A stretch of 46,365 nt of DNA from positions 1 through 46,365 of the forward strand of contig CAYTRL010000001.1 of the NCBI GenBank assembly GCA_964439795.1. The letters run 5' to 3'. Each line of letters opens with the position of its first letter. Within the stretch, counting starts at the first letter, position 1. Of this stretch, positions 1 through 46,365 are shown one piece after another. The notes beneath the pieces are model-generated. The model did not search any database. It saw only the letters and a program-made list of their open reading frames with translations, and was not told the DNA's origin. Position numbers and translations under genes: made by a program. The stretch comes from an uncultured Thermodesulfobacteriota bacterium (GTDB lineage Bacteria; Desulfobacterota; DSWW01).

Positions 1-329
1 CCTTTCTCCCATTCATGCGTTGGTTCCTCCCAGATGAATGAATCCAAGTTGTTTTGACGTTACTCAATGCCTGTTACGGGAGGGAGGTATTGCAAGGCGA
101 GTGCCAAAGTGCCAGCCTTGCCTGAAATGTGGAAAATGCCAATTTTTTCGGTTGAGCGGGGAGGGTTCTAACGAGGGAGAGAGGGTTCCCCCGCTTTCTC
201 GGAGACAGACGTTAAAGGGGAGGCTGAATCAGTGGAATCAGCGCAACCACGCGCTCATGCAGGGAGACACAAGATGGGAGATTATGAGTATAGGCAGGAG
301 GATCATGAAGTCATAACGAAGTGGAGGAT

Positions 330-740
330 CAGATCGGGCAGGGCCCCACCCTGCGGGGGCACATCCGGTCGTCATCCCCGTCCCCGCTTTCGTGGGGACA
401 AGCTCCAACGCGGATCCGGGGGCTGTCGGGCGGAGGGACAAACAGCCTCCTCCTTCCCCCTGCCCCTGGATTCCGGGTCATGCCCGGAATGTCGGAAAAG
501 TACAATGGGCTTGTCATCCCGGACTTGATCCGGGATCCACAGTTCAGAAGCACTTCTGGATGCCGGCCGGAGCTTGCCCCAGACTCCGATCCGGGGCCGG
601 CATAACAGAAAAAGACGTTTATCGACACCCGGAAAGTGGGAATCCAGGGGAGGCAGGGCAGGGTGCCGAAGAGCCTCCTCCTCGCCCCTGCCCCTGGATT
701 CTCCGGGTCATGCCCGGAATGACGGGTATGTACGCCTCCT
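330..740. repeat. Cluster of short palindromic REP-like intergenic repeats downstream of the HMGR-fusion gene
   Basis: Two ~52-bp direct copies (444-495 and 672-725: agcctcctcct.cccctgcccctggatt(c)ccgggtcatgcccggaatg.cgg), each containing the hairpin attccggg-N5-cccggaat. Hairpin gtcccc-N8-ggggac at about 379-398. The unit gtcatcccggacttgatccgggatcc... (512-575) recurs at 6848-6917. No convincing ORF in this region. Confidence 0.7.
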
Positions 741-754
741 TATCCGACAAGCTC

Positions 755-3553
755 CTAAGGGTGTATGCCCGTGGAGCGGGCCGCAACCAGCCCGCTGGCC
801 GTGAAGGCGTGGGAGATCGGTTGGAGATAGAACAGCATGGGTCTCGGACCGTACATCTCCGGCTTGCACTCCCAACTCCCGTTGGCCCGCTGACGGTCCA
901 TGAGAAAGGAGACTGCCTGACGGATCACCCCCCGGTAGCGGTCCGGGTCCACGCGGCAGAGTTCGGAGACCGCGATCCCGGTGGAGCTTGCACAGGAACT
1001 GGTGCCGGGGATGATCCCCCAGCCGCCATCACTGTTTACCGCCGACATCAGCGCCGCCCGGCCCTTGATGGCCGCCTGGCTTCCGGCGGGAAGGCCCCGC
1101 AGAAGAGCGGACTGAACATAAGGGAAGTTGCGGCAGAGTCCGCCCCTCCACCCGCCGTCCAGGTCCTGGTGCTCGCCGATCCACTGCACCGCCCTCTTCA
1201 TGCTGATTTCCCCATCCTGCCCACAGGCGGTGACGGCTTCCAGAATGTGCCCCAGAACCTCGGGAACCACGGCGTCTCCCGCGGACTGCCACGTGGTCCA
1301 CAGGCCCATGGCCTCCTGGTTCCGGCCGAGATAAGAGAGCCCGGAGCCCAGGGCGTTCTTAATCCTTTCCGCAATCTCCGGGTCCAGCTGGATCTTTTTG
1401 GCGTCGTTCAGGGCCAGAAGTGTGTGTGCTGTGGATTCGTTGTCTGAGATGATTCCCGGCGAATAGCCCCACCCGCCGTCCTCGTTCTGGGACCGGACCA
1501 GAAAAGCCAGGGCCTGAGCCAGGGCCTGGCTCTGGAATTCTTTGTTGTCGATAAACGCGCGAACGATCATGGACGTAGCCCACATGTCCAGGTTCACGTA
1601 CGACCAGAACCCCTGATCGTCCTGTGCCTGCACCAGGTACGAGGCCGCTTTCCGTGCTTCCACCGAGCGGTTGGTTTCCAGGAACGCAAGAAAGGCCATG
1701 GCCGTGGATACCGGGTTGTTCCAGATGGAGCCGTCGTTCCACTGCAACTCGGGCAGCAGACCGGCCACGGTCTTGTCGCCCAGGAGCACGCGCACGGAGA
1801 GCAGGTCGGACAGGGCCCAGGGTTTCAGGGACTTCCTTTTCTCCTCGGAATCGGTGTGGGACTGAAGCTGTTTGAGGATCTGCTCCTTGCGACGAAAGCT
1901 GCTCATGGACCGCTCGGTGGACGTGGCCAGGGCGGCCAGGATCTCGGTCTTGCGCATGTAGATCGGGTCAAACAGCAGGGGGTCGGACAGGTCGATGGCA
2001 CCGAACCTCTCCATGGCAAGGGAGTACGCCATCTCTTCGTAAATCTCCGCCACCCGGTGGTGGTTCTGCACGGCCTGTCCCCGGAGCCACAGCCTCGCCT
2101 GCTGCACCGTGGCTTCGTGTTCCCCGGACCGGCCCAGGGCCACGGCCACGATGGCCGTTTCAAAGATTCTCGGGCTGGAAGAGCCGGACCATTTCCCACT
2201 GGCCTCCTGGGTGTCCAGGGCAAACCCCACCGCCTTGTTGATCGCTCTCGTCAATCCACCGTCTGGTCCCCGCAGCTCGTTCAGGGCTGCCTGCACGGCG
2301 TTGGTGGTGATCTCCCCCGTCTGCACCGCCTGGCGAACCACGTGCTGCAGTTCGTCACCCCGCGCCCCCAGGCCCAGGGCGATGCTCCGGGCGTGCAGGG
2401 ACATGTGTCCCCGCTGGATCCCCTCGGAGGCCAAGGCCCGTACCGCGGCCAGGTTCTGGGCGATTCCCACGGCGGCGGCGACCCGCGCGAGATCCGACGC
2501 TTTTTCGATCTTCAACATCTTCAAGCAGGCCTGCGCCACGGGGTTGATCGACACGCCCCCCCCCACGATGCCCACGGCCATGGGGAGGGTCAGCTTGCCC
2601 GCCACGAACCGGCCGCCCTCCTCGTCCTCTTCGATCCGCCACACGGACAGGGGTTTGTAGCTTCCCTCCCGGCTGGCAAATGCGTGGGCCCCGGATTCGA
2701 TGCTCCTCCAGTCGTTCCCACAGGCGATGATCACGGAATCCACACCGTTCATGATCCCTTTGTTGTGTGTGGCGGCCCGGTACGGGTCGATCTCGGCGAT
2801 CCGGGATGCGGCCACGATCCCCTCGGCCACCCGTTCCGCGGTGAAGTTCTTGGTGACGAACGCGTTGATAGGGATCCGCACACGGCTGGTCACGCAGCGT
2901 CGGTCCGCCAGGTTGGAAAGGATCTTGAGGCCGGGTTTTCCGCCGGTCAACTCCGCAAAGGTGCCGGCCATGGCCTCGCAGGCCGTGTTGATGAGGTTCG
3001 CGCCCATGGCGTCCCGACAGTCGAGAACGATGTGCACCACCGCGTGACCGGCCGGGGCATCCACCACCCGGAACACCACGTCTCTGGCCCCGCCGCCCCT
3101 TGCCTTGAGGCGGGGATGGATCTGGTCGATCTGGCGGATGAGTTTCTCCTTTTCCGCCTCTATCTTCTTTCCTGCCGCATCCAGATCCGGAACGCCCCGC
3201 ATCTCGATCTGTCCGATCATCTCGGGCTCGTCACACTCTGTGAAGATGCCTCCCCCCTCCCGGGCGAACTTCGCACCGTTGGAGGCCGCTGCGATGACGG
3301 AAGGCTCCTCCACCGCCATGGGCACCAGGACCGTCTTCCCGTCGATGATGAAGTTGGTTCCCAGCCCCAGGGGAAGAAAGGTTACGCCGATCACGTTTTC
3401 CACGGTGGCCGAGGCAACGCGGACCCCCTCCTGAAAGGCCAGCAACAGGGAACTGTCCTTCTCGCTGAGGTCCCCGCGCTGGATCAGCAGGTCGTGCCGC
3501 TCCTCAACCGTCAGATTCCGGAACCCGGAAAGGGCTGAAGTGTCTTTCGCCAT
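755..3553 (-). CDS. Fusion protein: N-terminal class II HMG-CoA reductase plus a C-terminal ~500-aa QW-repeat (squalene-hopene cyclase / prenyltransferase alpha-alpha toroid-like) domain
   Basis: Continuous frame. ATG at 3553 (MAKDTSAL) is preceded by GGAGGA about 7 nt upstream, and the 20 codons the ORF track adds before it are unlikely to be real. HMGR motifs: ENVIG, EEPSVIAAAS, DCRDAMGANLIN, DPYRAATHNKGIMNG, GNDWR, VGIVGGG, EGIQRGHMSLHAR. The C-terminal half has 7 repeats of the type QNEDGGWGY, QDLDGGWRGG, NSDGGWGI and RANGSWE. Confidence 0.9.
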   Translation of the reverse strand: MAKDTSALSGFRNLTVEERHDLLIQRGDLSEKDSSLLLAFQEGVRVASATVENVIGVTFLPLGLGTNFIIDGKTVLVPMAVEEPSVIAAASNGAKFAREGGGIFTECDEPEMIGQIEMRGVPDLDAAGKKIEAEKEKLIRQIDQIHPRLKARGGGARDVVFRVVDAPAGHAVVHIVLDCRDAMGANLINTACEAMAGTFAELTGGKPGLKILSNLADRRCVTSRVRIPINAFVTKNFTAERVAEGIVAASRIAEIDPYRAATHNKGIMNGVDSVIIACGNDWRSIESGAHAFASREGSYKPLSVWRIEEDEEGGRFVAGKLTLPMAVGIVGGGVSINPVAQACLKMLKIEKASDLARVAAAVGIAQNLAAVRALASEGIQRGHMSLHARSIALGLGARGDELQHVVRQAVQTGEITTNAVQAALNELRGPDGGLTRAINKAVGFALDTQEASGKWSGSSSPRIFETAIVAVALGRSGEHEATVQQARLWLRGQAVQNHHRVAEIYEEMAYSLAMERFGAIDLSDPLLFDPIYMRKTEILAALATSTERSMSSFRRKEQILKQLQSHTDSEEKRKSLKPWALSDLLSVRVLLGDKTVAGLLPELQWNDGSIWNNPVSTAMAFLAFLETNRSVEARKAASYLVQAQDDQGFWSYVNLDMWATSMIVRAFIDNKEFQSQALAQALAFLVRSQNEDGGWGYSPGIISDNESTAHTLLALNDAKKIQLDPEIAERIKNALGSGLSYLGRNQEAMGLWTTWQSAGDAVVPEVLGHILEAVTACGQDGEISMKRAVQWIGEHQDLDGGWRGGLCRNFPYVQSALLRGLPAGSQAAIKGRAALMSAVNSDGGWGIIPGTSSCASSTGIAVSELCRVDPDRYRGVIRQAVSFLMDRQRANGSWECKPEMYGPRPMLFYLQPISHAFTASGLVAARSTGIHP

Positions 3554-3801
3554 TGTTTCCTCCTCATTCACGGGATATCGATAAATGTACTGAGTTCCAA
3601 GTGAAAATGTCAACGAAGCGGCGGCTTGTCTGATGGCCCTGGATCGATTATGCTCGAAAGACGCTCCTAAGAACTCGTTGAAAAATGAGGCTTATGGAGA
3701 CTGTTGAAAAAGCCAATGCCACCCCTGTACACGAGTGCAAAAAGAGGTCGCTTTTTCATATGTTCAGGGTCCCGAGCATCCCACTCCGCAGGAGAACGAA
3801 C

Positions 3802-4839
3802 ATGAACCAGACCGAGCAGCGAAAAATGGAGCACATCCGGATCTGCCTCGAAAAGAAGGTGGACACCGGAGATCCCCTCTTCGATGAGGTCACTCTGGTC
3901 CATCAGACACTCAACGATCTGGACCTCGAGGCTGTGGATTGCTCGCAGACCTTTCTGGGAAAACGGCTGGATTTTCCCTTGCTTATCGCTGGGATGACCG
4001 GGGGCTGCCGGGAAGCCAGAGAGATCAACCTGGCCCTGGCCGGGGCCGCGGAACGGAAGGGGGTGGCCTTCGGGGTGGGTTCCCAGCGTGCCATGATCGA
4101 AAACCCGGACCTCACCGATACCTTTGCCGTGCGGGAGGCGGCGCCGACGACCCCCCTTCTGGGGAACCTCGGGATTACGGCCCTGAGAAAATACCCGCTT
4201 TCCCGGGTTCACCAGGCCGTAGAGAGTATCGGAGCGGATGCCCTGTGCGTGCATATCAACCCTGCCCAGGAACTGTTTCAGCATGAGGGGGACCTGGATT
4301 TTTCCGGCTGCCCGGAGGCGCTCCGAAGGCTCTGTGAGGACGCCGGGTACCCGGTGATCGCCAAGGAGGTGGGAACCGGTACCCGCCGGGAAAGCGCCCT
4401 GCTTCCGGAACAGTGGGGGGGGCTGGCCATCGACCTGGGGGGCCTGGGGGGGACCAGCTGGGTGCTCGTGGACAGCATCCGTTCCGGAATGGATTCAAGC
4501 CGGTTCCGTGTCTGGGGAATCCCCACCGCGGCCTCCATCCTGGAGGCCGGGGTCGCGGGCGTTCCGCTGATTGCCACGGGCGGCGTACGCAACGGCCTGC
4601 ACATGGCCAAGGCCGTTCTGCTCGGTGCGGATCTTTGCGGAATCGCCCTGCCGTTCATCCGGATCCTGGACCAGAAGGGGGTGGAGGGGGTGGATGGATA
4701 CATCGATACCCTGAAGCGTGAGTTCCGCTATGCCCTCTACTTGACGGGCTCGGTGAACGTGGCGGATTTCCGCCGGAAGAAGCCGGTGCTGGGCGCACGC
4801 ATTCTGGAATGGGTCCGGCAGCGCGAGCTTGCTCTCTAA
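3802..4839 (+). CDS. fni: Type 2 isopentenyl-diphosphate delta-isomerase (FMN-dependent IDI-2)
   Basis: Start MNQTEQRKMEHIRI at ATG 3802 with GGAGA 6-7 nt upstream. Motifs: LLIAGMTGG, GVGSQR, VHINPAQEL, PVIAKEVGTG, GGLGGTSW, IATGGVRNGLHMAKAVLLGA. 345 aa, typical for fni. Confidence 0.9.
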   Translation: MNQTEQRKMEHIRICLEKKVDTGDPLFDEVTLVHQTLNDLDLEAVDCSQTFLGKRLDFPLLIAGMTGGCREAREINLALAGAAERKGVAFGVGSQRAMIENPDLTDTFAVREAAPTTPLLGNLGITALRKYPLSRVHQAVESIGADALCVHINPAQELFQHEGDLDFSGCPEALRRLCEDAGYPVIAKEVGTGTRRESALLPEQWGGLAIDLGGLGGTSWVLVDSIRSGMDSSRFRVWGIPTAASILEAGVAGVPLIATGGVRNGLHMAKAVLLGADLCGIALPFIRILDQKGVEGVDGYIDTLKREFRYALYLTGSVNVADFRRKKPVLGARILEWVRQRELAL

Positions 4840-4860
4840 CAGGTTCGAAGGAACGCCGGG

Positions 4861-5943
4861 TCAGGGGCCCCGCTCACACTGATAGACGGGATGAACCAGG
4901 CTCGTCCCCGGGTGCACTACCTGCATGTCCCACACGATGTCCCCTTCCTCTGTCACCTCGATGCAACGGGCATCCGTCACGTGGGTCAACAGGGTATTTC
5001 CGTTGGGCAGCCGGTCGGCATCCCCGCCGGAAAGATCGCTCATAGTATTCCCCGGATCGGTCCAGGACCATACCTCCGTCATGGTCCCCGCGGACGGGTC
5101 CACGGTGAACTCCATCGCCCGGCTCACCAGGGGGTTCCGGTAGTGTCCGTTGTCGAAAACCATGAACCGGTTGTTATCGATCATCTCTGTTTCATGCGCC
5201 GCACTCAGAAACGGCTCCGCGGGCAGTTCTACCCGGCCGAAATCGCCGTGCTGGCCGGCCGACCAGAGGATGTCTCCGGAGGGATACTCGATCATCCAGA
5301 GCGTATCCAGGCTGCGTGAGAGCAGCAGGAGCACTTCACGGTAACTTCCGTTGAAGTAATAATTCGAATAATAGTGCACGGTGTTGCAGTGGCTCCAGTC
5401 CACGCCATACCGGGAGAACTCGTTGTGCAGGGCAGCGTCCACGTAATCGTGTATCTTCCATTCCCACAGGATGTTCTTGGTGCCCTCATCCACGATGACG
5501 ATGACGTCCCCCAGCCAGCTCTTGCCGTGGCTCGTGGTGAACATCTCGTTGGACAGGTACAGGATGTCGCCCCAGGGCAGCTGTTCCACGGAGTGATGGC
5601 CCGGGTTGGGATTGTCCTGCCACTGGATCAGATTGGTGGCCGGGTCCACGATCTTTCGCACGTCCGTCCCCATGATCAGGACGTTGCCGTCCGGCAGCGG
5701 ATCGAACCCCATGTTCACCCCTCCGACCCAGGGCCCCACCTCCTGGTCCTCCCACAGCACGTTTCCGTTCATGTCCACGCTGAGGTACGTCCCGGCCACG
5801 TGCAGCTGGAAATAGGTGGTTCCGTCATATGTTCTGGAGGAATCATAGGTATTTATGACGATATCGTAGGTGGGGGTGCACCCCATAAGAGCGAGTCCGA
5901 TCACCATGGTTCCAAGGATGGGGAGAGCAGCCCGACGCATCAT
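4861..5943 (-). CDS. Arylsulfotransferase (ASST)-family beta-propeller lipoprotein
   Basis: Signal peptide with lipobox (LALMGC). ASST-like stretches: NVLWEDQ, ILWEWKIHDYVD, DWSHCNTVHY, NGNTLLTH and DIVWDM. Confidence 0.7.
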   Translation of the reverse strand: MMRRAALPILGTMVIGLALMGCTPTYDIVINTYDSSRTYDGTTYFQLHVAGTYLSVDMNGNVLWEDQEVGPWVGGVNMGFDPLPDGNVLIMGTDVRKIVDPATNLIQWQDNPNPGHHSVEQLPWGDILYLSNEMFTTSHGKSWLGDVIVIVDEGTKNILWEWKIHDYVDAALHNEFSRYGVDWSHCNTVHYYSNYYFNGSYREVLLLLSRSLDTLWMIEYPSGDILWSAGQHGDFGRVELPAEPFLSAAHETEMIDNNRFMVFDNGHYRNPLVSRAMEFTVDPSAGTMTEVWSWTDPGNTMSDLSGGDADRLPNGNTLLTHVTDARCIEVTEEGDIVWDMQVVHPGTSLVHPVYQCERGP

Positions 5944-6144
5944 GTCCGATCCCTTTCTCAGGTGTTTTTTTTCAGTGACATTGTTTTATTATTTCCCACT
6001 CTTCCGCCGCGCGAAACAAACATATTATACATGGTATGAATATTTTGACCCTTTTTCAAGTGAATAGTTTCAACCACCGGTTGAAAACCGGGTGCCGACA
6101 CCATAAAATAGCTCCCCCTAGAAACCGACAGGGAGATAATCATC

Positions 6145-6813
6145 TTGGCGTGCCTTTCCTTTATGCAGGTAGTGGTCCTGGTGGCGGCGGTCATTGCCTC
6201 GGTTTTTTCCATTTACACACGATACCGGAACGAACCGCTTTACACCCTTGTCAAACCGATCCCCATGTTCCTGATCATCTCCCTCTTCTTCATGAACCTG
6301 GTGTCCATATCACCCACCTCCACCTTTCCCTACCTGATCTTCCTGGGACTGATCGCCGGGGTGGGCGGGGATATCCTGCTCCTGTCTCCCAAGCGGTTCC
6401 TCGCCGGCCTCATCGCCTTCCTCCTGGGCCACATCCTCTACATCACGGGGTTCGCAACCGTGGCGATCTCCCTGCCGCCGGTCCTGATCCTGGCCCCCTT
6501 TGCCGTCACCCTCACTTTCGGCGTCATTCTGCTGGGGAAGATGGAGGAATCGGCGAGAAAGAAATACCGGATCCCCCTGCTCGTCTACATGGTCGCCATC
6601 ACGTTGATGTTCATCACGGCCCTGAACTTCGACCGGAACACGGGGGCGGAATTCCCCTTCTTCACACTGGGCTCCCTGCTTTTCTGCATATCCGACGGTG
6701 TGCTGGCCTGGAACCGGTTTTACCGGCCCTTCCGGGCGGCACAGGCCATCATCCTGACGACCTACTACTCCGCACAGATCCTGATCGGTTTCAGGGCCAT
6801 GTGCTTCCTCTAA
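6145..6813 (+). CDS. YhhN-family integral membrane protein (lysoplasmalogenase-like), paralog 1
   Basis: 222 aa, all hydrophobic helices. TTG start at 6145 with GGGAGA 8 nt upstream (alternative ATG at 6163). Conserved YhhN-like C-terminus FCISDGVLAWNRF...YYSAQILI. Same length and architecture as the ORF at 34601-35269. Confidence 0.75.
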   Translation: MACLSFMQVVVLVAAVIASVFSIYTRYRNEPLYTLVKPIPMFLIISLFFMNLVSISPTSTFPYLIFLGLIAGVGGDILLLSPKRFLAGLIAFLLGHILYITGFATVAISLPPVLILAPFAVTLTFGVILLGKMEESARKKYRIPLLVYMVAITLMFITALNFDRNTGAEFPFFTLGSLLFCISDGVLAWNRFYRPFRAAQAIILTTYYSAQILIGFRAMCFL

Positions 6814-6847
6814 CCGGCCGTTGAAAAAGTGGGATCCTGTGTTTTCC

Positions 6848-6917
6848 GTCATTCCGGACTTGATCCGGAATCCAGCATTTTCAAGCACCGCTGGATCCCG
6901 GCCTTCACCGGGATGAC
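6848..6917. repeat. REP-like palindromic repeat, same family as 512-575
   Basis: gtcattccggacttgatccggaatcc...ctggatcccggccttcaccgggatgac, compared with gtcatcccggacttgatccgggatcc...ctggatgccggcc at 512-575. Internal hairpin attccgga-N6-tccggaat. Confidence 0.7.
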
Positions 6918-7001
6918 TGCAAATTGGACTTTTTCAACTCCCTTGAAAAAGCGATTGGCAATATAATAGGTAGTTTTTTCATAGGATCAGACTGCCAAGC
7001 G

Positions 7002-7859
7002 ATGTTTTTCTGGGCACTCAGTATCGTTCTGTTCTTCGGGTTCGCCTTTGCCGGGTTTGCCTTCCTTCAAACCCAGCAGGTACGGCATCACAGGCTCGAC
7101 CTGTTCTTTGAAGCCCTTCCCCACGCCTTCGACGGGATGACCGTGCTCTTTCTCTCGGACCTTCACTTCGGGACCGGGGACCGGCGAAAGGTCCGAAGGC
7201 TGGCGGCCTTGAACACACCACCCGCAGACCTTTGCGTGATCACCGGCGACCTCATCGAGATGGACGACGGCATCGCATCCTGCGTGGAAGCCGTCCGGGA
7301 CCTGCACAGCCGGGAGGGGACCTACTGCGTGCTTGGCAACCACGACTACTACCGGTACTCCGCCCTGGACACATTCATGAGGAAGGACATTACGGAAAAA
7401 CCCAACAATGCGGAGCTACTCGTCCAGGGGCTCAGGCGAAACGGGGTCCGGATCCTGCACAACCGAAGCACAGAGATCCGACGGAACGGTGAATCGATCT
7501 GGCTGGCAGGGGTTGATGACCCCGTCACCCGGAGGGAAGACGTTTCCAGGGCACTTTCCGGGGTCCCGGAAGGGGCCTTCCACATTCTTCTCTCCCACAC
7601 CCCGGACGTGCTCAAGGACCTCCCCGCTTCCGGTGAAGGGCTCGTGCTGTCGGGGCACACGCACGGAGGCCAGGTGGTGCTGCCGATCCTGGGACCGATT
7701 CTGAACCACTCCACGCTCAAGCCCGGTTTCATCTCCGGCATGGTCCGGCAGGGAAACACGCTCCTGCTGGTCACGAACGGACTCGGGGTCAACCGCTTTT
7801 TTCCGTTCCGGTTCCGCTGCAGGGCCGAAGTGCACACCCTCCGCCTCCGGAAGATTTGA
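7002..7859 (+). CDS. Membrane-anchored metallophosphoesterase (YkuE/calcineurin-like)
   Basis: Motifs: LSDLHFG, TGDLIE, GNHDYY, LLSHTPD, SGHTHGGQ. N-terminal TM helix MFFWALSIVLFFGFAFAGFAF. The start is uncertain. The ORF track begins at TTG 6924, but that lies inside a repeat and has no RBS, so I prefer ATG 7002. Confidence 0.8.
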   Translation: MFFWALSIVLFFGFAFAGFAFLQTQQVRHHRLDLFFEALPHAFDGMTVLFLSDLHFGTGDRRKVRRLAALNTPPADLCVITGDLIEMDDGIASCVEAVRDLHSREGTYCVLGNHDYYRYSALDTFMRKDITEKPNNAELLVQGLRRNGVRILHNRSTEIRRNGESIWLAGVDDPVTRREDVSRALSGVPEGAFHILLSHTPDVLKDLPASGEGLVLSGHTHGGQVVLPILGPILNHSTLKPGFISGMVRQGNTLLLVTNGLGVNRFFPFRFRCRAEVHTLRLRKI

Positions 7860-7968
7860 TTTTACATTCGTCCGGCATCGGTACATACTTTTCTTGTTTC
7901 CGATGGGCGGTCGCAAGGCGGTTTTCCCTGCCCGTGGCAACCGGACACCAACAACCCCGGAGGAATGC

Positions 7969-9342
7969 ATGCCCGACTTTTCTCAGAAGCACCCGAAGAT
8001 CACCACCCTGCCCCTGCTGGACAAGGATCCCGACCTGTTGAAGTCCCTGGAACATCACTCCCGGTGGAAAAAGCCGATGCTGGTGATCCCGTCGCTGGCC
8101 AGCGAATTCAACCGGCCGGAGTCCCGCCCCATCTTCGAGAACATCGTGAAGGAGCTGCGCGAAGCCACCTACCTGGAAAAGATCATCATCGGACTGGACC
8201 AGGCCACGGAGTCGGATGTGGAGTTGGCGCGGGACATCCTGCGAAAGCACCACGTGGAGAACTATTTCCTCCAGTGGAACGACGGCCCGGCCTTTGCGGG
8301 GCTGTACGACATGCTGGAAAGGAACGGGTTCGATCTGAGCATCCGCGGCAAGGGCCGGAACGTGTTCATGAGCTTCGGGGTGGCCCTGGCCATGGAGGCC
8401 ACGGCCGTGGGCCTCGTGGACGCGGACATCCGCAGTTTCCGCCGGGAGCAGCTCGATCGGCTCTTCTTCCCGGTTCAGGTCCTGAACTACCAGTTCAGCA
8501 AGGGCTACTACGCCCGGTGGACCCATGACCGGATGTATGGAAGGGTCAAGCGGCTCCTCGTGGATCCCCTCCTCCTGGCCCTGAAACGGCGGTTCACCGA
8601 CTCCAACGAAGAGAAGATGCTCAAACTGATCGATTTTCTCCTGCTGTTCAACTATCAGCTCGCCGGGGAGGTGGTGATCAGCCGGGAGCTGCTGGAGAGG
8701 ATGCGCATTGCTCTGAACTGGGGCATCGAAATCTTCACCCTGATCGAGGTGTACCGGAAGGCCAACCAGAACCAGGTGGCCCAGGTGGATTTCAGCCAGG
8801 ACCCGTTCGAGCACAAGCACCAGAAGGTGTCCCCGGAGAAGAGCGGCGGCTTGCAGAAGATGTCCCTGGATATCATCTACACCCTGCTGAACGCACTGAT
8901 CATCGAAGAGGGACTGGAGGTCTCGCAGCACTTCTTCCGGGACCTGGCCATCACCTACGAGAGCGTGGCGCGGGACCTCATCAAGAAGTATTCCGACACG
9001 GCCCGCTTCAACAACATCGCCTACCACCGGGACACGGAGGAAGCCATGGTCACGGGTCCCCTCAAGGAGGGTATTCTGGGGGCGGCCGAGTACTTCCTGG
9101 AGCCCGGAAACCTGGCCAACCAGTTCCTCCGGTTCACCACCGCAAACCCGGAATTCAAGCCGTTCAACGAACAGGGCCTGCAGCAGACGATCCTCAAAGT
9201 GGCCGAACAGAACCGCATGCGGCCCGCCCTGCAGCCGGAAACGCCGTCCTGGGAGCGCGTCCAGGAAAAAACGCCGGACATCATTCTTCAGATGATCGAT
9301 GTTATCGAATCGGAAAAGAGAAAGTGGGGGCCTCTTTTTTAG
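7969..9342 (+). CDS. Glycosyltransferase resembling mannosylglycerate / glucosyl-3-phosphoglycerate synthases (GT78/GT81-like), with a long C-terminal extension
   Basis: ATG 7969 (MPDFSQK) with GGAGGA upstream. The stretch GKGRNVFMSFG...LVDADIRSF matches, from memory, the GKGDGMNTAL...FYDADITSF core of Rhodothermus mannosylglycerate synthase. Function assignment is moderate, the CDS call is strong. Confidence 0.6.
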   Translation: MPDFSQKHPKITTLPLLDKDPDLLKSLEHHSRWKKPMLVIPSLASEFNRPESRPIFENIVKELREATYLEKIIIGLDQATESDVELARDILRKHHVENYFLQWNDGPAFAGLYDMLERNGFDLSIRGKGRNVFMSFGVALAMEATAVGLVDADIRSFRREQLDRLFFPVQVLNYQFSKGYYARWTHDRMYGRVKRLLVDPLLLALKRRFTDSNEEKMLKLIDFLLLFNYQLAGEVVISRELLERMRIALNWGIEIFTLIEVYRKANQNQVAQVDFSQDPFEHKHQKVSPEKSGGLQKMSLDIIYTLLNALIIEEGLEVSQHFFRDLAITYESVARDLIKKYSDTARFNNIAYHRDTEEAMVTGPLKEGILGAAEYFLEPGNLANQFLRFTTANPEFKPFNEQGLQQTILKVAEQNRMRPALQPETPSWERVQEKTPDIILQMIDVIESEKRKWGPLF

Positions 9343-9447
9343 ACGGGAAGGCCTCATCGAAGAAAGAGGAACAACCACGGAACATGACGTATGCCTGTTT
9401 CAGATCTATGCCATCCGAAAAAGAGAGGTCGCGGCAGCAAGAGCAAG

Positions 9448-9888
9448 ATGCAGATCCTTTCCGCCACGGAAGGCGCGATCCGCACGGTTCTGTACCTGGC
9501 CCTTGAGGGGGACCAGCGAACGATCTCCAGCCAGGAGATCTGCCGCACCCAGGAAATCACCCCCGCGTTTCTCATCAAAGTCACCCGGCCGCTGGTGCGC
9601 AAGGGGATCCTCTGCTCCACCCGGGGGGTTGGCGGAGGGTTCGCCCTGGCGAGACCCCCGGATCATATCACCCTGCTGGAAATCGTTGAGACAATACAGG
9701 GCCCGCTGGTGTTCAACGACTGCCTTCAGAGTCCGGGGACCTGCGACCGGGACATGAACTGCCCGGTCCATCCCGTTTGGAAGCAGATCCGCAGAAACAC
9801 GGAGAACATCCTGGCTGGATGGTCCCTGACCGACTTGGTCAAGGTCGCCCGCGACAGGGGCGTCCCCTGGGAAAGCATCCACCTGTAG
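9448..9888 (+). CDS. Rrf2-family transcriptional regulator (probable Fe-S binding)
   Basis: MQILSATEGAIRTVLYLAL...ISSQEICRTQEITPAFLIKVTRPLVRKGIL.STRGVGGGFALARPP (wHTH). Three-Cys cluster C-x7-C-x5-C (CLQSPGTCDRDMNC). Confidence 0.85.
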   Translation: MQILSATEGAIRTVLYLALEGDQRTISSQEICRTQEITPAFLIKVTRPLVRKGILCSTRGVGGGFALARPPDHITLLEIVETIQGPLVFNDCLQSPGTCDRDMNCPVHPVWKQIRRNTENILAGWSLTDLVKVARDRGVPWESIHL

Positions 9889-9911
9889 GGAGATCAATAG
9901 GAATCCATAAG

Positions 9912-10427
9912 ATGAAGGGCTACGTACAGGTCTACACGGGAGACGGAAAGGGCAAGACCACAGCGGCACTGGGGCTGGCCATCCGGGCGGCCGGGGCCGG
10001 GCTGCGGGTTTACATCGCCCAGTTCGTGAAAGGGATGAGGTACAGCGAGCTGGAGACCCTCGAGCGCCTCCGGGACCGGATCACGATCCGGCAGTACGGC
10101 AGAACCTGTTTTATCCGGAAAGAACCCGAACGGGAAGACGTGCTGGCGGCACGGAACGGCCTTCAGGAGGCCCGTGAGATCCTCCGCGCCGGAGCCCATC
10201 AACTGGTCATCCTGGACGAGGCCAACATCGCCGTTCACTTCAACCTGTTCTCGGCCGATGAACTGGCGGAGCTGATCTCCGAGAAACCGGAAAACGTTGA
10301 GCTGGTAATCACAGGCAGAAACGCCCACCCGAAAATCCTGGAAGCCGCGGATCTCGTTACCGAAATGAGGGAGGTAAAGCATTACTACCATGAAGGGGTT
10401 GAGGCCCGCCCGGGCATCGAGTCCTAG
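9912..10427 (+). CDS. cobO: Cob(I)yrinic acid a,c-diamide (cob(I)alamin) adenosyltransferase, CobO/BtuR type
   Basis: MKGYVQVYTGDGKGKTTAALGLAIRAAGAG (P-loop), ILDE, VITGRNA, TEMREVKHYY. 171 aa. Lies 23 nt after the Rrf2 gene. Confidence 0.85.
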   Translation: MKGYVQVYTGDGKGKTTAALGLAIRAAGAGLRVYIAQFVKGMRYSELETLERLRDRITIRQYGRTCFIRKEPEREDVLAARNGLQEAREILRAGAHQLVILDEANIAVHFNLFSADELAELISEKPENVELVITGRNAHPKILEAADLVTEMREVKHYYHEGVEARPGIES

Positions 10428-10452
10428 TCCGGCGGGCGAGAAGCACCCGTCT

Positions 10453-10690
10453 GCGACGTTGGGCTCGGTCCGTGTCGCTACGATGACCTTCAAGGTCTAT
10501 CTCGCGACCCGGCCCTTCACCCGCCTTGCATACGAGCACTTCTTGCCCGCCGGAACAGAATAGAAAACCCTTACTATTTCCTTCCTTTTGGAAACTTCAG
10601 AACCGAAACATTGAGTTCCACGGGTGAGGGGGTAAGCCAGGCGGCCGCTGGGGAGTTCCCGGAGGACGCAGGGGCCGGTTCAGGTCTTTT
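10453..10690. repeat. Composite ~230-bp intergenic repeat, copy A
   Basis: Shares two blocks with 43590-43840: caa(a)ggtct.tctcgcgacccgg.ccttcacccgccttgcat...gcacttcttg.ccgccggaa, then about 70 nt later agccaggcggccgctggggagtt(t)cccg.aggacgc. Begins 26 nt after the cobO stop. Confidence 0.75.
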
Positions 10691-10946
10691 GAAGGCCCCA
10701 AGGACGAGGGAAGCTCCCCCGGACGCCCCCATCTGCTGCGTTCCCCCTTGCCGCGTCGCTGCGGCGACCTACGGTCGCTCCAACGTACGAAAAGTACGCC
10801 TCCGCTCCTCGGCTGCGGGGCGCCTTGCATATGGACCTTTCTCGAAAGCCGAAGCGAAAGGGTGGGGGAAATAAGGAACACGGGTGGCACCGATCTCGTT
10901 ATAGAAACCGGGTTCTTGCAGGAAAGGAATCTGATCTGGGAAGAAG

Positions 10947-11148
10947 CGGCGTTGGGCTCGTTCCGTATCGCTGCGACGACCTCAAAGGTCTGTCTCGCGA
11001 TCCGGCCCTTCACCCGCCTTGCATCCCCGCGATTTCTGCATGCCTACAACAGGCAAGCGTTCCGTCAAGTAGTTTAAGAAATCGCGTTCTTTACAGGCAC
11101 TTCTTGCCCGCTGGAATCGAATCATGAACCCTGTATTCTCAACAACCT
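10947..11148. repeat. Composite intergenic repeat, copy B (first block only, with a ~60-nt insertion)
   Basis: gcgttgggctcgttccgtatcgctgcgacgacctcaaaggtctgtctcgcgatccggcccttcacccgccttgcat ... ggcacttcttgcccgctggaatcgaatc. Ends at the stop codon of the convergent VWA gene. Confidence 0.7.
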
Positions 11149-11149
11149 G

Positions 11150-12532
11150 TCAGAGGGTGAGTTCGTTCACGAACTCGATCAGCTGCTTCAGGTTGCGGCA
11201 CTCACGTACCTGGTCGCAGTTCCGGCTGTAGCGGTGCATCATGGAATCACCGAACCTCCAGAAACCGCGGCTCTCCGGGTTGAGCCAGATGACGCGCCTC
11301 GCGCGTCTCCGGATGCGGGACAGGTATTTCTCCCCCGGAAAGAAAAAGTTGTTTCTTCCGTCCCCGATGACGATCACCGTGGTCTTCCGGTTCACGGCAT
11401 CCATCTGGTCCTCGCAGAACTGCTCGAACACGCTTCCGTAGTCTGTGTACCGGTTGTAGGCGATGCCGGCGTCGTTCAGGGCGGTCTCGATAGCCTCGTT
11501 CACCGGGCGGCGTTCGAAGCACTCCGTCACCTCTCCCAGTTCATCCACGAAAACGAAGCTCCGCACCTTGTCGAACTGGTCCTGAAGCGAGTAGAGCAGG
11601 TGGAGCATGAACCGGGATGCGTTCCACACGGAGCTGGACACGTCGCAGAGAGCCACGATCCGGGGCCGGGTTTTCTTTCGCTTCCGAAAAACCACCTCCA
11701 GGGGAACGCCCCCGTACCGGAGGCTTTTTCGAAGCGTGTGCTTGAGGCTGAACCGGCCCTTGCGGTTGCGGCGCTGCCGCAGAGCGGCCTCATCCCGGAT
11801 CTTCTTGGCCAGTTCCTGTACGGCGTGCTGCATCGACTTGATTTCCCAGCTGTTCAAGGCCCCGAACGATTTGTCCATGAGTGCCTGGTGGGGTTCCTCT
11901 TTTTTTTGCCTGGGGAGCTGAGCCCGCGCCTGACGGTCCACGTAATCGCGGATCACTTCCTCGAACCGCTGGATCCTTTCCGACAGCTCCTGTTCCAGGA
12001 ATGTACGCGTAGCTGCCGGGACTCCCTGCCGGGCCAGGGCCTCCATCAGGTTCGACAGTTCCTGCTCCCCGTTTTCCATGCCCATCGCTTTCCGGATTTT
12101 TTGCACGTAGTGGGAGGTCTGCAGCGGATACCGGATGTCCTGGATCCCCGCCCGGTTGCCTGCCTCCATCAGGTCGGCCGCCAGCACGGCCAGCCCCTCC
12201 AGGGCCAGTTTCCGCATCCAGGGGGAGAGCAGGCCGTTGGCCTGCTCCAGGATCTCCCGGAGGGAGTCCTCCATGCCGCTCTGTTCCAGTGCGGACGGCA
12301 GTTCTTCGTCGGGAATCTCCAGGGAGTGGAAGAAGAGGTCGAAGAGGTGTTCGAAGGTGGGCAGGTCCTCGGCCCGCTTGACGAGAGTGGTGCGCAGCAA
12401 GGCCCGGAAGAGGCCCCGCTCGCGGAGATCCACGTGTTCCATCCCGGTCAGGCTGTCCAGGGTCTCTTCCGGGGCGATCCGCATCCCGGAGCCGCGAAGG
12501 ATGTCGGCAAACTGGAGGATCTGCTCTTTCAT
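11150..12532 (-). CDS. VWA domain protein, CoxE-like partner of a MoxR ATPase
   Basis: N-terminus MKEQILQFADILRGSGMRIAPEETLDSL...LFRALLRTTLVKRAEDLPTFEHLFDLFF is typical of CoxE-type proteins. C-terminal VWA with MIDAS-like CDVSSS. Starts 3 nt after the moxR stop. Confidence 0.8.
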   Translation of the reverse strand: MKEQILQFADILRGSGMRIAPEETLDSLTGMEHVDLRERGLFRALLRTTLVKRAEDLPTFEHLFDLFFHSLEIPDEELPSALEQSGMEDSLREILEQANGLLSPWMRKLALEGLAVLAADLMEAGNRAGIQDIRYPLQTSHYVQKIRKAMGMENGEQELSNLMEALARQGVPAATRTFLEQELSERIQRFEEVIRDYVDRQARAQLPRQKKEEPHQALMDKSFGALNSWEIKSMQHAVQELAKKIRDEAALRQRRNRKGRFSLKHTLRKSLRYGGVPLEVVFRKRKKTRPRIVALCDVSSSVWNASRFMLHLLYSLQDQFDKVRSFVFVDELGEVTECFERRPVNEAIETALNDAGIAYNRYTDYGSVFEQFCEDQMDAVNRKTTVIVIGDGRNNFFFPGEKYLSRIRRRARRVIWLNPESRGFWRFGDSMMHRYSRNCDQVRECRNLKQLIEFVNELTL

Positions 12533-12535
12533 GGC

Positions 12536-13459
12536 TCACGCATCTTTCGGTTCCGCCGGCAGGACCCGTCCCAGATCCTTGAGCACCTGATCACGGTCCG
12601 CCGGGTGTTTCACCAACACGGGCAGGCCCTGGCGCACCTCGTCCGGGGAAAGCCGGTTGGCGTTGAGCAGCAGCAGGGTCCGGGCCCAGTCCAGCGCCTC
12701 CCCGATGCTGGGAGGCTTCTTCAGATCCATGTTCCGGATGGAACGGACCGCTTCGGCCACCTGCCGGAGCAGCTTCCGGTCCAGGCCCGGCACCTTGGCT
12801 TCCAGGATCCGGGCCTCCTGTTCGGGGGGTGGAAAATCCAGATAAAGGTAGAGGCATCGGCGCTTGAGACCGTCGCTCAACTCCCGGCTGTTGTTGCTGG
12901 TGAGCACCACCTGAGGGATCTGTCGAGCTTTCAGTGTCCCGATCTCCGGGATACTCACCTGAAAGTCGCTGAGCACCTCCAGCAGGAACGCCTCGAACTC
13001 GGGCTCCGCCTTGTCCACCTCGTCGATCAGGAGCACCACCGGGTCCGGGGAGCGGATGGCCTTCAGGAGAGGGCGTTCCACGATGAACCGGTCCGAGAAA
13101 AAAGCGCTTTCCTCGGAGGCGATCCGGTCCACGGCCTGGGACAGGGTGCTGCTGGATTCCAGTGTCTCAGCGATCTTGTCCTTGAGGATCTGGGTATAGA
13201 GGAGCTGCTTGGCGTACTCCCACTCGTAGAGGGCCTTGGTCTCGTCCAGCCCTTCGTAACACTGCATGCGGATGAGAGGGATCTCCTGGGACCCGGCCAG
13301 TACCTTGGCCAGGTCTGTCTTGCCCACCCCGGCGGGACCTTCCACCAGAAGGGGCTTCTGCAGCTGGAGGGCCAGGTACACCACGGTGGCGGTTTCACGG
13401 GAGCATATATACCCCTGCTTCTCCAGCCGGCTCTCGACCTCTTGGAAGGATGCAAACAT
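12536..13459 (-). CDS. MoxR/CoxD-like AAA+ ATPase
   Basis: Walker A LLVEGPAGVGKT, Walker B VVLLIDEVDKA, and the MoxR-type YEWEYAKQLL segment. RBS AGGGGAG upstream of ATG 13459. Confidence 0.85.
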   Translation of the reverse strand: MFASFQEVESRLEKQGYICSRETATVVYLALQLQKPLLVEGPAGVGKTDLAKVLAGSQEIPLIRMQCYEGLDETKALYEWEYAKQLLYTQILKDKIAETLESSSTLSQAVDRIASEESAFFSDRFIVERPLLKAIRSPDPVVLLIDEVDKAEPEFEAFLLEVLSDFQVSIPEIGTLKARQIPQVVLTSNNSRELSDGLKRRCLYLYLDFPPPEQEARILEAKVPGLDRKLLRQVAEAVRSIRNMDLKKPPSIGEALDWARTLLLLNANRLSPDEVRQGLPVLVKHPADRDQVLKDLGRVLPAEPKDA

Positions 13460-13495
13460 ATTGACTCCCCTTTTCCCGGGACGGGCGGCTGCCCG

Positions 13496-14668
13496 TTACC
13501 CGCCTGTTTCAATCCTCGTTGTTTCCATCGAATGTCCTGTGCCGGCAACCGGCTGAAGCAGTTCCCGGCCGATCCGCTCCATCTGTGCGCTGTACAGCTT
13601 GCGGTCGATCTGCAGCAGCCGCGCATCCTTCATGAGGATGGAGAACACGGGATCGTCGGAAAGATCCACCCCATGAAGCAGGGTCTCGAACGTTTCCCAC
13701 CAATGATGAAAGGCTTGCCCGAGGAACAGGAGCCTCGCCAGGCTTTCCCGGTCCAGGTCGTTCCGCTCCAGGGCCTTCAGGGTCCACAAGCGGGTGATCT
13801 CCCTCAACCCTTCCAGGGTGACGTGTGCCGAGGCGATCCGCGGGCCTGTCTTTTCGGTTCCGGGGTCGCAACGCCGGACAACGTGCTGGATCAGTCGGTC
13901 CAGGAGGGTGCGGAAATGAACGGCCATGGCGTACAACAGGATATGTCTTTCCCAGGCGAACACGGCCCGGGAGATCCCCACGTGCCCCTGGCCGATCCTG
14001 CCCAGCAGGTTCTCCTCGGGAACATGGCAGTCGTGAAAGATCAACTCCCCGTGCGGTGAGGTGTTCAGAAAGCCGAAATCCATCACCTGGCGGACCTGGA
14101 ACCCGGGGTTGGCGGTGTCCACGAGGAAAGCGGAAATCCCCTCTTTACCGGGGGCCGGGCCGGTGCGCGCCAGCACGATAACAAGATCAGCCACCGGGCC
14201 GTTGGTGATGAAGATCTTGTGTCCGCGGATCGTATAACCGCCGTTCTCCGCCGTTGCGGTGGTTTGCATCTTTTTCGGGTTTTCCCCGGTTCCCGGTTCC
14301 GATGCCGCCAGCGCCCCGATCTGATCGCCTCCGGCCAGTCGCGGGATGATTTCCTTCTTTTGGGCGGGGGTCCCGAACCGCTGGATTACGTGCGTGTGGA
14401 TCATGATGTGATCCAGCCAGGACAGGCACAGCCCCATGTCGCAACCCCCGGCGAGGAAAGCGTCGATGCCGTCCAGCAGGGTCTCGGTTCCCTTGCCCGA
14501 TCCCCCCAGCTCCGGGGGCACGAGAAAACCGAGCAGGCCCGCATCGGCCATCTGCTTCCAGAGTTCCCGGGAAAAGGACCGGTTCTCGTAGCGCCTGGTC
14601 AGGGAGGAAAGGACCTGTTCCCGGGCGAAGGTTCGTATGTCACTTGCTTTCATGGTGTCTCTTTTCAT
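13496..14668 (-). CDS. Acyl-CoA dehydrogenase family protein (divergent C-terminus)
   Basis: AGLLGFLVPPELGGSG, GALAASEPGTGENP, GGYTIRGHKIFITNGPVADLVIVLART. Start at 14668 or 14653; either overlaps the padR 3' end. Confidence 0.8.
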   Translation of the reverse strand: MKRDTMKASDIRTFAREQVLSSLTRRYENRSFSRELWKQMADAGLLGFLVPPELGGSGKGTETLLDGIDAFLAGGCDMGLCLSWLDHIMIHTHVIQRFGTPAQKKEIIPRLAGGDQIGALAASEPGTGENPKKMQTTATAENGGYTIRGHKIFITNGPVADLVIVLARTGPAPGKEGISAFLVDTANPGFQVRQVMDFGFLNTSPHGELIFHDCHVPEENLLGRIGQGHVGISRAVFAWERHILLYAMAVHFRTLLDRLIQHVVRRCDPGTEKTGPRIASAHVTLEGLREITRLWTLKALERNDLDRESLARLLFLGQAFHHWWETFETLLHGVDLSDDPVFSILMKDARLLQIDRKLYSAQMERIGRELLQPVAGTGHSMETTRIETGG

Positions 14669-15212
14669 CCTTCCCGGTTTGCAGCTCCCGTTGGAGTTCC
14701 TCCAGCCAGCTGATCCGGTGCTCCATCTCCTCCATGCCGTACTCCAGGATGCGGATCCGGAACCGGTCCGCCCCTCGCTTCTTCATCCGGGGAAGGATCT
14801 CGCGGTACGCTGCTGTTTTCTGCTCCGCGATGGCGATCTGTCTCTGGATCTTCTCCAGGGTACCCTGATCGTCCAGGTGGTTGAGGAAGGTGCACTTGGT
14901 AAAGAACGGATATCCCTGTATGAAATCGTACAGAACCCCGTCCTCCTCGTATTGTTCGGAACGGAGCCACTCCTGAAAGGCCTCCCTCCCCCTGGGGGTG
15001 ATGTGGATCAGCTTCCGAGCGGGCCCCTTTTCAGGGACCTGAACCTCGCGTTCGGTGAGCCCATCCTTCTCCATTCTGGCAAGTTCGGTGTAGAGCTGTC
15101 CTTCGTTGATGTTCCGGAAGTGACTCATGCGGTGGAGGATCTTTTTGCGGAGGCCGTACCCGTGTCCCGAATTCTCGGAGAGCAGTCCCAGCAAAACGTA
15201 TCGAAGCGACAA
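14640..15212 (-). CDS. PadR-family transcriptional regulator
   Basis: (TTG start) SLRYVLLGLLSENSGHGYGLRKKI...GQLYTELARMEKDGL is the PadR wHTH signature. GGGAGA RBS 4-5 nt upstream of the TTG at 15212. Confidence 0.8.
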   Translation of the reverse strand: MSLRYVLLGLLSENSGHGYGLRKKILHRMSHFRNINEGQLYTELARMEKDGLTEREVQVPEKGPARKLIHITPRGREAFQEWLRSEQYEEDGVLYDFIQGYPFFTKCTFLNHLDDQGTLEKIQRQIAIAEQKTAAYREILPRMKKRGADRFRIRILEYGMEEMEHRISWLEELQRELQTGKDEKRHHESK

Positions 15213-15231
15213 AATATCTCCCTTCGTTTAT

Positions 15232-15255
15232 ATATACCTTACTGTTAAGGTATAT
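15232..15255. promoter_or_regulatory. Perfect 10-4-10 palindrome upstream of padR, a candidate PadR operator overlapping AT-rich -10-like sequence
   Basis: atatacctta-ctgt-taaggtatat, located 20 nt upstream of the padR start codon. It is an AT-rich island in GC-rich DNA. Confidence 0.45.
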
Positions 15256-15299
15256 TAGCGGGATCCTAGCTTCCTGTCAACCTGTTTTTGAGATTGCAT

Positions 15300-15480
15300 G
15301 CAGAGCGAAGATGATATCAGCTGTCGGCTGTCGGCTTTCAGCATTCGGCTCCATCGCACCAGCCCCTCTCATGCAGAGAGACACAGAAGTGGAGATTGCG
15401 AGCGGAGCGTGGCAACCCCCCGGCACCCATTTCCCTTCTGCGCCAGGGGCTTGCCGCGTCGTCTACGACTCCTCGCAATG
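15300..15480. repeat. Intergenic repeat cluster (tandem ctgtcgg motif, a block shared with 254-283, and a long imperfect hairpin)
   Basis: ctcatgcagagagacacagaagtggagatt (15368-15397) versus ctcatgcagggagacacaagatgggagatt (254-283), 26/30 identity. attgcgag (15394-15401) pairs with ctcgcaat (15471-15478). attgcgaggag recurs at about 46204-46214. Confidence 0.55.
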
Positions 15481-15676
15481 TCCCTCATGGGCATCGGTTC
15501 CGGTCACCAGGGATCCAGCACCCTATGGGAGAGCCAACGGTTTGGGTTGGCACCATCACAATGTCCCCGGCTTTGCCGGGGAACTATTGACGTATACAGG
15601 GAGGTGGATTTCGATGTTTGCAGGTCGGAAGGGAGGAAAGAAGTCCTCTGAGATACCTGTTTCCAGGTTGACCCTC

Positions 15677-15710
15677 AAAAAAAACGGGCCGGAGGATCGC
15701 TCCGGCCCGT
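15677..15710 (-). terminator. Rho-independent terminator of the tauE/TIGR02186-like operon
   Basis: On the minus strand: ACGGGCCGGAG-CGATC-CTCCGGCCCGT followed by UUUUUUUU. An 11-bp GC-rich stem, 67 nt downstream of the stop at 15778. Confidence 0.85.
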
Positions 15711-15777
15711 TCGAGATCTCTTCTCCAGGGTCTGGCAGGGAACTGAGGGCTGAATGCTGGAAGCCCGGTGCTGCCTG

Positions 15778-16626
15778 TCAGTGGTGCCCGCCCCCCTTGA
15801 AGATGAAGCCCACCAGCAGGCCCGCGCCCAAGGCGATGATCACCGCGCAGAGCCCATAGATGATCGGATGTTCCTTGGAGGCGTTGGCCACGAACTTGAC
15901 CAGGCCCACCTTCTCGATCTGGATGGTGTCCCGTGAGTGCCCCACCAGCTTCTTGTCCTTGATCAGGTAGGAATCCACGTTGTACGTGCCCGGCTTGGCC
16001 GCCGGGGGAAACCGGAAGGTGTGCTGGAAGCTCTTGTCATCCTTGAAGCCCAGCGTACCCGATTCGTCTATGCTGTACAGCTCTTCTTCTTCCTTCAACT
16101 GCACCAGCCCCTTGAACACGGTGTCCAGGTCGTCCGGCTCCTGGGTCCCCTTCAGGATGTGCACCTGCAGCTGATCCTTGATCACCGCGAACCCCAGGCC
16201 CAACTCCTGGGCCAGCTCCGGGGACAGGATCTTGCTCAGCGTCCCGGAGGCGCGGATCTTGTAAATAGAGGGGACGTTCTCCACCTCGTACTGGCGGGTG
16301 TTCATCCAGAAGGGACCGAACCGCCCCTTGACGTTGATCTTGACCGTTTCCGCGGGCGAGGTGAGCTTCACGATGATGGAATCCGCCTGGATGCCGTCCG
16401 TGCTGCCGAAGAAGTCGATCTGCTGGCCGTTGTAAGTGATGCCGGTTTCGATTACCGACTGGGTGGAATTCGTGGTGAATTCCCCGGTATCCTTGACGAT
16501 TTCCGGGGTTTGCTCCGCTGCCGGGGCGTGATCCGCCGCATCGGACTCCGCCAGAGCAGTCGAGCCGGTCCCGCCCAGCGCTGTCACCAACAGTACAGTG
16601 AACAGGATAATTATTGGCTGTTTCAT
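15778..16626 (-). CDS. TIGR02186-like (Alph_Pro_TM) exported protein with a C-terminal membrane anchor
   Basis: N-terminal signal peptide, C-terminal TM helix IIYGLCAVIIALGAGLLVGFIF, central GRFGPFWMNTRQYEV segment. Its start overlaps the stop of the upstream TauE gene by 1 nt (TGATG). Confidence 0.6.
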   Translation of the reverse strand: MKQPIIILFTVLLVTALGGTGSTALAESDAADHAPAAEQTPEIVKDTGEFTTNSTQSVIETGITYNGQQIDFFGSTDGIQADSIIVKLTSPAETVKINVKGRFGPFWMNTRQYEVENVPSIYKIRASGTLSKILSPELAQELGLGFAVIKDQLQVHILKGTQEPDDLDTVFKGLVQLKEEEELYSIDESGTLGFKDDKSFQHTFRFPPAAKPGTYNVDSYLIKDKKLVGHSRDTIQIEKVGLVKFVANASKEHPIIYGLCAVIIALGAGLLVGFIFKGGGHH

Positions 16627-17570
16627 CAGTGTCCTCCGCTTGCGCCTTTGGCGAGACTCACCAGGTTGTCGGGTGTAAGAACCAGATCCAACAGGAGTTT
16701 GAACATCATGGCCAGCACGATCACGCTGAGCAGGATGCGGATCTGTTCGCCCCGCAGGTACTTGGTGGCCCGTACACCTACCTGGGCACCCAGGACCGAA
16801 CCCATCAGCAGGGTGAGAGCGAGCCCGAGGTCCACGGTGTGGTTGGTGATGGCTTGCTGGAGCGTAACGTTGGCGCTGGTGAAAACGATCTGGAACAGGT
16901 CCGTGCCGATGGCCGAGATGGTGGGCATGCCGATGATGTAGATCATGGCCGGCACCATGATGAACCCGCCTCCCACTCCCAGCATGGCGGCCAAGACCCC
17001 CACAGCGGCGCCGATGGCGAACGGGAAGATGGCCGAAGTGCGCAGGTGGGACTTGGGGAAGTCCATCTGCAGGGGGAGCTTGGCAAAGAACCGGGAGAAC
17101 CCGGGCTGCTTCATCTCCCCCGGGTCGTTGTCCACGGTTTCCGGCTCCGCCTGGCGCAGGGCGCGCAGGCTTTCCACGAACATGGCGCCGCCCACGGTGC
17201 CCAGCATCAGGACGTAAACCAGCTTCATGGTGAACTCGAAGTTCCCGATGGCGCGCAGGTACTTCACGAAGTGCACCCCGATGGTCCCGCCGGTGACCCC
17301 GCCCGCCAGGATGACGAGGCCCATCTTCATGTCCACGTTGCCCAGCCGCCAGTGGCCGAAGGCCGCGGAGGAGGAACTGGCCACGATCTGGTTGGAGTCG
17401 GAGGCAGCGGCCACGGCCGGGGGGATGCCGATCATCATCATCAGAGGGGTCAGCAGAAAGCCGCCCCCCACCCCGAACAGGCCGGAGAGGAACCCCACAA
17501 CGGCCCCGATGCCCACCACAAGAAAGATGTTGATGCTCATGTCCGCAATGGGGAGATAGATGTGCATCAT
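16626..17570 (-). CDS. TauE/SafE-family (sulfite exporter-like) membrane permease
   Basis: GAVVGFLSGLFGVGGGFLLTPLMM and the second-half repeat AAMLGVGGGFIMVPAMIY. AGGAGA RBS upstream. Confidence 0.85.
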   Translation of the reverse strand: MMHIYLPIADMSINIFLVVGIGAVVGFLSGLFGVGGGFLLTPLMMMIGIPPAVAAASDSNQIVASSSSAAFGHWRLGNVDMKMGLVILAGGVTGGTIGVHFVKYLRAIGNFEFTMKLVYVLMLGTVGGAMFVESLRALRQAEPETVDNDPGEMKQPGFSRFFAKLPLQMDFPKSHLRTSAIFPFAIGAAVGVLAAMLGVGGGFIMVPAMIYIIGMPTISAIGTDLFQIVFTSANVTLQQAITNHTVDLGLALTLLMGSVLGAQVGVRATKYLRGEQIRILLSVIVLAMMFKLLLDLVLTPDNLVSLAKGASGGH

Positions 17571-17976
17571 TCCGGATCGTCTCCTATGGTTTGAGGAACG
17601 GTTCGGTACGGGGAAGGAGCTTCCCCGCAGACGTCACGACAGGGGGATGGATAAAAACCGTAGAAAGGCAGAGGGAAAACAAAGCAAATAGGCCCGGAAG
17701 GGTACCAGGGCATCCTGCAATCGACATGGGATTGAATCCGCTTCATCTTTCACCGGGCGGGCGTCGTCGAGGTCCGGGAGCCTCGCGGCTCTATGGATTG
17801 ATGAATCCGATCTTGCTGAGTAAGATATGGGTCTGGAGAACGGTTCTTCCCATGCAGAAGCCCCATGGGGAAGAAGTGTATTTAAAAAACCTTTTTATTT
17901 TCACTCAAGTTAATCTCCAAGAATATATGAAACAATATAATTTGTCCAGGAGTGCCGGAGCCGGCACGATCGTGAA

Positions 17977-20649
17977 ATGTATCCGTTCTTCCAGCCGGGC
18001 CCTTGTGACGGGCCTCGGTCCGGGTCCGGGAGCCGCGCGGTGACGAACCTTTTCAAGTTTTTTCGGCGCAGCAGCAGGAAGCAGACGCCCGAGCTGAGCG
18101 AGCTGAAGAGGAGGCACTTCGCCTTCAAGGAGCTGCTGCACGCCAACAACGAGGCGCTTCACATCCTCGCGGACCTGGAAGGCAAGGCGGCGGATCCCAA
18201 GAACGTGACCACCAGCTACATGCGCTCGCAGGTGGTGGGGCTCACGGTGAACGTCATCAAGATCGTGAGGAACCTGGAAACCGTGGCGGGAAAGGAGTAC
18301 CCGACCCTCCACCATACCCTGCAGCGACGGGTCCGGGCCCTGGAGAGCAAGCTGACACAGACCCGAAGCGAGGAAGCGCGCGCCTTTACCCTCCCTCTCG
18401 CCAGGATTCGGCCGGACATGCGGAACGCGGTTGGGGAGAAGACGGCGAACCTGGCGGAGATGAGGCACACGCTCGGCCTTTCCGTCCCCAGAGGGTTTGT
18501 CCTGACCACCCGGGCGTATCAGCGGTTCTGTGAGCACAACCAGCTGGAAACCGGAATCAATACCCTCCGGATGGATTTCAACGTGCACGACCCGGAGTCC
18601 GTGAAGAGAACGAGCCGGCGGATTCAGGACCTGATCCTGGCCGGGACGTTCCCGCCGGACCTGTTGGAGGTGTTCCTCGCTTCGTACGAGGAACTCAAAC
18701 GTAGGTGCGGCCCGGATCTTCGGTTGGCGGTCCGCAGCAGCGCCATCGGCGAGGACAGCGTGCAGTCGTCGTTCGCGGGTCTGTACGAGAGCTACCTCAA
18801 CGTAACCGGAGAGGGGCTGCTCAACGCGTACAAGCAGGTGCTGGCCAGCAAGTACACCACCCGGGCCCTCTACTACAAGGCGAACAAGGGCCTGGTGGAT
18901 GACGATATCCCCATGTGCGTGTGCTGCATCCAGATGGTGGATGCGGTGGTCAGCGGGGTGATGTACACCCAGGATCCGTTCGACCGCGACAGGGTCCACA
19001 TCTCCGCGGGCTGGGGGCTGGGGCCCGGCATCGTCTCCGGTGAGATCAGTCCGGACATTTTTTCCCTGGACAAAAAGACCGGGCGGATCGTGGAAAAGAA
19101 GGTGTCCGATCAGCCGATGATGCTGGTGTCCGAATCCGGAAAGGGAACCTGCGAGGTACCCGTGCCCCGGCTGCACGCGGACGAAGCCTGCCTCACCGAC
19201 GAGGAGGTGGCGGGCCTCTTCCAGGTGGCCGGCGTGCTGGAAAAATACTATCAGGGGCCCCAGGACGTGGAGTTCAGCATCGATGAAGAGGGGAGGCTCT
19301 TTGTGCTGCAGACCCGGGCCCTGGACTGCAGCACGGTGGAACCGTCCCGGGCGCCCTCCGGGGAAGGGGAGGCCCCGGAAGCGGAGGTCCTTTTTTCCTG
19401 CCCGGAAGCCCAGGTGGCCTGTATGGGGGCCGGTGCCGGGGTGACCCATGTGGTCCGGGATCCTCGGGACATGGACAGGTTTCCCCCGGCCGGAGTGCTC
19501 GTGGTCCGCACCCTGATGCCGGACTGGATGGAACTGGTGGGACGGGTCAAGGCCATCATCGCGGAACTGGGCAGCCCCACGGGGCACATGGCTTCCATCG
19601 CCCGTGAGTTCAAGGTGCCCATGCTGGTGAACGTGAAGGACGCCACGGAGCGGGTGCCGGAGGGAGAGTGGGTGACCCTGGACGCTGCCGGCCGGGTGCT
19701 CTACCGGGGGCGGGTGGAACCCCTTTTGTGCAACGACAGTGAACTTTCCGAAATGATCCTCGAGAGCCCCGTGTACAAGACCCTGGAGGCGGTGCTCGCC
19801 AGCGTTTCCCCGCTGAACCTGACCAACCCCCGGGACCGCAACTTCCGCCCGGCCGGCTGCCGGACCCTGCACGACATCATGCGCTACTGCCACGAGGAGT
19901 CGATCAACGCCATGTTTTCCTTCAGCGACTCCCAGGCGTTCCACAGGGGAAAGGTCTTCCAGCTCTCCATCCCCGTGCCGTTGCGCATCTTCGTGGTGGA
20001 CCTGGGGAGAGGGCTGAAAAGCGTGGATCCGGGTCAGAGGGAAATCCCGGCGGAGTACGTGGAGTCGGTGCCGCTCCGGGCGCTCATCGACGGGATGACC
20101 ACCCCCGGGGTCCGGTGGGCCGGACACGTCCCCCTGGGCTTCAAGAGCCTGGTGTCCGTGTTCGCCAACACCCTCTACGACCCCATGAAGCATGAGCGGG
20201 AGCTGGGGGCCCGGAGCTATGCCATGGTTTCCAGGAAATACGTGAACTTCAGTTCCCGCCTGGGATATCACTTTTCCACCCTGGACGCCTTCTGCGGTGA
20301 AGAGCCGAACTCCAATTACATCTCGTTCCGGTTCAAGGGCGGTGCGGCCTCCGTGGACAAGCGTACGCGCCGGGCCGAGTTCATCGCACGGATCCTGGTG
20401 GCCAACGGGTTCTGGATGGACCAGAAAGAGGACCTGGTGAACGCACACTTCAAGAATTTTCCCATGAAAGCCACCCTGGACCGCCTGGTCATGCTGGGAA
20501 GGCTCATGGGGTGCGCCCGGCAGCTGGACGTGGCCATGGAGTCGCCCGAGCATGTCTCGTACTTTGTGGACCTTTTTCTCAATGGAACGTACAATTTCTT
20601 TTCCATTTCCAGCAGTACCGAAAAGCAGGACGGGGATCCCGATGGATGA
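17977..20649 (+). CDS. PEP/pyruvate-binding (PPDK_N ATP-grasp) plus PEP-utilizer mobile His-domain protein with an uncharacterised ~300-aa C-terminus
   Basis: NAVGEKTANLAEM...PRGFVLTT, LAVRSSAIGEDS, VMYTQDP, QDVEFSIDEEGRLFVLQTRAL. Swivel domain: VLVVRTLMPDWMELVGRVKAIIAELGSPTGHMASIAREFKVPMLV. An alternative GTG start at 18040 has a better RBS (GGGAG 7 nt upstream). Confidence 0.8.
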   Translation: MYPFFQPGPCDGPRSGSGSRAVTNLFKFFRRSSRKQTPELSELKRRHFAFKELLHANNEALHILADLEGKAADPKNVTTSYMRSQVVGLTVNVIKIVRNLETVAGKEYPTLHHTLQRRVRALESKLTQTRSEEARAFTLPLARIRPDMRNAVGEKTANLAEMRHTLGLSVPRGFVLTTRAYQRFCEHNQLETGINTLRMDFNVHDPESVKRTSRRIQDLILAGTFPPDLLEVFLASYEELKRRCGPDLRLAVRSSAIGEDSVQSSFAGLYESYLNVTGEGLLNAYKQVLASKYTTRALYYKANKGLVDDDIPMCVCCIQMVDAVVSGVMYTQDPFDRDRVHISAGWGLGPGIVSGEISPDIFSLDKKTGRIVEKKVSDQPMMLVSESGKGTCEVPVPRLHADEACLTDEEVAGLFQVAGVLEKYYQGPQDVEFSIDEEGRLFVLQTRALDCSTVEPSRAPSGEGEAPEAEVLFSCPEAQVACMGAGAGVTHVVRDPRDMDRFPPAGVLVVRTLMPDWMELVGRVKAIIAELGSPTGHMASIAREFKVPMLVNVKDATERVPEGEWVTLDAAGRVLYRGRVEPLLCNDSELSEMILESPVYKTLEAVLASVSPLNLTNPRDRNFRPAGCRTLHDIMRYCHEESINAMFSFSDSQAFHRGKVFQLSIPVPLRIFVVDLGRGLKSVDPGQREIPAEYVESVPLRALIDGMTTPGVRWAGHVPLGFKSLVSVFANTLYDPMKHERELGARSYAMVSRKYVNFSSRLGYHFSTLDAFCGEEPNSNYISFRFKGGAASVDKRTRRAEFIARILVANGFWMDQKEDLVNAHFKNFPMKATLDRLVMLGRLMGCARQLDVAMESPEHVSYFVDLFLNGTYNFFSISSSTEKQDGDPDG

Positions 20650-21037
20650 CATGGGCCGGGTGCTTCTCGTGGACGATGATGAACCTTTCCGGACGGCCCT
20701 TTCCGCCAGGTTGAAGGCCATGGGGTTCCCCCTGGAATCGGTTGATCGGGGCGAGGAAGCCCTGGACGTCCTGCGCCGCGAGACGTTCTGCGTGGTCATC
20801 CTGGATCTGCTCATGCCCGGGATGGGCGGCATGGAAACCCTGCGGCAGATCAAGATCCAGCACCCCGCCGTGGAGGTCATCCTGCTCACCGGGGCGGGCT
20901 CCGTGGAGACCGCCCTGGAAGGGATGAACAAAGGTGCGTTCGATTACCTGATGAAACCCTGCGATCCGGAGCATCTGCGGGGCAGGATCCAGAGGGCCTG
21001 GGAAAAGCGGGAAGTAGAACGGATGGCGGAAGAGTGA
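20642..21037 (+). CDS. Stand-alone response-regulator receiver (CheY-like)
   Basis: VLLVDDDEPFR...VVILDLLMPGMGG...VILLTG...AFDYLMKP. ATG 20642 overlaps the upstream stop (ATGGATGA). Confidence 0.85.
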   Translation: MDDMGRVLLVDDDEPFRTALSARLKAMGFPLESVDRGEEALDVLRRETFCVVILDLLMPGMGGMETLRQIKIQHPAVEVILLTGAGSVETALEGMNKGAFDYLMKPCDPEHLRGRIQRAWEKREVERMAEE

Positions 21038-21092
21038 TCCGGAGGAACCCGCGAGACGGAAAACCCGGCCCACAAGAGAAAAAGGGGGAAGG

Positions 21093-23528
21093 ATGAAACG
21101 CAAAGCCCTGACGATTGTCTGGATGGCTCTGTTTTTTCTGGGCGGATGCATCATGGGAAAACCCTCGACTCTCTATCAGGGGGAGGTCCCGGGGCAGCCG
21201 GTGACCCAGGCGGTGACGGTGGTCCGCGATGCGCAGGGGGTCCCGCACATCTTCGCGGAGGACCCGGGGGACCTCTTCTTTGCCCTGGGGTACACCATGG
21301 CGCAGGACCGGCTGTTCCAGATGGATATGTACCGGCACGTGGCCAGGGGACGGCTCTGTGAGTGGTTCGGAAACCTCCCCCTGGGCAAGGGGATGCGACT
21401 GGTGCAGATGGACATGCTCATGAAGTGCTTCGAACTGGGGGAGCGGGCCCAGGGGGCTCTGCCGGGCATGCCCCCGGACAGCCGCCGTCTGTTGGATCGG
21501 TTCACGGAGGGCATCAACCAGTTTGTCTCGGAGAGCCGGGACAACCGGCCCGTGGAGTACAGGCTCCTGTGCATCGAGCCGGGGCCATGGACCGCTGCGG
21601 ACGTCATGAGCATCCCCGAACTGTTCGGCGTGGGCCTGAGCCTGATCGGTATCGGTTCGGAGATTCTGCACGAGGCCATGGAACAGACGATGGGACCCCG
21701 GCTGACCCGGGATTTCTACCGCAGGTACACAGGCCTTCCCCTGCCCGATCCGGAGGGTCCGGTCCCGGGCGGGACGGCGGCGGAGGCCCGGTGGTTCGGC
21801 AACCTGTTGCTGGCAGGGAACGTCCTGCGCCTGGGTGTTCCCCAGGGAAGCAACAACTGGGCGGTCTCCGGGAGCCGTTCCGAGAACGGTAAACCCCTGC
21901 TGGGCAACGATCCACACGTGCCCCTGGGGCCGGCGCCCAGCTTCTGGTACCACGCCCACATTCAGGGGGGCGGTTTCTCGGTGGAGGGGCTCCTGTACCC
22001 GGGGCATCCCACCTTCGGGGCCGCCTGGAACGGGAACGTGGCCTGGGGCGTGACCAACATGATGGCGGACCAGACCGACCTGTTTCGAGAACGGCTGGAC
22101 CCCGGGGACCCGGATCGTTACGAGACCCCGGACGGGTGGAAACGTTTCGAGACGCGACCGGTGAAGTGCACGGTCCGCCTGGGCCGGGACCGGACCTTTG
22201 TCCTGAAAAAAGGGACCCACGGGTTTCTCGTTCCCCGGGAGGCCCTGGATAGCCGTTACGCGAGGAAGTACCCCTGGCTGCTCGATCCTGTCTCTCTCCA
22301 GTACGTGGCCACGGACCCGGGAGCCTATTTTCACGGGCAGGTTCTGCTCATGAAGGCCCGCGACAGCGCGCAGGTGAAGGCGGCCCTGGAGCAGATCGGC
22401 CGGGGGCCCACCGCCTATAATTACGTGTGGGCGTGCCGGGACGGGGACATCGGGTACCATGCGGCAGGCATTATTCCGATCCGCGGGGCCGGGCAGGGTT
22501 TCTCGGTGAAGGACGGCTGGAAGCCCGGAGTGGGCTGGCGCGGGACCGTCCCGTTCCAGAAACTGCCTGCCCGGGAAAATCCACCGGACGGTATCCTCGC
22601 CACGGCCAACGAGAAGATCGCTCCCCCGGACTACCCCTGGTACATCGCGGTGGAGTATGCGGCACCGTACCGGGTCGACCGGATCCGGCAGCTTCTGGGG
22701 AAGAAGGAACTGTGTTCCGCCGAGGGGTTCCAGAAGATCCAGGCCGACGTTTACAACCTGGCGGCCGCCCCGTACCTGCGCATCTTGAAGGAGGTGTATT
22801 CCGGGTCGGGGGAGCGGGACGCGTTGACCGACCCGGAACGACGGGCCCTGGACAGCCTGCTGTCCTGGGACCGGCAAACCGCCGCGGACTCCAGGGGGGC
22901 GGCCCTCTTCGAGGTGTTCCTCCAGCACCTGCTGGAGGAAACCTTTGCCGATGAGATGGGCAAGGAGCTGGCCGGCCCGGCCCTGGCGACCAACTTCATG
23001 GCCGCCAAGGTGATGAAAAGCCTCCTGAAAGACCCGGACAACCCCTGGTTCGACCGTCAGGGCACCGACGGGGTGGAGGGCCGCGACCGGATCTTCCGGG
23101 AGTCGTTCCGGAAGACGGTGAAGGTGTGCCGGAAAGAGATGGGCAAAAACCAGGAGGACTGGTCCTGGGGAAAGATACATACCCTGAAGATGGGACACCC
23201 GTTCGGTCTCATGCCCCTCACGAGCCGTTCCTTCCGGATCGGGACCTATCCCTACCCGGGGGACAACGACACGGTCAACGGCGGGTACTTCATGTTCGAC
23301 GAGGAGCGGTATCCCGTGGTGGCCGGGGCCGCCTCCCGGTTCGTGGTGGACCTGGCCCGCCCGTCGGGCGCGTGGTTCAACTGCTCCACCGGTATGGCGG
23401 GGGAGCCCTCCTCACCGTACTTCAAAAACCTCACCGCGGGCTGGATTCATGATCAGTATTTCTGGACACCGCTGGCCCCGCGGCCGGAGGAGATCCCTTC
23501 CGGGAAGAGCCTCATGCTGCAGCCCTGA
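21093..23528 (+). CDS. Penicillin/AHL acylase family (Ntn hydrolase, S45) lipoprotein
   Basis: Lipobox FLGGC. VRDAQGVPHIFAE, FFALGYTMAQDRLFQMD, and the nucleophile region GSNNWAVSGSRSENGKPLLGNDPH. Confidence 0.85.
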   Translation: MKRKALTIVWMALFFLGGCIMGKPSTLYQGEVPGQPVTQAVTVVRDAQGVPHIFAEDPGDLFFALGYTMAQDRLFQMDMYRHVARGRLCEWFGNLPLGKGMRLVQMDMLMKCFELGERAQGALPGMPPDSRRLLDRFTEGINQFVSESRDNRPVEYRLLCIEPGPWTAADVMSIPELFGVGLSLIGIGSEILHEAMEQTMGPRLTRDFYRRYTGLPLPDPEGPVPGGTAAEARWFGNLLLAGNVLRLGVPQGSNNWAVSGSRSENGKPLLGNDPHVPLGPAPSFWYHAHIQGGGFSVEGLLYPGHPTFGAAWNGNVAWGVTNMMADQTDLFRERLDPGDPDRYETPDGWKRFETRPVKCTVRLGRDRTFVLKKGTHGFLVPREALDSRYARKYPWLLDPVSLQYVATDPGAYFHGQVLLMKARDSAQVKAALEQIGRGPTAYNYVWACRDGDIGYHAAGIIPIRGAGQGFSVKDGWKPGVGWRGTVPFQKLPARENPPDGILATANEKIAPPDYPWYIAVEYAAPYRVDRIRQLLGKKELCSAEGFQKIQADVYNLAAAPYLRILKEVYSGSGERDALTDPERRALDSLLSWDRQTAADSRGAALFEVFLQHLLEETFADEMGKELAGPALATNFMAAKVMKSLLKDPDNPWFDRQGTDGVEGRDRIFRESFRKTVKVCRKEMGKNQEDWSWGKIHTLKMGHPFGLMPLTSRSFRIGTYPYPGDNDTVNGGYFMFDEERYPVVAGAASRFVVDLARPSGAWFNCSTGMAGEPSSPYFKNLTAGWIHDQYFWTPLAPRPEEIPSGKSLMLQP

Positions 23529-23604
23529 GTACACGGTGCAAGTCTTGAAAGAAAAAACAATAAAGCGAAGACGACAGAGAGCGGCAACGTAAAAGGAGAA
23601 AAGG

Positions 23605-24933
23605 ATGACCCCCGGCGATTTCAAGGACAACAGCTACTGGATGACTACGCGGGATTACACCCCGAACGCGCCGCTGAAGGGACGGAAAAAAGTGGACGTG
23701 GCCATTGTTGGAGGCGGGTTCACCGGGCTTTCAACGGCCCACTTCCTGAAGAAGGCCTCTCCCGGCATGGACGTGGCCCTGCTGGAGGGACAAGTGATCG
23801 GCCATGGGGCCAGCGGACGCAACGGGGGTTTTTCCATGACGCTCTTCGGGCTGACCCTCTCTCTCACCGCCCTGCGGTTCGGAAAAGCCCGGGCCCGGGA
23901 GGGCCACCTCTATATGGAACGGGCCGTGGACCTTCTGCGGGATCTCGTGTCCGACCTGGGCCTGGACTGCGACTATGAGCACCCCGGGTTTCTCCGGGTG
24001 GCCACGTCCGAGAAGTACCGGAAGCGGATCCTGCACGAGATCGAGCTGGTGGACTCCCTGGGGCTCAAGGGGATCGAGTGGATGGAAAAGGACCGGTTGG
24101 CAGAGGAGCTGCGCAGCCCGCTCTACCTGGGGGCCTGGTGGGAACCCCGCTGCGGCATTCTCAACCCCGCCAAGCTGGCCTGGGAGTGGAAACGGGTGGT
24201 GGAGCAGCAGGGTGTGGAGGTGTATGAGCACGCCCCGGTCACGGAGATCCTGCGGGAAAAGGGAAGGGTCCTCCTGAACCTTCCCTGGGGCCAGGTGGAG
24301 GCGGACAAGGTGGTGCTCGCCACCAACGCCTACTCTCACCTTCTCCCCCTGCTGAAGCGGAAGCAGGTGCCGATATGGACCCACATCGTCATGACCGAAC
24401 CCCTGAAAGATGAGCAATTCCGGGAGATCGGGTGGCAGGGCCGTCAGGGGATCGAGGACGCCCGGAACCTGGTGCACTACTACAGGCTTACCGCGGACAA
24501 CCGGCTGGTCATGGGGGGGCGGGACGTTTCCCTGGCCTACGGCGACGAGATGGACCGGGACCGGAACGAGCGGACCTTTCTGGAACTGGAGCAGGACGTG
24601 CGGGACATCTTCCCCGTGCTCAAAGACGTAGCGTTCACCCACCGGTGGGGCGGGCCGGTCTCGGTGCCCGTGGACATGACCCCGGCCATGGGGTACGCCG
24701 GGGACAAGAACATCGTGTACAGCCTCGGTTGCGTGGGGCACGGGGTGTCCATGACCCAGTTGAACGGGCAGACCGTGGCGGACCTGGTGCGGGAGGTGAA
24801 GTCGGATCTGACCGATGTGTTCTTCGTCAACCGGACCACCATCCCCTGGCCCCCCGAGCCGTTCCGCTACCTGGCGAGCAAGGCGATCCTTGGGTACATG
24901 CACTTGGAGGACCGGCGTTTCGACCGGACCTAG
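23605..24933 (+). CDS. FAD-dependent oxidoreductase (DAO family)
   Basis: [16 protein letters not shown] dinucleotide-binding motif. AAGGAGAA RBS. 442 aa. Confidence 0.8.
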
Positions 24934-24953
24934 TCGGTGCCCGGAGGAAACAA

Positions 24954-25676
24954 ATGTCCGGAAAGCAAGAACCCGCGGAAGGGGCGGAGCAACCCAGGGC
25001 CGTGGTTCTCCTGAGCGGGGGCCTGGACTCCACCACCTGTCTGGCCGTTGCCCGGCAGCAGGGCTATTCGCTCTGCGCCCTGAGCTTCCGGTACGGGCAG
25101 CGGCACCTGCGTGAACTGGACATGGCCCGGAGTTCGACTGCGCTCTTCGGTGTGAAAAAACACATCGTGGTGGATTTCGACATGCGCACGATCGGGGGAT
25201 CGGTCCTGACAGGGGAGGGGGAGGTGCCCCGGGACGTACCCGAGGAGGAGATCGGGCGTTCCATCCCCCCGACCTATGTGCCTGCCCGGAACACGATCTT
25301 CCTCTCGTTTTCACTGGCCTGGGCCGAGGTGCTCGGAGCCCGGGACATCTTCATCGGGATCAACGCCCAGGACTACTCCGGATACCCGGACTGCCGGCCG
25401 GAATACATCCGGGCCTTCGAGCGCATGGCGGCGCTGGGGACCCGCGCCGGCGTGGAGGGCCGGCCCGTCCGGATCCATACCCCGCTGGCCGGGCTTACCA
25501 AGGCGGAAATCGTCCGCAGGGGGGCGTCCCTGGGCGTGGATTTTTCCCTGACCCACAGCTGTTACGATCCCCCCCCGGGACGGGCGGCCTGCGGCAGGTG
25601 CGAGAGCTGCCTGCTCCGGCGCAAGGGGTTCCGGGAGGCGGGCATGAACGATCCGCTGGAGGGCGAAGGACCATGA
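24954..25676 (+). CDS. queC: 7-cyano-7-deazaguanine synthase
   Basis: ATG 24954 with GGAGGA upstream. PP-loop [22 protein letters not shown], and Zn cluster HSCY...[10 protein letters not shown]. The longer ORF-track start (24432) is a spurious extension. Confidence 0.9.
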
Positions 25677-27553
25677 AGCGCAACAAACGGAACATCGAAC
25701 CGGAAGTTCGGACTGTTTTCCCGGAAACGGCCCTGAAGAAGATCAAGCCCGGCATGAGCATCTTCGTGGGGACCGGCGTAGCGGAGCCGCGGACCCTGGT
25801 CAAGCACCTGCTGACCGCGGAGGCAGGCAACCTGCAGGACCTGGAGCTGATCCAGATCGTGAGCCTGGGCGATGCCATCAACATGGAGGACTCACTGCAC
25901 CGGCGGTACCGGCTCAAGACCTTCTTCTCCGGATGGGTGGCCAGCGAGGCCATCACGGCCGGCCGCGTGGACCTGATCCCGAGCCGCTTTTCCGGGATTC
26001 CCCGCATGATCGAGTCGGGACGGATGTCCATCGACGCCGCTTTCGTCCAGGTGACGCCCCCCAACGAGGCGGGCTACTGCAGCCTGGGCAGCGCGGTGGA
26101 CGCCGCCAGGCAGGCCATGGAGAGGGCCTCCCTGGTCGTGGGCGAGATCAACCATCAGGCGCCCCGCACCTTTGGCGACACCTACGTGCCGGTGTCGGAC
26201 TTTGATTTCCTCGTGGAGTCCTCGGATCCGCCCATCTACTTTGACCGGTGGCATGTGGATGACGTGTTCGACCAGGTGGCGGCCAACACGGCGTCGGTGA
26301 TCGACGACCGGAGCTGCATCGGGTTTTCCATCGGGCCCCTGTTCGAGGCCCTGTCCCGGCACCTGGTGAACAAGCGAGACCTGGGTATCCACTCGCCGTT
26401 CATCACCGACGCCCTCATGGACCTGATCAAGAGCGGGGCGGTGAGCAACCGCTACAAGGAGAACTTCCGGGGCAAGTCGCTGGCTTCCTATGCCTTCGGC
26501 TCCCAGGACCTGATGCAGTGGCTGGACCGGAACCCCATGGTGGAGTTCCAGGGGATCGACAAGGTATTCAGTCCCACCCTGATCGGCCACAACCCCCGGT
26601 TCGTGGCGATCTTCCCGGCGCGGAAGGTGGATCTGTCCGGGCGGATCGCGCTTCATTTCGGAAAGGGCAACGTGGCGGCCGGGCCCGGGGAGGTCATGGA
26701 CTTTTTCAACGGGGCCGAACTGTCCGCGGCGGGACGGACCCTGTTCGCCCTTCCCAGCCGCAACCGGCAGGGGGAGGCCAACATCCGGGTCTCCGTGGCG
26801 GAGTTTCCCAACCTGTTCGGCCTCCGGGAATCCGTGGACATGATCATCACGGAGTACGGGGTGGCCCACCTGTACGGCCGCACCGTGCGGGAGCGGGCGC
26901 AGGCCCTGATCGACGTGGCCCACCCGGAAGACCGGCCAGGTCTCGTGGAAGAGGCCAAGCAGAGCCGGATTCTTTACAAGGACCAGATCTACCTGCCGGA
27001 GTCCGCCCACCTCTATCCCGTGGAGGTGGCCACCAGGGAGACGTTCAAGAACGGGGTGGAGGTGAGCTTCCGGGCGATCAAGCCCTCGGACGAGGAGGAG
27101 ATGCGCCACCTGTTCTACCGTTTTTCCGACGAGGCGGTCTACTACCGCTATTTCAGCCCGGTGAAGACCATGCCCCACTCCAAGATGCAGGGCTACGTAA
27201 ACGTGGACTACAGCAAGGTGATGTCCATCGTGGGCCTGGTGGGGGAGCACGGCAAGGGGCGGATCATCGCGGAGGCCCGGTTCGTTCGGGACCCGCACCG
27301 GCCGCACGCGGACATCGCCTTCGTGGTGGACGAGGAGTACCAGGGGCTGGGGGTCGCTACCTTTCTCTACCGCAGGCTGGTGCAGCTGGCCACGGAGCGG
27401 GGCGTGGAGGTGCTCACCGCCGATGTGCTGGCCACCAACAAGGCCATGATGAAGGTGCTGGAAAAGGGAGGATTTCCCATCCAGGCCAAGCTGGAACAGG
27501 GCGTCTATGAGCTGACCATTCCCTTGAATCAACGCCCGGAGCCGGGCCTCTGA
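25673..27553 (+). CDS. Acetyl-CoA hydrolase/transferase-family domain fused to a C-terminal GNAT acetyltransferase
   Basis: MKRNKRN start overlaps the queC stop (ATGA). N-terminus [20 protein letters not shown]...[20 protein letters not shown] core [24 protein letters not shown]. Confidence 0.8.
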
Positions 27554-27614
27554 ACCGAATGCTCGTTGGATCGAATCCCGCTGGATCAACGCCCGGAACA
27601 GGGCCTCTGAGCCG
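27528..27614. repeat. 30-nt direct duplication of the gene 3' end (27528-27557 and 27585-27614)
   Basis: atcaacgcccggagccgggcctctgaaccg versus atcaacgcccggaacagggcctctgagccg (27/30). Copy 1 contains the stop codon at 27551-27553. Confidence 0.7.
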
Positions 27615-27635
27615 CACGCGCGGCGGGGCGGCCGG

Positions 27636-28334
27636 TCAGAGCCAGGAAGCGTCCCGGATCTCCGGAGCCGCCTCGCACACCTTCACCACCTCTTTGAGCT
27701 TGTCGAGGTACGCGTCCCCGCCCTTTGACTGGAAGAGGTGCACCGCCTGCATGCAAGTCCATATGTTCCGGCCCAGGTCGATCACCTTCCTCATGGGCCG
27801 GGGGACGTTCTCCCCCCGGTAGGGGCTGGGGCCCGACGCCTCCAGCTTCCGGGCCACCTTTTCCAGTTCCCCCGGGATCCGGGTCACGTGGTTCACCGTG
27901 GAAAAGGTGTAGGAGAGACCGGAGAGCATGGAGTTGTCGTTGCCGTTGAACTTGGTGCGGTGGTCGTTCTTGTAGATGACCAGGGGCTTGCCCGCGGCAA
28001 ATGCCACGGCGGTCTCCACCACCCCCCCCTCGTCGGGCACCCGGCCGTTCATGTTCAGCACCAGCCAGTCGCAGCCCTCCAGGATCTGAAAGATGTCCAG
28101 AGCGAAGATCGCCTTGCCCACGATCCTGTTCAGGCTCCGGAACGCCTTGTTCGTCAGGCGCGGGTCGTTCACCGCCTTCATGACAAACGGTTCCAGGCCG
28201 TCCCGGTGCGGGAGGAACGTGTCGTAGCCCGCCTCCTCCAGAACGTCGGCAATGGCGGTCATGCCCGCGATCTCCTCGGGGCAGAACAGCGGCCCGGAAC
28301 AATACACGCGTGTTCGTTTTTGCTTTTCCTTCAC
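27636..28334 (-). CDS. Nucleoside 2-deoxyribosyltransferase-family protein
   Basis: RVYCSGPLF...DWLVLNMNGRVPDEGGVVETAVAFAAGKPLVIY matches the YxAGPLF ... DxGTxxExGxAxAxGKP pattern. GTG start overlaps the upstream stop (GTGA), with GGGAGG 6 nt upstream. Confidence 0.75.
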   Translation of the reverse strand: MKEKQKRTRVYCSGPLFCPEEIAGMTAIADVLEEAGYDTFLPHRDGLEPFVMKAVNDPRLTNKAFRSLNRIVGKAIFALDIFQILEGCDWLVLNMNGRVPDEGGVVETAVAFAAGKPLVIYKNDHRTKFNGNDNSMLSGLSYTFSTVNHVTRIPGELEKVARKLEASGPSPYRGENVPRPMRKVIDLGRNIWTCMQAVHLFQSKGGDAYLDKLKEVVKVCEAAPEIRDASWL

Positions 28335-29788
28335 GGTGACCTCCCTGGGTCGAGGACCGCGGCCGCGGAGATCTCCAGGGGGCGGAAGATCATGTCCACG
28401 TACCGCTGTTCGTCACCCGGCTCGAAGTCCGGATCGATGGGAAAGATATAGGTGGTGAACTCGAGCGGCTTTCCATGCTCGATCTTGTGAAAGTCCTTCA
28501 CGCGGTAGCCCGTGGATGCGTAGGCCCTGAGCGGCGGGTCGTCCTTGGGTCGGAAGCCGTCCACCATGTTGTCCATGTAGTAGAGCCGGATGTCCAGCGT
28601 GCGGAACCCCTCCCCGAAGGTGAGGATGTTCATCCAGCCCCCGGGCGGTCCGTAGAGCAGGCTCCACTTGTAGAGGGCGGGGTCCATCGCCTGTTCCTGC
28701 GGGGACATCACGCCGTCCACCAGGCACGTGTCCTCCCGGTTCCGGGCGTTCATCCAGTGCATGCCCATGGTGTTACGGTTCAGGTCGGTGGTGAAGATCG
28801 ACCGGGACCGTTTGCCGTACTTCACCAGCATCTTCGGAACGGTCAGCGTTCCATTGAAATAGAAGAAGTCGGGGTAGTAGAAGCTATCCGTGTCCAGGGC
28901 CGCGCCGGACAGCCTCTTTACGATGAACTCCGGGAGTGGAATGCCGGCCAGCCGTACGTTGTTCCGTATTCTCCGGACGACCCGCACGGGTCCGTCGATC
29001 TGCCCCAGCCGTTTGGGGATGATGTTTTCCAGGGTGAAGTCGAAGTGCAGGATCCCCAAACGTATGTCCACGATGGAGTGGAAGGTCCTCATGATGTTCG
29101 GCCCCTCCTTTCCTTCGTACACGATGTGCCAGCCGCTCTGGGCCACCGGCTTGTCCGGATCGGTAAACGCGGCATGGTAATGGCTGGAAACCACGTGCAC
29201 CTCGGGCTTGCCGCCGTCGGCCTTCCGGACCCTGTAATCCACGAAATTCTCCGGGGAGAGGGCGGTGGGGGCTGAAAACGAAAGCAGGTAGGCCCAGGCC
29301 GAGGTTCCGTCCCGGGGGTCCAGTGCACGGATCTCCACGCCCCTGCCGGTTCCCGCCGGCCAGGTTCCGGCCGGTGCCCGGTCCCCCATGTGGCGTGCCA
29401 GCAGCACGAACTCGTCCCCGTGGCTGAACACGCCGAAGGAGGGTGCGTCCGAGTAGTTTCCTTCCTCGTCCCTCATCTTGCCCCGCAGGAGACCCTGCGT
29501 GAGGATGAGTTCCCCCAGCGGACCCCGCTCATCCACCTGAAACGGGATACCCAGGAAGCTTCCGTCCCGGTACGCCATCACCCGGAGGTCCCCCAGGGGC
29601 ATCCCGTCGAATACCCCCTGCAGTTCGCGGTTGTTCACGATGACCGGGTCCGGGAACCTCCGCTGGTGCTGGGGGTCCGGCGGGGGCGTGCTGTCCCCAT
29701 CGGACGAGCAGAAACCTTCGGTTCCCGCCAGAAACGCCAGGAGGATCGCCAGGAGCGCGGCCGATGCTTTTCTCATGGTTGCCAGCAT
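28331..29788 (-). CDS. Exported protein of unknown function (~485 aa)
   Basis: Long ORF with normal amino-acid composition and a signal peptide MLATMRKASAALLAILLAFLAG. I recognise no family motif. Start is uncertain among 29827, 29788 and 29776; 29788 has the best RBS spacing. Confidence 0.7.
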   Translation of the reverse strand: MLATMRKASAALLAILLAFLAGTEGFCSSDGDSTPPPDPQHQRRFPDPVIVNNRELQGVFDGMPLGDLRVMAYRDGSFLGIPFQVDERGPLGELILTQGLLRGKMRDEEGNYSDAPSFGVFSHGDEFVLLARHMGDRAPAGTWPAGTGRGVEIRALDPRDGTSAWAYLLSFSAPTALSPENFVDYRVRKADGGKPEVHVVSSHYHAAFTDPDKPVAQSGWHIVYEGKEGPNIMRTFHSIVDIRLGILHFDFTLENIIPKRLGQIDGPVRVVRRIRNNVRLAGIPLPEFIVKRLSGAALDTDSFYYPDFFYFNGTLTVPKMLVKYGKRSRSIFTTDLNRNTMGMHWMNARNREDTCLVDGVMSPQEQAMDPALYKWSLLYGPPGGWMNILTFGEGFRTLDIRLYYMDNMVDGFRPKDDPPLRAYASTGYRVKDFHKIEHGKPLEFTTYIFPIDPDFEPGDEQRYVDMIFRPLEISAAAVLDPGRSP

Positions 29789-29813
29789 GTTTCTTTTCTT
29801 CCGGCCATTCTCG

Positions 29814-30392
29814 TCAATCGACCCCATCCTCCGGGGGAGGGAACCGGTTCAGGAAGAAGTTGTCCTCCAGGGGCCTTCGTACCCGGGCCGACCGGGAAAC
29901 TGCCTGCTGCTTTTCGTTGAGCGTGGACAGGTCCCCGGGGGCACCCACGGCGATCAGGATCATCACCGTGAAATCCTCCGGGATCTGGAAGGATTTTCGG
30001 ATCAGGTCCGGCTGAAACCCGGCCATGGGACGGGCCACCAGGCCCAGTTCCGTGGCCTGGAGCAGGATGTTCTGCACCGCCATGCCCAGGTCGAACAGGT
30101 AATATTCCCTGCCGTCTCCCATGTGGCAGTCCAGGTCCTTCCTGGAGAAACCGATGATGAGAAGGGGGGCGGTCCGGGCCCAGTCGTTCCCCGGGGCAAG
30201 CGCCTCCCGTCCTTTTTCCAGTGCCTCCGGGTCATCCAGCACCAGGAAGCGCCACGGCTGGTGGTTCATGCAGGATGCGGAGAGCTGTGCGGCCTCCATG
30301 AGCGCCTTCTTGTGCGCTTGTTCCAGCGGTTCCGGGGAAATCGCCCGGAAGGCGGACCGTTTTTTCAACAGATCCAGAAATTGGGTTTCCAT
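29814..30392 (-). CDS. Nitroreductase-family protein
   Basis: LLKKRSAFRAISPEPL...AAQLSASCMNHQPWRFLVL. 192 aa. Confidence 0.8.
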   Translation of the reverse strand: METQFLDLLKKRSAFRAISPEPLEQAHKKALMEAAQLSASCMNHQPWRFLVLDDPEALEKGREALAPGNDWARTAPLLIIGFSRKDLDCHMGDGREYYLFDLGMAVQNILLQATELGLVARPMAGFQPDLIRKSFQIPEDFTVMILIAVGAPGDLSTLNEKQQAVSRSARVRRPLEDNFFLNRFPPPEDGVD

Positions 30393-30417
30393 GGAACGAG
30401 CCCTCCCTTTTGTAGTC

Positions 30418-30510
30418 GGGGTCAGGTCTTCATTCTACATTTTTCGTCTATCCGAACAAGTTCTCCAGCGCGGCACCCACGAGAAAAATGTAGAATGAAG
30501 ACCTGACCCC
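30418..30510 (-). repeat. 93-nt hairpin element, copy 1 (perfect 28-bp AT-rich stem, 37-nt loop)
   Basis: ggggtcaggtcttcattctacatttttc (30418-30445) is the exact reverse complement of gaaaaatgtagaatgaagacctgacccc (30483-30510). The element's reverse complement is about 90% identical to 39506-39598. It sits 6 nt downstream of the methyltransferase stop codon. Confidence 0.85.
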
Positions 30511-30516
30511 ACCGTT

Positions 30517-31203
30517 TCACTTCACCGATCGAGCGATGAAGAAGGTTCCCTGATTGTACCGTTCCACGGTCACGTTTCCGAACAGTCTTTCCATCTGTCC
30601 GGGGATGTCACGGAAAGGGTCCCATGCGGCATATTTTCGGTAGAGGATTTCCACCAGGGGGTTCAGGACGCGCAACGGCCCGTGGAACAGGGAGGCATCA
30701 CACACCGAGAGCACGCCCCCGGGGCGGAGGAGTTCCCTGCTGCGTTCAAGCGCCCGTTTCCATTCGGGGATGGCGCTCACCGCAAGTACGCTCAATACGC
30801 CGTCGAAGTCGGTCTCTCCGGTCTCCAGTCGAGCGGCGTCGCCCTGCACGAGCGTCACATTGTGCCATCCCTTTTTCCGGCACAGGGCCCCCGCCGCCGA
30901 CAGCACGTCCGTTGAATAGTCGAAGGCCACGATACGGCCCGCGGACCCCACGCGGTTTTCCAGGTGCACCAGGTTTCGGCCCGTGCCGCAGCCCATCTCC
31001 AGGATCCTGCCCCCGGCAGAGACGCCCAGGGCGTCCGCGGCCCGGCCCCGGATCAATCCCGGTCGGCCCAGAAAGGTCAGATAGTCCGAGGCCGCATACA
31101 GCAGGGGATGATGACCCCAGAATCGGTAGACCTTGAGGACGGTTTCAAGCTTTGCAGGCAGGGCTGTATCGGCTTTCCCGGACGGATTGAGATCCTTTTC
31201 CAT
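30517..31203 (-). CDS. Class I SAM-dependent methyltransferase
   Basis: Motif I ILEMGCGTGRNL, plus VAFDYS and LRPGGVLSV. Confidence 0.8.
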   Translation of the reverse strand: MEKDLNPSGKADTALPAKLETVLKVYRFWGHHPLLYAASDYLTFLGRPGLIRGRAADALGVSAGGRILEMGCGTGRNLVHLENRVGSAGRIVAFDYSTDVLSAAGALCRKKGWHNVTLVQGDAARLETGETDFDGVLSVLAVSAIPEWKRALERSRELLRPGGVLSVCDASLFHGPLRVLNPLVEILYRKYAAWDPFRDIPGQMERLFGNVTVERYNQGTFFIARSVK

Positions 31204-31280
31204 TCAGCCCCCCCATTCCCGTGTGCGAAGGTGTCGATCCATTGCGATTACCGGGTTTTCCCCTGGCGAATGGCACGGTT

Positions 31281-33599
31281 TCAGAGCAGGTCCCCGATCT
31301 CTTCGATCCGGTCCAGGGGGTGCACACACGTATCCAGGCACGAACCCGGCAAGGGCGGCAGGCCACGGACCAGGAGGTCCAGGGGGTGGCCCTCACCGAA
31401 CAGGTTGGCGATCATGTGGTTCAGGTTGCCCATGCAGAAGCAGTCGTCCTCCCGGATGGCCTGGAACTCTTCCCGCCTCCAGTAGTAGCAGTCGCTCGTG
31501 GTGTAGAGGTAGCCGTACTCATAACTGGTGGGGGTTTCCCGATGGCGGGCGATCCGCTCCGCCGGCCATCGGTAATCCCCCTCCTGCTCCGCGATGATCG
31601 CTTCCGCGGAGCGGCGGATGTCCAGGGCCTCCCGGAACACGGTCAACGCCCGTTCCTCCCCCTGGGGGTCCAGGCCCAGCCGGTGCTTTCGGCGGAGCAC
31701 CGTTCCCTCGTTCAGGCGGCGTACGTGCTGCACCCGGAGTGCGGTCACCTGGATGCCCCGCTTCACCTCCCGGTACCACCTGTGAACCCGTTCCGGAATG
31801 AGGGGCTCGACGGCCTCGACGCGTTCCGTGAACGCGTCGTACGTTTCCTCCAGGAGACGGAGCTTCTGAAAGTCGGTGGCCTCGAACGATGCAAGCTCTT
31901 CCGGGGTCATGGCACGGATCTCCTGGAACAGGACCCTGCGCGGCTGGAAGTTGATCCCCGCCAGAAGCTCCCCGAAGTCGTCGGCCGAGTCCCAGCCGAT
32001 CAGGTAGGCGATGAGGTTCTCCTCCAGGAGGTCCCGGCCCTGCTCTTCAACGAGGTCCACCAGCAGCCGGTGCATGGGATCGGCCCCCTGCCCGAAGATC
32101 CGTGTGAAGCGGCCGAGAACCTCCTGCCAGGGGGTCTCCGGCTCGTAAGCGAAGCCCAGCGTGGCCCAGTCGTTCAGCCAGTATCCCCACTCGAACCCGC
32201 TGGCGAAGAGCACCTGCCCGTCCATGCCGCTTCCGGCCAGGCGGTTCAGGTCGTTCCAGCGCGAGAAGACGTAGTGGGGCAGGTAGATGGGAATGTCCAC
32301 GTCAAAGCTCACCCAGTAAGCGGTTTCCGGGTAGTACAGCACGGTTCTCTCGCCGATTTCCCCGAGGAGGAACTCCCGCATGTCGTGGAAGTTCTCCTGC
32401 CCGTAGGTGGGGGCCTTGCGGTAGAGGTCGTAGAACTGCACCGAGTGCGGCATGACTCCCACGCGCGGGTCCGCGATGCCCGGGAGAAAGTTGAAGTTGA
32501 TGTCGCCGAAGTGCGGGGCCGTCTGGTCGGTGGTGCAGTGCACCTTGGTGATCAGGTCAACGCCGTAAACCGTGTCCAGGTGCTCCGCGGTAAAGTTGAG
32601 CATGTCCATGGTGCGTACGTCGTCCACCGGGATCGCCTCGGCGGCTCCCAGTTCCACGTTGATGACGTCAAAAGGGGCCTGGAGGATCCGGGCCAGGTTT
32701 TCCGTGATCTGGGGCTGAAACGGGGCGGTGGGGTCCGGCGCCAGGGCGTACGAATTCTGCTGGATGAACTCCAGGGGGGCATCGATCCCCACCCTCAGGC
32801 CCCGGGCGTGGGCGTAGTCGATGATCTGTGCGGCGTGCGGAACCCACGCCTCCATGGAGACGGTGTCCTGCAGCACCCACTGGAAATAGTTCTGCCGGTT
32901 GGCCACCAGCCAGTCCACGTAACGTTCCGCTTCCCGCAGGTGATCCGCCGAGGGGACGAGAAGGGAGTCCATGAGCTCCACCGGGTGCATGGTGTGCACC
33001 GAGGTGCCCCGCCAGGGGTACCCGGGGTTCCGGGTCTTGTCCAGGGTCGGAGGAAGGGAGAGAGCGTCCGGAACATAGGGGTCTTCCGGGTGGTAGAAGC
33101 CGAACCCCAACTGCTCCAGCAGGGCATAGACCGCGTACTGGTTGCCCAGGTCGTCCGGTCCGGCGCCGGCAAGGACCGACAAACCGTTACTCGTTCCCCG
33201 GCGAAGGATGTACCCGCCGGGTTCCAGTGTCGCGATCTCCGTTTCCGGGATCAGGGAAAGGCCCGGGTCGCCGGGATTCAGGGCCAGGACCAGGTCGCCG
33301 GGACCGGTCCCGGAGACGTCCGCGGCGGACAGCCGGATGACGGTAAGGCCGGGGACCCTCCGGAGCAGCGCCAGGCACTGGTCCAGGGCGATCCGCAGTC
33401 CGGTTTCCGGGGCTTCCGGTCCGACAACCGCGACCGAGGTGACGGGTTCACCGGGGCCGAGGTCCGTGAGCGCCGGGTCCGGGTCCGAGGAGCAGGCCGG
33501 GATCGAGAGGACGAGGAGGGCACCCATGGCAGCGGATCGGAGAAGGCCTCTTTTGCAGGGGCTGGAGAGTCGTGACGGTTGATCGGCTCGTATCTTCAT
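31281..33599 (-). CDS. Large lipoprotein of unknown function, possibly glycoside-hydrolase-like
   Basis: ATG 33599 (MKIRADQ) with AAGGAG upstream. Lipobox SIPAC. The segment NQYAVYALLEQLGFGFYHPED resembles N-terminal domains of GH20/GH67/DUF4838-type proteins. The functional call is weak. Confidence 0.6.
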   Translation of the reverse strand: MKIRADQPSRLSSPCKRGLLRSAAMGALLVLSIPACSSDPDPALTDLGPGEPVTSVAVVGPEAPETGLRIALDQCLALLRRVPGLTVIRLSAADVSGTGPGDLVLALNPGDPGLSLIPETEIATLEPGGYILRRGTSNGLSVLAGAGPDDLGNQYAVYALLEQLGFGFYHPEDPYVPDALSLPPTLDKTRNPGYPWRGTSVHTMHPVELMDSLLVPSADHLREAERYVDWLVANRQNYFQWVLQDTVSMEAWVPHAAQIIDYAHARGLRVGIDAPLEFIQQNSYALAPDPTAPFQPQITENLARILQAPFDVINVELGAAEAIPVDDVRTMDMLNFTAEHLDTVYGVDLITKVHCTTDQTAPHFGDINFNFLPGIADPRVGVMPHSVQFYDLYRKAPTYGQENFHDMREFLLGEIGERTVLYYPETAYWVSFDVDIPIYLPHYVFSRWNDLNRLAGSGMDGQVLFASGFEWGYWLNDWATLGFAYEPETPWQEVLGRFTRIFGQGADPMHRLLVDLVEEQGRDLLEENLIAYLIGWDSADDFGELLAGINFQPRRVLFQEIRAMTPEELASFEATDFQKLRLLEETYDAFTERVEAVEPLIPERVHRWYREVKRGIQVTALRVQHVRRLNEGTVLRRKHRLGLDPQGEERALTVFREALDIRRSAEAIIAEQEGDYRWPAERIARHRETPTSYEYGYLYTTSDCYYWRREEFQAIREDDCFCMGNLNHMIANLFGEGHPLDLLVRGLPPLPGSCLDTCVHPLDRIEEIGDLL

Positions 33600-33778
33600 G
33601 GATGCAGGCTCCTTGCAGGAAGAGAAAGAAAGACATCCTATTTTATCAGACAGTCCGAGTGGCTGTACACAGCATGCCGGGAACACTGTCACGCCTTTAT
33701 CCCGATGGATGAAAGATTTTCAGGAAAAACGTAGCATGGAGTACCCACATCGGAACCGGAAGGTGGAAAGGAGAGGAG

Positions 33779-34420
33779 ATGAGACGAATAAAGGACGCTG
33801 GTCCCGACCGCCCGTTGCGGACCGGAGAGCGGGTTCCGGATCCGCTCGGGTTCGGTGGACGAAGTTCCATGATGCTGATGATGGCGGTGCTGGCTGTTTT
33901 CCTGTGGGTCTCCGGATGCGGATTGTTCGTGAAACCTGAAGGGGAACTGATCCCGATCCGTGAAAAGGCCCCCGAGTTTTCCCTCCGGGACCAGAACGAG
34001 GAAATGGTGTCCCTCCAGGGGATGCTGGACCGGGGACCCGTTCTGCTGGTCTTCTACCGGGGGCACTGGTGACTGTTCTGCCGGAACCAGCTCGGGAAGC
34101 TGGCCAGGAACGAAGAAGCCTTCCAGCAGCGAAACGTGGGAATCGTTGCCGTAAGCGTGGACACCCCGGAGGATTTACGGAAACTGGCGGAGAATCAGGG
34201 GATCCTTTATCCCCTGCTGTCCGACCCGGACCGGGAGGTCATCCGTCGCTACGGGGTGGCGGACCATGACGAACCCATTGCCGTGCCTGCCATCTTCCTC
34301 GTGGGGAGGGACGGGACGATCCTGTGGCGGCAGGTGGGCGAGTTCATCGGAAAGCGGCCCCGGCCTTCCTCCCTGCTGGAGGTGATCGACGAGCAGACCG
34401 GCGCGGTCCCCCCTGGTTGA
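33779..34420 (+). CDS. Probable selenoprotein: AhpC/TSA (redoxin)-family peroxiredoxin-like lipoprotein with in-frame UGA (Sec) at 34070-34072
   Basis: ORFs 33779-34072 and 34136-34420 are in the same frame. The junction reads VLLVFYRGHW-TGA-LFCRNQL, i.e. the FYRGxW-C-xxC redox box with the first Cys replaced by UGA. The downstream part continues the fold (VAVSVD, YPLLSD, PAIFLVGRDGTI). Lipobox VSGC. AAGGAG RBS before ATG 33779 (alternative start 33869). Confidence 0.75.
34076..34110 (+). promoter_or_regulatory. Candidate bacterial SECIS hairpin
   Basis: Upper stem CCAGC (34087-34091) / GCUGG (34099-34103) with a G-rich 7-nt apical loop UCGGGAA. Lower stem CUG (34078-34080) / CAG (34105-34107). 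The apical loop starts 19 nt after the UGA. Confidence 0.5.
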
Positions 34421-34600
34421 CCTCGTGTGGCGAACCGGAGGATCGAGATCCGGTTGCGGCCGGTGGAGGTGCTCGAATCGTGGAGCAGACGGGGGACCTC
34501 GCAGCGGATTGAAGTGCGATAAGGAAATATCTATCATGATAGTTTCTCACGGCGCCCCGCCGCCGTCCCAGGTGGCCTGTCATCAGGCCGGGAGGACCCC

Positions 34601-35269
34601 ATGAAGATTGCTTTGCTCCCCCTCATTCCGCTGGCGTTCACGGCCTTCTGCCTGATCCGTGCGGAGTTTGCCGACGACCGGCGGCGGATCTATCTTTGGA
34701 AACCCCTCTCCACCTCCCTGGTGATCCTGACGGCCCTGCTCTCGCTGTGGGACGGCGGGACCCCGAACCTCACCTACACCGCCGGGGTTCTGGTGGGCCT
34801 GGCGCTGTGCATGGCCGGGGACATGATGCTCATGTTCCCGCAGAACCGGAAGGCGTTTCTGGCAGGACTCATCTTTTTCCTTCTGGGACATGTGGCCTAC
34901 GCGGTCACCTTCGCCGTCCTGGGCGGGTTCCACGGTGAGGATTGGGTTTCCGGACTGCTTCTTCTCGTGGTCGGGGTGGCCTTCTTTCTCTACCTGCGGC
35001 CTTCCCTGGGGACGATGAAGGGCCCGGTGATCGTGTATATCCTGGTGATATCGTTCATGGTCAACCGGGGGGTGGCCCTGTTCGAGAGCGAGGCGTTCAC
35101 TCCGGTCCAGGCCTGGATGATCGCCCTGGGTGCGATCCTGTTCTACGTGTCCGACGTGATCCTTGCCCTGGCCCGTTACGCCAGACCGTTCCGGTACAAC
35201 CGGATCAGCCTGGCCTTCTACTATGCCGGGCAGGCCCTCATCGCCCTGGCCGCGTCGTATGCCGGGTGA
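34601..35269 (+). CDS. YhhN-family integral membrane protein (lysoplasmalogenase-like), paralog 2
   Basis: 222 aa polytopic protein. FYVSDVILALARY...YYAGQALI parallels FCISDGVLAWNRF...YYSAQILI of the paralog at 6145-6813. Confidence 0.75.
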   Translation: MKIALLPLIPLAFTAFCLIRAEFADDRRRIYLWKPLSTSLVILTALLSLWDGGTPNLTYTAGVLVGLALCMAGDMMLMFPQNRKAFLAGLIFFLLGHVAYAVTFAVLGGFHGEDWVSGLLLLVVGVAFFLYLRPSLGTMKGPVIVYILVISFMVNRGVALFESEAFTPVQAWMIALGAILFYVSDVILALARYARPFRYNRISLAFYYAGQALIALAASYAG

Positions 35270-35276
35270 GGGAAAT

Positions 35277-36542
35277 ATGAACGTCCGGCTGCAGTATGGA
35301 AACGGAGATCTGGAGGTGGAGGTGCCTTCCTCCCGGGTGACCGTGCTCCGGCCGAGGTTCGTGCCGGGGCTCCCGGAGGAGGGGGCAGCCTTCCTGGATG
35401 CGGTCCGGAACCCCGTGGGGTGCGCCCCTCTCCGGGAGGTCGTGCGGGCCACCGACCGGCTGGCGGTGGTCATTCCGGATGTCACCCGGCCCTTTCCCTC
35501 GCGGCGGGTGCTGCCCTGGCTCCTGGGGGAACTGTCACACATACCCCGGCACCGCTTCACGATCATCGTGGGGGGCGGAACACACCGCGCCTGCACCCGG
35601 GAAGAACTGGCGGGCCTGGTGGGGCAGGGCGTCCTGGACTCCGTGGAGATCGTGAGCCACAGCGCCTTCGACGACCGCACCCTGGCCGCCACCGGCGCGC
35701 AAGCCGGGGACGCTCCGGTCCGGATGAACCGGCACTACGTGCACGCGGACCGGCGGATCGTGCTGGGGTTCATCGAGCCGCACTTCTTCGCCGGGTTTTC
35801 CGGCGGGTACAAGGGGGTTTTCCCGGGTGTGGCGGACATCGCGTCGATCCTGCACTACCACCGGCCCGGGGTGATCGAGGACGAGCGGAGCACCTGGGGC
35901 GTGCTGGAGAGCAACCCCACGCAGGAGCAGATCCGCACCTTCGGTTCCCGGCCTCCGATCGACTTTCTACTAAACGTCACGCTGAACAGCCGGCAGGAGA
36001 TTACCGGCTTCTACTGCGGCGATCCCCTGGAGGCCCACCGGCAGGGATGCGCCTCTGTCTGGGAGAGGGCCACGGCGCCTTGCGAGGAGCCGTTTCCCCT
36101 GGTGATCACTTCCAACAGCGGGTACCCGCTGGACCAGAACCTCTACCAGTCGGTGAAGGGGATGTCGGCCGCCGTCCAGGTCCTCGATCACGGGGGCCTC
36201 ATCGTGATGGCCTCCCGCTGCAACGACGGCTTTCCGGCGCACGGAAACTTCACCCGGCTTCTCCACGAATCCTCGTCTCCGGAAGACCTGCTCCGTACGA
36301 TACACAACCCGGACTTCCGTGTGGACGACCAGTGGGAGGCCCAGAAACTCGCCCTGGTGCTCAAAAAGGCCCGGGTGGCCCTTTACAGCGAGCTTTCCCC
36401 GGAGAGCGTGCGGCAGGCGCACCTGGAGCCGGTTGAAGACCTGAACGCCTTTCTCGCGGAAACCCTGGCCCGTCTCGGTCCTGACACGCCCGTGGCGGTC
36501 CTGCCTGAAGGCCCCATGACCATCCCGCTCATCCGAACGTGA
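35277..36542 (+). CDS. larA: LarA-family (DUF2088) nickel-pincer-dependent racemase/epimerase-like protein
   Basis: MNVRLQYGNGDLEVEVP...VVIPDVTRP...IIVGGGTHR...GFIEPHFFAGFSGGYKGVFPG. ATG 35277 lies 7 nt after the YhhN stop. Confidence 0.8.
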   Translation: MNVRLQYGNGDLEVEVPSSRVTVLRPRFVPGLPEEGAAFLDAVRNPVGCAPLREVVRATDRLAVVIPDVTRPFPSRRVLPWLLGELSHIPRHRFTIIVGGGTHRACTREELAGLVGQGVLDSVEIVSHSAFDDRTLAATGAQAGDAPVRMNRHYVHADRRIVLGFIEPHFFAGFSGGYKGVFPGVADIASILHYHRPGVIEDERSTWGVLESNPTQEQIRTFGSRPPIDFLLNVTLNSRQEITGFYCGDPLEAHRQGCASVWERATAPCEEPFPLVITSNSGYPLDQNLYQSVKGMSAAVQVLDHGGLIVMASRCNDGFPAHGNFTRLLHESSSPEDLLRTIHNPDFRVDDQWEAQKLALVLKKARVALYSELSPESVRQAHLEPVEDLNAFLAETLARLGPDTPVAVLPEGPMTIPLIRT

Positions 36543-36653
36543 CTCCCCCGGCGGATTTCAGGAGAAGAGGATGCCTGCTCACACCTTTGTCGTCGTTGGA
36601 AAAAAACCCGAAAAGAAAAACCAAACGTTTCCCGGAAAGTGACAGAAGGAGCC

Positions 36654-39500
36654 ATGGCGCATCATCGGGGAGGATATCTGGAGATCCGCGGGGCGGCGGA
36701 GCACAACCTGAAAAGTATCTCTCTGCGCATCCCGAAAAACCGGCTCGTGGTCTTTGCCGGCCCCTCGGGTTCCGGGAAGTCCTCCCTGGCCTTCGACACC
36801 CTCTACGCGGAAGGACAGCGCCGGTACATCGAATCCCTTTCCTCTTATGCCCGCCAGTTTCTCGGGCAGATGGACAAGCCACGATACGACCAGATCCGCG
36901 GGTTGAGCCCCACCATCAGCATCGAGCAGAAGGCGGCCAGCAATAACCCCCGGTCCACGGTGGGAACGATCACCGAGGTGTACGACTACCTGCGGGTGCT
37001 CTATGCCCGGGTGGGCCGCCAGCACTGCCACGGCTGCGGGCGTGCCGTGGAGCCGCTGTCCGGCCAGCAGATCGTGGACCGCGTCCTGGGGCTCAAAGCC
37101 GGCACCCGGTTCCTGCTCCTGGCTCCGCTCGTGGAGAACCGGAAGGGGGCCCACCGGGAGCTGCTGGCGGATGCCGTCCGGGAGGGGTACACCCGCGTGC
37201 GGATCGACGGCGAGGTCTGTGCCGCCCAGGAGGCCCCGGCCCTGGACAAGAACCGGAAACACACCCTGGAGATCGTGGTGGACCGGCTGGTGGCCCCGGA
37301 CCCCGCGGGGGAGAGCTACCGGGCGCGCCTCACGGATTCGGTGGAAATGGCCCTCCGGAAGGGGGACGGCCGGGTGATCTGCGCCCAGGTCTCCGGGGAA
37401 GAACGGCTCTACTCCAGGCACCTGCACTGTCCGCACTGTGATCTGGGCTTTCCCAACCTGACGCCCCAGAGCTTTTCCTTCAACTCGCCCCTGGGTATGT
37501 GCCCCGACTGCAACGGCCTGGGCATCAAACCCGAGATGGATCCGGACCTGGTGGTTCCCGATCCCACCCTGAGCGTCCGACAGGGGGCCGTGGAGCCCTG
37601 GGCCCGGGTGATGGAGCGTTCCGGGAGCTGGACCGGATCCCTGATCCACCGGTTTGCCACTGAATACGGGGTGGACTTGGACCGGCCCTGGAACCGGCTT
37701 CCCCGGAAGCATCGGGACCTGCTCCTGTACGGGTCCCGGGGCCGGAAGATCGCCATGACCCTGGAGTTCGCCTCCGGAAAGCTGGAATGGGCCCGGGCCT
37801 TCGAGGGCGTGCTCAACGAGTTGTACCGCCGGTTCCGGCAGACGAAGTCCGAAAGCATGCGCAAGTATTACATGCGCTATTTGTCCGAGGCCCGGTGCTC
37901 CTCCTGTCTGGGGAAGCGGCTCCGGCCCGAGTCGGTCATGGTCAAGCTGGCCGGCGTGAGTTTGCCGGAACTCACTGCCATGACCATACAGCAGACAGCG
38001 GACTTCCTGCAGCGCATGCCCCTGGACCGCACGGAGAAGAAGATCGCCGTGGAGGTTCTCAAGGAGATCCGGTCCCGGCTGGGGTTTCTCACCGGCGTGG
38101 GTCTGGGGTATCTCACCCTGGACCGTGCGGGGCCGTCCCTGTCCAGCGGGGAGGGACAGCGGATCCGGCTGGCCAGTCAGATCGGGAGTGAGCTCACCGG
38201 GGTGCTCTACATCCTGGACGAGCCCTCCATCGGGCTGCACCCGCGCGACAACGGGCGCCTGCTCCAGACCCTGGAGCAGCTGCGGGACACGGGAAATACA
38301 GTGATCGTGGTGGAGCACGACACCGAGACCGTCCGGGCCGCGGACCACGTAGTTGATTTCGGCCCGGGGGCCGGCGTGGACGGGGGGCGGGTGGTCTTCT
38401 CGGGTACGCCCGCTCAGATAGCCCGTTCCCGGCAATCGCTTACGGGAAAGTACCTTTCCGGAAGGCTCTGCATCGAGACCCCTGCCGCCAGGAGGCCGGG
38501 CTCCGGGAAACAGATCGCCGTGAAGGGGGCCGCCGAGAACAACCTGAAGGATCTCACCGTGGGGTTTCCCCTGGAAACCTTCGTGGCCGTCACGGGGGTT
38601 TCAGGCGCCGGCAAGAGCACCCTGGTGAACGCGATCCTCTATCCGGCCCTGCGGCGTTCCCTTTACGGAAGCACCGTGGCGGTGGGGGCTCACCGCAGGA
38701 TTTCCGGGGCCGGCGGCATCGACAAGGTGATCGATATCGACCAGCGACCCATCGGGCGCACGCCCCGGTCCAACCCGGTGACCTATACCAAGGTGTTCGA
38801 CCACATCCGCCGGGTGTTTTCCCTGACCCCCGAGTCCCGCGCCTACGGGTTCAAGCCGGGGCGCTTCTCGTTCAACGTGAAGGGGGGCCGGTGCGAGACC
38901 TGCCAGGGGGACGGGGTCCGGCGGATCGAGATGCACTTCCTGCCGGACGTGTACGTGACCTGCGAGGTCTGCGGGGGCAAGCGGTTCAACGACGCGACCC
39001 TGCGTGTGCGCTTCAAAGGGCTCAACATCGCCGAGGTGCTCGATCTCTCCGTGCGGGAGGCCATGGTGGTGTTTGCCAATCAGCCCCGGGTGATGGCGGG
39101 CCTGACCACCCTGGCCGATGTGGGGGTGGATTACCTGCGCCTGGGCCAGCCCTCACCCACCCTGTCCGGCGGGGAAGCGCAGCGGATCAAGCTGGCCCGG
39201 GAGCTTTCCCGCAGCGCCACGGGACGCACCCTGTACATCCTGGACGAGCCCACCACCGGTCTTCACCCCCACGACCTTCGCAAGCTGCTCCAGGTGCTGA
39301 ACCGGCTCGTGGACGCGGGCAACTCGGTGATCGTCATCGAGCACAACCTGGACGTGATCCGGTGCGCGGACCATGTGATCGACCTGGGACCCGAGGGCGG
39401 GGACGGCGGGGGAACCGTGGTGGTCACCGGCACGCCCGAGGCGGTCTCCCGCTGCAGGCGAAGCTACACCGGCCGCTATCTCCGGGAAGTCCTGTCATAG
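36654..39500 (+). CDS. uvrA: Excinuclease ABC subunit A
   Basis: [13 protein letters not shown], two ABC modules ([44 protein letters not shown]), and Zn-finger Cys pairs (CPHC...CPDC, CETC...CEVC). Confidence 0.95.
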
Positions 39501-39505
39501 TAGCC

Positions 39506-39598
39506 GGGGCCAGGTCTTCATTTTACATTTTTCTCGTAGATGCCGTGCCGGACAACTCGTTCGGATAGACGAAAAATGTAAAATGAAGACCTGACCCC
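39506..39598 (+). repeat. 93-nt hairpin element, copy 2 (27/28-bp stem)
   Basis: ggggccaggtcttcattttacatttttc ... gaaaaatgtaaaatgaagacctgacccc. Starts 5 nt after the uvrA TAG. The loop is 31/37 identical to the reverse complement of the copy-1 loop. Confidence 0.85.
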
Positions 39599-39638
39599 AT
39601 GATGTCTTCCGTCACGTTCCGACCGGTGGTTTTATCGC

Positions 39639-39668
39639 TTGACACACGATTCTCTCTTTCCCTATGCT
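39639..39668 (+). promoter_or_regulatory. Sigma70-like promoter upstream of the sensor kinase operon
   Basis: TTGACA (39639-39644), 18-nt spacer, TATGCT (39663-39668). Confidence 0.4.
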
Positions 39669-39978
39669 GACGAACAGGGATAAGGCTCTTTTCTTTTTTT
39701 GTCTTTCTTTCTCCTTTCCCGTCTGTTGCGTGAGCCGATCAAGAACCACCCTCCGCCCTGTAGATCCGGCTGCCGATGAAGGAGGGAGCAGGGCCTCTGT
39801 GCTTTCGGAAGTACAGGGCTCCGTTTTCTGCCGATCCATGCGGATGGCGACGGGAAGGACGACACGTGTCGATGATCGACGGTCTTGCACACGGCGACCC
39901 CCTGTTCCCTCCCGGGAAGGCCACCGGAACGGAGGCGTCTCCGGATTGGGGGATCCGATGGGGGCGGAGAGGATCACC

Positions 39979-41997
39979 ATGGATCTGAGCTCGATCTACC
40001 GAACCGTCCTGGAACATATGAATGAGCAGGTCTACGTCCGGGACCTGGACATGAACCTTCTTTATATAAATCCTGCGGCGGAATCGCTTACCGGATGGCC
40101 TGCTCAAGAGGCCATGGGAAAGAAATGCTACGAGGTGTTCGGTGACGCCGAACGGGAATGCAAAAAGGTCTGTCCCGTAGAAAAGGCGATTTCTTCGAAC
40201 CAGTGCATCTTCCATCATGAGGGCAGGCTGAAAACCAGAGGCGGCCGTGTCCTGGACATGCAGGTTTCCATTTCACCGCTCCTTACCGGGGCAGAAGTGG
40301 CGGGCGCGGCCGTGGTCATGCAGGACATCACCCGCCTGAAGAAGGCCGAGGAAACCCACGTCAAGGCCCTGGCCGCCCTGGAAAAGGAGGTGGAGGAAAG
40401 CAGGAATCGATATTCGGTCTCGCTGGACGCCGTGCCGGATTTAGTGTTTGAGATCGCCCTGGACGGCACGTTTCTGTACGTGAACCGGTTCGCCGTAGAG
40501 ACCCTCGGCTACTCCAGGGAAACGTTCGGCAGGCTCAACCTCGCGGATCTTCTCGACGAGGAAGCGCTGAAGGAGTGGGGGGAGCGGTACGCCCGGTTGC
40601 TCGAGACAAAGGATCTGGGGGGAGCGTACAGGCGCAATGTGCGGAAGAGCGACGGAACGTTTGTTCCCCTGGAAGCGCATGCGGTTTTTCTCGAAAGGCG
40701 CGGCCGGCAGCCCACGATCCTGGGCGTAGCGCGTCTCATCTCCGAACGGCTGGAACGGGAAGAGCGGATGGAGAAGCTGAACCGTCTCCGGGAGGAACTG
40801 CTCAAACCCGCCGGCCTTCGCGAGAAGCTCGCCATCATCTCCGAGGGGATCGTATCGGTTTTCAGGGCGGATCTGTGTCGTATATGGGTCACGAAACCCG
40901 GCGATCTCTGTGAAACAGGCTGCATTCACAGCCAGGGCGAAGAGGGCCCCCACCTTTGTCGCTCTCGGCATCTCTGTCTCCACCTCCTTGTCAGCTCCGG
41001 ACGATACACGCACACCGACGGGGAAGTCCACGGTCGGGTTCCGTTCGGATGCTACAAGATCGGGAAGCTGGCTTCCGGAGAATATCAGAAATTTCTCACC
41101 AACGAGGCCGCGCAAGAGCCGGCCATCCACGATCAGGAGTGGGTAAGAGAGCGGGGCCTGGTCTCCTTCGCCGGGTACAGGCTCCTTTCCGCGCAGGAGG
41201 ATGTCATCGGCGTCCTGGCCCTTTTCAGCCGGAACGCCCTTTCTCCGGAGGAGGACGCGTTGCTGGAAGGGCTTGCCGGTACCGCCTCCCAGGTCATCCA
41301 GACAGCCGAGGTGGAGGACGCCTTGCGGCAGCATGCGGAGTTGCAAAAGGTTCTTCTCCGCGAGGTCAACCACCGGGTCAAGAACAATCTGTCCGCCATC
41401 ATCGGAATGCTGTACATGGAAAAAGATCATGCCGAGGGCCAGGGGGACGCGTCCTATCTGAACGTGCTTGGAGATCTGGTCGGGCGTGTGGAAGGACTTT
41501 TAACGGTCCACAGCCTGTTGTCCGCATCCGGCTGGCATCCGTTGAATTTAACTGAGCTTTGCGAACAGGTGGTCAACGGTTCGCTGCAGGGAGTGCCTTT
41601 GGACAAAACCGTTTCGGTCGACGTGAACCGGAGCACCGAAAGCATATCGAGCAATCAGGCCCATCACCTCACCCTGGTCATCAATGAGCTCGCAACCAAT
41701 ACGGTCAAGCATGCGCTGGCCGAAAACGATGCCGTAAAAATCCACATGGATATCTTTCGGGAGGGAGAGGATGTCCATATCGTCTTCAGAGATGACGGGC
41801 CCGGCTATCCCCGGGCCATGATGGAAGGGGATTTGCGCCGGGCGGGGGTCGGGTTCGATCTCATCGTGGGTATCGTCCGGGAAACTCTGCGGGGCAGGGT
41901 GCGGCTCGATAACGACAACGGAGCCGTGACGACCCTTGTCTTCAAACCCGGGAAAGACCAGGAACCGATGGGAGGCGGTACGTTTGAAGGGAAATGA
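39979..41997 (+). CDS. PAS-PAS-GAF sensor histidine kinase with a HisKA_2-type H-box
   Basis: PAS: VLEHMNEQVYVRDLDMNLLYINPAAESLTGW. Second PAS: PDLVFEIALDGTFLYVNRFAVETLGYSRE. H-box: EVNHRVKNNLSAIIGML. ATPase: LVINELATNTVKHA, FRDDGPGYP. Start at 39979 (GGAGAGGA 6 nt upstream) or 39958. The upstream 100 codons of the ORF track are not protein-like. Confidence 0.8.
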   Translation: MDLSSIYRTVLEHMNEQVYVRDLDMNLLYINPAAESLTGWPAQEAMGKKCYEVFGDAERECKKVCPVEKAISSNQCIFHHEGRLKTRGGRVLDMQVSISPLLTGAEVAGAAVVMQDITRLKKAEETHVKALAALEKEVEESRNRYSVSLDAVPDLVFEIALDGTFLYVNRFAVETLGYSRETFGRLNLADLLDEEALKEWGERYARLLETKDLGGAYRRNVRKSDGTFVPLEAHAVFLERRGRQPTILGVARLISERLEREERMEKLNRLREELLKPAGLREKLAIISEGIVSVFRADLCRIWVTKPGDLCETGCIHSQGEEGPHLCRSRHLCLHLLVSSGRYTHTDGEVHGRVPFGCYKIGKLASGEYQKFLTNEAAQEPAIHDQEWVRERGLVSFAGYRLLSAQEDVIGVLALFSRNALSPEEDALLEGLAGTASQVIQTAEVEDALRQHAELQKVLLREVNHRVKNNLSAIIGMLYMEKDHAEGQGDASYLNVLGDLVGRVEGLLTVHSLLSASGWHPLNLTELCEQVVNGSLQGVPLDKTVSVDVNRSTESISSNQAHHLTLVINELATNTVKHALAENDAVKIHMDIFREGEDVHIVFRDDGPGYPRAMMEGDLRRAGVGFDLIVGIVRETLRGRVRLDNDNGAVTTLVFKPGKDQEPMGGGTFEGK

Positions 41998-42634
41998 GAA
42001 CATTCGCGTCCTGATCGTGGAAGACGACTACCTCATCGGTGAAACGATAAAGCGTACGCTGAAAACGATCGGTTATGAGGTGGCCGGGAAAGCCTCCAAT
42101 GGGCTTGAAGCCGTGGAGATGGCCTGTTCCCTGCGGCCGGATATCGTTCTCATGGATATCCAGATGCCGGATCTCGATGGCCTGGAAGCCACCCGCCGGA
42201 TCCAGGAATGTTGCCCCGTGCCTGTCGTGGCCCTGACCGCGTACGAATCACAGGATCTCGTGAACAAAGCAGGCGAGGTGGGTGTTGCCGCCTACTTGAC
42301 CAAGCCGCCAAGACGTGCCGAGATCGAAAGAGCTGTCACGATCGCCATGGCGCGACATCGGGACATGATGGAATTGCGCCGGCTCTACGGGGAACTGGAG
42401 ACCCAAAAAAACGAGATCGAGAAAGCCCTGGCTGAAATCAAGATCCTTCGAGGGATTCTCCCCATTTGTTCCCGATGCAAAAATATCCGAAACGACAAAG
42501 GGTACTGGGAAGAGGTTGAAGCATATGTCGGCAGGTATTCAGAAGCTGCATTCAGCCACGGTTTATGCCCGGGTTGCATGGACAAGCTTTATGGCGATGA
42601 AGACTGGTACAAGAAAAGCCAGGGCGAAAAATAG
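41984..42634 (+). CDS. Response regulator: receiver domain, coiled-coil linker, and a C-terminal CxxC...CxxC module
   Basis: IRVLIVEDDYLIG...IVLMDIQMPDLDG...VVALTAY...YLTKP. C-terminus: ILPICSRCKNIRNDKGYWEEVEAYVGRYSEAAFSHGLCPGCMDKLYG. Likely TTG start at 41984 (GGGAGG 8 nt upstream) overlapping the kinase stop; an ATG at 41936 is also possible. Confidence 0.8.
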   Translation: MKGNENIRVLIVEDDYLIGETIKRTLKTIGYEVAGKASNGLEAVEMACSLRPDIVLMDIQMPDLDGLEATRRIQECCPVPVVALTAYESQDLVNKAGEVGVAAYLTKPPRRAEIERAVTIAMARHRDMMELRRLYGELETQKNEIEKALAEIKILRGILPICSRCKNIRNDKGYWEEVEAYVGRYSEAAFSHGLCPGCMDKLYGDEDWYKKSQGEK

Positions 42635-42691
42635 CTTCCCGGCATTCGCTGCAACCTCCCCTGCCGTCCATGCGGAACCGCCCGGACCGGA

Positions 42692-42720
42692 TTGACAAGG
42701 TGGATCTTCCTCCCTAAACT
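42692..42720 (+). promoter_or_regulatory. Sigma70-like promoter upstream of lpxA
   Basis: TTGACA (42692-42697), 17-nt spacer, TAAACT (42715-42720), 46 nt upstream of the ATG. Confidence 0.45.
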
Positions 42721-42766
42721 GCTCACAATCTGAAACCCGGAAGCGATCTCTTCGAGAGAAACGACC

Positions 42767-43588
42767 ATGTCAATGATTCATCCCACGGCAATCGTGGACC
42801 CCACCGCGAAGATCGCGGACGGGGTGGAAATCGGGGCCTATGCCGTGATCGAGGGGAACGCGGAAATCGGGCCCGGAACGGTCATCCGTCCTCACGCCAT
42901 GATCCGGCAGTTCACGACCATGGGGTCCGGCAACTTCGTGGATTCTTTTGCCGTCCTGGGCGGGAATCCCCAGGACCTGAAATTCGAACCGGAACAGCTG
43001 ACCTGCCTTCGGATCGGAAACGACAATGTGTTCCGCGAGGGGGTGACCATCTCCCGGGGCACGGGGACCGGGAGCGAGACCGTGGTGGGCAACCAAACCT
43101 ACTGGATGGCCAACGCCCACGCCGGCCACAACTGTGAAATCCAGGACCGGGTGATCGTGGTCAACGGGTCTCTGCTGGCCGGTCACTGCACCGTCGGGCC
43201 CGATGCCGTCCTGCCCGCGAACGGATCCGTTCACCAGTTCTGCTGGGTGGGGGAGGGAGCCTTTTTTCAGGGGGGCGCTCAGGTCAGCATGCACGTTCCG
43301 CCCTACGTGCTCTGTGCCCGGGACAACTGCGTGATGGGCCTGAACTCCGTGGGCATGCGCAGAGCCGAGGGGGTCACCCCCGGGGAGCGGAAACAGATAC
43401 GGGAGGCGTTCCGGATTACCTACCAGTCCGGCCTGACCCTGCAGGAGGCGCTGGCAAGGATGGAGGGCCTCGAGGACTGGACCGGGATCGCCGTGAAGTT
43501 CCGCGATTTCATCCGAAAGATTCTCACCGCGTCGCCCCCCCACAACCGGGGGTTGTGTCCGGCGCGTAAAGACCGCGTCCCCCACTGA
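42767..43588 (+). CDS. lpxA: Acyl-ACP--UDP-N-acetylglucosamine O-acyltransferase
   Basis: MIHPTAIVDPTAKIADGVEIGAYAVIEG hexapeptide repeats, ANAHAGHNCEI, GSVHQFCWVG, NSVGMRRAG-type C-terminal helical domain. Confidence 0.9.
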   Translation: MSMIHPTAIVDPTAKIADGVEIGAYAVIEGNAEIGPGTVIRPHAMIRQFTTMGSGNFVDSFAVLGGNPQDLKFEPEQLTCLRIGNDNVFREGVTISRGTGTGSETVVGNQTYWMANAHAGHNCEIQDRVIVVNGSLLAGHCTVGPDAVLPANGSVHQFCWVGEGAFFQGGAQVSMHVPPYVLCARDNCVMGLNSVGMRRAEGVTPGERKQIREAFRITYQSGLTLQEALARMEGLEDWTGIAVKFRDFIRKILTASPPHNRGLCPARKDRVPH

Positions 43589-43589
43589 T

Positions 43590-43840
43590 TCGGCTTCCGA
43601 TACACGCCCTCAAAGGTCTGTCTCGCGACCCGGACCTTCACCCGCCTTGCATCCTTCCTCCCCCTTGCATACGTGCACTTCTTGTCCGCCGGAATCGAAT
43701 CGAGAAAATCCGATACATTCCCGCAATCCCCATAAGGTGAATACAGGAACTGAACAATAGAGGCTCTTGAGGGAAGCGGGGAAAAGCCAGGCGGCCGCTG
43801 GGGAGTTTCCCGTAGGACGCGTTCCGTTTACAGGTCCGGT
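43590..43840. repeat. Composite ~230-bp intergenic repeat, copy C
   Basis: ctcaaaggtctgtctcgcgacccggaccttcacccgccttgcat...gcacttcttgtccgccggaatcgaatc, then agccaggcggccgctggggagtttcccgtaggacgc. Begins right after the lpxA stop, and its distal end overlaps the 3' end of the convergent lipoprotein gene. Confidence 0.75.
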
Positions 43841-44307
43841 GTCCGGAAACGGAACGGCAGGTTCGTGTCCGTGTATTGTTCGCGGACCCGCCCCCCGTAC
43901 ATGTAGGTGTAGGTGGACCAGTCCGATACTTCGTCGCCGGTCCGGACCCTCACCGACCAGAGGTATTTGGTCCGGGGCTGGAGGGGGGTTTCCACCTTGT
44001 GGGTGGTCTCCAGGAGGCCTTCACGGTAGTACATGGCTCCCCCGGGTTTTCCCGTGTGTCCCACCCGGAACGTGGCGCCTTCCGACGGGCAGATGGCCAG
44101 ATCATAGCGCGCACCCGGTTCCGGAGCCGCCTCCCAGGAAAGTACGGGCTGCAGGCTGTCCACCTTCGGGTAATGTGCGGGCCGTCTCACGGTGGGTTCC
44201 AGCGGCTTGAGCCCGTTGAACCGGGTGCAAGCGGATGCACAGAGAAGAATCCCCATCATCAGAAGCGCAACCCGGAGGGGCAAAGAGGCTTCTTTGTTCT
44301 TCGGCAT
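43828..44307 (-). CDS. Small lipoprotein of unknown function
   Basis: Signal peptide with lipobox CASAC. 159 aa with beta-rich composition. Confidence 0.65.
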   Translation of the reverse strand: MPKNKEASLPLRVALLMMGILLCASACTRFNGLKPLEPTVRRPAHYPKVDSLQPVLSWEAAPEPGARYDLAICPSEGATFRVGHTGKPGGAMYYREGLLETTHKVETPLQPRTKYLWSVRVRTGDEVSDWSTYTYMYGGRVREQYTDTNLPFRFRTPDL

Positions 44308-44371
44308 GGAACGATCTCCTGTTTCAAGGGGAGACGATCAAACGCGCCCTTTCCGATATCGGTTCGTCGGA

Positions 44372-44935
44372 TCAGGAAGACGCCGGCGGGGGAAAGTGTT
44401 TCAGGACCTTCTCGACGGCTTTATCGCAGATCTTCTTTCCCTGCTTTTCGGTCAAGTCCGGCGCCAGGCCGCCCTGGGCCTCCCCGCGCCAGACGAGCTG
44501 GTTGGTTCCGGGGTTCACGAAGTCCAGGATCAGGGTGCCCTTCTCGTACTGGGCCACCTCCACCATGCCGAACCCCTTGGGGTTGCGGTACCGTTTCCGG
44601 GCGGCGTAGCTGTACCCCCAATCGTCCACGTCGATCTTGTCTTCCCTGATTACATGGAATATCACGAGAAGATCCGGGTCGGAAGCAACCATGCGCAGTC
44701 CCTTCCGGGCAAGCTGCTCGTCCACGGCTTGCCGTATCCACTGGTCACGGGCGGATCTGCGCTCGGTTTCATCAGCCGGTTCGTCCGGGGAGGGCGCGGG
44801 AGGAGGAATCCAGGCATAGGTCCTGAGTTGTTCCAGGTCCGCCCCGGAATCGTATGCGTACCGCGTCTTGACGGAAGAGCAACCGGCAGCCAGCAGCAGG
44901 ACACAAAGCCCGATAGCCGCGTATCTGGGTTTCAC
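44372..44935 (-). CDS. DUF4136-like lipoprotein
   Basis: Lipobox LAAGCSS. Family-typical end GTLILDFVNPGTNQLVWRGEAQG. Confidence 0.7.
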   Translation of the reverse strand: MKPRYAAIGLCVLLLAAGCSSVKTRYAYDSGADLEQLRTYAWIPPPAPSPDEPADETERRSARDQWIRQAVDEQLARKGLRMVASDPDLLVIFHVIREDKIDVDDWGYSYAARKRYRNPKGFGMVEVAQYEKGTLILDFVNPGTNQLVWRGEAQGGLAPDLTEKQGKKICDKAVEKVLKHFPPPASS

Positions 44936-45065
44936 GTTGGGTCCCTCCCTTGCCGAACCGGAGCAACGGTCCAGTCATCGAAAAAGGTTTCGTAAACAGG
45001 CATCGCCGCGACCATCCACCGGGCGTCCGTCTGCCCGGACGATAGAAACACCAGCATTCTTGTGT

Positions 45066-45608
45066 TCACTTTTCCGGATCTTCGGTTTTGGGATCCCCTC
45101 CCGTGTAGCGGCATTTCTTGACCGCTTCCAGGGCATGTTCCGGTTCCGCCAAAACCGGTCTCAGGAACATGGGATCGTATCGATCCATTCGGGGCTCGAA
45201 CCCTACGCCGGGGGTTAACACCATCTGCACGAAGAGCGTTTCGCCCGGCTTCAGGGAAAAGTTCTTCTTGCTCCTTTCTTCCTCGGTGTTCTTCTTCCCC
45301 TGGACCGTGGTGGTGACCAGGTGCGCCACCTCGTAGTCGCCGGCGGGACGGTCTACATAGAAAAAGCCGTTGGTCTTGGCCCGGCCCACTTCTTCCCCGT
45401 TCAGGGTGATGACCGGCTTCCACCCGGCGTGTCGGGCGCGTTTGGGAACGAAGAACACGATGCGCCCCTGGTCGCCGGTGAGTTCAGGCACCTCCGGAAG
45501 GACCTGATCAAAAGAGGGCTTGCTCGCCGCACACCCTGCAAGGCAGAGCGTCAGGGTGAGAACGGTGACGATCCTGAGGATTTTACCGGAGCAGAGAAAC
45601 GGTTTCAT
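45066..45608 (-). CDS. DUF2846-like lipoprotein, paralog a
   Basis: Lipobox LAGCAAS. GRIVFFVPKR...ITLNGEEVGRAKTNGFFYVDRPAGDYEV. Confidence 0.7.
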   Translation of the reverse strand: MKPFLCSGKILRIVTVLTLTLCLAGCAASKPSFDQVLPEVPELTGDQGRIVFFVPKRARHAGWKPVITLNGEEVGRAKTNGFFYVDRPAGDYEVAHLVTTTVQGKKNTEEERSKKNFSLKPGETLFVQMVLTPGVGFEPRMDRYDPMFLRPVLAEPEHALEAVKKCRYTGGDPKTEDPEK

Positions 45609-45616
45609 GGTGGCTC

Positions 45617-46066
45617 CTAATTGTCCTTTCCGGAGGACGGTTCAAAATAGGTGCAGTTCTGTATGGTTTTCTTTGCGTCGGCAGGTTCCGTGAGGAGCAG
45701 GCGCAACCGCCGGTCGATGCCCAGAACCTCCACGTAACGGGTCTCGCGCGGGGAAAGGGTCAACACGAGTTTGTCCATGGAGATGATGCCCGTTTTTCCT
45801 CGATAGACCTGGATCGTGTATTCGCCCACCGGCCGGTCGATATAGAAGAAGCTCATGGAGGTCAGCGTTCCCACCCTTTCTTTGTTGATTTTGATCAAGG
45901 CGGTTTTCACCGGATACTCGGTGAGATAGAAGAAGATCCTGCCGCTGTCTTCACCCAGCGCTGGAATCTGGTCGACCATTTCATGGTAGGCGGGGCCTGT
46001 TACGGCGCATGCCGCCAGATTCAGGGCAAGCGCTGCAAGAACCATTGTTGTGAGCTTTTTCATCAT
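45617..46066 (-). CDS. DUF2846-like lipoprotein, paralog b
   Basis: MMKKLTTMVLAALALNLAAC lipobox. GRIFFYLTE...IKINKERVGTLTSMSFFYIDRPVGEYTI parallels paralog a. The ORF-track start at 46129 is probably too long. Confidence 0.7.
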   Translation of the reverse strand: MMKKLTTMVLAALALNLAACAVTGPAYHEMVDQIPALGEDSGRIFFYLTEYPVKTALIKINKERVGTLTSMSFFYIDRPVGEYTIQVYRGKTGIISMDKLVLTLSPRETRYVEVLGIDRRLRLLLTEPADAKKTIQNCTYFEPSSGKDN

Positions 46067-46365
46067 TCTTTCTCTTCTTCCTCTGGGGGAACGTGGGGGA
46101 TCGAGTCCAAGACATGTTTCCACATTCATGACATTTGTGATCCGTCAAGTCAATTCCCCTTTTGCGCTCTCGTTGGCGTAAGTTCAAGAACGCATCGTAA
46201 GGATATTGCGAGGAGCAACCGGTGGATGTGACAAAGCTCTTGGAAGACTCGGAAATTGCCAGGAACCGAAGGCGACGCGGCTATCCTCCGGGGGCAGAAG
46301 GGTGTTCAGGGGGGGGAGGTTTCCGTCGGCGGGACGTTGCCGGTTTCTTCGATCACCCGGTAACC

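What the first reader, a model, noticed from the sequence alone, without database searches (positions are those of the whole stretch)
755..3553. Class II HMG-CoA reductase fused in one frame to a terpene-cyclase/prenyltransferase-like QW-repeat domain
**Seen in the sequence**
- One uninterrupted 932-codon frame.
- Residues ~1-435 match the Pseudomonas mevalonii MvaA-type class II HMGR motif for motif: ENVIG, DAMGAN, DPYRAATHNKGIMNG, GNDWR, EGIQRGHMSLHAR.
- The remaining ~500 residues carry at least seven spaced repeats: DTQEASGKWSG, QAQDDQGFWSY, RSQNEDGGWGY, RNQEAMGLWTTW, EHQDLDGGWRGG, AVNSDGGWGI, DRQRANGSWE.
- These repeats are characteristic of the alpha/alpha-toroid squalene-hopene cyclase / prenyltransferase superfamily.
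- After the third repeat the sequence is ISDNESTAHTLLAL, where class II terpene cyclases carry DxDDTA. The acid motif is therefore only partly conserved (D-N-E-S).

**Context**
- I do not know a characterised HMGR with such a C-terminal domain.
- A type 2 IPP isomerase gene is transcribed divergently 248 bp away.
- No other mevalonate-pathway genes are in the window.

**Inference**
The fusion may physically couple the committed mevalonate step to a terpenoid-binding or cyclising module. The extra domain may instead be a regulatory or scaffolding domain.
Basis: partly seen in the sequence, partly recalled or inferred. Interest (0 to 1): 0.8.

Follow-up and report, generated by a model that had tools for sequence, protein, structure and literature searches.

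The report
HMG-CoA reductase fused to terpene cyclase
An uncultivated bacterium makes its mevalonate-pathway enzyme HMG-CoA reductase as one polypeptide with a complete terpene-cyclase module whose catalytic aspartate has become a glutamate; the architecture was not found in the literature searched and may couple isoprenoid supply to terpenoid cyclisation or sensing.

Summary
Window 755-3553 (minus strand) is one 932-codon gene. Residues 1-429 are a complete class II HMG-CoA reductase. Residues 430-932 are a complete beta-gamma class II terpene-cyclase didomain, not a prenyltransferase toroid (AF2 pLDDT 93.6; TM about 0.8 to drimenyl diphosphate synthase SsDMS).

The fusion is real. About 20 full-length protein clusters share it at 57-90% identity, and dN/dS is about 0.10 in both halves. 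It is rare: one of 185,579 species-representative genomes, a Thermodesulfobacteriota MAG. In relatives the gene sits with mevalonate kinase, UbiD/AcnX-type enzymes, isopentenyl phosphate kinase and IDI2, so it appears to be the pathway's HMGR in an archaeal-type mevalonate pathway.

The cyclase module keeps counterparts of three of SsDMS's four diphosphate/Mg ligands and the acid-site scaffold. The general acid Asp is Glu (D-N-E-S). Of 61 positions conserved in both the fusions and the Asp-type stand-alone relatives, only four switched, and three of those are the acid, its neighbour, and the residue beside its His partner.

Best reading (about 0.43): a bifunctional enzyme with a non-canonical Glu-acid prenyl-diphosphate cyclase. 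Main rival (about 0.3): a non-catalytic prenyl-diphosphate sensor regulating HMGR. No description of the architecture was found. It is a new variant of known kinds.

The parts
755..3553 (-). Whole fusion gene, 932 codons plus TAG stop (755-757)
   Evidence: Full-length homologs P0001-P0021 at 57-90% identity.
2267..3553 (-). Class II HMG-CoA reductase module, residues 1-429, including the C-terminal flap. Catalytic-motif residues E83, K265, D281 and H383 are invariant in the family.
   Evidence: PF00368 E 1.3e-97; TIGR00532 345.6 bits against a cutoff of 259.95. Aligns 6-429 to residues 5-427 of the 428-aa P. mevalonii HMGR 1qax, E 5e-109. Invariant columns.
758..2266 (-). Beta-gamma class II terpene-cyclase-like didomain, residues 430-932, with six to seven QW-like repeats
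   Evidence: AF2 pLDDT 93.6, pTM 0.92. Foldseek: SsDMS TM 0.76-0.82, SHC TMq 0.78. Profile against PDB: SsDMS E 1e-83 over the full length. dN/dS 0.096.
1430..1447 (-). Acid motif S703-D704-N705-E706-S707-T708, aligned to DxDD(T). E706 (codon 1436-1438) occupies the general-acid position of SsDMS D303 and SHC D376.
   Evidence: Both GAA and GAG are used at 706 among homologs.
1247..1252 (-). G768-H769. H769 aligns with SHC H451, the acid's H-bond partner. G768 is one of only four family-specific switches (Ala to Gly).
1949..1954 (-). R534-K535, a basic pair at the position of SsDMS diphosphate ligand R132 (K535 aligns to R132)
   Evidence: Invariant in the fusions. The ligand list comes from PMC12232559.
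1805..1807 (-). D583, at the position of SsDMS Mg2+ ligand E169
   Evidence: Invariant in the fusions.
842..844 (-). R904 of the GPRP motif, at the position of SsDMS diphosphate ligand R501
   Evidence: Invariant in every aligned relative.
3584..3613 (-). Sigma-70-like promoter (TTGACA-18-TACATT) upstream of the ATG, in the divergent intergenic region
   Evidence: This is a consensus match only.
3685..4839 (+). Divergently transcribed type 2 IPP isomerase (probable start at 3802)
   Evidence: TIGR02151 332.8 bits against a cutoff of 281.3. The same pairing occurs in L001 and L083 and, downstream, in L084.

Best explanation
The gene encodes a single polypeptide with two modules. The architecture is close to certain (about 0.95). 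The mechanism proposed for the second module is inferred (about 0.43).

Module 1, residues 1-429, is a complete and catalytically intact class II HMG-CoA reductase. It makes mevalonate for an archaeal-type mevalonate pathway. In relatives the genes for MVK, an AcnX-type dehydratase, a UbiD-type decarboxylase, IPK and IDI2 lie next to the fusion gene.

Module 2, residues 430-932, starts directly where a normal HMGR ends. It is a complete beta-gamma class II terpene cyclase descended from Asp-type stand-alone prenyl-diphosphate cyclases, whose closest named member is myxobacterial. I propose that it is still a cyclase. It would bind a prenyl diphosphate with Mg2+ through K535/R534, D583 and R904. 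It would protonate the terminal C=C with Glu706, held by His769 and Asp704, and release a cyclic prenyl diphosphate. The D-to-E change is accommodated by smaller neighbours, T-to-S at 707 and A-to-G at 768.

The fusion ties production of this cyclase one-to-one to the pathway's committed enzyme. This parallels the HMGR-kinase and HMGR-polyprenyl-synthase fusions seen in the nearest HMGR relatives.

Shown: the architecture, fold, conservation, residue correspondences and genomic context. Inferred: ligand binding, catalysis, the substrate and the product.
For: Architecture and reality:
- Pfam and NCBIfam assign both halves.
- About 20 full-length homolog clusters exist.
- dN/dS is 0.099 for the HMGR half and 0.096 for the cyclase half in the closest pair.

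Fold:
- pLDDT 93.6. The best structural matches are SsDMS, then SHC.
- The profile matches SsDMS end to end, E 1e-83.

Binding site:
- K535, D583 and R904 align to SsDMS R132, E169 and R501. The same columns are conserved in the nearest stand-alone family: R/K 46 of 50, E/D 37 of 51, R 43 of 46 (ligand list from PMC12232559).

Acid site:
- D704, H769, W658, E765 and W755 align to SHC D374, H451, W312, D447 and Y420.
- Of 61 columns conserved in both the fusions and the Asp-type stand-alones, 57 are identical and only 4 switched: D-to-E 706, T-to-S 707, A-to-G 768 and L-to-A 509.
- There is synonymous codon turnover at 706, 707 and 768 with the residues kept.

Glu-type cyclases elsewhere sit in working terpene clusters:
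- A Streptomyces DxETT clade of 13 clusters all keep Glu. Members are adjacent to, or overlap, class I terpene synthases.
- P0250 lies with polyprenyl synthases, an FAD enzyme, a P450 and a UbiA enzyme.

Ancestry and analogous fusions:
- The closest named stand-alone relative, P0125 (motif DNDT), is next to a class I terpene synthase.
- HMGR relatives are fused to other active isoprenoid enzymes, including at the same C-terminal junction.
- A UbiA prenyltransferase directly follows the fusion gene in L084 and L003.
Against: - The middle Asp is described as strictly conserved in class II cyclases. The SsDMS D303E variant was inactive or slow enough to crystallise with intact FPP (PMC12232559).
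- No Glu-type beta-gamma cyclase has been shown to be active in anything I could read. P0292 is not the characterised CavC.
- One family member, P0002, has Gln at 706.
- None of the six neighbourhoods of the fusion contains a class I terpene synthase, P450 or phosphatase that would process a cyclic prenyl diphosphate.
- Fusing the first committed step to a late step gives no channelling benefit.
- All residue correspondences come from sequence and profile alignments at about 18-35% identity, not from an inspected 3D superposition.
Confidence: 0.43

Rival explanations
1. End-product sensor. The cyclase-derived module has lost turnover through the D-to-E change but still binds a prenyl diphosphate (FPP or GGPP class) with Mg2+. 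Because it is attached without a linker to the HMGR flap that closes over the active site, ligand occupancy would allosterically reduce HMGR activity. This would be feedback control of a class II HMGR, functionally analogous to the sterol-sensing control of eukaryotic HMGR.
For: - E706 is the same substitution that let SsDMS be crystallised with intact FPP-Mg2+.
- Counterparts of three of the four SsDMS diphosphate/Mg ligands (R132, E169, R501) and the pocket scaffold are retained.
- The module begins at residue 430, immediately after the complete flap, and the junction R428-G-P-D-x-G433 is invariant.
- No downstream terpenoid-tailoring genes occur in six neighbourhoods, and the gene behaves as the housekeeping pathway HMGR.
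- One natural Gln706 variant exists.
- Strong purifying selection shows the domain is used.
Against: - Glu is kept, with synonymous turnover, together with compensating S707 and G768 and the His partner. This is more than simple inactivation requires.
- Glu-type relatives sit in biosynthetic clusters.
- The same C-terminal junction is used for ordinary enzyme-enzyme fusions in related HMGRs, so it is not special.
- No inter-domain interface could be predicted: the full-length model has pTM 0.54.
- To my knowledge there is no precedent for allosteric domains on class II HMGR.
Confidence: 0.3
2. Structural role. The beta-gamma module is catalytically and allosterically silent. It serves as a scaffold for oligomerisation, for membrane association (as in monotopic SHC and OSC), or for docking other isoprenoid enzymes such as UbiA or PMT-type transferases, placing HMGR in a metabolon.
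For: - Vestigial, non-catalytic beta-gamma domains exist in plant class I diterpene synthases (my own knowledge; taxadiene synthase appears among the weak fold matches).
- Membrane polyprenyl-phosphate-using enzymes (UbiA, PMT_2, MBOAT) are frequent neighbours.
- The full-length model gives no fixed domain arrangement.
Against: - A pure scaffold would not need the diphosphate/Mg ligands, D704, H769 and the remodelled acid kept invariant.
- dN/dS equals that of the enzyme half.
- The closest structural relative, SsDMS, is not described as a membrane protein in the paper read.
- No transmembrane or signal-peptide feature is obvious from reading the sequence. This was not tested.
Confidence: 0.12
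3. Artefact: a misassembly, a missed stop or frameshift, or chimeric contigs joined two separate genes.
For: P0123 and P0124 look like separate pieces.
Against: - The same uninterrupted architecture occurs in about 20 independent clusters from JGI, ENA, NCBI and Logan assemblies on contigs up to 225 kb.
- The 'separate' pieces lie on an error-prone assembly where neighbouring genes are also split (L086), or on contigs of about 1.5-3 kb.
- The codon-level selection signature is the same across the junction.
Confidence: 0.01

Closest known systems
Drimenyl diphosphate synthase SsDMS (Streptomyces showdoensis; PDB 7XQ4, 7XR7, 8ZG0), a beta-gamma class II sesquiterpene cyclase
   Same: - Size of about 500 aa and the beta-gamma didomain fold (TM 0.76-0.82).
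- End-to-end profile match, E 1e-83.
- The positions of diphosphate/Mg ligands R132, E169 and R501 are occupied by K535, D583 and R904.
- The acid motif is in register.
   Different: - Only 18-19% identity.
- The general acid D303 is Glu here, D304 is Ser, and K133 is Thr.
- This module is fused to HMGR rather than stand-alone beside a Nudix hydrolase.
- Substrate and product are unknown.
Squalene-hopene cyclase (A. acidocaldarius, PDB 1SQC, 2SQC, 1GSZ)
   Same: - Double alpha-barrel fold and QW repeats.
- The DxDDTA-aligned motif.
- Equivalents of H451, W312, D447 and Y420 are retained.
   Different: - About 130 residues shorter.
- Scores far below the curated SHC and OSC cutoffs: 71.7 against 322.7 and 54.2 against 431.1.
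- Carries prenyl-diphosphate-type ligands.
- D376 is Glu, D377 is Ser, and W489 is Leu.
Stand-alone 'prenyltransferase/squalene oxidase repeat' proteins of the DNDT type (for example P0125, Polyangiaceae MAG)
   Same: - The nearest sequence relatives of the C-terminal module, at 28-38% identity over the full length.
- 57 of 61 jointly conserved positions are identical.
   Different: - They keep Asp at the acid position (48 of 54).
- They are not fused.
- P0125 is paired with a class I terpene synthase.
- None is characterised in anything I could find.
Class II HMG-CoA reductases (P. mevalonii 1QAX; 6DIO)
   Same: - Full-length alignment, E about 1e-109.
- All signature motifs and the flap are present.
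   Different: Those enzymes end at about residue 428. This one continues for a further 503 residues.
Natural HMGR fusions: E. faecalis MvaE (thiolase-HMGR), HMGR-GHMP kinase fusions (Myxococcota, Calditrichaceae), and HMGR-polyprenyl synthase (P0064)
   Same: - The principle is the same: the pathway's HMGR is fused to another isoprenoid enzyme.
- The nearest HMGR relatives, at about 50% identity, are such fusions, some at the same C-terminal junction.
   Different: The partner here is a late-pathway class II cyclase module with a non-canonical acid. I found no report of this pairing.
Bifunctional class II cyclase fusions (AsDMS cyclase-phosphatase; plant and fungal alpha-beta-gamma synthases)
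   Same: A class II cyclase module is joined to a second activity in one chain (PMC12232559).
   Different: Those partners act on the cyclase's substrate or product. HMGR acts many steps upstream.

Membership tests
Class II (bacterial-type) HMG-CoA reductase | Profile score above the curated family cutoff | tested here: met
   TIGR00532 345.6 bits against 259.95. PF00368 327.6 bits against 27.
Class II (bacterial-type) HMG-CoA reductase | Catalytic Glu, Lys, Asp and His (P. mevalonii E83, K267, D283, H381 from established knowledge) and the signature motifs | tested here: met
   E83, K265 (THNKG), D281 (GNDWR) and H383 (GHMSLHAR) are present and invariant in 18 sequences.
Class II (bacterial-type) HMG-CoA reductase | Complete fold, including the C-terminal flap | tested here: met
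   Aligns 6-429 to residues 5-427 of the 428-aa 1qax.
Class II (bacterial-type) HMG-CoA reductase | HMG-CoA to mevalonate activity, and cofactor preference | not testable with these tools
   Requires an enzyme assay.
Class II terpene cyclase (beta-gamma, SHC / diterpene / DMS superfamily) | Beta-gamma double alpha-barrel fold with QW repeats | tested here: met
   pLDDT 93.6. TM 0.76-0.82 to SsDMS and 0.78 to SHC. Six to seven QW-like repeats.
Class II terpene cyclase (beta-gamma, SHC / diterpene / DMS superfamily) | DxDD-type motif whose middle Asp is the general acid | tested here: not met
   The motif is D704-N-E706-S707, and Glu aligns to SsDMS D303 and SHC D376. Asp occupies this column in 122 of 142 representative homologs.
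Class II terpene cyclase (beta-gamma, SHC / diterpene / DMS superfamily) | An acid-activating partner and the surrounding scaffold (SHC H451, D374, W312, D447) | tested here: met
   H769, D704, W658 and E765 align to them, and H769, D704 and W658 are invariant in the fusions.
Class II terpene cyclase (beta-gamma, SHC / diterpene / DMS superfamily) | Protonation-initiated cyclisation activity | not testable with these tools
   Requires an assay with prenyl diphosphates.
Squalene-hopene / oxidosqualene cyclase | Curated equivalog or subfamily score | tested here: not met
   TIGR01787 71.7 against 322.7, TIGR01507 54.2 against 431.1, TIGR03463 29 against 851.
Drimenyl diphosphate synthase (SsDMS type) | Diphosphate/Mg2+ ligands R132, K133, E169 and R501 | tested here: inconclusive
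   Three of four positions are conserved in kind (K535, D583, R904), and K133 aligns to T536. Based on alignment only.
Drimenyl diphosphate synthase (SsDMS type) | Catalytic D303, and orthology | tested here: not met
   E706 sits at the D303 position. Identity is 18-19%.
Protein prenyltransferase beta subunit (single alpha/alpha toroid with a Zn site) | Family score and a single-toroid fold | tested here: not met
   PF00432 23.8 bits against 26.5. FTase and RabGGTase beta subunits match only at TMq 0.26-0.37, E about 1e-4, and cover one barrel.

The most novel reading that the evidence does not exclude
The cyclase-derived module is a built-in end-product sensor. It binds FPP- or GGPP-class prenyl diphosphates without turning them over, which would be the natural equivalent of the SsDMS D303E crystallographic trap. 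Through the directly attached flap it throttles HMGR. To my knowledge, that would be the first allosteric feedback domain on a class II HMG-CoA reductase, a bacterial functional analogue of sterol-sensing control, and a clear case of a terpene cyclase recruited as a pseudoenzyme receptor.
Probability: 0.3. Interest if true: 0.85.

Novelty: new variant of a known kind. Interest (0 to 1): 0.62.

Why it matters
**A new pairing.** Both halves belong to well-known enzyme families, but I found no description of this pairing. It joins the committed, flux-controlling step of isoprenoid supply to a late terpenoid-cyclase module in one chain.

**If the module is active.** It would establish Glu as a natural general acid in beta-gamma class II cyclases, against the view that the middle Asp is strictly conserved. 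It comes with a ready-made compensation hypothesis (E706, S707, G768) that can be tested by reversion mutants. It would also point to an unknown cyclic isoprenoid made in bulk by anaerobic Thermodesulfobacteriota.

**If the module is a sensor.** It would reveal a new regulatory logic for bacterial mevalonate pathways and offer a useful part for metabolic engineering: a self-limiting, or once de-regulated a non-limiting, HMGR.

**Side finding.** Relatives of this organism carry the archaeal-type (anhydromevalonate phosphate) mevalonate pathway. This bears on how that pathway is distributed among bacteria.

Tried and rejected
- **Misassembly or missed stop.** Rejected. There are about 20 independent full-length clusters, and dN/dS is the same on both sides of the junction.
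- **Stand-alone versions of the C-terminal domain in the same clade (P0022, P0023, P0121-P0124).** P0123 lies on a frameshift-ridden assembly where HMGR is split 346 + 87 aa directly upstream and neighbouring genes are also split. P0022, P0023, P0121 and P0122 are on contigs of about 1-3 kb and are probably fragments. P0124 (447 aa, still carrying a PF00368 hit, on a 21-kb contig) was not examined further.
- **Prenyltransferase beta-subunit identity.** Rejected on score and fold.
- **SHC or OSC orthology.** Rejected on curated cutoffs.
- **Vestigial, decaying domain.** Rejected: dN/dS 0.096 and 57 of 61 conserved positions retained.
- **P0292 (a Glu-type S. clavuligerus protein) equals the experimentally active CavC.** Rejected. 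Its neighbourhood lacks the Nudix hydrolase and the three P450s of the cav cluster, and the paper reports a DXDD motif for CavC. I therefore have no experimental proof that a Glu-type enzyme is active.
- **Full-length AF2 model for the inter-domain geometry.** Uninformative: pLDDT 75.9, pTM 0.54, from a shallow alignment and a monomer of an obligate oligomer.
- **The flap junction as special evidence for allostery.** Weakened, because related HMGRs carry ordinary enzymes at the same junction.
- **Literature searches for this fusion, and for Asp-to-Glu data in SHC and CPS.** Nothing on the fusion. 'D376E' occurred in none of the listed papers, and the CPS mutagenesis paper is not held.
- **Papers on the SsDMS F248 and Y505 variants, for pocket size.** Not in the library.
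- **Rfam scan of the window.** No hits.
- **An off-by-one column error in my first motif table.** Found and corrected.


Full report
**1. The observation**

The window carries one uninterrupted minus-strand ORF from ATG 3553 to TAG 755-757, 932 codons. The mechanical ORF list extends it to a TTG at 3613. That TTG is part of the -35 hexamer of a sigma-70-like promoter (TTGACA-18-TACATT, 3613-3584), and the homolog N-termini align with the ATG. An open frame of this length has a probability of about 1.6e-11 at this base composition, and GC3 is 0.82. Pfam assigns residues 16-388 to HMG-CoA_red (E 1.3e-97) and residues 635-911 to SQHop_cyclase_N and _C, both above their gathering scores. NCBIfam TIGR00532 (class II 'degradative' HMGR) scores 345.6 bits against a cutoff of 259.95.

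**2. The fusion is real, conserved and rare**

A search of 5.8 billion proteins returned about 20 clusters with the same full-length architecture at 57-90% identity, from JGI, ENA, NCBI and Logan assemblies on contigs up to 225 kb. The two halves are similarly conserved. In the closest pair for which I hold DNA, dN/dS is 0.099 for the HMGR half and 0.096 for the C-terminal half, at dS about 0.65.

Apparent stand-alone C-terminal pieces are mostly artefacts. P0123 lies in an assembly where HMGR is split 346 + 87 aa directly upstream and neighbouring genes are fragmented too. P0022, P0023, P0121 and P0122 sit on contigs of about 1-3 kb. P0124 (447 aa, on a 21-kb contig) was not examined.

At 50% clustering the whole family collapses to one representative among 1.84 billion. 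Among 185,579 GTDB species representatives only one genome has a close relative, an uncultured Thermodesulfobacteriota MAG (L003, 63% identity). All other hits are ordinary SHC-like proteins at about 25% identity.

**3. The HMGR half**

It aligns from residue 6 to 429 with residues 5-427 of the 428-residue P. mevalonii enzyme (E 5e-109), and equally well with 6DIO. It is therefore a complete class II HMGR including the C-terminal flap. The catalytic-motif residues E83, K265, D281 and H383 are invariant in the family. Assignment of these as the catalytic residues rests on established knowledge of P. mevalonii HMGR. The second module begins at residue 430 with essentially no linker, and the junction R428-G-P-D-x-G433 is invariant.

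**4. The C-terminal half**

It is not a single prenyltransferase-type toroid. An AlphaFold2 model of residues 430-932 is confident (pLDDT 93.6, pTM 0.92). [quoted passage not shown] Squalene-hopene cyclase follows (TMq 0.78), then OSC, Rv3377c and other class II cyclases. Protein prenyltransferase beta subunits match only weakly (TMq 0.26-0.37). A profile of the family matches SsDMS end to end at E 1e-83. SHC and OSC curated models are missed by a wide margin. The module is a complete beta-gamma class II terpene-cyclase didomain.

**5. The active site, residue by residue**

HMMER aligns S703-D-N-E706-S-T with SsDMS S-D301-V-D303-D304-T, and with S-D-V-E-D-T in the D303E crystal variant. Through a bona fide SHC the same column maps to SHC D376. 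Glu706 therefore sits exactly at the general-acid position.

PMC12232559 states that this 'middle' Asp is strictly conserved, and that the SsDMS Asp-to-Glu variant was used to capture an intact enzyme-FPP-Mg2+ complex. That paper also lists the SsDMS diphosphate/Mg ligands R132, K133, E169 and R501. In the profile alignment these correspond to K535 (with R534 adjacent), T536, D583 and R904. K535, D583 and R904 are invariant in the fusions.

The residues aligned to SHC's acid-site scaffold are retained: D374 to D704, H451 to H769, W312 to W658, D447 to E765, Y420 to W755 and Y495 to Y812. W489 is not retained; it aligns to L806.

**6. How unusual is the Glu, and what changed with it?**

In the 142 best representative homologs covering the motif, the acid column is Asp in 122, Glu in 3 (one being the fusion's own representative), and another residue in 17. 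In the 54 nearest stand-alone relatives it is Asp in 48 and never Glu. Those relatives keep the SsDMS-type diphosphate/Mg ligand columns: R/K 46 of 50, R 43 of 46, and E/D 37 of 51. They look like prenyl-diphosphate cyclases. The closest named one, P0125 (Polyangiaceae, motif DNDT), lies next to a class I terpene synthase.

I compared 18 fusions with 36 Asp-type stand-alones. Sixty-one columns are strongly conserved in both groups. Fifty-seven are identical and only four have switched: D-to-E 706, T-to-S 707, A-to-G 768 (directly beside H769), and L-to-A 509. Codons at 706, 707 and 768 vary synonymously while the residues stay fixed. A longer acid side chain combined with two smaller sequence neighbours reads as compensated remodelling of a maintained site, not decay.

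**7. Are Glu-type cyclases functional elsewhere?**

The evidence is circumstantial but points to yes.
- P0263 (D-V-E-T-T, Streptomyces) lies between class I terpene synthase genes.
- It belongs to a clade of 13 clusters, 41-100% identical, all with Glu.
- The S. clavuligerus member, P0292, overlaps a class I synthase gene on the megaplasmid.
- P0250 (D-S-E-D-T) is in an operon with two polyprenyl synthases, an FAD-dependent oxidoreductase, a P450 and a UbiA-methyltransferase.

I could not link any of these to an experiment. P0292 is not the characterised CavC.

**8. Genomic context**

In this window the only other isoprenoid gene is IDI2. In relatives the fusion gene is embedded in the pathway:

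| Locus | Homolog | Neighbours |
|---|---|---|
| L002 | P0018 | MVK (TIGR00549, 221 against 163), UbiD-family decarboxylase (TIGR00148, 348 against 245), AcnX large subunit and DUF126 small subunit (PRK03955, 171 against 163) |
| L085 | P0021 | MVK and archaeal-type isopentenyl phosphate kinase (NF040647, 175 against 120) |
| L084, L003 | P0016 | UbiA prenyltransferase, then IDI2 |
| L083 | P0001 | Syntenic with the window; two PMT_2 glycosyltransferases downstream |

MVK, an AcnX-type dehydratase, a UbiD-type decarboxylase and IPK together form the archaeal-type mevalonate pathway. This identification rests on established knowledge (Hayakawa et al. 2018, cited in PMC13001223). The fusion therefore appears to be the pathway's HMGR rather than an accessory copy, although no complete genome was examined for a second HMGR.

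The nearest HMGR relatives (about 50% identity; Myxococcota, Calditrichaceae) are themselves fused to other isoprenoid enzymes: a GHMP kinase at either end, or a polyprenyl synthase at the C-terminus.

**9. Interpretation**

The architecture is established. For the mechanism, two readings fit nearly equally well.

I favour, at about 0.43, a bifunctional enzyme whose second module is a non-canonical (D-x-E-S) class II prenyl-diphosphate cyclase. The reasons are:
- the whole binding and acid scaffold is kept;
- the switches beside the acid and its His partner look compensatory;
- Glu is itself under selection;
- Glu-type relatives live in biosynthetic clusters;
- related HMGRs are fused to genuine enzymes.

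Against this reading:
- the D303E precedent in SsDMS;
- the absence of any downstream tailoring enzyme in six neighbourhoods;
- one Gln706 variant, P0002;
- no experimental example of a Glu acid in this fold.

The main rival, at about 0.30, is a prenyl-diphosphate sensor that regulates HMGR through the directly attached flap. It explains the D-to-E change and the housekeeping context well. It has no precedent, and I could not obtain a confident inter-domain model (pTM 0.54). A purely structural role (about 0.12) fits poorly with the conserved pocket. An artefact is excluded.

**10. Novelty**

Full-text searches found no natural HMGR-terpene cyclase fusion. A 2026 review of bacterial isoprenoid pathways mentions only MvaE and IspDF as fusions. 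Public annotation calls these proteins simply 'hydroxymethylglutaryl-CoA reductase, degradative'. Natural acid-motif variants described so far (DxDD, DxDT, DxDM) all keep the middle Asp. I therefore class this as a new variant of known kinds: a new domain architecture with a non-canonical acid. It is moderately to highly interesting and directly testable.

**11. Limits**

- All residue correspondences are from sequence and profile alignments at low identity.
- The organism is known only through one named relative.
- Whether these genomes also have a MEP pathway or a second HMGR could not be checked.
- The literature library is incomplete. The primary SsDMS paper and the classical SHC and CPS mutagenesis papers were not readable.

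Noticed in passing
L002:12878-16850 and L085:5590-9263: Bacterial relatives (the one named is a Thermodesulfobacteriota MAG) encode the archaeal-type mevalonate pathway next to the fusion gene. The genes are MVK, a UbiD-family decarboxylase, AcnX large and DUF126 small subunits (a candidate phosphomevalonate dehydratase), and archaeal-type isopentenyl phosphate kinase.
   Followed up: partly
P0025, P0119, P0064: The nearest HMGR relatives are fused to other isoprenoid enzymes in varying order: GHMP kinase-HMGR (Sandaracinus), HMGR-GHMP kinase (Calditrichaceae), and HMGR-polyprenyl synthase (P0064).
   Followed up: partly
L088:8001-9572, L089:5402-6973, L092:9001-10566: A Streptomyces clade of stand-alone class II cyclase homologs (13 clusters) carries D-x-E-T-T, with Glu at the general-acid position. 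Members sit beside, or overlap, class I terpene synthase genes. One member lies on the S. clavuligerus megaplasmid. I found no characterisation.
   Followed up: partly
L090:1-9155 and L091:1-8357: Another Glu-type homolog, P0250 (D-S-E-D-T), lies in an operon with two polyprenyl synthases, an FAD-dependent oxidoreductase, a P450, an ABC1 kinase and a UbiA-methyltransferase fusion. This looks like a meroterpenoid or quinone-type cluster.
   Followed up: no
window 414-733; 513-568 and 6848-6903: Short intergenic repeats lie just downstream of the fusion gene. Two copies of about 90 nt are spaced 228 nt apart (78-88% identical), and a 56-nt element recurs at 6848-6903 (80%). They produce spurious ORFs with recurring peptide strings.
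   Followed up: no
window 30418-30510 and 39506-39598: A 93-nt palindromic element occurs twice (90% complementary). Each copy contains a 28-nt near-perfect hairpin with a 37-nt spacer. Both copies are intergenic. There is no Rfam match.
   Followed up: no
window 10453-10571, 10946-11132, 43604-43710: Three copies of a repeat of about 100-190 nt (74-94% identical) lie in non-coding stretches. There is no Rfam match. It may be a small mobile or regulatory element.
   Followed up: no
window 31281-33692 (-) and 28331-29827 (-): Two large ORFs with high GC3 (803 aa and 498 aa) have no Pfam match at E 0.05.
   Followed up: no
window 6145-6813 (+) and 34601-35269 (+): Two paralogous YhhN-family membrane protein genes lie in the window. 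The first is part of the block that is syntenic with L083 next to IDI2 and the fusion gene.
   Followed up: no
L086:6704-9230: In an error-prone long-contig assembly the fusion gene is called as three ORFs (346 + 87 + 409 aa). Domain-architecture surveys that rely on called proteins would miscount such cases as stand-alone cyclase-like genes.
   Followed up: yes
P0002 (89% identical homolog), residue 706: One family member has Gln instead of Glu at the general-acid position (SDNQST). It could be a real variant or a sequencing error.
   Followed up: no

Follow-up and report, generated by a model that had tools for sequence, protein, structure and literature searches.

Short hairpin repeats in bacterial genomes

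Short hairpin repeats are usually dismissed as lineage-specific junk. The closest described systems share different traits with the family of CATCTG-box hairpins analysed here. ERIC/IRU elements (ERIC ~127 bp, Enterobacteria) are, like the members of this family, imperfect hairpins of 125-127 nt that lie in transcribed intergenic DNA after genes and have no known transposase. Both are conserved over genera or families, with a copy number that is very uneven per genome. ERIC elements alter the stability of flanking mRNA (PMC2229807). The likeness rests on size, shape and genomic habit; a sequence relationship is not expected. Unlike ERIC, which is found in one or two families, the present family spans many phyla. 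Furthermore, its arms vary, its two internal boxes are invariant, and half of the copies adjoin a stop codon with a single polarity.

REP/BIME/REPIN elements with their RAYTs and TIR elements with TIRYTs are palindromic extragenic repeats that form mosaics (PMC3733652, PMC2817692), as do the repeats of this study. REPs comprise 20-40 nt with a GTAG or CGTC tag, and the RAYT gene is flanked by its own REPs (PMC3733652, PMC2817692). REP termini often provide stop codons to flanking ORFs (PMC3733652). In addition, REPs are landing sites for site-specific IS elements (PMC1525189), and IS621 targets them via a bridge RNA with a CT core (PMC11208160). In contrast to REPs, the elements described here have ~125 nt, carry no tag and are not associated with a Y1 gene.

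Correia/NEMIS, RUP and other MITEs resemble the present family in their size (100-160 bp), the lack of genes and the presence of terminal inverted repeats (PMC2229807, PMC3184786). Both are also AT-poor elements with TA-containing targets; a short target duplication and co-transcription, as in these MITEs, are presumed for the family studied here (PMC2229807, PMC3184786). In those MITEs, the termini are conserved and correspond to a parent IS present in the same genomes, whereas the termini of the present family are variable and a parent IS was not found in any lineage sampled.

A fourth group comprises the 24 "predicted short RNA elements" Gmet_R1001-R1024 of Geobacter metallireducens published in 2009 (PMC2700814, Additional file 4). 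Like the present family, they are intergenic and multicopy, with ~113 nt each. Their central palindrome GRCGTAGCGCTGCTACGCC can be written as GRCGTAGC-GCT-GCTACGCC and is followed by TCCGC. CCATCT is located toward the 5' side and ATCTGG toward the 3' side, flanked by complementary A/T-rich arms. The boxes differ between both families (CCATCTCGCCGC vs. CCATCTGCGGCG). Judged by eye, the Gmet family is probably a diverged relative. To our knowledge, it has never been characterised, and it was interpreted as regulatory RNA.

Modules of the cobO-VWA intergenic region

The window, i.e. the whole stretch of 46,365 nt that was analysed, is contig C1 of a 6.17-Mb MAG (729 contigs, 78% complete, 61% GC) of an uncultured Thermodesulfobacteriota bacterium. 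In this window, cobO (ORF 9777-10427, + strand; Pfam CobA_CobO_BtuR, E = 4e-64) and a Pfam-confirmed VWA_CoxE gene (11150-12532, - strand) are convergent and separated by 722 bp. The original prediction had noticed here an intergenic repeat of ~230 bp with two blocks and no protein-like ORF. Indeed, the gap contains no credible ORF. It is an accumulation of at least four dispersed repeat families, whose modules were resolved by iterated nhmmer searches over the whole genome. In addition, a covariance model designated R1 was built from an alignment of 34 copies from other phyla (A2) and includes no sequence of this genome. Boundaries placed at stem ends are accurate to within 1-4 nt. The following features were found:

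10425..10427, + strand: stop codon TAG of cobO, directly adjoined by the repeat
10428..10554, + strand: M1 (block 1 of the prediction), 127-nt imperfect palindrome; R1 match 10424-10559
10555..10633, no strand assigned: linker ("spacer") between M1 and M2; detected by nhmmer at a single place in the genome
10634..10728, + strand: M2 (block 2 of the prediction), separate 95-nt hairpin repeat with 24 genome copies
10728..10851, + strand: X2-type member of the hairpin family; R1 match 10706-10858, nhmmer match 10729-10859
10932..11115, + strand: copy B, M1-type element; R1 match 10946-11022 (E = 4.7e-6) and sequence reading
11134..11149, - strand: X-type terminus CAGGTTGTTGAGAATA, read from the sequence; adjoins the TGA stop of the VWA gene (11150-11152)
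43589..43694, + strand: first part of copy C; from sequence, alignment and nhmmer match 43604-43699
43695..43820, + strand: second part of copy C; from sequence, alignment and repeat family D17

The repetition of both blocks within the window was confirmed and lies far above chance, with boundaries that had to be corrected. A BLASTN search with 10440-10720 identified copy B (10946-11024, E = 2.6e-22) as well as copy C (43613-43820, E = 2.4e-16). As predicted, all three copies have + orientation and adjoin 3' ends of genes (cobO and lpxA are Pfam-confirmed). The repeat does follow the cobO stop codon, and its true start is 10428, the base after TAG, instead of 10453. The C-terminus encoded by cobO reads GIES* here, GIEN* in the same-genus sister species G001 (~70-80% protein identity) and GIET* in the relative G002; the DNA downstream of the gene is unrelated in both relatives. 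The cobO stop codon looks native.

The X copy at 10728-10851 has M2 in place of its left arm and carries an additional internal hairpin, GCGTCGCTGCGGCGACCTACGGTCGC. R1 recognises it with 40.8 bits (E = 2e-10), its left-arm positions being unpaired. Its boxes read CCATCTGCTGCGTT and GCCTTGCATATGG. The same M2-X junction is present on contig C151. In copy B, the left arm is partly deleted, and M3 (~11025-11093), another repeat, sits within the element and separates box 2 from the right arm. The terminus in front of the VWA gene can be compared with the consensus X terminus CAGGCCGTTGAAAAAG. Copy C is located behind lpxA (Pfam Hexapep and Acetyltransf_11). It begins directly after the TGA of lpxA (43586-43588) with an X2-type left arm, TTCGGCTTCCGATACACGCCC, followed by an internal deletion and an M1-type right half with a duplicated box 2. 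R1 misses this first part at E <= 1 because the copy is truncated. The second part consists of the linker and the left arm of M2 (43784-43820) and ends 7 nt before the stop codon of the convergent gene (43828-43830). This means, copy C shares both blocks, as had been predicted, but of block 2 it has the left arm only.

Block 1 is a member of a cross-phylum hairpin family

The statement that the repeat lacks terminal inverted repeats proved wrong: The ends of block 1, TCCGGCGGGCGAGAAGCAC and GCACTTCTTGCCCGCCGGA, are inverted repeats and pair fully. M1 has an apical stem GACCTT-CAA-GGTC. Ten short M1 copies of ~125 nt each were aligned and yielded 44 predicted pairs, 95% of them canonical, a value that none of 500 shuffles attained. 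Copy A has its own double compensatory change, GG in the left and CC in the right arm.

In the cross-phylum family, two boxes, CCATCTGCKGCGTT (box 1) and GCCTTGCATCTGG (box 2), are near-invariant. In the predicted fold, they are located opposite each other as a CATCTG/CATCTG internal loop. A CGTAC-loop-GTACG hairpin is conserved at the apex. The terminal arms vary, with 67 distinct 12-nt termini among 82 copies, yet they are complementary. Copy A has both complementary terminal arms of ~19 nt and an apical stem-loop. At the positions homologous to box 1 and box 2, it carries the variants CCGTCTGCGACGTT and GCCTTGCATACGA. R1 matches copy A in full length (10424-10559, model positions 1-135) with 54.4 bits and E = 1.6e-14. 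M1 is best classed as a genus-level variant of the cross-phylum CATCTG-box hairpin family.

When a canonical X copy was used as BLASTN query, six genomes belonging to this bacterial family yielded 7-47 copies, and a different family within the phylum gave 15. At least 119 stretches of a genome contig collection contain the pattern CATCTGCKGCGTT-N(55-85)-GCCTTGCATCTGG. Among the matches listed are the phyla NC10/Methylomirabilota, Thermodesulfobacteriota, Nitrospirota, Acidobacteriota, Myxococcota, Gemmatimonadota, Planctomycetota and Bacillota. The lineages named include Geobacter, Geothermobacter, Desulfuromonadaceae, Syntrophales, Desulfobacter, Sulfotelmatobacter and Rokubacteria as well as Selenomonadales, Peptococcaceae, Binatia, Gallionella and Hyphomicrobiales. 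Canonical members are seen in Geobacter and Desulfuromonadaceae MAGs among these matches. A pattern combining the X terminus with box 1 had no match in the same collection; it was too specific. Of 81 genomes from 69 genera that were searched in the phylum of the window, 30 genomes from 28 genera have R1 matches. The copy number per genome lies between 0 and more than 40, and genomes of 1.8-2.5 Mb are included. The prediction had implied a local family. By pattern and model searches, the block 1 family is instead widespread over many phyla.

Alignment A2 allows the fold to be assessed independently of the genome under study. RNAalifold predicts 27 pairs, 19 of which show compensatory changes. 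In 91.5% of the cells the bases are paired, compared to 75.8% in shuffled alignments and 27-46% when the partners were slid. Two-sided changes amount to 147 cells vs. 50 in shuffles. On every measure, none of 500 shuffles reached the observed value. Covariation is seen in the internal helices 4 and 5 as well as at the termini.

The family is uncatalogued in Rfam. A cmscan with Rfam 15 found nothing at gathering score across the whole window, and at E <= 10 the region 10400-11200 gave two chance-level matches (E = 2.3 and 3.8). A known RNA family, which would have refuted the prediction, was rejected on these grounds. A literature search for the box strings returned only chance primer matches.

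Other assignments for the stretch behind cobO were rejected, too. A σ54 or σ70 promoter was considered for the TTGCAT...GCAC region; on reading, the spacing is unsuitable, and a scan of 10300-11300 found neither σ70-like nor terminator-like sites. For an intrinsic terminator or an independent sRNA gene, this region lacks a GC-rich hairpin with U-run and a promoter consensus. An integron attC site does not fit the context of housekeeping genes without a cassette array, and the R'/R'' cores mismatch on reading.

Genomic distribution and preference for stop codons

A genome-wide nhmmer search detected 122 non-overlapping loci of the M1/X superfamily, in addition to 24 of M2 and 16 of M3. In the genome-wide BLASTN search, the stretch also matched C151:856-1140 with 80% identity over 295 nt (E = 5e-69). 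Copies are thus not confined to the window, and a local duplication was ruled out by both BLAST and nhmmer.

The copies follow unrelated housekeeping genes. Genes were called with a custom codon-usage caller that had been checked on the window. Among the 93 intergenic copies for which both flanking genes were called, 39 are located between convergent genes, compared to a share of 16% of convergent regions among all intergenic regions. Divergent regions are depleted and hold only 7 M1/X copies. In co-directional gaps the orientation is random: 21 copies point in the same and 26 in the opposite direction.

The elements comprise 113-165 nt and have the termini CAGGC, TCCGG or TTCGG. Their left boundary is sharp. 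In X copies, the information content rises from ~0 to 2 bits at CAGG, and only the three bases before CAGG are weakly constrained. Of 73 copies, 41 are immediately preceded by a TAA, TAG or TGA triplet. In 35 of these 41 cases the triplet closes an ORF of at least 100 codons vs. 12% for random stop triplets. The element is preferentially located directly behind a stop-like TRR or YTAR site, so that about half of the copies directly adjoin a real stop codon. This preference is polar, as the stop codon of a long ORF is adjoined by the left end in 18 of 37 X copies and by the right end in 4. Such a left-end polarity toward stop codons is unexpected for a symmetric cut-and-paste insertion.

X copies end on the right with the terminus once more in inverted form, and behind it the left flank often recurs (CTGA/CTGA twice, CTAG/CTAG, CTTAA, CCTAA). 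Matching flanks of 3-5 nt were found at several X copies, about half of those that could be scored; the remaining copies differ. These flank repeats may reflect a 4-bp YTAR duplication, a 2-bp TA duplication or a YTAR end carried by the element itself. At M1 copies including copy A, a flank duplication is not evident.

A comparison with the sister species G001 revealed M1-type copies at two sites (L008 and L002) that are empty in the present genome. One G001 copy follows a glycyl-radical-enzyme gene, and GATAAG of the element provides the last codons and the stop of this gene. The orthologue here (C24:10592-13261) is not followed by a copy. The other G001 copy lies between two thiolase genes. 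At the corresponding position on C140 (C140:2181), an unrelated spacer of 171 nt is found.

M2, M3 and the composite arrangement

M2 is a hairpin with the conserved apex GGGGCCGGTTCAGGTCTTTTGAAGGCCCC and an outer stem that covaries; its alifold stem comprises 96% canonical pairs. It is not detected by R1, its core pattern has no match outside the lineage in the genome contig collection, and G002 is the only relative that shows M2-like copies. M2 is assigned to an unrelated hairpin repeat restricted to this lineage, a bacterial family. A role as 5'-UTR regulatory element was rejected, since 8 of 20 genome copies are located between convergent genes and the orientation is random. M3 was found at nearly all of its 16 genome loci at the same position in a family member, joined to the left part of the latter; two copies cut at contig starts cannot be judged in this count. 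Repeat copies often break contigs. One M2-like copy of G002 is located upstream of a gene.

The linker was considered as part of M2 and rejected, because solo M2 copies have a different upstream sequence. Its alignment with the corresponding stretch of C151, C297 and copy C is weak. This agrees with the similarity of the spacers that had been claimed, which is real, albeit weak (~50-60% identity in the alignment).

Repeat clusters in this genome mostly consist of a single element (115 of 133). The window cluster is with five modules the largest in the genome. The M1-linker-M2 arrangement is rare: It occurs at ~4 loci, among them C151, copy C and, in part, C297. Between these loci, the modules are ~90% identical and the linker ~50-60%. 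Hence, the ~230 bp do not constitute one element as had been proposed, but two repeat families plus linker that mostly occur apart. Since the modules are mostly solitary and their arrangement is found at few loci, the "230-bp composite" is a secondary mosaic and not the family unit. Several modules in recurrent intergenic arrangements, as seen here, are typical of the BIME/BOX type.

Search for a mobilizing enzyme

Paired family termini located 600-4000 bp apart do not enclose a transposase in this 78%-complete MAG. The genes that they enclose were considered as parent IS and rejected: They encode an ordinary permease, NadD-NadK, a glycosyltransferase and a protease. At none of 80 loci from other phyla does the distance between box 1 and box 2 exceed 200 nt; an autonomous parent is therefore not seen there. 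The single DDE_Tnp_1 gene of the genome has neither a terminal inverted repeat nor an adjacent family element. IS630-type (DDE_3) genes in four relatives have other ends and are not flanked by a family element.

This genome has a single Y1 gene (C10:24122-24448), and the arms on either side of it belong to another hairpin family, the one located at 30418-30510 and 39506-39598. R1 did not detect a family member within 1.5 kb of any of 18 transposase loci. These include 12 Y1 genes: 11 of ~30 matches in relatives and that of this genome. Furthermore, the presence of Y1 genes does not track the element. G011 has at least 15-24 copies without a Y1 gene. G007 and G008, both outside the R1 search, have Y1 genes and no BLASTN copies.

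Origin and possible function of the repeats

Taken together, the stretch behind cobO is probably a pile-up of non-coding hairpin repeats of the non-autonomous MITE/REP/ERIC kind that are mobile now or were so formerly. This reading builds on the multicopy dispersal, the sharp boundaries, the preference for stop sites, the differing sites in the sister species and the covarying hairpin. Among the interpretations offered by the original prediction, which is partly supported, the REP/BIME/MITE type fits best; a structured RNA retains a small chance. Like MITEs, the elements are small, non-coding and multicopy with terminal inverted repeats, and they show presence/absence polymorphism between G001 and this genome. 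A parent IS with the same termini was found neither in this 78%-complete MAG nor at the 80 loci from other phyla. Unlike in a classic MITE, conservation is lowest at the termini and highest in the interior boxes.

The following course of events can be envisaged. An enzyme encoded outside the element would act in trans and insert the copies. In this step, 2-4 bases of the YTAR target would be duplicated or regenerated, so that the upstream gene would retain its stop codon. The inserted copy would be co-transcribed as a 3'-UTR hairpin and tolerated. In this manner, repeats might have gathered where two genes converge and leave dead space between them. Further insertion and deletion events, together with recombination among copies, could have produced the M1-linker-M2-X mosaic, which might then have been copied as a block to about three other loci.

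How the copies are recognised and placed is a matter of speculation. We tentatively propose, as an idea with a modest chance of being correct, that the CATCTG-box hairpin is acted on by a structure-specific recombinase or nuclease of an unrecognised kind, which is shared across phyla and is not an adjacent Y1, IS630- or IS5-type enzyme. This enzyme would recognise the folded rod, including the invariant, mismatched CATCTG/CATCTG loop and the CGTAC apex, and would insert copies exactly at YTAR stop-codon sites with uniform polarity. The apex would be a landing pad for a site-specific IS with CT core. If true, this would be a stop-codon-homing mobile element of a mechanistically new type.

Alternatively, the hairpin family might primarily be a functional 3'-UTR RNA that is read in one orientation behind the stop codon and involved in processing, stabilisation or translation termination, its multiplicity being due to recruitment instead of selfish spread. 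We regard this as unlikely. It could explain why helices 4 and 5 covary strongly beyond the termini, why the loop boxes are invariant across phyla and why the polarity relative to the upstream gene is fixed in stop-adjoining copies. The annotation of the diverged Geobacter metallireducens relative as "predicted short RNA elements" (PMC2700814) points in the same direction. However, a perfect DNA palindrome yields the same covariation signal, and the random orientation in co-directional gaps (21 vs. 26) is at odds with an RNA function. So are the position of copies behind unrelated housekeeping genes, the patchy occurrence among genomes (family members in 30 of 81 genomes of the phylum, with copy numbers between 0 and more than 40) and the truncated, nested or interrupted copies that exist without apparent cost. 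A terminator-like tail and a match to an Rfam family are lacking as well.

Quite improbable is an assignment to REP/REPIN-like substrates of a single-strand HUH (Y1) transposase of the RAYT/TIRYT or IS200/IS605 type, which would recognise the folded hairpin with its mismatched CATCTG/CATCTG loop and insert it 3' of YTAR without true duplication. Such an enzyme would account for the insertion exactly 3' of a short motif, the strand polarity and the conserved mismatches of the imperfect hairpin. A right-end YTAR that is often unlike the left flank (TTAG vs. CTAG, CTAA vs. TTAA) is consistent with it, and GTAG REP termini are known to give TAG stops to flanking ORFs (PMC3733652). Yet, the sole Y1 gene of this genome lies between arms of another hairpin family, no R1 match lies within 1.5 kb of the 12 Y1 genes, and Y1 presence does not track the element. 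Moreover, the elements have ~125 nt and no GTAG or CGTC terminal tag, and the rare flank CTGA on both sides of two copies favours a real target duplication.

Very improbable are double-stranded DNA binding platforms for a host protein (nucleoid-associated, gyrase or regulator) in a BIME-like, structural mosaic: The modular, BIME-like architecture, the boxes as direct CATCTG repeats on both arms and the global-regulator sites proposed for several multicopy classes in Geobacter genome papers (PMC2700814) would fit, but a protein partner is not known, compensatory changes in the arms have no purpose in a duplex binding site, and the patchy cross-phylum distribution disfavours a host-specific protein.

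The pile-up of repeats explains the unusual gene-free interval of 722 bp as ordinary accretion. The same boxes and apical hairpin have been kept in NC10, Nitrospirota, Acidobacteriota, Deltaproteobacteria-type lineages, Myxococcota, Gemmatimonadota and Firmicutes. The family reaches dozens of copies even in 2-Mb genomes, adjoins real stop codons and is absent from Rfam. Its copies interrupt assemblies, look like sRNAs and provide genes with stop codons or C-terminal residues, and a named family model would tidy the annotation of numerous MAGs. As there are carriers in culture (Geothermobacter, Geobacter relatives), the family provides a tractable route to what moves REP/ERIC-like elements without a linked transposase.

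An insertion sequence within X copies

PF01548 is absent from the MAG. The interior of an IS that interrupts X copies was absent from the MAG and, in a pattern search, from 10 relatives, and it had no exact match in metagenome contigs. This IS splits the X copies at GTACGC-CT-CCTTCC; the apex stretch reads ACGTAC...GTACGCCTCC.

A candidate mobiliser and an insertion sequence

A candidate mobiliser is present for the 93-nt hairpin repeat family and none for the CATCTG-box family. The only gene of the MAG for a Y1 (RAYT/TIRYT-like) transposase is flanked on either side by GGGGTCAGGTCTTCATTCTACATTTT (C10:23500-24640). The 93-nt hairpin repeat, two copies of which are located in the window (30418-30510 and 39506-39598), has this 28-nt sequence as its arm. 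This bracketing by the arms makes the Y1 gene the candidate for mobilising the 93-nt family.

X-type copies, which belong to the CATCTG-box family, are interrupted by a multicopy insertion sequence. Insertion occurs at a single exact site in the conserved apex, GTACGC-CT-CCTTCC, and its junctions lie at contig ends of the MAG:

Left junctions: ends of C81, C160, C280, C455, C622 and C627
Right junctions: ends of C89, C151, C234, C306, C385 and C479

CT is found at both the left and the right junctions, and otherwise there is no duplication. One end of the insertion sequence reads TTGTATAATTCCCCTCAGTGGAAATTCATCTCCGATAAGTGCTAG... and the other ...TTGTTCAGAGGTGAACTGACTTGACACAAAACACAGTTG. This element, known from its junctions with its interior unassembled, looks like an IS110-type insertion sequence with a CT core, for which the repeat serves as landing pad. 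No PF01548 was found in the MAG.

Junctions and possible recombination between repeats

The 95-nt hairpin repeat M2 adjoins X2-type elements of the CATCTG-box family at two places, window 10728 and C151:847. At both, the end of M2 coincides exactly with the position at which the X2-type element would begin its left arm, had this arm been kept. ACGCCC is shared between the M2/X2-type junction and the lost left arm, which suggests that M2 replaced this arm by recombination at microhomology rather than being simply inserted side by side. Two M2-like hairpins bracket a gene for a 933-aa protein in the relative G002 (L111, G002:C17:92000-97800):

L111, about 985-1085: M2-like hairpin
L111, about 4580-4660: M2-like hairpin, inverted relative to the other

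One of them is located ~60 nt upstream of the start codon of this gene.

In three relatives (L114 in G002, L116 in G003 and L117 in G004), a direct repeat of the first 30-40 nt of the element, comprising the left arm and box 1 (the left internal conserved box), follows 3' of the full element. It lies within ~30-45 nt past the element, with unrelated DNA beyond. These partial repeats could be truncated tandem insertions or a recombination footprint via a shared core.

Shared termini and a donated C-terminus

Another repeat (window 6814-6944) begins one base past the TAA stop codon of the gene at 6145-6813. Its terminus, CCGGCCGTTGAAAAAG, is of the same type as that of the CATCTG-box family, while its interior differs (TGGGATCC...). 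It has GTCATTCCGGACTTGATCCGGAATCCAG in common with window 513-568. The window also contains:

392-750: repeat cluster

Several more families of the MAG carry a CCGGCCGTTGAAAAAG-type terminus, each combined with another interior, e.g. TCCAAGTTGTCG.

In the sister species G001, an M1-type copy is situated within the 3'-terminal part of a gene for a glycyl radical enzyme (L008, G001:C55, about 1480-1615). The last four codons and the stop codon of this gene are derived from the element (…SCEG-TAA, from TCCTGCGAAGGATAAG); the orthologue in the window MAG has a different tail.

Follow-up and report, generated by a model that had tools for sequence, protein, structure and literature searches.

PPS-X, a putative dikinase-type protein encoded with a lone receiver beside a TauE permease pair in an uncultured Thermodesulfobacteriota bacterium

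Described systems related to the locus

The nitrate cluster of Desulfovibrio (DVU0251-DVU0245 / Dde_0597-Dde_0605) was described by Korte 2014 (PMC4001038). Insertions in the TauE gene, in the receiver gene or in the gene encoding a PPDK-like protein render D. vulgaris and D. alaskensis resistant to nitrate (PMC4001038), and since the loss of each of them yields the same phenotype, the permease, the receiver and the dikinase-like protein act together. A leaky thiosulfate transporter was proposed by the authors of that work. The kinase gene of the cluster is a pseudogene in D. vulgaris, yet the receiver and PPDK-like mutants of this bacterium have strong phenotypes (PMC4001038). In addition, proteomics of Dissulfuribacter has revealed a 'PEP synthase' whose gene adjoins those of a TauE pair and whose level rises along with that of the pair when thiosulfate is disproportionated (PMC13490349).

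The DNA analyzed here is a stretch of 46,365 nucleotides from an uncultured Thermodesulfobacteriota bacterium (the window). Like the nitrate cluster, it combines in one locus a TauE permease and its small conserved partner (a membrane or hypothetical protein) with a single-domain receiver and a protein that has PPDK_N and mobile domains but no annotated barrel (Table 1). The family of this last protein has been named PPS-X in this work. The gene set of the window resembles the nitrate cluster, in which DVU0246 and DVU0247 are annotated as the dikinase-like protein and the receiver (PMC4001038). DVU0246/Dde_0604 and DITHS69_1988 are putative members of PPS-X, although DVU0246 has 745 aa instead of the 869 aa of the window protein and only domain annotation and synteny serve to assign its orthology. 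Three components of the nitrate cluster, namely its kinase, a PtxB-like periplasmic protein and a dual-specificity phosphatase, are missing from the window locus, and the permease pair is divergent in the window but co-directional in the nitrate cluster. A dual-specificity phosphatase near other family members was also considered and rejected: searching 133 related loci for the C-x5-R signature gave nothing credible, the two regex matches (L075 and L054) being unlike phosphatases. PPS-X is probably the missing link of the transport system that, when lost, confers nitrate resistance on Desulfovibrio. Nitrate is a treatment against the souring of oil fields. The strongest context of the locus is provided by the TauE/TIGR02186 permease pair, divergent from PPS-X, and by the link to the nitrate cluster, and both were missing from the initial annotation.

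Several enzymes can be compared with PPS-X. PpsA and PPDK (2OLS, 8A8E, 9DAE, 1KBL) contain an ATP-grasp domain followed by a swivel phospho-His domain, with the same invariant nucleotide-binding motifs, but in PPS-X the TIM barrel is swapped for a different C-terminal domain (CTD), an extra N-terminal helical domain is present, and there are multiple paralogues per genome, placed inside signaling and transport loci. RPH (5HV1, 5FBS), the HpeHI kinase (9GOJ, PMC12167813), phenylphosphate synthase and PigC/RedH are dikinase-type enzymes that have kept, like PPS-X, the ATP-grasp and the swivel His while exchanging the acceptor domain to suit a new substrate. However, RPH carries its substrate domain between the ATP-grasp and a C-terminal swivel, whereas the swivel of PPS-X is in the middle of the protein (residues 503-571), and HpeHI and phenylphosphate synthase consist of separate subunits, unlike PPS-X. 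The substrate domains of RPH, HpeHI and phenylphosphate synthase are unrelated to the CTD, which has no Foldseek match, and the RPH model NF041857 scores 206 bits on PPS-X for a cut-off of 999. The initial annotation had found the architecture reminiscent of RPH-like enzymes but with another domain order, which was borne out: the order is that of PpsA and not that of RPH. The analogy with Enzyme I of the PTS (PtsI/PtsP) is a functional one: its swivel phospho-His phosphorylates a protein acceptor, by which membrane transport is controlled or driven. Unlike PPS-X, Enzyme I takes its phosphate from PEP, at a TIM barrel; it possesses an HPr-binding subdomain and lacks an ATP-grasp, and its model TIGR01417 matches PPS-X weakly and only in the swivel region (E 4.5e-4).

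Table 1. Features of the PPS-X locus and their coordinates in the window.
Feature	Position	Strand	Remarks
TIGR02186/Alph_Pro_TM permease partner	15778..16626	-	282 aa, ends ...KGGGHH; PF09608 E 2.5e-53
TauE/SafE (TSUP) permease	16626..17570	-	314 aa, ends ...GASGGH; PF01925 E 1.4e-48
Divergent intergenic region, permease operon / PPS-X operon	17571..18039	.	AT-rich stretch 17880-17960
PPS-X gene	18040..20649	+	869 aa from GTG 18040; alternative ATG 17977 = 890 aa
N-terminal helical domain	18040..18400	+	~115 aa; three long helices in the AF2 model
ATP-grasp nucleotide-binding domain (PPDK_N)	18424..19323	+	PF01326 E 7e-87, residues 150-449
Swivel phospho-histidine domain	19483..19689	+	PF00391 (PEP-utilizers mobile domain) E 3e-18, residues 503-571
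CTD	19735..20646	+	~290 aa; no Pfam, NCBIfam, PDB sequence or PDB fold match
Single-domain response regulator	20642..21037	+	131 aa; PF00072 E 7.5e-28; start overlaps the PPS-X stop

The open reading frame 17977..20649 of the + strand was confirmed, encoding 890 aa if read from its ATG. A start at the GTG is favored by the database gene call (869 aa) and by the alignment of homologues (A1); a GGGAG sequence is located 8 nt 5' of this GTG, and residues 1-21 of the 890-aa version show no conservation in the homologues. As the initial annotation had described for a 131-aa CheY-like receiver, the TGA stop codon of PPS-X overlaps the ATG start codon of the receiver gene (ATGGATGA, 20642-20649), which has a second in-frame ATG at 20651. 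A sigma-54 promoter between the two divergent operons was rejected, the consensus TGGCAC-N5-TTGC being absent from the intergenic region. A sigma-70 scan of the same interval rendered weak matches that were no better than those of shuffled sequences, and the scores of a terminator scan did not exceed the shuffles either.

Domains of PPS-X and the PEP-synthase question

The N-terminal helical domain has the consensus LRxKYxxFRxLLxxNNExLExIxxLE, whose L33, N36 and L40 are invariant in A1; this alignment contains no conserved His in the domain, which is also found free-standing in other proteins. The Pfam matches agree with the PPDK_N and mobile phospho-His domains proposed initially. The ATP-grasp motifs GxK, RSS, ED, QD.E and Q.R are invariant in A1. 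The swivel motif GSPTGHMASIAREFKVPMLV is also found, and its catalytic His, codon 537 of the 890-aa frame (CAC at 19585-19587; H516 in the 869-aa numbering), is invariant in 30 of 30 homologues. Foldseek matches for PPS-X (PpsA 2ols, RPH 5hv6, HpeI 9goj) cover only the N-terminal domains. Residues 1-140 and 590-890 have no Pfam match, and HisKA, HPt and HATPase domains were not detected by Pfam in PPS-X. As shown by comparing the residues, the ATP-grasp keeps every nucleotide-binding residue of PpsA/PPDK together with the swivel His, and since this is the situation found in dikinases, PPS-X should load the beta-phosphate of ATP on His537, releasing AMP and Pi.

The CTD is conserved in all the PPS-X paralogues and is always C-terminal in the full-length proteins. 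Its conserved residues, taken from alignments A1 and A2, form the motifs C.T.HD..R..HE, NF(S/G)SRLGYHF, NYI.FRFKGGAA..RR.RR.F and GRLM..(A/S)RQLD. The AF2 model (pLDDT 81.4, pTM 0.71) has a mixed antiparallel-sheet/helix fold, for which Foldseek found nothing in the PDB below E 0.03 (TM <= 0.21). A CTD profile run against the PDB sequences gave nothing below E 0.015, the PDB sequence matches to PPS-X end near residue 590, and the CTD of none of 74 family members (0/74) matched Pfam.

Relatives of PPS-X are annotated as 'pyruvate, water dikinase' in the sources, and the best NCBIfam match of the window protein is the PpsA equivalog model NF005057, as if PPS-X were an ordinary PEP synthase with a PEP/pyruvate barrel too divergent to be recognized. 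However, this model aligns solely over its positions 5-467 of 798 and reaches 322 bits for a cut-off of 598; the barrel family PF02896 is matched by 0/74 members; in the confident AF2 model, the CTD does not fold as a (beta/alpha)8 barrel and lacks any neighbor in the PDB; and up to 6 or more copies are found per genome, set in signaling and transport loci. We consider a PEP synthase extremely improbable, and a divergent PEP-utilizer barrel as CTD was ruled out by Pfam, NCBIfam, PDB sequence, AF2 and Foldseek. The observation that the C-terminal ~300 residues do not resemble the TIM barrel was thus borne out, and the profile and structure search of residues ~590-890 that had been suggested with it revealed no known family or fold. 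Judging from sequence and model, PPS-X is not a PEP synthase, the barrel being replaced by a new Arg/His/Asp-rich domain.

The family comprises about 1,260 clusters at 50% identity (E <= 1e-10) in a library of 1.84 billion proteins. It is present in 151 out of 401 sampled genomes (38%) of the phylum of the window, often as 2-6 paralogues, and also in Acidobacteriota, Phycisphaerae, Bacteroidota, Ignavibacteria and Kryptoniota. The swivel His has disappeared from some copies, and there are proteins of ~400 aa that consist of the N-terminal domain and the CTD, lacking the ATP-grasp and swivel domains. The routine mis-annotation of PPS-X as PEP synthase distorts how the metabolism of sulfate reducers and sulfur disproportionators is reconstructed.

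The receiver and the histidine kinases

The receiver is canonical according to its translation, with the acidic pocket DDD11-13, the phospho-Asp D55, T83 and K104. It belongs to a clade (SH-aLRT 93) whose other members are 10 PPS-X-adjacent receivers from the closest relative (L001), Phycisphaerae, Syntrophobacteraceae and Acidobacteriota. The remaining ~100 REC domains encoded in the window's genome all fall outside this clade, and the receivers adjoining the genome's other two PPS-X paralogues are located in two further PPS-X-adjacent clades. The conservation of the gene pair, which the initial annotation had left to be checked across genomes, extends across phyla in a clade of receivers found only with PPS-X. 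These results support a real pairing, conserved across phyla and lineage-specific. The comparison of the PPS-X tree with the receiver clades revealed a co-phylogeny that is only partial, with tandem copies merged away, and was not counted as evidence.

No histidine kinase flanks the pair within the window, as was initially noticed, but this holds only locally. A HisKA/HATPase kinase is encoded at 3.5 kb or less in 19 of the 23 receiver-adjacent PPS-X copies, the window pair being one of the 4 that are kinase-free within this distance. The operon of the closest relative has the order PPS-X1-RR-PPS-X2-HK-RR, where HK is a Cache/PAS kinase, and the window's own genome encodes, on contig C29, an orthologue of this kinase (59.5% identical) that adjoins the orthologue of PPS-X2. 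The absence of a kinase beside the window pair is a local peculiarity.

The initial annotation had suggested either a His-to-Asp phosphotransfer or a regulated dikinase with an unknown substrate, and the comparative data favor the second. According to the first, PPS-X would be an ATP-grasp-driven substitute of a histidine kinase, its swivel phospho-His being transferred to Asp55 of the co-translated receiver, which would signal on. The overlapping stop and start codons, the lack of an output domain in the receiver, the inheritance of its clade along with PPS-X across phyla and the 4 kinase-free copies point in this direction, and the transfer from phospho-His to Asp is ordinary chemistry. The pseudogene kinase and strong receiver phenotype of D. 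vulgaris (PMC4001038) fit as well with a kinase-independent route to the receiver. However, a canonical kinase lies near 19/23 pairs, and the operon of the closest relative contains a kinase whose orthologue is kept in the genome of the window. Moreover, no receiver adjoins 48 of the 71 complete PPS-X copies, and thus, the receiver cannot be the general phospho-acceptor. PPS-X also lacks the HisKA, HPt and HATPase domains, and such a relay gives no role to the CTD, which is highly conserved in all the copies. Neither the long ORFs nor the 150 best representatives contain a REC fusion to PPS-X, the extension of one 1078-aa protein among the latter being a low-complexity tail; the candidate Rosetta-stone fusions L134 and L135 bear an unassigned tail of ~190 aa and no REC, and L136 and L137 are gene-call run-ons. 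We know of no precedent for the transfer from a swivel domain to a REC domain. On this evidence the relay is rather improbable, and a direct swivel-His-to-Asp step is unnecessary.

The permease pair and the possible acceptors of the phosphate

The TauE and TIGR02186 genes, in which the start of the partner gene overlaps the TauE stop, are located about 470 bp upstream of PPS-X in divergent orientation. Conserved around PPS-X are TauE/TSUP permeases accompanied by a TIGR02186-type partner, single-domain receivers, histidine kinases and DASS transporters; over 81 loci, TauE was found in 41, a single receiver in 34 and a kinase in 33. Alph_Pro_TM co-occurs with the CTD in 79/82 genomes (p = 5e-37), and in 22/23 genomes of a second phylum (p = 7e-33). 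An anion transporter adjoins each paralogue, either TauE or DASS/CitMHS with TrkA_C. The window also contains a PadR operon and a penicillin amidase in the vicinity; the latter, 56 bp downstream, was discarded as a member of the unit, being conserved in no related locus.

We lean, with modest confidence, towards PPS-X and its receiver being a two-component-controlled enzyme of the dikinase type that serves the neighboring permease. With similar confidence, the pair would represent one copy of a conserved signaling-transport module composed of the TauE/TSUP permease with its TIGR02186 partner and of PPS-X with an output-less receiver. An ordinary sensor kinase, here the Cache/PAS kinase orthologue of C29, would phosphorylate the receiver, which would bind PPS-X and switch it. 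PPS-X would then phosphorylate, at the CTD, an acceptor of the permease system, either the permease proteins or the carried oxyanion, and from this phosphorylation it follows that the sensor input would set anion transport or metabolic trapping. By analogy, the genetics of the nitrate cluster suits equally well an action of PPS-X on the permease or on its cargo. If PPS-X were solved, swivel-His chemistry would gain a new acceptor domain and output-less receivers a new kind of output, and the way in which TSUP permeases are regulated or energized would be defined.

As a metabolic dikinase, PPS-X would bind at the CTD the anion imported by the permease, e.g., a sulfur oxyanion, and catalyze ATP + X + H2O -> AMP + X-P + Pi, the receiver being a tuner or a bystander. 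All the characterized relatives (PpsA, PPDK, RPH, HpeHI, phenylphosphate synthase and glucan water dikinase) use a third domain to phosphorylate their substrate, the invariant Arg/His/Asp residues and the KGGAA loop of the CTD are those expected of an anion or phosphate site, each paralogue has its anion transporter, and the enzyme and the permease pair go up together in thiosulfate disproportionation (PMC13490349). However, paralogues placed beside transporters of different families have a similarly conserved CTD, an argument against diversified substrates, and the neighborhood contains no conserved downstream enzyme that would act on a phosphorylated anion. In addition, the existence of the ~400-aa proteins that lack the ATP-grasp/swivel engine and of His-less copies suggests that the unit formed by the N-terminal domain and the CTD functions by itself in binding or regulation. 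We regard this small-molecule dikinase as unlikely; if it were true, the nitrate toxicity of Desulfovibrio could be a futile, ATP-wasting cycle.

Returning to the permease proteins as acceptors, PPS-X could be regarded, by analogy, as an ATP-driven counterpart of Enzyme I for a secondary-type permease, a proposal that we make very tentatively and consider improbable. The phospho-receiver would turn PPS-X on, the phosphorylated swivel His would be presented at the Arg-rich CTD, and the phosphate would pass to the flexible Gly-rich tails, ended by His, of TauE and of its single-pass partner, gating or energizing anion transport. A C-terminal His was found in 30/30 partners and 29/29 permeases sampled in the phylum of the window, and in the second phylum the terminal His is present in both proteins of 17 pairs and in neither of 13, with no mixed pairs. 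The presence of this His and its co-variation in the second phylum would support such a transfer, but the co-variation suits equally well a metal site shared by the two proteins.

The PPS-X protein and its C-terminal domain

The enzyme upstream of the receiver belongs to a family that we have named PPS-X, i.e., PpsA-like proteins with a PPDK_N domain, a swivel His and a novel C-terminal domain (CTD). The identical protein is 869 aa long in the public gene call, and the alignment of its homologues begins at GTG 18040, which is preceded 8 nt upstream by GGGAG; thus, residues 1-21 of the 890-aa reading are probably untranslated. Residues 150-449 match PPDK_N (E 7e-87) and residues 503-571 the PEP-utilizers mobile domain (E 3e-18) in Pfam, where residues 1-140 and 590-890 gave no match. 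The enzyme ORF is followed by a receiver ORF as the initial annotation stated, and the stop/start overlap claimed there was confirmed: at the junction, read as ATGGATGA, the TGA stop of PPS-X (20647-20649) is overlapped by the receiver ORF beginning at ATG 20642, which has an additional in-frame ATG at 20651. Pfam identifies the receiver as a REC domain (E 7.5e-28), and it is canonical in having the acidic pocket along with D55, T83 and K104. A penicillin-amidase family gene begins 56 bp past the receiver, with no terminator predicted between them, and it is not kept beside PPS-X in other loci.

Positions of the features discussed, in the window and in related loci
Feature	Location	Strand	Remark
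Alph_Pro_TM (TIGR02186)	window 15778-16626	-	
TauE	window 16626-17570	-	
PPS-X ORF	window 17977-20649	+	890 aa in longest reading
Penicillin-amidase family gene	window 21093-23528	+	811 aa
N-terminal helical domain + CTD protein	L042 4490-5689	-	
His-less swivel proteins	L003 11623-13176; L033 9040-10656	-	upstream of third PPS-X paralogue
PPS-X with C-terminal extension	L134 2116-5322; L135 2361-5543		
PF13189 + BON protein	L037 1404-2237		
407-aa protein of contig C173	L089 4829-6052	-	upstream of receiver
429-aa equivalent of the 407-aa protein	L137 675-1964		same-family genome
HAMP kinase with CxxCH-like motifs	L072 3986-5542		

The GxK loop, the RSS, ED, FAG, QD.E and Q.R motifs and the swivel His were invariant in an alignment of 30 diverse homologues, and we take the invariant motifs to correspond to K22, R92, E323, Q335, R337 and H455 of the C. 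symbiosum PPDK. Since the nucleotide-binding motifs and the swivel His are invariant, ATP-dependent autophosphorylation of His537 is expected.

The absence of the PEP/pyruvate TIM barrel, noted in the initial annotation, was borne out by all the searches. The match of the PpsA equivalog model to PPS-X ends at position 467 of the model's 798 (322 bits vs a cut-off of 598), and the PDB sequence matches to PpsA stop near residue 590. When the full-length AF2 model (pLDDT 81) was searched with Foldseek, PpsA, rifampin phosphotransferase and HpeI were matched only via their ATP-grasp and swivel parts. Both this model and a second one of the CTD (304 residues from the C-terminus, 74 input sequences; pLDDT 81.4, pTM 0.71) show helices packed against antiparallel sheets in the C-terminal region. 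The CTD model found nothing below E 0.03 in the PDB with Foldseek (TM ≤ 0.21), none of the 74 CTD sequences matched any Pfam family, and the CTD profile had no match among PDB sequences. The partial PpsA match, the AF2 fold and these empty searches rule out a PEP/pyruvate barrel in the CTD.

In domain numbering, D47, H179, N194, G203, R213, D233 and D265 of the CTD are invariant, and C42, H46, R50, H53, R175, Y178, R209, R210 and R262 nearly so; these residues look like a catalytic or anion-binding site. The comparisons show a module in which an intact ATP-to-His engine is joined to a conserved terminal domain that is new and takes the place of the barrel. PPS-X is neither a PEP synthase nor a member of any characterised dikinase family.

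Distribution and variants of PPS-X

A query limited to PPS-X residues 580-890 retrieved 576 proteins, the best 120 of which contain PF01326 and PF00391 only; most are ~820-893 aa long, and the few shorter ones are fragments. Against 1.84 billion representatives, the CTD profile matched 1,624 clusters at 50% identity, 1,260 of them with E ≤ 1e-10, and in full-length proteins the domain always occupies the extreme C-terminus. Sampling 401 genomes across the window's phylum turned it up in 151 of them (86 of 255 genera), where the copy number of a genome reaches six or more; a second phylum, also sampled at 401 genomes, had it in 24. Eighty loci were fetched from species-representative genomes, their source MAGs being Desulfobacterota-type, Acidobacteriota, Phycisphaerae, Kryptoniota, Ignavibacteria and Bacteroidota; 44 of them contain two or three full-length paralogues, ~32-36% identical and mostly adjoining.

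Several variants were observed. Proteins of ~400 aa combine the N-terminal helical domain with the CTD and have neither ATP-grasp nor swivel; besides the L042 protein, they make up at least eight of the best 150 representatives (P0161, P0173, P0176, P0179, P0180, P0192, P0194, P0198). Acidobacteriota proteins of ~520 aa contain the N-domain, a swivel-like segment with His replaced by Pro or Ala, and a degenerate CTD; they are probably pseudoenzyme partners. The recurrence of the ~400-aa proteins and the existence of copies that have lost the swivel His suggest that the N-domain + CTD unit also functions by itself, binding being the simplest role. Two other PPS-X proteins (L134 and L135) carry an additional C-terminal extension of ~190 aa with no Pfam match.

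Receiver, kinase and transporter partners

Pairing was counted for those complete PPS-X copies, 71 in all, that had 1.5 kb or more of flanking sequence on both sides. A single-domain receiver lies within 450 bp on the same strand in 23 of them, a REC domain within 3 kb in 40 and a kinase within 3.5 kb in 33. Among the 23 receiver-adjacent copies, 19 also have a kinase close by, leaving four kinase-less pairs, the window's included. The 23 adjacent receivers were placed in a tree (quick IQ-TREE search) together with 110 REC domains that the window's own genome encodes in ~100 REC-bearing ORFs. There, the receiver of the window shares a clade (SH-aLRT 93) with ten PPS-X-adjacent receivers, contributed by L001 (the locus of the closest relative), one Phycisphaerae, one Syntrophobacteraceae and seven Acidobacteriota MAGs, and no other receiver of the window's genome joins them. 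The adjacent label changes 7 times on the tree vs 21.6 in shuffles (0/500 as low). This cross-phylum clade and the low number of changes indicate that the pairing is old, specific and conserved. The initial annotation had made its reading depend on conservation of the gene pair, and the adjacency counts and the tree favour a real partnership.

All flanking ORFs of 81 loci were clustered. Near PPS-X we found a TauE/TSUP permease in 41 loci, a single-domain receiver in 34, a HAMP or Cache/PAS histidine kinase in 33, a cytidylate-kinase-like + BON protein in 19 and the TIGR02186/Alph_Pro_TM partner of TauE in 11; DASS/CitMHS transporters and sigma-54 regulators are further recurrent neighbours. 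The window holds the core of this set, with Alph_Pro_TM and TauE divergent from PPS-X and the receiver and 470 bp between them. In the window's phylum, 79 of the 82 genomes with Alph_Pro_TM carry the CTD (odds ratio 90, p = 5e-37), as do 22 of 23 in the second phylum, where two CTD genomes are without Alph_Pro_TM (p = 7e-33). Altogether, a conserved and specific partnership of PPS-X with an output-less receiver and TSUP or DASS anion transporters is shown. The PF13189 + BON gene (L037 and 18 other loci, mainly Acidobacteriota) precedes a second TauE class (tail ...KLxxxHG) and tandem PPS-X genes. The PPS-X-linked HAMP kinase of Bacteroidota-type loci (L072) has periplasmic CxxCH-like motifs (CQNCH, CYKSNCH) and may be a haem-c sensor.

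The L001 enzyme is 60% identical to that of the window overall and 71% in the CTD, and its locus is arranged as TauE(-) / PPS-X1 - RR - PPS-X2 - Cache/PAS kinase - RR2, where RR and RR2 are receivers. The window's genome is a MAG of 729 contigs, 78.6% complete, with ~81 kinase-like and 102 REC-bearing ORFs and three further pieces of PPS-X paralogues. One contig ends with the N-terminal 565 residues of a PPS-X2 orthologue (C605, L083), and another starts with the C-terminal 278 residues (C29, L090), followed by a kinase 59.5% identical to that of L001, a receiver 72% identical to RR2 and a DASS transporter. A third (C173, L089) contains a HAMP kinase + sigma-54 regulator, Usp, a 407-aa protein, a single receiver, a PPS-X paralogue and a DASS/TrkA_C transporter. 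Hence there are at least three paralogues, and both non-window ones adjoin a DASS/CitMHS transporter (one with TrkA_C) and a receiver. Since the L001 kinase orthologue lies beside the PPS-X2 piece on C29, a canonical kinase is present as a putative donor for the window's receiver, and the operon is split in this genome. The 407-aa protein resembles PPS-X in the N-terminal helical domain alone (hhalign probability 92%, E 7e-7), and its remainder has no Pfam match.

Published clusters and the putative acceptor

A poorly annotated cluster that confers nitrate sensitivity on D. vulgaris and D. alaskensis was described in 2014 (Korte et al., 2014; PMC4001038). It comprises TauE (DVU0251), a conserved hypothetical (DVU0250), a PtxB-like protein (DVU0249), a kinase (DVU0248, a pseudogene in D. 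vulgaris), a 120-aa receiver (DVU0247), DVU0246 (745 aa, with no annotation beyond PPDK_N, mobile-domain and ATP-grasp signatures) and a phosphatase (DVU0245). Nitrate resistance resulted whether the insertion was in the TauE, the receiver or the PPDK-like gene, and G20 mutants grew slightly more poorly on thiosulfate; the authors proposed a leaky thiosulfate transporter. We liken this cluster to the PPS-X module solely by domain annotation and synteny, which agree. The window pair is one more member, reduced and split, of this widespread, genetically flagged module. The shared phenotype would fit either PPS-X being needed for permease function or its acting on the imported anion.

We propose that an ordinary kinase would feed the receiver, that the receiver would act on PPS-X, and that PPS-X, at its CTD, would phosphorylate an acceptor belonging to the permease system. 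One of the two readings in the initial annotation was a direct transfer from the swivel His to the Asp of the receiver, which agrees with the kinase being a pseudogene in D. vulgaris and with the four pairs, the window's included, that have no kinase close by. However, such a transfer leaves unexplained the conserved terminal domain and the majority of PPS-X copies, which are without a receiver. Thus, what had been observed in the sequence stands and so does the receiver partnership, whereas direct His-to-Asp transfer is not needed and is the less likely route.

Regarding the acceptor proposed in the permease system, the TauE (...GASGGH) and the partner (...KGGGHH) of the window each terminate in a His that follows a Gly-rich tail. 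The C-terminal His was surveyed in the window (15778-17570, minus strand) and in loci L138-L197 of the two phyla. It occurs in 30 of 30 sampled partners and 29 of 29 adjacent TauE proteins of the window's phylum. In the second phylum it is present in both proteins in 17 pairs, in neither in 13 and in only one in 0 (p = 8e-9, some loci being near-duplicates). This joint presence or absence supports that the TauE and TIGR02186-partner termini function jointly, and the terminal His residues may receive phosphate from PPS-X or, equally well, form a metal site shared by the two proteins.

In Dissulfuribacter thermophilus, DITHS69_1988, reported as a gluconeogenic 'PEP synthase', lies beside a 'transmembrane protein co-occurring with TauE' (1989) and TauE (1990), and all three were more abundant in thiosulfate disproportionation (PMC13490349, 2026 proteomics). 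DITHS69_1988 is probably a mis-annotated PPS-X member.

Follow-up and report, generated by a model that had tools for sequence, protein, structure and literature searches.

A hairpin element of 93 nt occurs twice in the window, as we call the whole stretch of 46,365 nucleotides from an uncultured Thermodesulfobacteriota bacterium that was analysed here, and it is probably a non-autonomous, non-coding mobile hairpin repeat of a previously undescribed family. Such an element would be moved in trans by an enzyme that is encoded elsewhere and makes no staggered cuts. An earlier note, made from the letters alone, had put forward three roles: a miniature mobile element, a protein-binding palindrome, and a 3' stabiliser or processing site. 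The first is supported by two dispersed copies with identical boundaries, by relatives in unrelated contigs and by the absence of the element from L049, the closest syntenic relative found. A palindrome serving as a host operator is unlikely, because the same arm lies beside unrelated genes in genomes of 40-67% GC. Stabilisation or processing of a 3' end is a plausible consequence of the 28-bp duplex.

The two copies and their gene context

The two copies, their parts and the adjoining genes are as follows.

30418..30510, minus strand: copy 1, hairpin element of 93 nt with a perfect 28-bp stem
30418..30445: arm A of copy 1, plus strand GGGGTCAGGTCTTCATTCTACATTTTTC
30446..30482: loop of copy 1, 37 nt, identity to the copy 2 loop 84%
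30483..30510: arm B of copy 1, reverse complement of arm A at every position
39506..39598, plus strand: copy 2, hairpin element of 93 nt with 27/28 stem pairs
39506..39533: arm A of copy 2, GGGGCCAGGTCTTCATTTTACATTTTTC
39571..39598: arm B of copy 2, pairing with arm A as an inverted repeat
29814..30392, minus strand: nitroreductase gene, start codon 25 nt after copy 1
30517..31203, minus strand: gene for a SAM-dependent methyltransferase, stop codon 6 nt before copy 1
36654..39500, plus strand: uvrA gene, stop codon 5 nt before copy 2

The perfect 28-bp inverted repeat with a 37-nt loop reported at 30418-30510 is exact in coordinates and sequence, its arms being 100% complementary, and the second copy reported at 39506-39598 is present as well, with 27 of 28 stem positions paired. 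The stem core is indeed AT-rich: the inner 19 nt of the arm have 26% GC versus about 62% for the window, and the loop has 59%. Copy 2 is the reverse complement of copy 1, with 90% identity over exactly 93 nt; copy 1 read on the minus strand thus has the orientation of copy 2 on the plus strand. Their similarity ends sharply at GGGG and CCCC, and the flanks are unrelated; the tips read GGGGTCAGG and CCTGACCCC. Four occurrences of the arm core in the window compare with none in 100 shuffles, and the copies are by far the strongest local inverted repeats of the window. Folded as RNA, they reach -58.4 (copy 1) and -52.8 kcal/mol (copy 2), with z = -7.3 and -6.6, while copy 1 folded as DNA gives -31.7 kcal/mol (z = -10.9); a very stable hairpin is formed by either strand of the element. 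A chance origin of the two 93-nt palindromes is excluded.

Between the copies, 3 of 56 arm positions and 6 of 37 loop positions differ, which is not a significant disparity (Fisher p = 0.15). Among the three arm changes, two together make up a compensatory exchange of a C-G for a T-A pair (chance P ~0.018): arm position 18 is C in copy 1 and T in copy 2, its partner at position 76 being changed to match, and a matched C or T variant on both arms is also seen in L004a and L011, two of the related elements described below. The part of the loop that adjoins one arm aligns, in a profile, with the sub-terminal sequence of other family members; for copy 1 this profile alignment covers positions 9-68 in one orientation versus 38-67 in the other. 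None of the Rfam covariance models matched the window at its gathering score.

Gene calls agree with the placement of copy 1 between the methyltransferase stop (30517) and the nitroreductase start (30392). Copy 2 follows uvrA, and a gene for a PAS histidine kinase begins about 360 nt past it. On the chromosome the copies are inverted relative to each other, and the genes upstream of them lie on opposite strands, so both have the same orientation relative to the incoming gene. Readthrough of the stop codon, or a SECIS element, was considered and rejected, as copy 2 comes after two in-frame stops (TAG TAG) and copy 1 lacks a downstream open frame.

Each copy also contains a degenerate module resembling an outward promoter.

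30432..30459, minus strand: module of copy 1, TTGTTC (30459-30454), 16-nt spacer, TAGAAT (30437-30432)
39557..39584, plus strand: module of copy 2, TCGTTC, 16-nt spacer, TAAAAT

The former aims at the nitroreductase gene and the latter at the PAS histidine-kinase gene. In AT-rich members of the family, the well-kept arm and the sub-terminal sequence, read outward, give TTGAAA-N17-TAGAAT, matching a promoter at 10 of 12 positions, and a promoter scan calls this motif in three loci. The same scan of the window called neither copy's module, whose -35 hexamers match at 3/6 and 2/6 positions. An extended -10 promoter was rejected, since TG directly abuts TAGAAT and the TGn spacing is not kept. The decayed -35/-10 module at one end of the element may give residual transcription into the downstream gene.

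This arrangement raises the question whether the hairpin is a signal in cis that the host has selected, i.e. a stabilising, terminating or processing structure at 3' ends or a portable promoter for the following gene, and not a mobile unit at all. A stop codon lies 5-6 nt ahead of both copies, which are oriented alike with respect to it, related elements follow a stop codon by 8 nt (L021) and 21 nt (L014), L049 has a different hairpin with 17-bp arms at the same place after uvrA, and the compensatory arm change and the outward TTGAAA-N17-TAGAAT of the AT-rich members would also fit such a function. However, a U-tract is absent 3' of copy 1, as the earlier note had remarked, and likewise of copy 2; a terminator scan calls neither hairpin, and the 28-bp AT-rich stem with its 37-nt loop and no T-run is far larger than an intrinsic terminator. 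No Rfam family matches, the promoter hexamers are degraded in the window copies, the partner arms have decayed in L014 and L004, where the hairpin is not maintained, and the same sequence lies beside unrelated genes in unrelated genomes. We regard a purely host-selected signal as very unlikely.

A mobile hairpin repeat may nevertheless affect the genes between which it has settled. In our proposal, the element would be co-transcribed with the upstream gene and fold into a 28-bp RNA duplex that would block 3' exonucleases and be cut by RNase III; cutting would uncouple the upstream from the downstream cistron, and the remnant of the outward promoter may feed the downstream gene. RNase III needs roughly two helical turns of duplex, which 28 bp exceed. 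Since the stem begins 5-6 nt past the stop codon, a terminating ribosome would open only its base. Expression from methyltransferase to nitroreductase, and from uvrA to the histidine kinase, may accordingly be uncoupled by a long RNA duplex.

Further repeats and one unusual gene were seen in the window. An intergenic direct repeat of about 100 nt (containing GACCTCAAAGGTCTGTCTCGCGACCCGGCCCTTCACCCGCCTTGCAT and GCACTTCTTGCCCGCCGGAATCGAAT) is present in three copies at 10453-10567, 10946-11128 and 43604-43706 and has no Rfam match. A second palindromic repeat family, GTCATYCCGGACTTGATCCGGRATCCA with arms CCCCTGGATTCC and GGAATCCAGGGG, has several copies near the start of the window (414-701, 6842-6903). 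The open frame of 952 aa at 755-3613 (minus strand) combines an HMG-CoA reductase domain with squalene-hopene-cyclase-like domains and represents an unusual fusion or else a pair of genes run together into a single ORF.

Relatives in the population, in L049 and in other genomes

In five further assemblies of this population copy 1 is fixed, and a single variant of one base occurs among them; copy 2 is present in all other population assemblies examined. All of them carry both copies, which gives no hint that the element is active at present. In the genome itself, two copies were found in about 55.6 kb, a further 9.2 kb past the end of the window containing no more.

L049 (70.6% GC, same gene order, UvrA 86% identical) lacks both copies, and 22.8 kb of it contain no member of the family. 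Compared with it by blastn, the window has two specific blocks.

30410..31275: block 1, with copy 1, the methyltransferase gene and its upstream region
39496..42775: block 2, with copy 2 followed by the PAS histidine kinase and a response regulator

The comparison shows that the copies were gained in the lineage of the window or lost in that of L049. On one flank of each copy L049 differs, which leaves no clean empty site; that the element was inserted is thus inferred and was not seen directly. Nor is an empty site offered by the closest homologues of the methyltransferase (70% identity), which lack synteny. At the place of copy 2, directly after uvrA, L049 has a different hairpin (L049 12841-12954), with 17-nt arms AGCCCGAAGAACGCCGT and ACCGCGTTCTTCGGGCT and an 80-nt spacer, which starts inside the uvrA stop codon.

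One edge of each window-specific block is a hairpin copy, and these blocks are both of the gene gains in the comparable 17 kb. The copies might thus be recombination sites that mark captured gene cassettes, an attC-like joint for accessory blocks, the more so as an AT-rich MAG contig has 6.2 kb with restriction-modification and further defence-related genes between two directly oriented arms, one of them next to toxin-antitoxin genes. But the association with gene gain comprises only two cases, the hairpin marks the 3' edge in one block but the 5' edge in the other, and any repeat would survive at intergenic breakpoints. An attC site was also rejected on its sequence, the tips GGGGTCAGG and CCTGACCCC lacking RYYYAAC and GTTRRRY cores, and no integrase was found in the window or at any of the related loci. 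Cassette capture seems very unlikely. A dif/Xer site (the 28-mer has no 11-6-11 dyad) and a CRISPR repeat (the copies are inverted, not direct) were likewise dismissed.

The earlier note had advised a search for copies beyond this stretch, and they were found in unrelated metagenome contigs and in several sizes. We scanned for exact patterns in a collection of one genome per species, which yielded two solo arms in the AT-rich MAG contig, and in metagenome contigs, where members turned up in L004, L012, L014, L016, L021, L011 and L007; the large scans found exact matches only. Besides the two window copies there are further members in at least seven unrelated contigs, which span 37-67% GC and have arms up to 28/28 identical to the window arm. 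A profile built from the scan hits exposed weaker partner arms, and four elements proved complete, with inverted arms at both ends.

L014 652-838: complete element of 187 nt (L014a or L014b, as for the next)
L014 1372-1530: complete element of 159 nt
L004 983-1334: complete element of 352 nt
L011: complete element of about 370 nt

Further hits are solo arms followed by a common sub-terminal sequence, CCTTTTTCAAWTG. Members of the L014/L004 type combine the arm with about 125 nt of conserved sub-terminal interior, the conserved internal sequence of related elements amounting to 100-300 nt. A structured RNA in the 125-nt interior (L004/L014) was rejected, the consensus fold reaching only -6.75 kcal/mol and Rfam being negative; a search of eight related loci against Rfam at E<=1 returned nothing relevant. 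In the AT-rich elements one arm is almost invariant and its partner has decayed (6-8 mismatches or a deletion), so hairpin pairing is not kept everywhere. Such near-invariance of a single arm hints at a constraint on that end that is not transposition. The contigs L007 (at its start) and L026 (at its end, 1346, in the loop or at the arm) break inside the element; that contigs of independent assemblies end in loop or arm is the behaviour expected of repeated or palindromic sequence. No family match was found in plasmid, phage and viral collections, and strings of the element sequence had no match in the literature.

Several neighbours of the relatives deserve mention. In the AT-rich MAG island (L003), a 59-nt repeat, AGCCTGCGGTTACCGCTTGCCCAACCAAAAACGCAAATCAGTATGGTGTCCCCAAAATT, recurs at 853-911, 1138-1196 and 2769-2827; it lies directly beside the arm in L016 (~520-580) and has a diverged form in L001 (~1820-1870). 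Four overlapping direct repeats at L003 3697-3762, spaced by 11 nt, have a 33-nt unit, GACCCCTTTTCCGCCCCCTTAGCGCCCCCTTAG, two being identical; they begin in the arm tip and reuse its last bases. Fragments of a RelE-like toxin gene (W, then K or E, then G, any residue and AERDLRNIDRQQVP) directly adjoin solo arms on their inner side in L003 (~3560-3660) and L021 (~780-830), and the intact antitoxin-toxin pair lies about 110 nt from the arm in L012 (1-380). The RelE-like assignment was made on the translations and not by a profile; arm and toxin-antitoxin module may have travelled together.

Target sites, parent elements and insertions in the arm tips

With regard to mobility, the element is a small non-coding unit with terminal inverted repeats, and its copies are dispersed and have unrelated flanks, as in MITEs. 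The direct duplication of the target site that goes with these is missing: duplications, which the earlier note had suggested looking for, were found in none of five complete copies (copy 1, copy 2, L014a, L014b and L004a). The flanks read gtagtc and accgtt for copy 1 and tagcc and atgatg for copy 2, and neither these nor the flanks of the other three share a direct repeat of 2-9 nt. This suggests that the mobilising enzyme is not a classical DDE cut-and-paste transposase; an enzyme acting on hairpins or single-stranded DNA, or a site-specific recombinase, is more likely. A coding role of the arm was rejected, as the frames ending in KNVE and KCRMKT before the stop are interrupted in most copies and broken by single-base indels.

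No transposase was found between arms at any locus examined, and an autonomous IS or transposon sharing these ends turned up in none of the genome, metagenome, viral, plasmid and phage collections, of which the large ones were scanned for exact matches. The element could still be what remains of the ends of a bigger transposon or IS (Tn3-like, for instance) that lost its interior and became an ordinary MITE. Tn3/Tn21-family inverted repeats begin with GGGGTC, and so do the arms. Tn3-family terminal inverted repeats are about 38 bp long, run from GGGG to TAAG and are accompanied by 5 bp of duplicated target. The window-type arms also bound elements of 160-370 nt, and the arm with its sub-terminal sequence of about 125 nt resembles one end of a parent element. 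The fact that IS1111-family members target Tn21-family terminal repeats, given here as PMC11187229 cites it from Partridge & Hall 2003, would fit as well. Against this origin, only the GGGG(TC) start matches: the arm has 28 and not 38 bp, an inner TAAG is absent and no 5-bp duplication is seen, nor any other target duplication in the five complete copies, not even at copy 1 with its perfect arms. A transposase remnant in L004a is not supported either, the HTH-like and C-terminal peptides having no Pfam or NCBIfam match. Decay from a larger transposon is in our view improbable.

Alternatively, the arms may be REP-like units of a REPIN, which would be mobilised as a single-stranded DNA hairpin by a single-copy RAYT (HUH tyrosine transposase). 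The 28-nt units in inverted orientation, the spacer of 37 nt, the solo arms and the extragenic location all match the definition of REPINs (PMC3116915), the inverted doublet with its spacer folds as a hairpin, target-site duplications are lacking at the copies, and IS110-family elements insert into the arms (see below). Yet a lone arm has a folding energy of 0 kcal/mol, equal to that of its shuffles, and lacks the palindromic core of a REP; the roughly 55 kb of this genome that were read contain no RAYT gene; and the conserved interior of 100-300 nt in related elements is unlike REPIN spacers. The arms are moreover identical across genomes of 40-67% GC, whereas REPIN populations, according to bioRxiv 10.1101/2021.07.10.451892, are inherited vertically together with their RAYT. 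A REPIN proper is thus unlikely, and we return to a mobile hairpin repeat of its own kind.

The earlier note had cautioned that transposase-related features flanking further copies would expose the element as simply an IS end. IS110-family genes do adjoin arms elsewhere, but the junctions place the IS inside the tip. In L007, where an IS110-family transposase gene lies beside an arm, the left junction has GAAGACCTGA followed by TACCATGA on the IS side, and the right one TATGAG followed by TGACCCCTTT. Deleting the IS together with one TGA restores an intact arm tip: the left flank ending in GACCTGA and the right flank beginning with TGACCCC make up the tip if the shared TGA is counted once. Relatives of the L007 transposase (64-70% identity) show the same junctions in other contexts. 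Insertions of this family between CCTGA and CCCC of arm tips were found in L007 (1-1577), L045 (1-2084) and L034-L043, and in L045 both arms of one palindrome hold an IS copy, in mirror orientation. As the arm is split by the IS, it serves IS110-family elements as a target and is not their end; its tip is a preferred landing site for them. With the window element these interrupted palindromes have no more than the tip GGGGTCAGG in common, and both loops and inner arms are different, so that a wider set of hairpins with this tip exists.

The inserting clade measures about 1.45-1.55 kb and has a long non-coding region downstream of the transposase gene, as known for IS1111-type members (PMC11187229). 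In each variant, its own left target flank is repeated immediately ahead of a conserved block in the downstream non-coding region, TTAGAGCGGCC: GACCTGA, TAGCCTGA and GACTTGA are the copies for the targets AGACCTGA, GTAGCCTGA and AGACCTGA, respectively. The flank copy looks like a bridge-RNA or seekRNA guide that co-varies with its target, which fits the RNA-guided target choice published for the IS110 family (PMC11187229, PMC11208160, PMC12288879). Known targets of this family include REPs and transposon inverted repeats (PMC11187229, PMC12288879).

One might go further and see in the tips GGGGTCAGG and CCTGACCCC the mark of a hairpin superfamily that moves free of duplications by an unassigned mechanism, has spread between distant phyla, forms joints of gene blocks and offers landing pads for which RNA-guided IS110 recombinases are programmed; this would be a bold extension, and we doubt that it holds.

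Comparison with known systems

The targets of IS110/IS1111 elements, i.e. REPs for IS621 and ISPpu9/10 and Tn21 repeats for IS4321, are comparable in that the arm tip is likewise hit at a fixed point, between CCTGA and CCCC, and in one orientation. This likeness concerns what lands in the arm and not the nature of the arm, and the window itself has no such IS. The arm tip constitutes a natural target of a clade of IS110-family recombinases of the bridge-RNA/seekRNA type.

Canonical MITEs (RUP, ERIC-like elements and the Tn3-derived TIMEs) are similarly small, non-coding and dispersed, with terminal inverted repeats and size variants that have common ends (PMC10969869). The window family differs from them in lacking target duplications and, in the collections searched, a parent IS with matching ends.

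To REPINs and BIMEs the element is similar as an inverted doublet with a conserved unit of about 25 nt and a less conserved spacer, forming hairpins in single-stranded DNA or mRNA. Singlet remnants, the extragenic location, the missing target duplication and the role as an IS110-family target are further shared traits (PMC3116915; PMC12288879). It differs in that the window arm has no internal palindrome, that no RAYT occurs in about 55 kb, and that the arms are shared across distant genomes. A REPIN population numbers tens to hundreds of copies per genome and is associated with a RAYT gene that the units flank.

The Correia elements of Neisseria (CREE or NEMIS), of ~100-150 bp with inverted repeats of ~26 bp, fall into the same size class as the window element with its 28-bp arms. 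Correia elements duplicate a TA target. The window element has no target duplication and no sequence similarity to them, and its family spans genomes of very different base composition. Correia elements lie by or between genes, are co-transcribed as long hairpins and can create promoters at their ends, to which the outward -35/-10-like module of the window element corresponds. CREE are bound or cut by RNase III (PMC2649163).

The window element fails a defining test of every known family considered. If our reading is right, it is of a kind already familiar, i.e. another family of miniature palindromic repeats, here in uncultured bacteria, and for annotation it accounts for two odd AT-rich palindromes in this genome. 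The identical 28-nt arm in genomes of very different composition implies horizontal spread of a non-coding element. Terminal inverted repeats without target duplication place the element between MITEs and REPINs; taking the comparisons together, it would seem to work most like the Correia elements and to look most like a REPIN.

Follow-up and report, generated by a model that had tools for sequence, protein, structure and literature searches.

The window analysed here, a 46-kb contig (46,365 nucleotides) from an uncultured Thermodesulfobacteriota bacterium, carries on its forward strand two short open reading frames, 33779-34072 and 34136-34420, that an earlier note had proposed to be the two parts of one gene interrupted by a recoded TGA. 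Both frames start at 2 mod 3 and hence coincide, and the TGA at 34070-34072 is separated from the GTG at 34136 by exactly 21 sense codons (34073-34135). Read through at the junction VLLVFYRGHW-[TGA]-LFCRNQLGKL, which, like every other sequence feature listed in the note, is present as described, the gene encodes a product of 213 aa with a complete AhpC/TSA domain (Table 1). In a profile search, the read-through product matched Pfam AhpC-TSA (PF00578) over all but the last of the 124 profile positions (1-123; E=1e-31), scoring 109.9 bits where the cut-off is 26, and the match ran over the TGA uninterrupted. GC3 amounts to 0.73-0.86 on either side of the TGA, the 21 linking codons included (0.86), and the codon-position GC signature continues unbroken across these codons. 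Standard gene callers do split the gene, as had been anticipated: NCBI, ENA and JGI each report two products. The start codon is somewhat ambiguous. The JGI caller chose ATG 33869 (yielding a 67-aa product), and a 1-nt deletion at ~33867 in one assembly fits only this start; a syntenic orthologue (L247) has an N-terminal extension of similar length to that encoded from ATG 33779, preceded by GAGGAGG. A crude scan for other TGA-interrupted genes in the window returned 110 same-frame ORF pairs, a count that is uninformative in GC-rich DNA, and inspection identified these as adjacent genes only.

Table 1 Features of the interrupted redoxin locus, in window coordinates.
Feature	Position	Strand	Details
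Shine-Dalgarno-like AAGGAG	33767..33772	+	6 nt 5' of ATG 33779; read from sequence
Single 213-codon CDS, probable Prx-like UxxC thiol:disulfide oxidoreductase selenoprotein	33779..34420	+	Predicted Sec = codon 98; stop TGA 34418-34420
Predicted lipoprotein signal peptide	33779..33919	+	h-region MMLMMAVLAVFLWV; lipobox V-S-G-C, Cys47 at 33917-33919; lipobox rule match
AhpC/TSA thioredoxin-fold domain	33956..34327	+	Residues 60-183, across the TGA; PF00578
In-frame UGA, codon 98, predicted selenocysteine	34070..34072	+	First residue of U-L-F-C; homologue alignment
Cys101 codon TGC, putative resolving Cys of UxxC	34079..34081	+	Aligns with peroxidatic Cys of BCP and AhpE
SECIS-like hairpin in coding sequence	34087..34103	+	Stem CCAGCU/AGCUGG, loop CGGGA; RNAfold; encodes N-Q-L-G-K-L-A
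Pro170 codon CCT, near-invariant	34286..34288	+	At peroxiredoxin catalytic Arg position; aligns with ResA cis-Pro

In an alignment with 28 Cys-type homologues, each a single unbroken protein, nearly all had the first Cys of the FYRGxWCxxC box opposite the TGA. W97 and C101 are near-invariant in this alignment, and P170 occurs in at least 90% of the aligned sequences. The earlier note was thus right in assigning the TGA to the family's first Cys, but imprecise in calling it the peroxiredoxin active-site Cys: the predicted Sec98 falls on the Thr/Ser of the peroxiredoxin TxxC, and it is Cys101 that aligns with the peroxidatic Cys. The segment Y-R-G-H-W-U-L-F-C differs from the canonical peroxiredoxin motif PxxxT/SxxC in having Sec98 at the Thr/Ser position and in lacking a Pro four residues ahead of Sec98. 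Similarly, the conserved catalytic Arg of canonical peroxiredoxins (AhpC/BCP/PrxQ/AhpE), contained in AKRAVF of BCP and ANRGTF of AhpE, is replaced by Pro170. Given these substitutions at the Thr/Ser and Arg positions, and Cys101 at that of the peroxidatic Cys, the protein is very probably a 'Prx-like' UxxC thiol:disulfide oxidoreductase rather than a canonical peroxiredoxin, an assignment that we make jointly with that of Sec decoding.

As far as function alone is concerned, the selenoprotein might instead act as a genuine peroxidase. By sequence it is most similar to AhpC/TSA, BCP and AhpE in Pfam and the PDB, Cys101 sits in the peroxidatic position, and selenols are quick to react with peroxides. 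However, only one of the three residues of the peroxiredoxin catalytic triad is retained (Sec stands in for Thr/Ser and Pro170 for Arg), the combination of W-[C/U]-x-x-C and an aligned cis-Pro is that of ResA, TlpA and thioredoxin, and the motif has been called thioredoxin-like rather than peroxiredoxin-like in the literature (PMC1088965); we therefore consider a peroxidase function unlikely. With ResA/TlpA/DsbE, whose W-C-x-x-C aligns with W-U-x-x-C at E values of 1e-10 to 2e-16, the protein would also share anchoring to the outer face of the membrane, which is predicted for the window protein. ResA is among its PDB relatives, alongside BCP and AhpE, and the ResA chains match the read-through protein at E about 1e-10. 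Pro170 and both Cys positions align with ResA, where we take the former to correspond to the cis-Pro of LPTTF. Unlike the window protein, these oxidoreductases have Cys in place of Sec, and their similarity to it is lower than that of BCP and AhpE. No cytochrome-maturation or CcdA/DsbD genes were found near the gene.

Prx-like UxxC proteins constitute an already described selenoprotein family (PMC1088965, PMC2398784, PMC13188914), of which the window protein is an ordinary member; the family has been known since 2004-2005. It resembles the 'Prx-like protein' of the Sargasso Sea study and 'Prx-like 1' of the GOS study in its PF00578 domain, in having UxxC for CxxC, in the existence of Cys-type homologues, and in the bacterial SECIS immediately 3' of the UGA (PMC1088965, PMC2398784, PMC13188914). 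It departs from them in nothing of principle, the window copy falling within a VFYRGxWUxxC subclade and bearing a predicted lipoprotein signal peptide. PrxU (Eubacterium acidaminophilum type, PxxxTxxU, NCBIfam NF040737) is likewise a selenoprotein of the same Pfam superfamily and fold, but there Sec replaces the peroxidatic Cys (TxxU), whereas the predicted Sec of the window protein stands at the Thr position (UxxC) and the Arg has become Pro; correspondingly, the NF040737 score was 39.5 against a cut-off of 270. The best NCBIfam match, SelL_rel_redox (NF040769), reached 73.7 of the 120 bits set as cut-off and covered 100 of 173 profile positions, so that the protein does not belong to this family by the NCBI threshold. 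Still, SelL and the SelL-related redox proteins have a Prx-like fold with the redox motif in the same place, the motif being UxxU in eukaryotic SelL (PMC2398784).

Shortly after the UGA, RNAfold predicted a 6-bp stem formed by CCAGCU (34087-34092) and AGCUGG (34098-34103), closed by the 5-nt loop CGGGA (34093-34097) with G at positions 2-4 and a UGA-to-loop spacing of 20 nt. The 5-bp stem with a 7-nt loop that had been noted before is this same hairpin with its U-A closing pair opened. In the minimum-free-energy fold a lower stem is added, and the entire element then extends over ~34075-34111. Published constraints on bacterial SECIS elements comprise a loop of 3-9 nt and an upper stem of 4-16 bp at 16-37 nt from the UGA, together with G in the first two loop positions and a minimum free energy of -7.5 kcal/mol or below (PMC13188914). 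The hairpin at 34087-34103 conforms to all four constraints of that study, the bare hairpin lying exactly at the energy threshold (-7.5 kcal/mol) and the forms with a lower stem at -11.2 and -16.5 kcal/mol. It is like the E. coli fdhF-type SECIS in that a stem-loop is embedded in the coding sequence and its small, G-bearing apical loop is 16-37 nt from the UGA (PMC13188914), and unlike it in primary sequence, its loop being CGGGA. Other members of the Prx-like family use different registers and loops, including a GGUC loop.

The stability of the hairpin taken by itself is not above chance (z=+0.5 against dinucleotide shuffles, in sequence of 62-65% GC). Single-sequence folding was therefore rejected as stand-alone evidence, and the significance of the hairpin derives from the comparison with homologues only. 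Among Sec-type homologues, 90 of 169 passed the bSECIS constraints in strict form, as compared with 2 of 46 among the Cys-type (Fisher p=2e-10), the latter being controls from somewhat different subfamilies with a GC content of 0.52 as compared to 0.58 in the Sec-type. Local minimum free energies were -10.7/-11.0 kcal/mol for the Sec-type versus -6.7 kcal/mol for the Cys-type (p=2e-9 and 2e-7), and the loop positions clustered at 17-29 nt from the UGA in the Sec set only. Within a set of sequences pre-selected for a hairpin in the same register, six of the eight stem pairs displayed double changes, among them CAG/CUG to CAA/UUG, where neither change alters the encoded amino acid. When the 46-kb window was scanned with a covariance model from whose construction it had been left out, the hairpin site was the top-ranking hit (23.7 bits, E about 2e-4). 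Rfam searches around the hairpin returned no family at the gathering threshold or at E<=10, the output consisting of noise from eukaryotic lncRNA and miRNA models. Taken at the level of the alignments, the hairpin is conserved in Sec-type homologues, with compensatory and partly synonymous changes, and largely absent from Cys-type ones; part of this conservation is accounted for by the conserved Q-L-G-x-L peptide that it encodes.

We read 33779-34420 as one gene whose UGA at 34070 very probably specifies selenocysteine via the standard bacterial route. SelB carrying Sec-tRNA(Sec) would bind the hairpin at 34087-34103 while the ribosome is positioned on the UGA, Sec98 would be inserted, and translation would proceed to the true stop at 34418.

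The hairpin and the conservation of the UGA are themselves silent on the amino acid delivered. The codon might thus be recoded to something other than Sec, either to Cys by a tRNA-Sec-like tRNA(Cys) together with a SelB-like factor, or to Trp by near-cognate read-through. Insertion of Cys at UGA by such a tRNA and factor occurs in some uncultured bacteria, a UGA followed by C is a leaky context and a C follows the UGA in the window, and genes for selA, selB, selD and tRNA-Sec were not seen within the 46-kb contig or in the 10 kb that an 88-kb JGI contig adds to the right of it. Yet Cys-inserting UGA systems are rare, Trp at the nucleophile position of CxxC would inactivate the motif, and Prx-like proteins have been described as a family of Sec/Cys pairs that possess bSECIS elements (PMC1088965, PMC13188914). 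A global reassignment of the genetic code is ruled out because TGA is the usual stop of the window, ending 21 of its 30 genes. Overall, recoding to an amino acid other than Sec appears highly improbable.

A further explanation would be that an original Cys codon became TGA, either by nonsense mutation or through a mistake in sequencing or assembly, leaving the gene dead or mis-assembled. TGA is one base away from TGC/TGT, Cys occupies this position in the closest database protein (P0001, 50% identical), and the lack of Sec machinery in the DNA just described would also fit. However, five further metagenome assemblies, all independent, contain the locus with its TGA at 99.7-100% identity, making six with an identical TGA, so that an assembly error does not explain it. 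Moreover, L247, which is syntenic (the neighbouring UvrA is 86% identical), retains both the TGA and the lipobox at 76% nucleotide identity and a synonymous divergence of ~0.7. Relative to this orthologue, dN/dS is 0.27 for the part upstream of the TGA, 0.26 for the part downstream of it and 0.32 for the linking codons; pS exceeds pN both downstream of the TGA (0.445 versus 0.158, Fisher p=3e-7) and within the 21 linking codons (0.40 versus 0.17). These substitution patterns indicate that purifying selection acts on the frame before as well as after the TGA. L248 to L250, likewise checked, are not syntenic, and a contig of a related MAG (L254) has no copy at the corresponding position, which is occupied by another small lipoprotein gene. 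As a side observation, the best named relatives of the window UvrA are ~72-73% identical and come from MAGs labelled Myxococcota, Deltaproteobacteria and Planctomycetes.

The same codon recurs at the same position far beyond this locus. The pattern V-F-Y-R-G-x-W-TGA-x-x-C was retrieved from at least 120 further species genomes of many phyla, where uniform-base arithmetic gives a chance expectation of ~4. Homologues do not terminate at the TGA: among the at least 120 genomes listed, 113 of 120 keep at least 100 sense codons past it and 109 of 120 yield an alignment to the read-through protein that passes over residue 98 (E<1e-10). Exact-motif matches in metagenomes (n=115 contigs) comprised 62 TGA and 53 TGC/TGT forms, meaning that Sec and Cys forms are about equally common in environmental DNA, and the best 25 matches to the read-through protein among these 115 were all TGA forms. 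Together with a hairpin that is conserved alongside TGA forms but not Cys forms, these data leave the decayed or mis-assembled gene hardly tenable. The idea that the locus holds two genes, one for a 97-aa lipoprotein that stops at TGA 34070 and one for a 94-aa protein whose translation starts anew at GTG 34136, matches the output of all three callers but has a negligible likelihood, as neither half is a complete fold and the Pfam domain needs both, the 21 intervening codons carry the redox Cys101 and helix alpha-1 and are conserved as protein in >100 homologues with the GC3, pS and pN given above, and Cys-type homologues are single and uninterrupted.

With respect to the N-terminus, the lipobox reported in the earlier note is present: FLWVSG-C47 (TGC 33917-33919) agrees with the rule [LVI][ASTVI][GAS]C and is preceded by a 14-residue hydrophobic stretch, in a protein whose start codon is ambiguous as outlined above. 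Counterparts are kept in relatives, such as LAAAGC in L247, GTSFGC in L179, AVAAGC in the culturable isolate Polyangium sp. y55x31 (L032), which has the nearest Sec-type homologue, QSVGC in L047 and VLLGC in P0001. Over all homologues, a crude lipobox regular expression matched ~9%, and inspection revealed that many of the non-matching ones have N-terminal transmembrane helices or ordinary signal peptides. Cys47 is predicted to become the lipidated N-terminus of the mature protein; signal peptide and lipobox would direct export, lipidation at this residue and attachment to the outer face of the membrane. In this location, catalysis would begin with an attack of the Sec98 selenolate on an oxidised substrate, which could be a disulfide or a sulfenic acid and possibly also a hydroperoxide. 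Resolution of the intermediate by Cys101 would yield a selenenylsulfide, and an envelope reductant would recycle the enzyme.

It is conceivable, although we put this forward tentatively, that the VFYRGxWUxxC subclade represents a lipid-anchored extracytoplasmic selenoenzyme and, together with its membrane-anchored relatives, a largely unannotated routine of selenium-dependent envelope redox chemistry in abundant lineages. The earlier note had linked UxxC redoxins to deltaproteobacterial anaerobes; they do occur there but are not confined to them, being common in Acidobacteriota, Gemmatimonadota, Poribacteria, Planctomycetota, Chloroflexota, Myxococcota and others. If the proposal holds, the lineages concerned, including Acidobacteriota, Gemmatimonadota, Poribacteria and Myxococcota, would number many that are not regarded as strict anaerobes, and the enzyme would be no speciality of anaerobic deltaproteobacteria. 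A Sec-dependent redox enzyme at the predicted outer-face location would imply a need for selenium and point to thiol or peroxide chemistry in the envelope. For annotation, the two fragments reported by NCBI, ENA and JGI exemplify an error repeated in the homologues of well over 100 genomes, with the consequence that the selenoproteomes of soil, sponge and marine lineages are under-counted. Family and mechanism being established, current understanding is unchanged; as a teaching example, the locus illustrates how a SECIS hairpin can be superimposed on a coding helix through paired synonymous codons, CAG/CUG as opposed to CAA/UUG.

The reading frames 33779-34072, closed by TGA 34070-34072, and 34136-34420 lie in the same frame with a linker of 21 sense codons (34073-34135) between them, just as an earlier sequence-only note had described in proposing a selenocysteine (Sec)-recoded peroxiredoxin-like lipoprotein gene. 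Reading through yields a 213-residue product with the junction ...VLLVFYRGHW-U-LFCRNQLGKL..., Sec being residue 98. Pfam AhpC-TSA matched residues 60-183 over profile positions 1-123 of 124 (E=1e-31) as a single unbroken domain spanning the TGA, which bears out the complete fold claimed previously. Genuine genes of the window have a codon-position GC signature (GC3 ~0.75-0.89, GC2 ~0.4) that is maintained on both sides of the TGA and through the linker, with GC3 values of 0.73-0.79 upstream, 0.86 in the linking codons and 0.81 downstream. A reassigned genetic code is excluded because TGA serves as the normal stop in 21 of 30 window genes. The window spans an NCBI contig in full, and assembly error as the source of the TGA is likewise excluded, since the locus recurs with the same TGA in five further assemblies made independently, four from JGI metagenomes and one from an ENA metagenome; at 99.7-100% identity, these copies are too alike to inform on selection.

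The UGA had been placed at the first Cys of an FYRGxWCxxC box, and alignment of 28 database homologues agreed: the TGA column corresponds to the first Cys of FYRGxW-C-P-x-C-N in nearly all of them, with W97 and C101 near-invariant. A scan of 185,579 species, each represented by a single genome, for DNA encoding V-F-Y-R-G-x-W-TGA-x-x-C returned at least 120 loci, against a chance expectation of ~4 by uniform-base arithmetic. As to whether homologues terminate here, the countercase raised in the earlier note, 113 of the 120 loci listed keep an open frame of at least 100 sense codons past the TGA, and in 109 of the 120 the read-through product aligned to the window protein across residue 98 (E<1e-10). 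Hosts among the matches listed include Acidobacteriota, Gemmatimonadota, Poribacteria, Planctomycetota, Chloroflexota, Myxococcota, Verrucomicrobiota, Methylomirabilota, Dormibacterota, Rubrobacter, SAR324 and others; of these, the nearest is the cultured isolate Polyangium sp. y55x31 (42% identity, E=6e-48), with a Nannocystaceae MAG also among the nearest TGA-form relatives. When TGA, TGC or TGT was permitted in a second scan, of metagenome contigs, the 115 usable hits comprised 62 TGA, 33 TGC and 20 TGT codons, and the 25 best matches to the window protein were all TGA forms. For the exact motif VFYRGxW[U/C]xxC in these contigs (L127-L246), Sec is thus slightly commoner than Cys (62 versus 53), a much higher share than in the broader ‘Prx-like 1’ family of ocean samples, with Sec:Cys of roughly 1:12 (PMC2398784).

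Through the neighboring uvrA (86% identical UvrA), we located a syntenic orthologous locus, L247, in another metagenome. It has the gene order redoxin/yhhN/larA/uvrA in common with the window, and its redoxin gene, also split by gene callers, carries a TGA at the same codon. Nucleotide identity between the two genes is 76% over 158 aligned codons, with dN/dS values of 0.27 before the TGA, 0.26 after it and 0.32 across the linker. Downstream, synonymous differences far exceed nonsynonymous ones (pS 0.445, pN 0.158; Fisher p=3e-7), and the linking codons follow the same trend (pS 0.40, pN 0.17), on too few sites to reach significance. Sequence past a genuine stop would not stay protein-like at a dS of ~0.7; the conservation is also an indirect sign that the UGA is decoded in both organisms. 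The locus varies among relatives: L247 has an extra OmpA-family gene (L247:7331-8002) between the selenoprotein gene and yhhN, and in the related MAG GCA_964572565.1 an unrelated 169-residue lipoprotein gene (L254:60-569) occupies the position expected for the selenoprotein gene.

The hairpin noted earlier after the UGA was recovered by RNAfold at a UGA-to-loop spacing of 20 nt, with a weaker lower stem lengthening the element. Bacterial SECIS elements are constrained to a loop of 3-9 nt, an upper stem of 4-16 bp, a G in the first two loop positions, a distance of 16-37 nt from the UGA and an MFE ≤ -7.5 kcal/mol (PMC13188914); the window hairpin falls within all of these limits, its bare energy of exactly -7.5 kcal/mol lying at the threshold. 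By itself it is no stabler than shuffled sequence (z=+0.5), and the weight of this evidence comes from comparison with homologues. In Sec-type homologues (n=169), stems reach at least 5 bp in 94-95% and at least 6 bp in 71-80%, with loop starts clustering at nt 17-29 from the UGA; among Cys-type homologues (n=46; partly from different subfamilies and of lower GC), stems of at least 6 bp occur in 30% at scattered positions. Local MFE was -10.7/-11.0 versus -6.7 kcal/mol (Mann-Whitney p=2e-9 and 2e-7), and a strict constraint script passed 90/169 versus 2/46 (Fisher p=2e-10). Across 59 sequences, picked for having a hairpin in the window's register, six of eight stem pairs showed two-sided changes, double-change cells numbered 59 where 20 were expected, and the covariation score reached 0.34, compared to 0.02-0.10 for slid registers. 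Most clearly, at pair 21:31 some sequences combine CAG (Gln) with CUG (Leu) and others CAA (Gln) with UUG (Leu); the change is synonymous on both sides and is therefore selected at the RNA level. At pair 22:30, Leu-to-Phe (CUC to UUC) is coupled with GAG to GAA. When 57 same-register hairpins, the window's left out, were used to build a 25-nt covariance model, it ranked 34083-34107(+) first among all positions on the two strands of the window (23.7 bits, E ~2e-4), although it picks up the conserved Q-L-G-x-L coding sequence too. The runner-up (16.0 bits, E ~0.03) at 2268-2294 (+), on the strand opposite the HMG-CoA reductase fusion gene, is probably a chance match.

Family hairpins within the first 60 nt past the TGA (L007-L246) occupy a small number of distinct registers, and each register goes with its own peptide (QLGEL, SELRS, RQLAEL, LRQLADY or ELRGLG). 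The GGUC loop of the ELRGLG class resembles that of E. coli fdhF. It seems that, on one and the same helix, the RNA element has shifted or arisen anew several times.

Together, the Cys alignment, the conserved downstream frame, L247 and the comparative hairpin evidence support the proposed recoding, with 33779-34420 as a single gene whose product is predicted to be a Prx-like UxxC thiol:disulfide oxidoreductase containing Sec. With respect to enzyme class, sequence comparison with solved structures puts the peroxiredoxins BCP (2cx3, E=2e-17) and AhpE (E=2e-15) closest, followed by ResA (E ~1e-10). Against BCP and AhpE, Sec98 aligns with the Ser/Thr of the (S/T)xxC motif, Cys101 with the peroxidatic Cys and the family's near-invariant Pro170 with the catalytic Arg. 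In the ResA sequence used for comparison, both WCEPC cysteines and the cis-Pro align with W-U-L-F-C and Pro170. By these alignments at 98, 101 and 170, the protein lacks two of the three residues that make up the peroxiredoxin triad and has the thioredoxin/TlpA arrangement. This selenoprotein family has been known for twenty years, and the window gene adds a new member to it: the GOS survey listed ‘Prx-like 1’ (pfam00578, UxxC) with 225 selenoprotein sequences (PMC2398784), and a 2026 review lists a ‘Prx-like thiol:disulfide oxidoreductase’ (PF00578, UxxC/UxxU) as a high-confidence prediction since 2004 (PMC13188914). Since every pipeline splits the annotation, the finding serves mainly as a correction, with modest additions in the frequency of the Sec form in this subfamily and the codon-level covariation in its SECIS.

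The product is probably a lipoprotein: the N-terminal lipobox reported before ends a hydrophobic stretch at residues 31-47 (MMLMMAVLAVFLWVSG-C), and lipoboxes also occur in L247, the related locus L179, the Polyangium and Nannocystaceae homologues and the closest database protein, P0001. In many of the more distant Sec-type members, an N-terminal transmembrane helix or an ordinary signal peptide takes the place of the lipobox, and a few have none of these. This distribution suggests the family to be mostly extracytoplasmic and the window protein's subclade to be probably lipid-anchored. Exported and lipoprotein-type selenoproteins were predicted before (bioRxiv 10.1101/2022.07.06.499078), so this one is not new in kind. 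It is uncertain where translation starts: a strong AAGGAG precedes ATG 33779, which gives a charged n-region, ATG 33869 was picked by JGI's caller, and a 1-nt deletion at ~33867 in JGI 3300009128 (L004:93), just before the latter, would break the longer frame. That deletion may be a contig-end error.

The selenoprotein gene appears to stand alone, followed by 180 nt with a promoter-like site and then yhhN, larA and uvrA. No CcdA/DsbD-type partner, sel gene, tRNA or other evident selenoprotein gene was found in the window or the next 10 kb.

Features of the window and the hairpin following the UGA
Feature	Position	Strand	Remarks
Hairpin	stem 34087-34092 with 34098-34103	+	RNAfold; stem CCAGCU/AGCUGG, loop CGGGA
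YhhN-family paralogue 1	6145-6813	+	
YhhN-family paralogue 2	34601-35269	+	directly downstream of selenoprotein gene
803-residue ORF	31281-33692	-	divergent, upstream of selenoprotein gene; coding GC signature, no Pfam match
498-residue ORF	28331-29827	-	coding GC signature, no Pfam match
482-residue ORF	7894-9342	+	coding GC signature, no Pfam match
HMG-CoA reductase/squalene-hopene-cyclase-like fusion, 952 residues	755-3613	-	ORF domain matches

Two YhhN-family paralogues thus share one 46-kb contig, and the pairing of the selenoprotein gene with YhhN is kept in L247. The fusion ORF, with a complete HMG-CoA reductase domain at residues 36-408 and squalene-hopene-cyclase-like N- and C-terminal repeats at residues 655-931, is an unusual joining of two isoprenoid-pathway modules.

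Follow-up and report, generated by a model that had tools for sequence, protein, structure and literature searches.

Two copies of a 93-nt hairpin lie in the stretch of DNA analyzed here (46,365 nt from an uncultured Thermodesulfobacteriota bacterium, referred to below as the window), each of them just past the stop codon of a gene. This arrangement raises the question of whether the hairpins are structured RNA elements that are maintained by the host, or copies of a mobile element. Our analysis indicates that each hairpin is probably a non-autonomous miniature derivative of a TIRtron, i.e., of a parent element of ~1.05-1.09 kb, in which 26-nt terminal inverted repeats (TIRs) of the sequence GGGGTCAGGTCTTCATTCTACATTTT flank a single TIRYT gene. 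The observations made directly on the loci are the identity of the arms with the TIRs of TIRYT genes, a series of element sizes, the GGGG/CCCC ends, the lack of a target-site duplication (TSD), and a candidate empty site. An RNA-level function as the primary explanation is unsupported.

The copies at 30418-30510 (copy 1) and 39506-39598 (copy 2) form an inverted pair with 90% identity across all 93 nt. In each copy, a 37-nt loop is enclosed by inverted arms of 28 nt, whose complementarity is 100% for copy 1 and 96% for copy 2 (Table 1). The original prediction had described the full-length alignment of the two copies, the identity of 31 of the 37 loop nucleotides, the location on opposite strands with a shared orientation relative to the upstream gene, and the start 5-6 nt past a stop codon. 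All four statements were confirmed, the loop identity by direct reading of both copies and the distances as 5 nt for the uvrA TAG and 6 nt for the methyltransferase TGA. It had also been stated that the arms differ at one position and that this difference is compensated. The change is real (cattCtac/gtaGaatg versus cattTtac/gtaAaatg); however, a second, uncompensated difference was overlooked. In copy 2, the 5' arm reads GGGGCC and its partner GGGGTC, and this C-A mismatch accounts for the lower arm match of that copy.

Table 1. Coordinates of the two hairpin copies and their context, and sizes of the elements bounded by the same TIR. Numerical positions refer to the window; L numbers denote retrieved loci.
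Feature	Position or locus	Strand	Remarks
Copy 1 of the same element	30418..30510	.	Opposite chromosomal orientation; between methyltransferase stop and nitroreductase start codons
Copy 1 arm (TIR)	30418..30445	+	First 26 nt equal the TIR consensus, 26/26
Copy 1 second arm (TIR)	30483..30510	-	100% complementary to the copy 1 first arm
Methyltransferase stop codon TGA (context)	30517..30519	-	6 nt ahead of copy 1
uvrA stop codon TAG (context)	39498..39500	+	5 nt ahead of copy 2
Copy 2 of the miniature element (TIR dimer/hairpin)	39506..39598	.	Between uvrA stop codon and PAS/histidine-kinase gene
Copy 2 outer arm (TIR), GGGGCCAGGTCTTCATTTTACATTTTTC	39506..39533	+	Position 5 is C versus T in the family, giving the partner mismatch
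Copy 2 37-nt loop/spacer	39534..39570	+	31/37 identical to the copy 1 loop
Copy 2 second arm (TIR)	39571..39598	-	Minus-strand reading GGGGTCAGGTCTTCATTTTACATTTTTC; family consensus except for the C/T polymorphic site
Flank resuming homology with the L022 unoccupied uvrA 3' region	39599..39625	+	Junction GCC/ATG versus CCATG
Element of 83 nt	L012, L014		
Element of 93 nt	Window		
Elements of 159 and 187 nt	L017, L018		
Element of 352 nt	L010, L015		
Elements of 1055-1092 nt	L009, L027, L031		

The gene upstream of copy 2, uvrA (36639-39500), encodes a protein with UvrA_inter and UvrA_DNA-bind domains (Pfam). Its nearest named relatives come from Planctomycetota, Myxococcota and Deltaproteobacteria MAGs, with an identity of 72-73% where listed, which is too remote for a taxonomic assignment. 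Copy 1 follows a class I methyltransferase gene on the minus strand (30517-31203), and the start of the nitroreductase gene lies 25 nt beyond the end of this copy. Five other samples carry both hairpins at these loci, differing by one or two SNPs, and a strain variant (L004) carries an uncompensated change in the innermost arm pair of copy 1. The predicted DNA fold is strong on both strands (-29 to -32 kcal/mol, z -8 to -11), and the RNA fold of the gene-sense transcript reaches -53 and -59 kcal/mol for the two copies (z -6 to -7). Four occurrences of the arm pattern were counted in the window, versus an expectation of zero in shuffled sequences (n = 100). The adjoining contig (9.2 kb) has no further copy, which leaves two dimers in 55.6 kb in total, and a search of viral contigs for more copies found none.

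Other repeats in the window are of different kinds. An unrelated intergenic repeat of ~100 nt (CCTCAAAGGTCTGTCTCGCGACCCGGCCCTTCACCCGCCTTGCAT ... GCACTTCTTGCCCGCCGGAATCGAAT) is present in three copies (10453-10567, 10946-11128 and 43604-43706) with a core that is 82-94% identical; it may belong to a further small repeat family or mark a regulatory region that the copies share. At least three places (466-568, 690-720 and 6842-6903) contain REP-like palindromes, GTCATYCCGGACTTGATCCGGRATCCAG and CTGGATTCCGGGTCATGCCCGGAATG, that are unrelated to the TIRYT-type hairpin.

The arms of the hairpins are a transposon TIR with a 26-nt consensus. The ends were found by orienting all matches and then searching with mismatches. 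Among 185,579 species-representative genomes, the arm was detected in one Gemmatimonadota MAG only, as two single ends and without hairpins, and the scan of JGI metagenome contigs for the arm, in a collection from which the source sample is absent, yielded 12 further stretches. Elements delimited by near-identical TIRs in these metagenomes and MAGs range from 83 to 1092 nt in size. Across 29 distinct ends located in unrelated contexts, it is the terminal 26 nt that are conserved, and the homology breaks off exactly at GGGG/CCCC. No TSD of any length was found at 11 bounded elements, including copy 1 with its 100% matching arms.

Full-length elements of ~1.05-1.09 kb encode a protein of 323-343 aa that combines an IS200-like Y1 HUH domain with a DnaA-C helix-turn-helix (HTH). 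For example, the TIR-bounded element of 1055 nt in L009 (3238-4292) contains one ORF (3304-4275, 323 aa), and the stop codon of this ORF is located inside the right TIR. Its product has the Pfam domains Y1_Tnp (IS200-like) and Bac_DnaA_C, scores 84.1 bits against the NCBIfam equivalog NF047646 "REP-associated tyrosine transposase" (cut-off 80), and aligns in its C-terminal part to DnaA domain IV structures. An alignment of 18 homologues shows no variation at H60 and H62 (the HUH residues) or at Y119. A TIRYT is a RAYT-like tyrosine transposase of the HUH/Y1 type that is fused to a DnaA-domain-IV-like HTH. The protein family comprises more than 6,000 clusters at E <= 1e-10, and its named members are annotated as "transposase" or "REP element-mobilizing transposase RayT", including those from Planctomycetota and Phycisphaerae MAGs.

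Three homologues with about 58-61% amino acid identity were retrieved together with their flanks. In two of them (L027 and L031), both ends carry the same TIR, with 1-5 mismatches in 26; the third one (L030, a Planctomycetota MAG) lacks a right TIR and has a tandem pair of left TIRs, with 0 and 2 mismatches. Since homologues at this level of identity carry the same TIR, the TIR is conserved together with the protein across deep divergence. We did not detect a TIRYT gene in the 55.6 kb of this genome, either within the window (tblastn with the L009 TIRYT as a query) or in the 9.2-kb adjoining contig (Y1_Tnp), and all TIRYT genes bounded by these TIRs come from other genomes.

The elements form a graded series of sizes (Table 1). 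The 352-nt (tblastn E 2.5e-12) and 187-nt (E 8.5e-05) elements have kept remnants of the TIRYT C-terminus, which identifies them as internal-deletion derivatives; in the 159-nt element, the TIRYT remnant was not significant (tblastn E 5.8). The 37-nt loop had only chance-level matches of 9-13 nt to all retrieved loci and no homology to a TIRtron interior. Descent by internal deletion is thus demonstrated for the 187- and 352-nt elements and is assumed for the 93-nt type. We also considered the stretch upstream of the single ends as a small protein gene (...RKM*); this candidate was rejected due to inconsistent open frames, and the stretch is decayed TIRYT 3' sequence.

Several loci have unusual arrangements of TIRs. 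In L009, the right TIR and 21 nt of its outside flank are tandemly duplicated (4246-4292 and 4293-4339, a 47-nt unit), and this duplication may have arisen through slippage or through an aberrant or one-ended event. The two tandem left TIRs of L030 (1375-1461) are 61 nt apart and precede a TIRYT gene that no longer has its right TIR, and L031 (373-2536) contains two tandem TIRYT genes with a left TIR ahead of each. In L017, a second, divergent TIRYT-like gene fragment (2862-3302; 35% identical to the L009 protein, E 1.3e-23) shares a short contig with two miniature elements.

In the Gemmatimonadota MAG (CAZVGK010000016, also L011), two single right ends (L002 3640-3702 and L001 1880-1939) are in the same orientation and 6.2 kb apart, each accompanied by ~35 nt of decayed TIRYT 3' sequence. 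An EcoRV-like endonuclease and a D12 methyltransferase are encoded between these ends, which adjoin Mrr_cat and DUF5615 genes; no left ends were found within reach. An integron attC/cassette array was rejected as an explanation for these same-orientation ends, which have neither R'/R'' core sites nor a palindrome partner. The arrangement may reflect chance or a one-ended mobilization of defence genes. The outside flanks of various ends (the window, L010, L013, L027, L002, L016, L017 and L020) often have AT(C/G)AT or (A)TTTTCC next to the ends, which may represent a target preference in a sample that is small and of biased composition.

The site downstream of uvrA provides a comparison with a candidate unoccupied state. 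Relatives whose UvrA is 86% identical, with conserved upstream synteny (YhhN, LarA, uvrA), do not have the element. Right after uvrA, the L022 sequence reads ...CTTCCATGCTTCCGTCACTCTCGCGAC, and that of the window ...TAGCC(93 nt)ATGATGTCTTCCGTCACGTTCCGAC; that is, the contiguous CCATGCTTCCGTCAC of L022 corresponds to GCC(93 nt)ATGATGTCTTCCGTCAC in the window. When the element is removed, the junction GCC/ATG aligns to the contiguous CCATG of L022. The score of the downstream local alignment between the window and L022 was reached in 7 of 2000 shuffles. The 3' end of uvrA in L022 is a plausible empty site without a duplication, although the local alignment is short and the downstream gene differs. 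For copy 1, no empty site was found among the closest methyltransferase homologues (70% identity), which are not syntenic.

Copy 2 is also located at a synteny break (window 39600-42700 versus L021 6842-7983). In L021, where UvrA is 86% identical, a LpxA-like acetyltransferase gene directly follows uvrA, whereas in the window a PAS/histidine-kinase and response-regulator pair, adjoining the hairpin, separates uvrA from the LpxA-like acetyltransferase gene.

How the miniature copies might move can be outlined by analogy with IS200/IS605 and RAYT enzymes. We infer that TIRYT acting in trans would excise and insert the miniature copies, and that the movement would proceed through single-stranded DNA intermediates. 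For IS608 TnpA and E. coli TnpA_REP, the substrate is single-stranded DNA and no duplications result; the DnaA-type HTH is a double-strand binder. On a single strand, the arms of a 93-nt copy would snap together and rebuild a duplex TIR, which could then be recognized by the HTH domain and the HUH nuclease. Such pairing would explain why short copies keep near-perfect arms with the same TIR variant on both arms, and this favoring of matched arms would account for the "compensatory" change without any selection on RNA. After an insertion a few nucleotides past a stop codon, the element would be transcribed to give a 28-bp RNA stem. It is plausible that this stem incidentally affects the stability of the mRNA 3' end, as a side effect and not as the origin of the element.

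A more far-reaching scenario, which we regard as unlikely, is a long-lived partnership of the REPIN kind outside Proteobacteria. The TIRYT HTH would read the duplex TIR rebuilt on single-stranded DNA at the replication fork, and the host would keep the post-stop, fixed-orientation copies as mRNA 3'-end/stability elements. If true, this scenario would imply a new mode of end reading by HUH enzymes (a double-stranded TIR read via the HTH, and not a subterminal hairpin with a guide tetranucleotide), as well as an RNA-level exaptation.

A purely host-selected structured 3' UTR RNA, i.e., a terminator, a stabilizer of the mRNA 3' end or an RNase III site with arms kept by RNA pairing, is in our judgment quite improbable. 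The observations that fit it are the location of both copies 5-6 nt past a stop codon in a shared gene-relative orientation, the very stable RNA folds given above, the one compensated arm change, and the retention of both copies in the five other samples. In addition, a sigma-70-like promoter match (39639-39668; TTGACA, 18 nt, TATGCT; 10/12) lies 41 nt downstream of copy 2 and precedes the PAS/histidine-kinase gene, so that termination of uvrA transcripts close to the hairpin is possible. It is also known that upstream mRNA is stabilized by REP elements. Conversely, the arms are a transposon TIR that is common to TIRYT genes in other phyla, and the element is absent from the relatives with 86% identical UvrA. 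A terminator-like site was found at neither copy, the tails being ATGATGTC and GACTACAA with no T/U run. The Rfam search gave no matches at the gathering threshold and, below it, only look-alikes of eukaryotic miRNA-precursor hairpins.

To look for covariation between the arms, we treated those of 12 bounded elements as pseudo-hairpins in an alignment and tallied the pairs. The fraction of pairing cells was 90.8%, compared to 89.4% in shuffles of these 12 TIR pairs; there were four double-change pairs versus 2.8 +/- 0.7, a number reached in 76 of 500 shuffles; and the covariation score was 0.114 versus 0.098 (reached in 33 of 500), a value inside the stated false-positive range of the tool. 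By the tool's own caveats, these figures are no evidence of structural selection. Arm differences in the family are mostly uncompensated, and copy 2 and the L004 variant contribute one uncompensated mismatch each. The site called compensatory is a family-wide C/T-G/A polymorphism: pair 18:47 is C-G in seven elements, T-A in two and mismatched in three. The right-arm member of the pair coincides, in the parent element, with position three of the TIRYT stop codon (TAG versus TAA), and both variants of the site occur among left TIRs as well. In the window, the stop-codon site corresponds to position 30493 in copy 1, paired with 30435, and to position 39581 in copy 2, paired with 39523.

The position and orientation of the hairpins do not support an RNA function, either. 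Agreement in orientation between two copies has a 50% chance (n = 2, p = 0.5), other family members are located 5-380 nt from ORF ends in mixed orientation, and the gene-remnant elements are sense to neighboring genes in some cases and antisense in others. Thus, the orientation-dependent function at the RNA level that was proposed in the original prediction is unsupported. The suggested "selection on, or templated copying of, the structure" holds in its second part, as both hairpins are insertions of one mobile-element family; its first part is not supported, given that covariation does not exceed that of shuffles. It should be noted that variable position, mixed orientation and uncompensated arm differences had been named in advance as observations that would speak against an RNA element, and they are largely what we observed.

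Very improbable, in turn, is a strict REPIN, which would consist of two inverted REP units (short palindromes with a terminal GTAG) moved by a single-copy, vertically inherited RAYT. The doublet of inverted units that forms a hairpin of ~90 nt, the lack of TSDs, the GTAG present inside the copy 1 arm, and the fact that the associated protein passes the NCBIfam RAYT model are all consistent with it. However, the 28-nt arm has no internal self-complementarity and is not itself a palindrome; the GTAG lies within the arm (positions 8-11, counted from its inner end) and is replaced by GTAA in copy 2; and the extra DnaA_C HTH is typical of subclass 2.1, in which no REPs were found (PMC6006769). Furthermore, near-identical TIRs are shared by the Gemmatimonadota MAG, the Planctomycetota MAG and this genome, which argues against strictly vertical, lineage-specific repeats.

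Finally, a classical MITE moved by a DDE transposase, e.g., a Tn3-derived TIME, is the most remote of the explanations: the small size, the intergenic location and TIRs of 26-28 nt that begin with GGGG, as Tn3-family inverted repeats also do, would be in line with it, but a Tn3-type MITE was rejected because Tn3-family elements make 5-bp duplications and no TSD was found at 11 bounded elements, the inner TAAG motif of Tn3 is absent from the TIRs, and the only gene found between these TIRs encodes a Y1 HUH protein and no DDE transposase.

With the hairpins interpreted as miniature TIRtron derivatives, they are explained without a new RNA regulator, and annotators can mask them as mobile-element remnants. 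The results add material to the little-studied TIRYT class, a cousin of the bacterial REP/REPIN repeats. This material comprises (i) a 26-nt TIR with almost no variation between transposases that have diverged to about 55-65% identity and occur in different phyla; (ii) a stop codon within the right TIR, together with the lack of target duplications and a candidate empty site; (iii) a graded deletion series of 1055-1092, 352, 187, 159, 93 and 83 nt. The TIR duplex/hairpin and the enzyme constitute a defined pair for studying DNA movement by a HUH/Y1 nuclease fused to a DnaA-type HTH.

Among the known systems, TIRtrons have been described as RAYT-like TIRYT genes flanked by long TIRs with the motif GGGGWSAS, and their TIRs are also dispersed as single, dimeric and clustered repeats (Di Nocera, De Gregorio and Rocco 2013, PMC3733652). 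Most TIRYTs belong to subclass 2.1 of TnpA_REP, with a Bac_DnaA_C/HTH extension and the TIR consensus GGGG[AT][CG]A[CG] (Quentin et al. 2018, PMC6006769). In the literature searched, we found no experimental work on TIRYT, including any demonstration of its activity. Tested against GGGGWSAS, three of the four window arms read GGGGTCAG, and the copy 2 5' arm reads GGGGCCAG, which departs from the motif at W. The elements analyzed here resemble TIRtrons in having a RAYT-like Y1 HUH gene between long GGGGWSAS TIRs (L009, L027 and L031, with 0-5 mismatches in 26) and a C-terminal HTH of the Bac_DnaA_C type, in the overlap of the right TIR with the 3' end of the gene, and in the occurrence of single, dimeric and clustered TIRs. 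In contrast, the described TIRtrons do not include this TIR sequence, the 93-nt dimer with a 37-nt spacer or the host organism, and the 55.6 kb of this genome yielded no transposase gene.

The hairpins also share features with the REPIN-RAYT system (Bertels and Rainey 2011, PMC3116915; Nunvar 2010; Ton-Hoang 2012), i.e., non-autonomous hairpin doublets of inverted units, an IS200-like Y1 HUH enzyme, no TSD, and an extragenic location that is often just downstream of genes. However, REP units are short palindromes with a terminal GTAG, whereas the arms here are not self-complementary; RAYTs have no DnaA_C domain, whereas the enzyme of this TIR family has one; and REPIN families are lineage-specific, whereas the TIR studied here is nearly identical across phyla. 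With IS200/IS605 and the PATE derivatives, the elements have in common the HUH Y1 chemistry, the absence of TSDs and miniatures that keep only the ends; the ends of IS200/IS605 are different subterminal hairpins on the left and right with no inverted repeats, as opposed to the true 26-nt TIRs found here. MITEs (Correia/NEMIS, RUP, ERIC and Nezha) and Tn3-derived TIMEs are similar in size (80-350 nt), in their TIRs, in being non-coding and intergenic, and in being co-transcribed with neighbors, with long RNA stems possible; unlike the present elements, they are DDE-mobilized and flanked by target-site duplications. By this comparison, the 93-nt element is no new RNA element; it is a TIRYT/TIRtron-derived TIR dimer that is functionally analogous to REPINs and MITEs.
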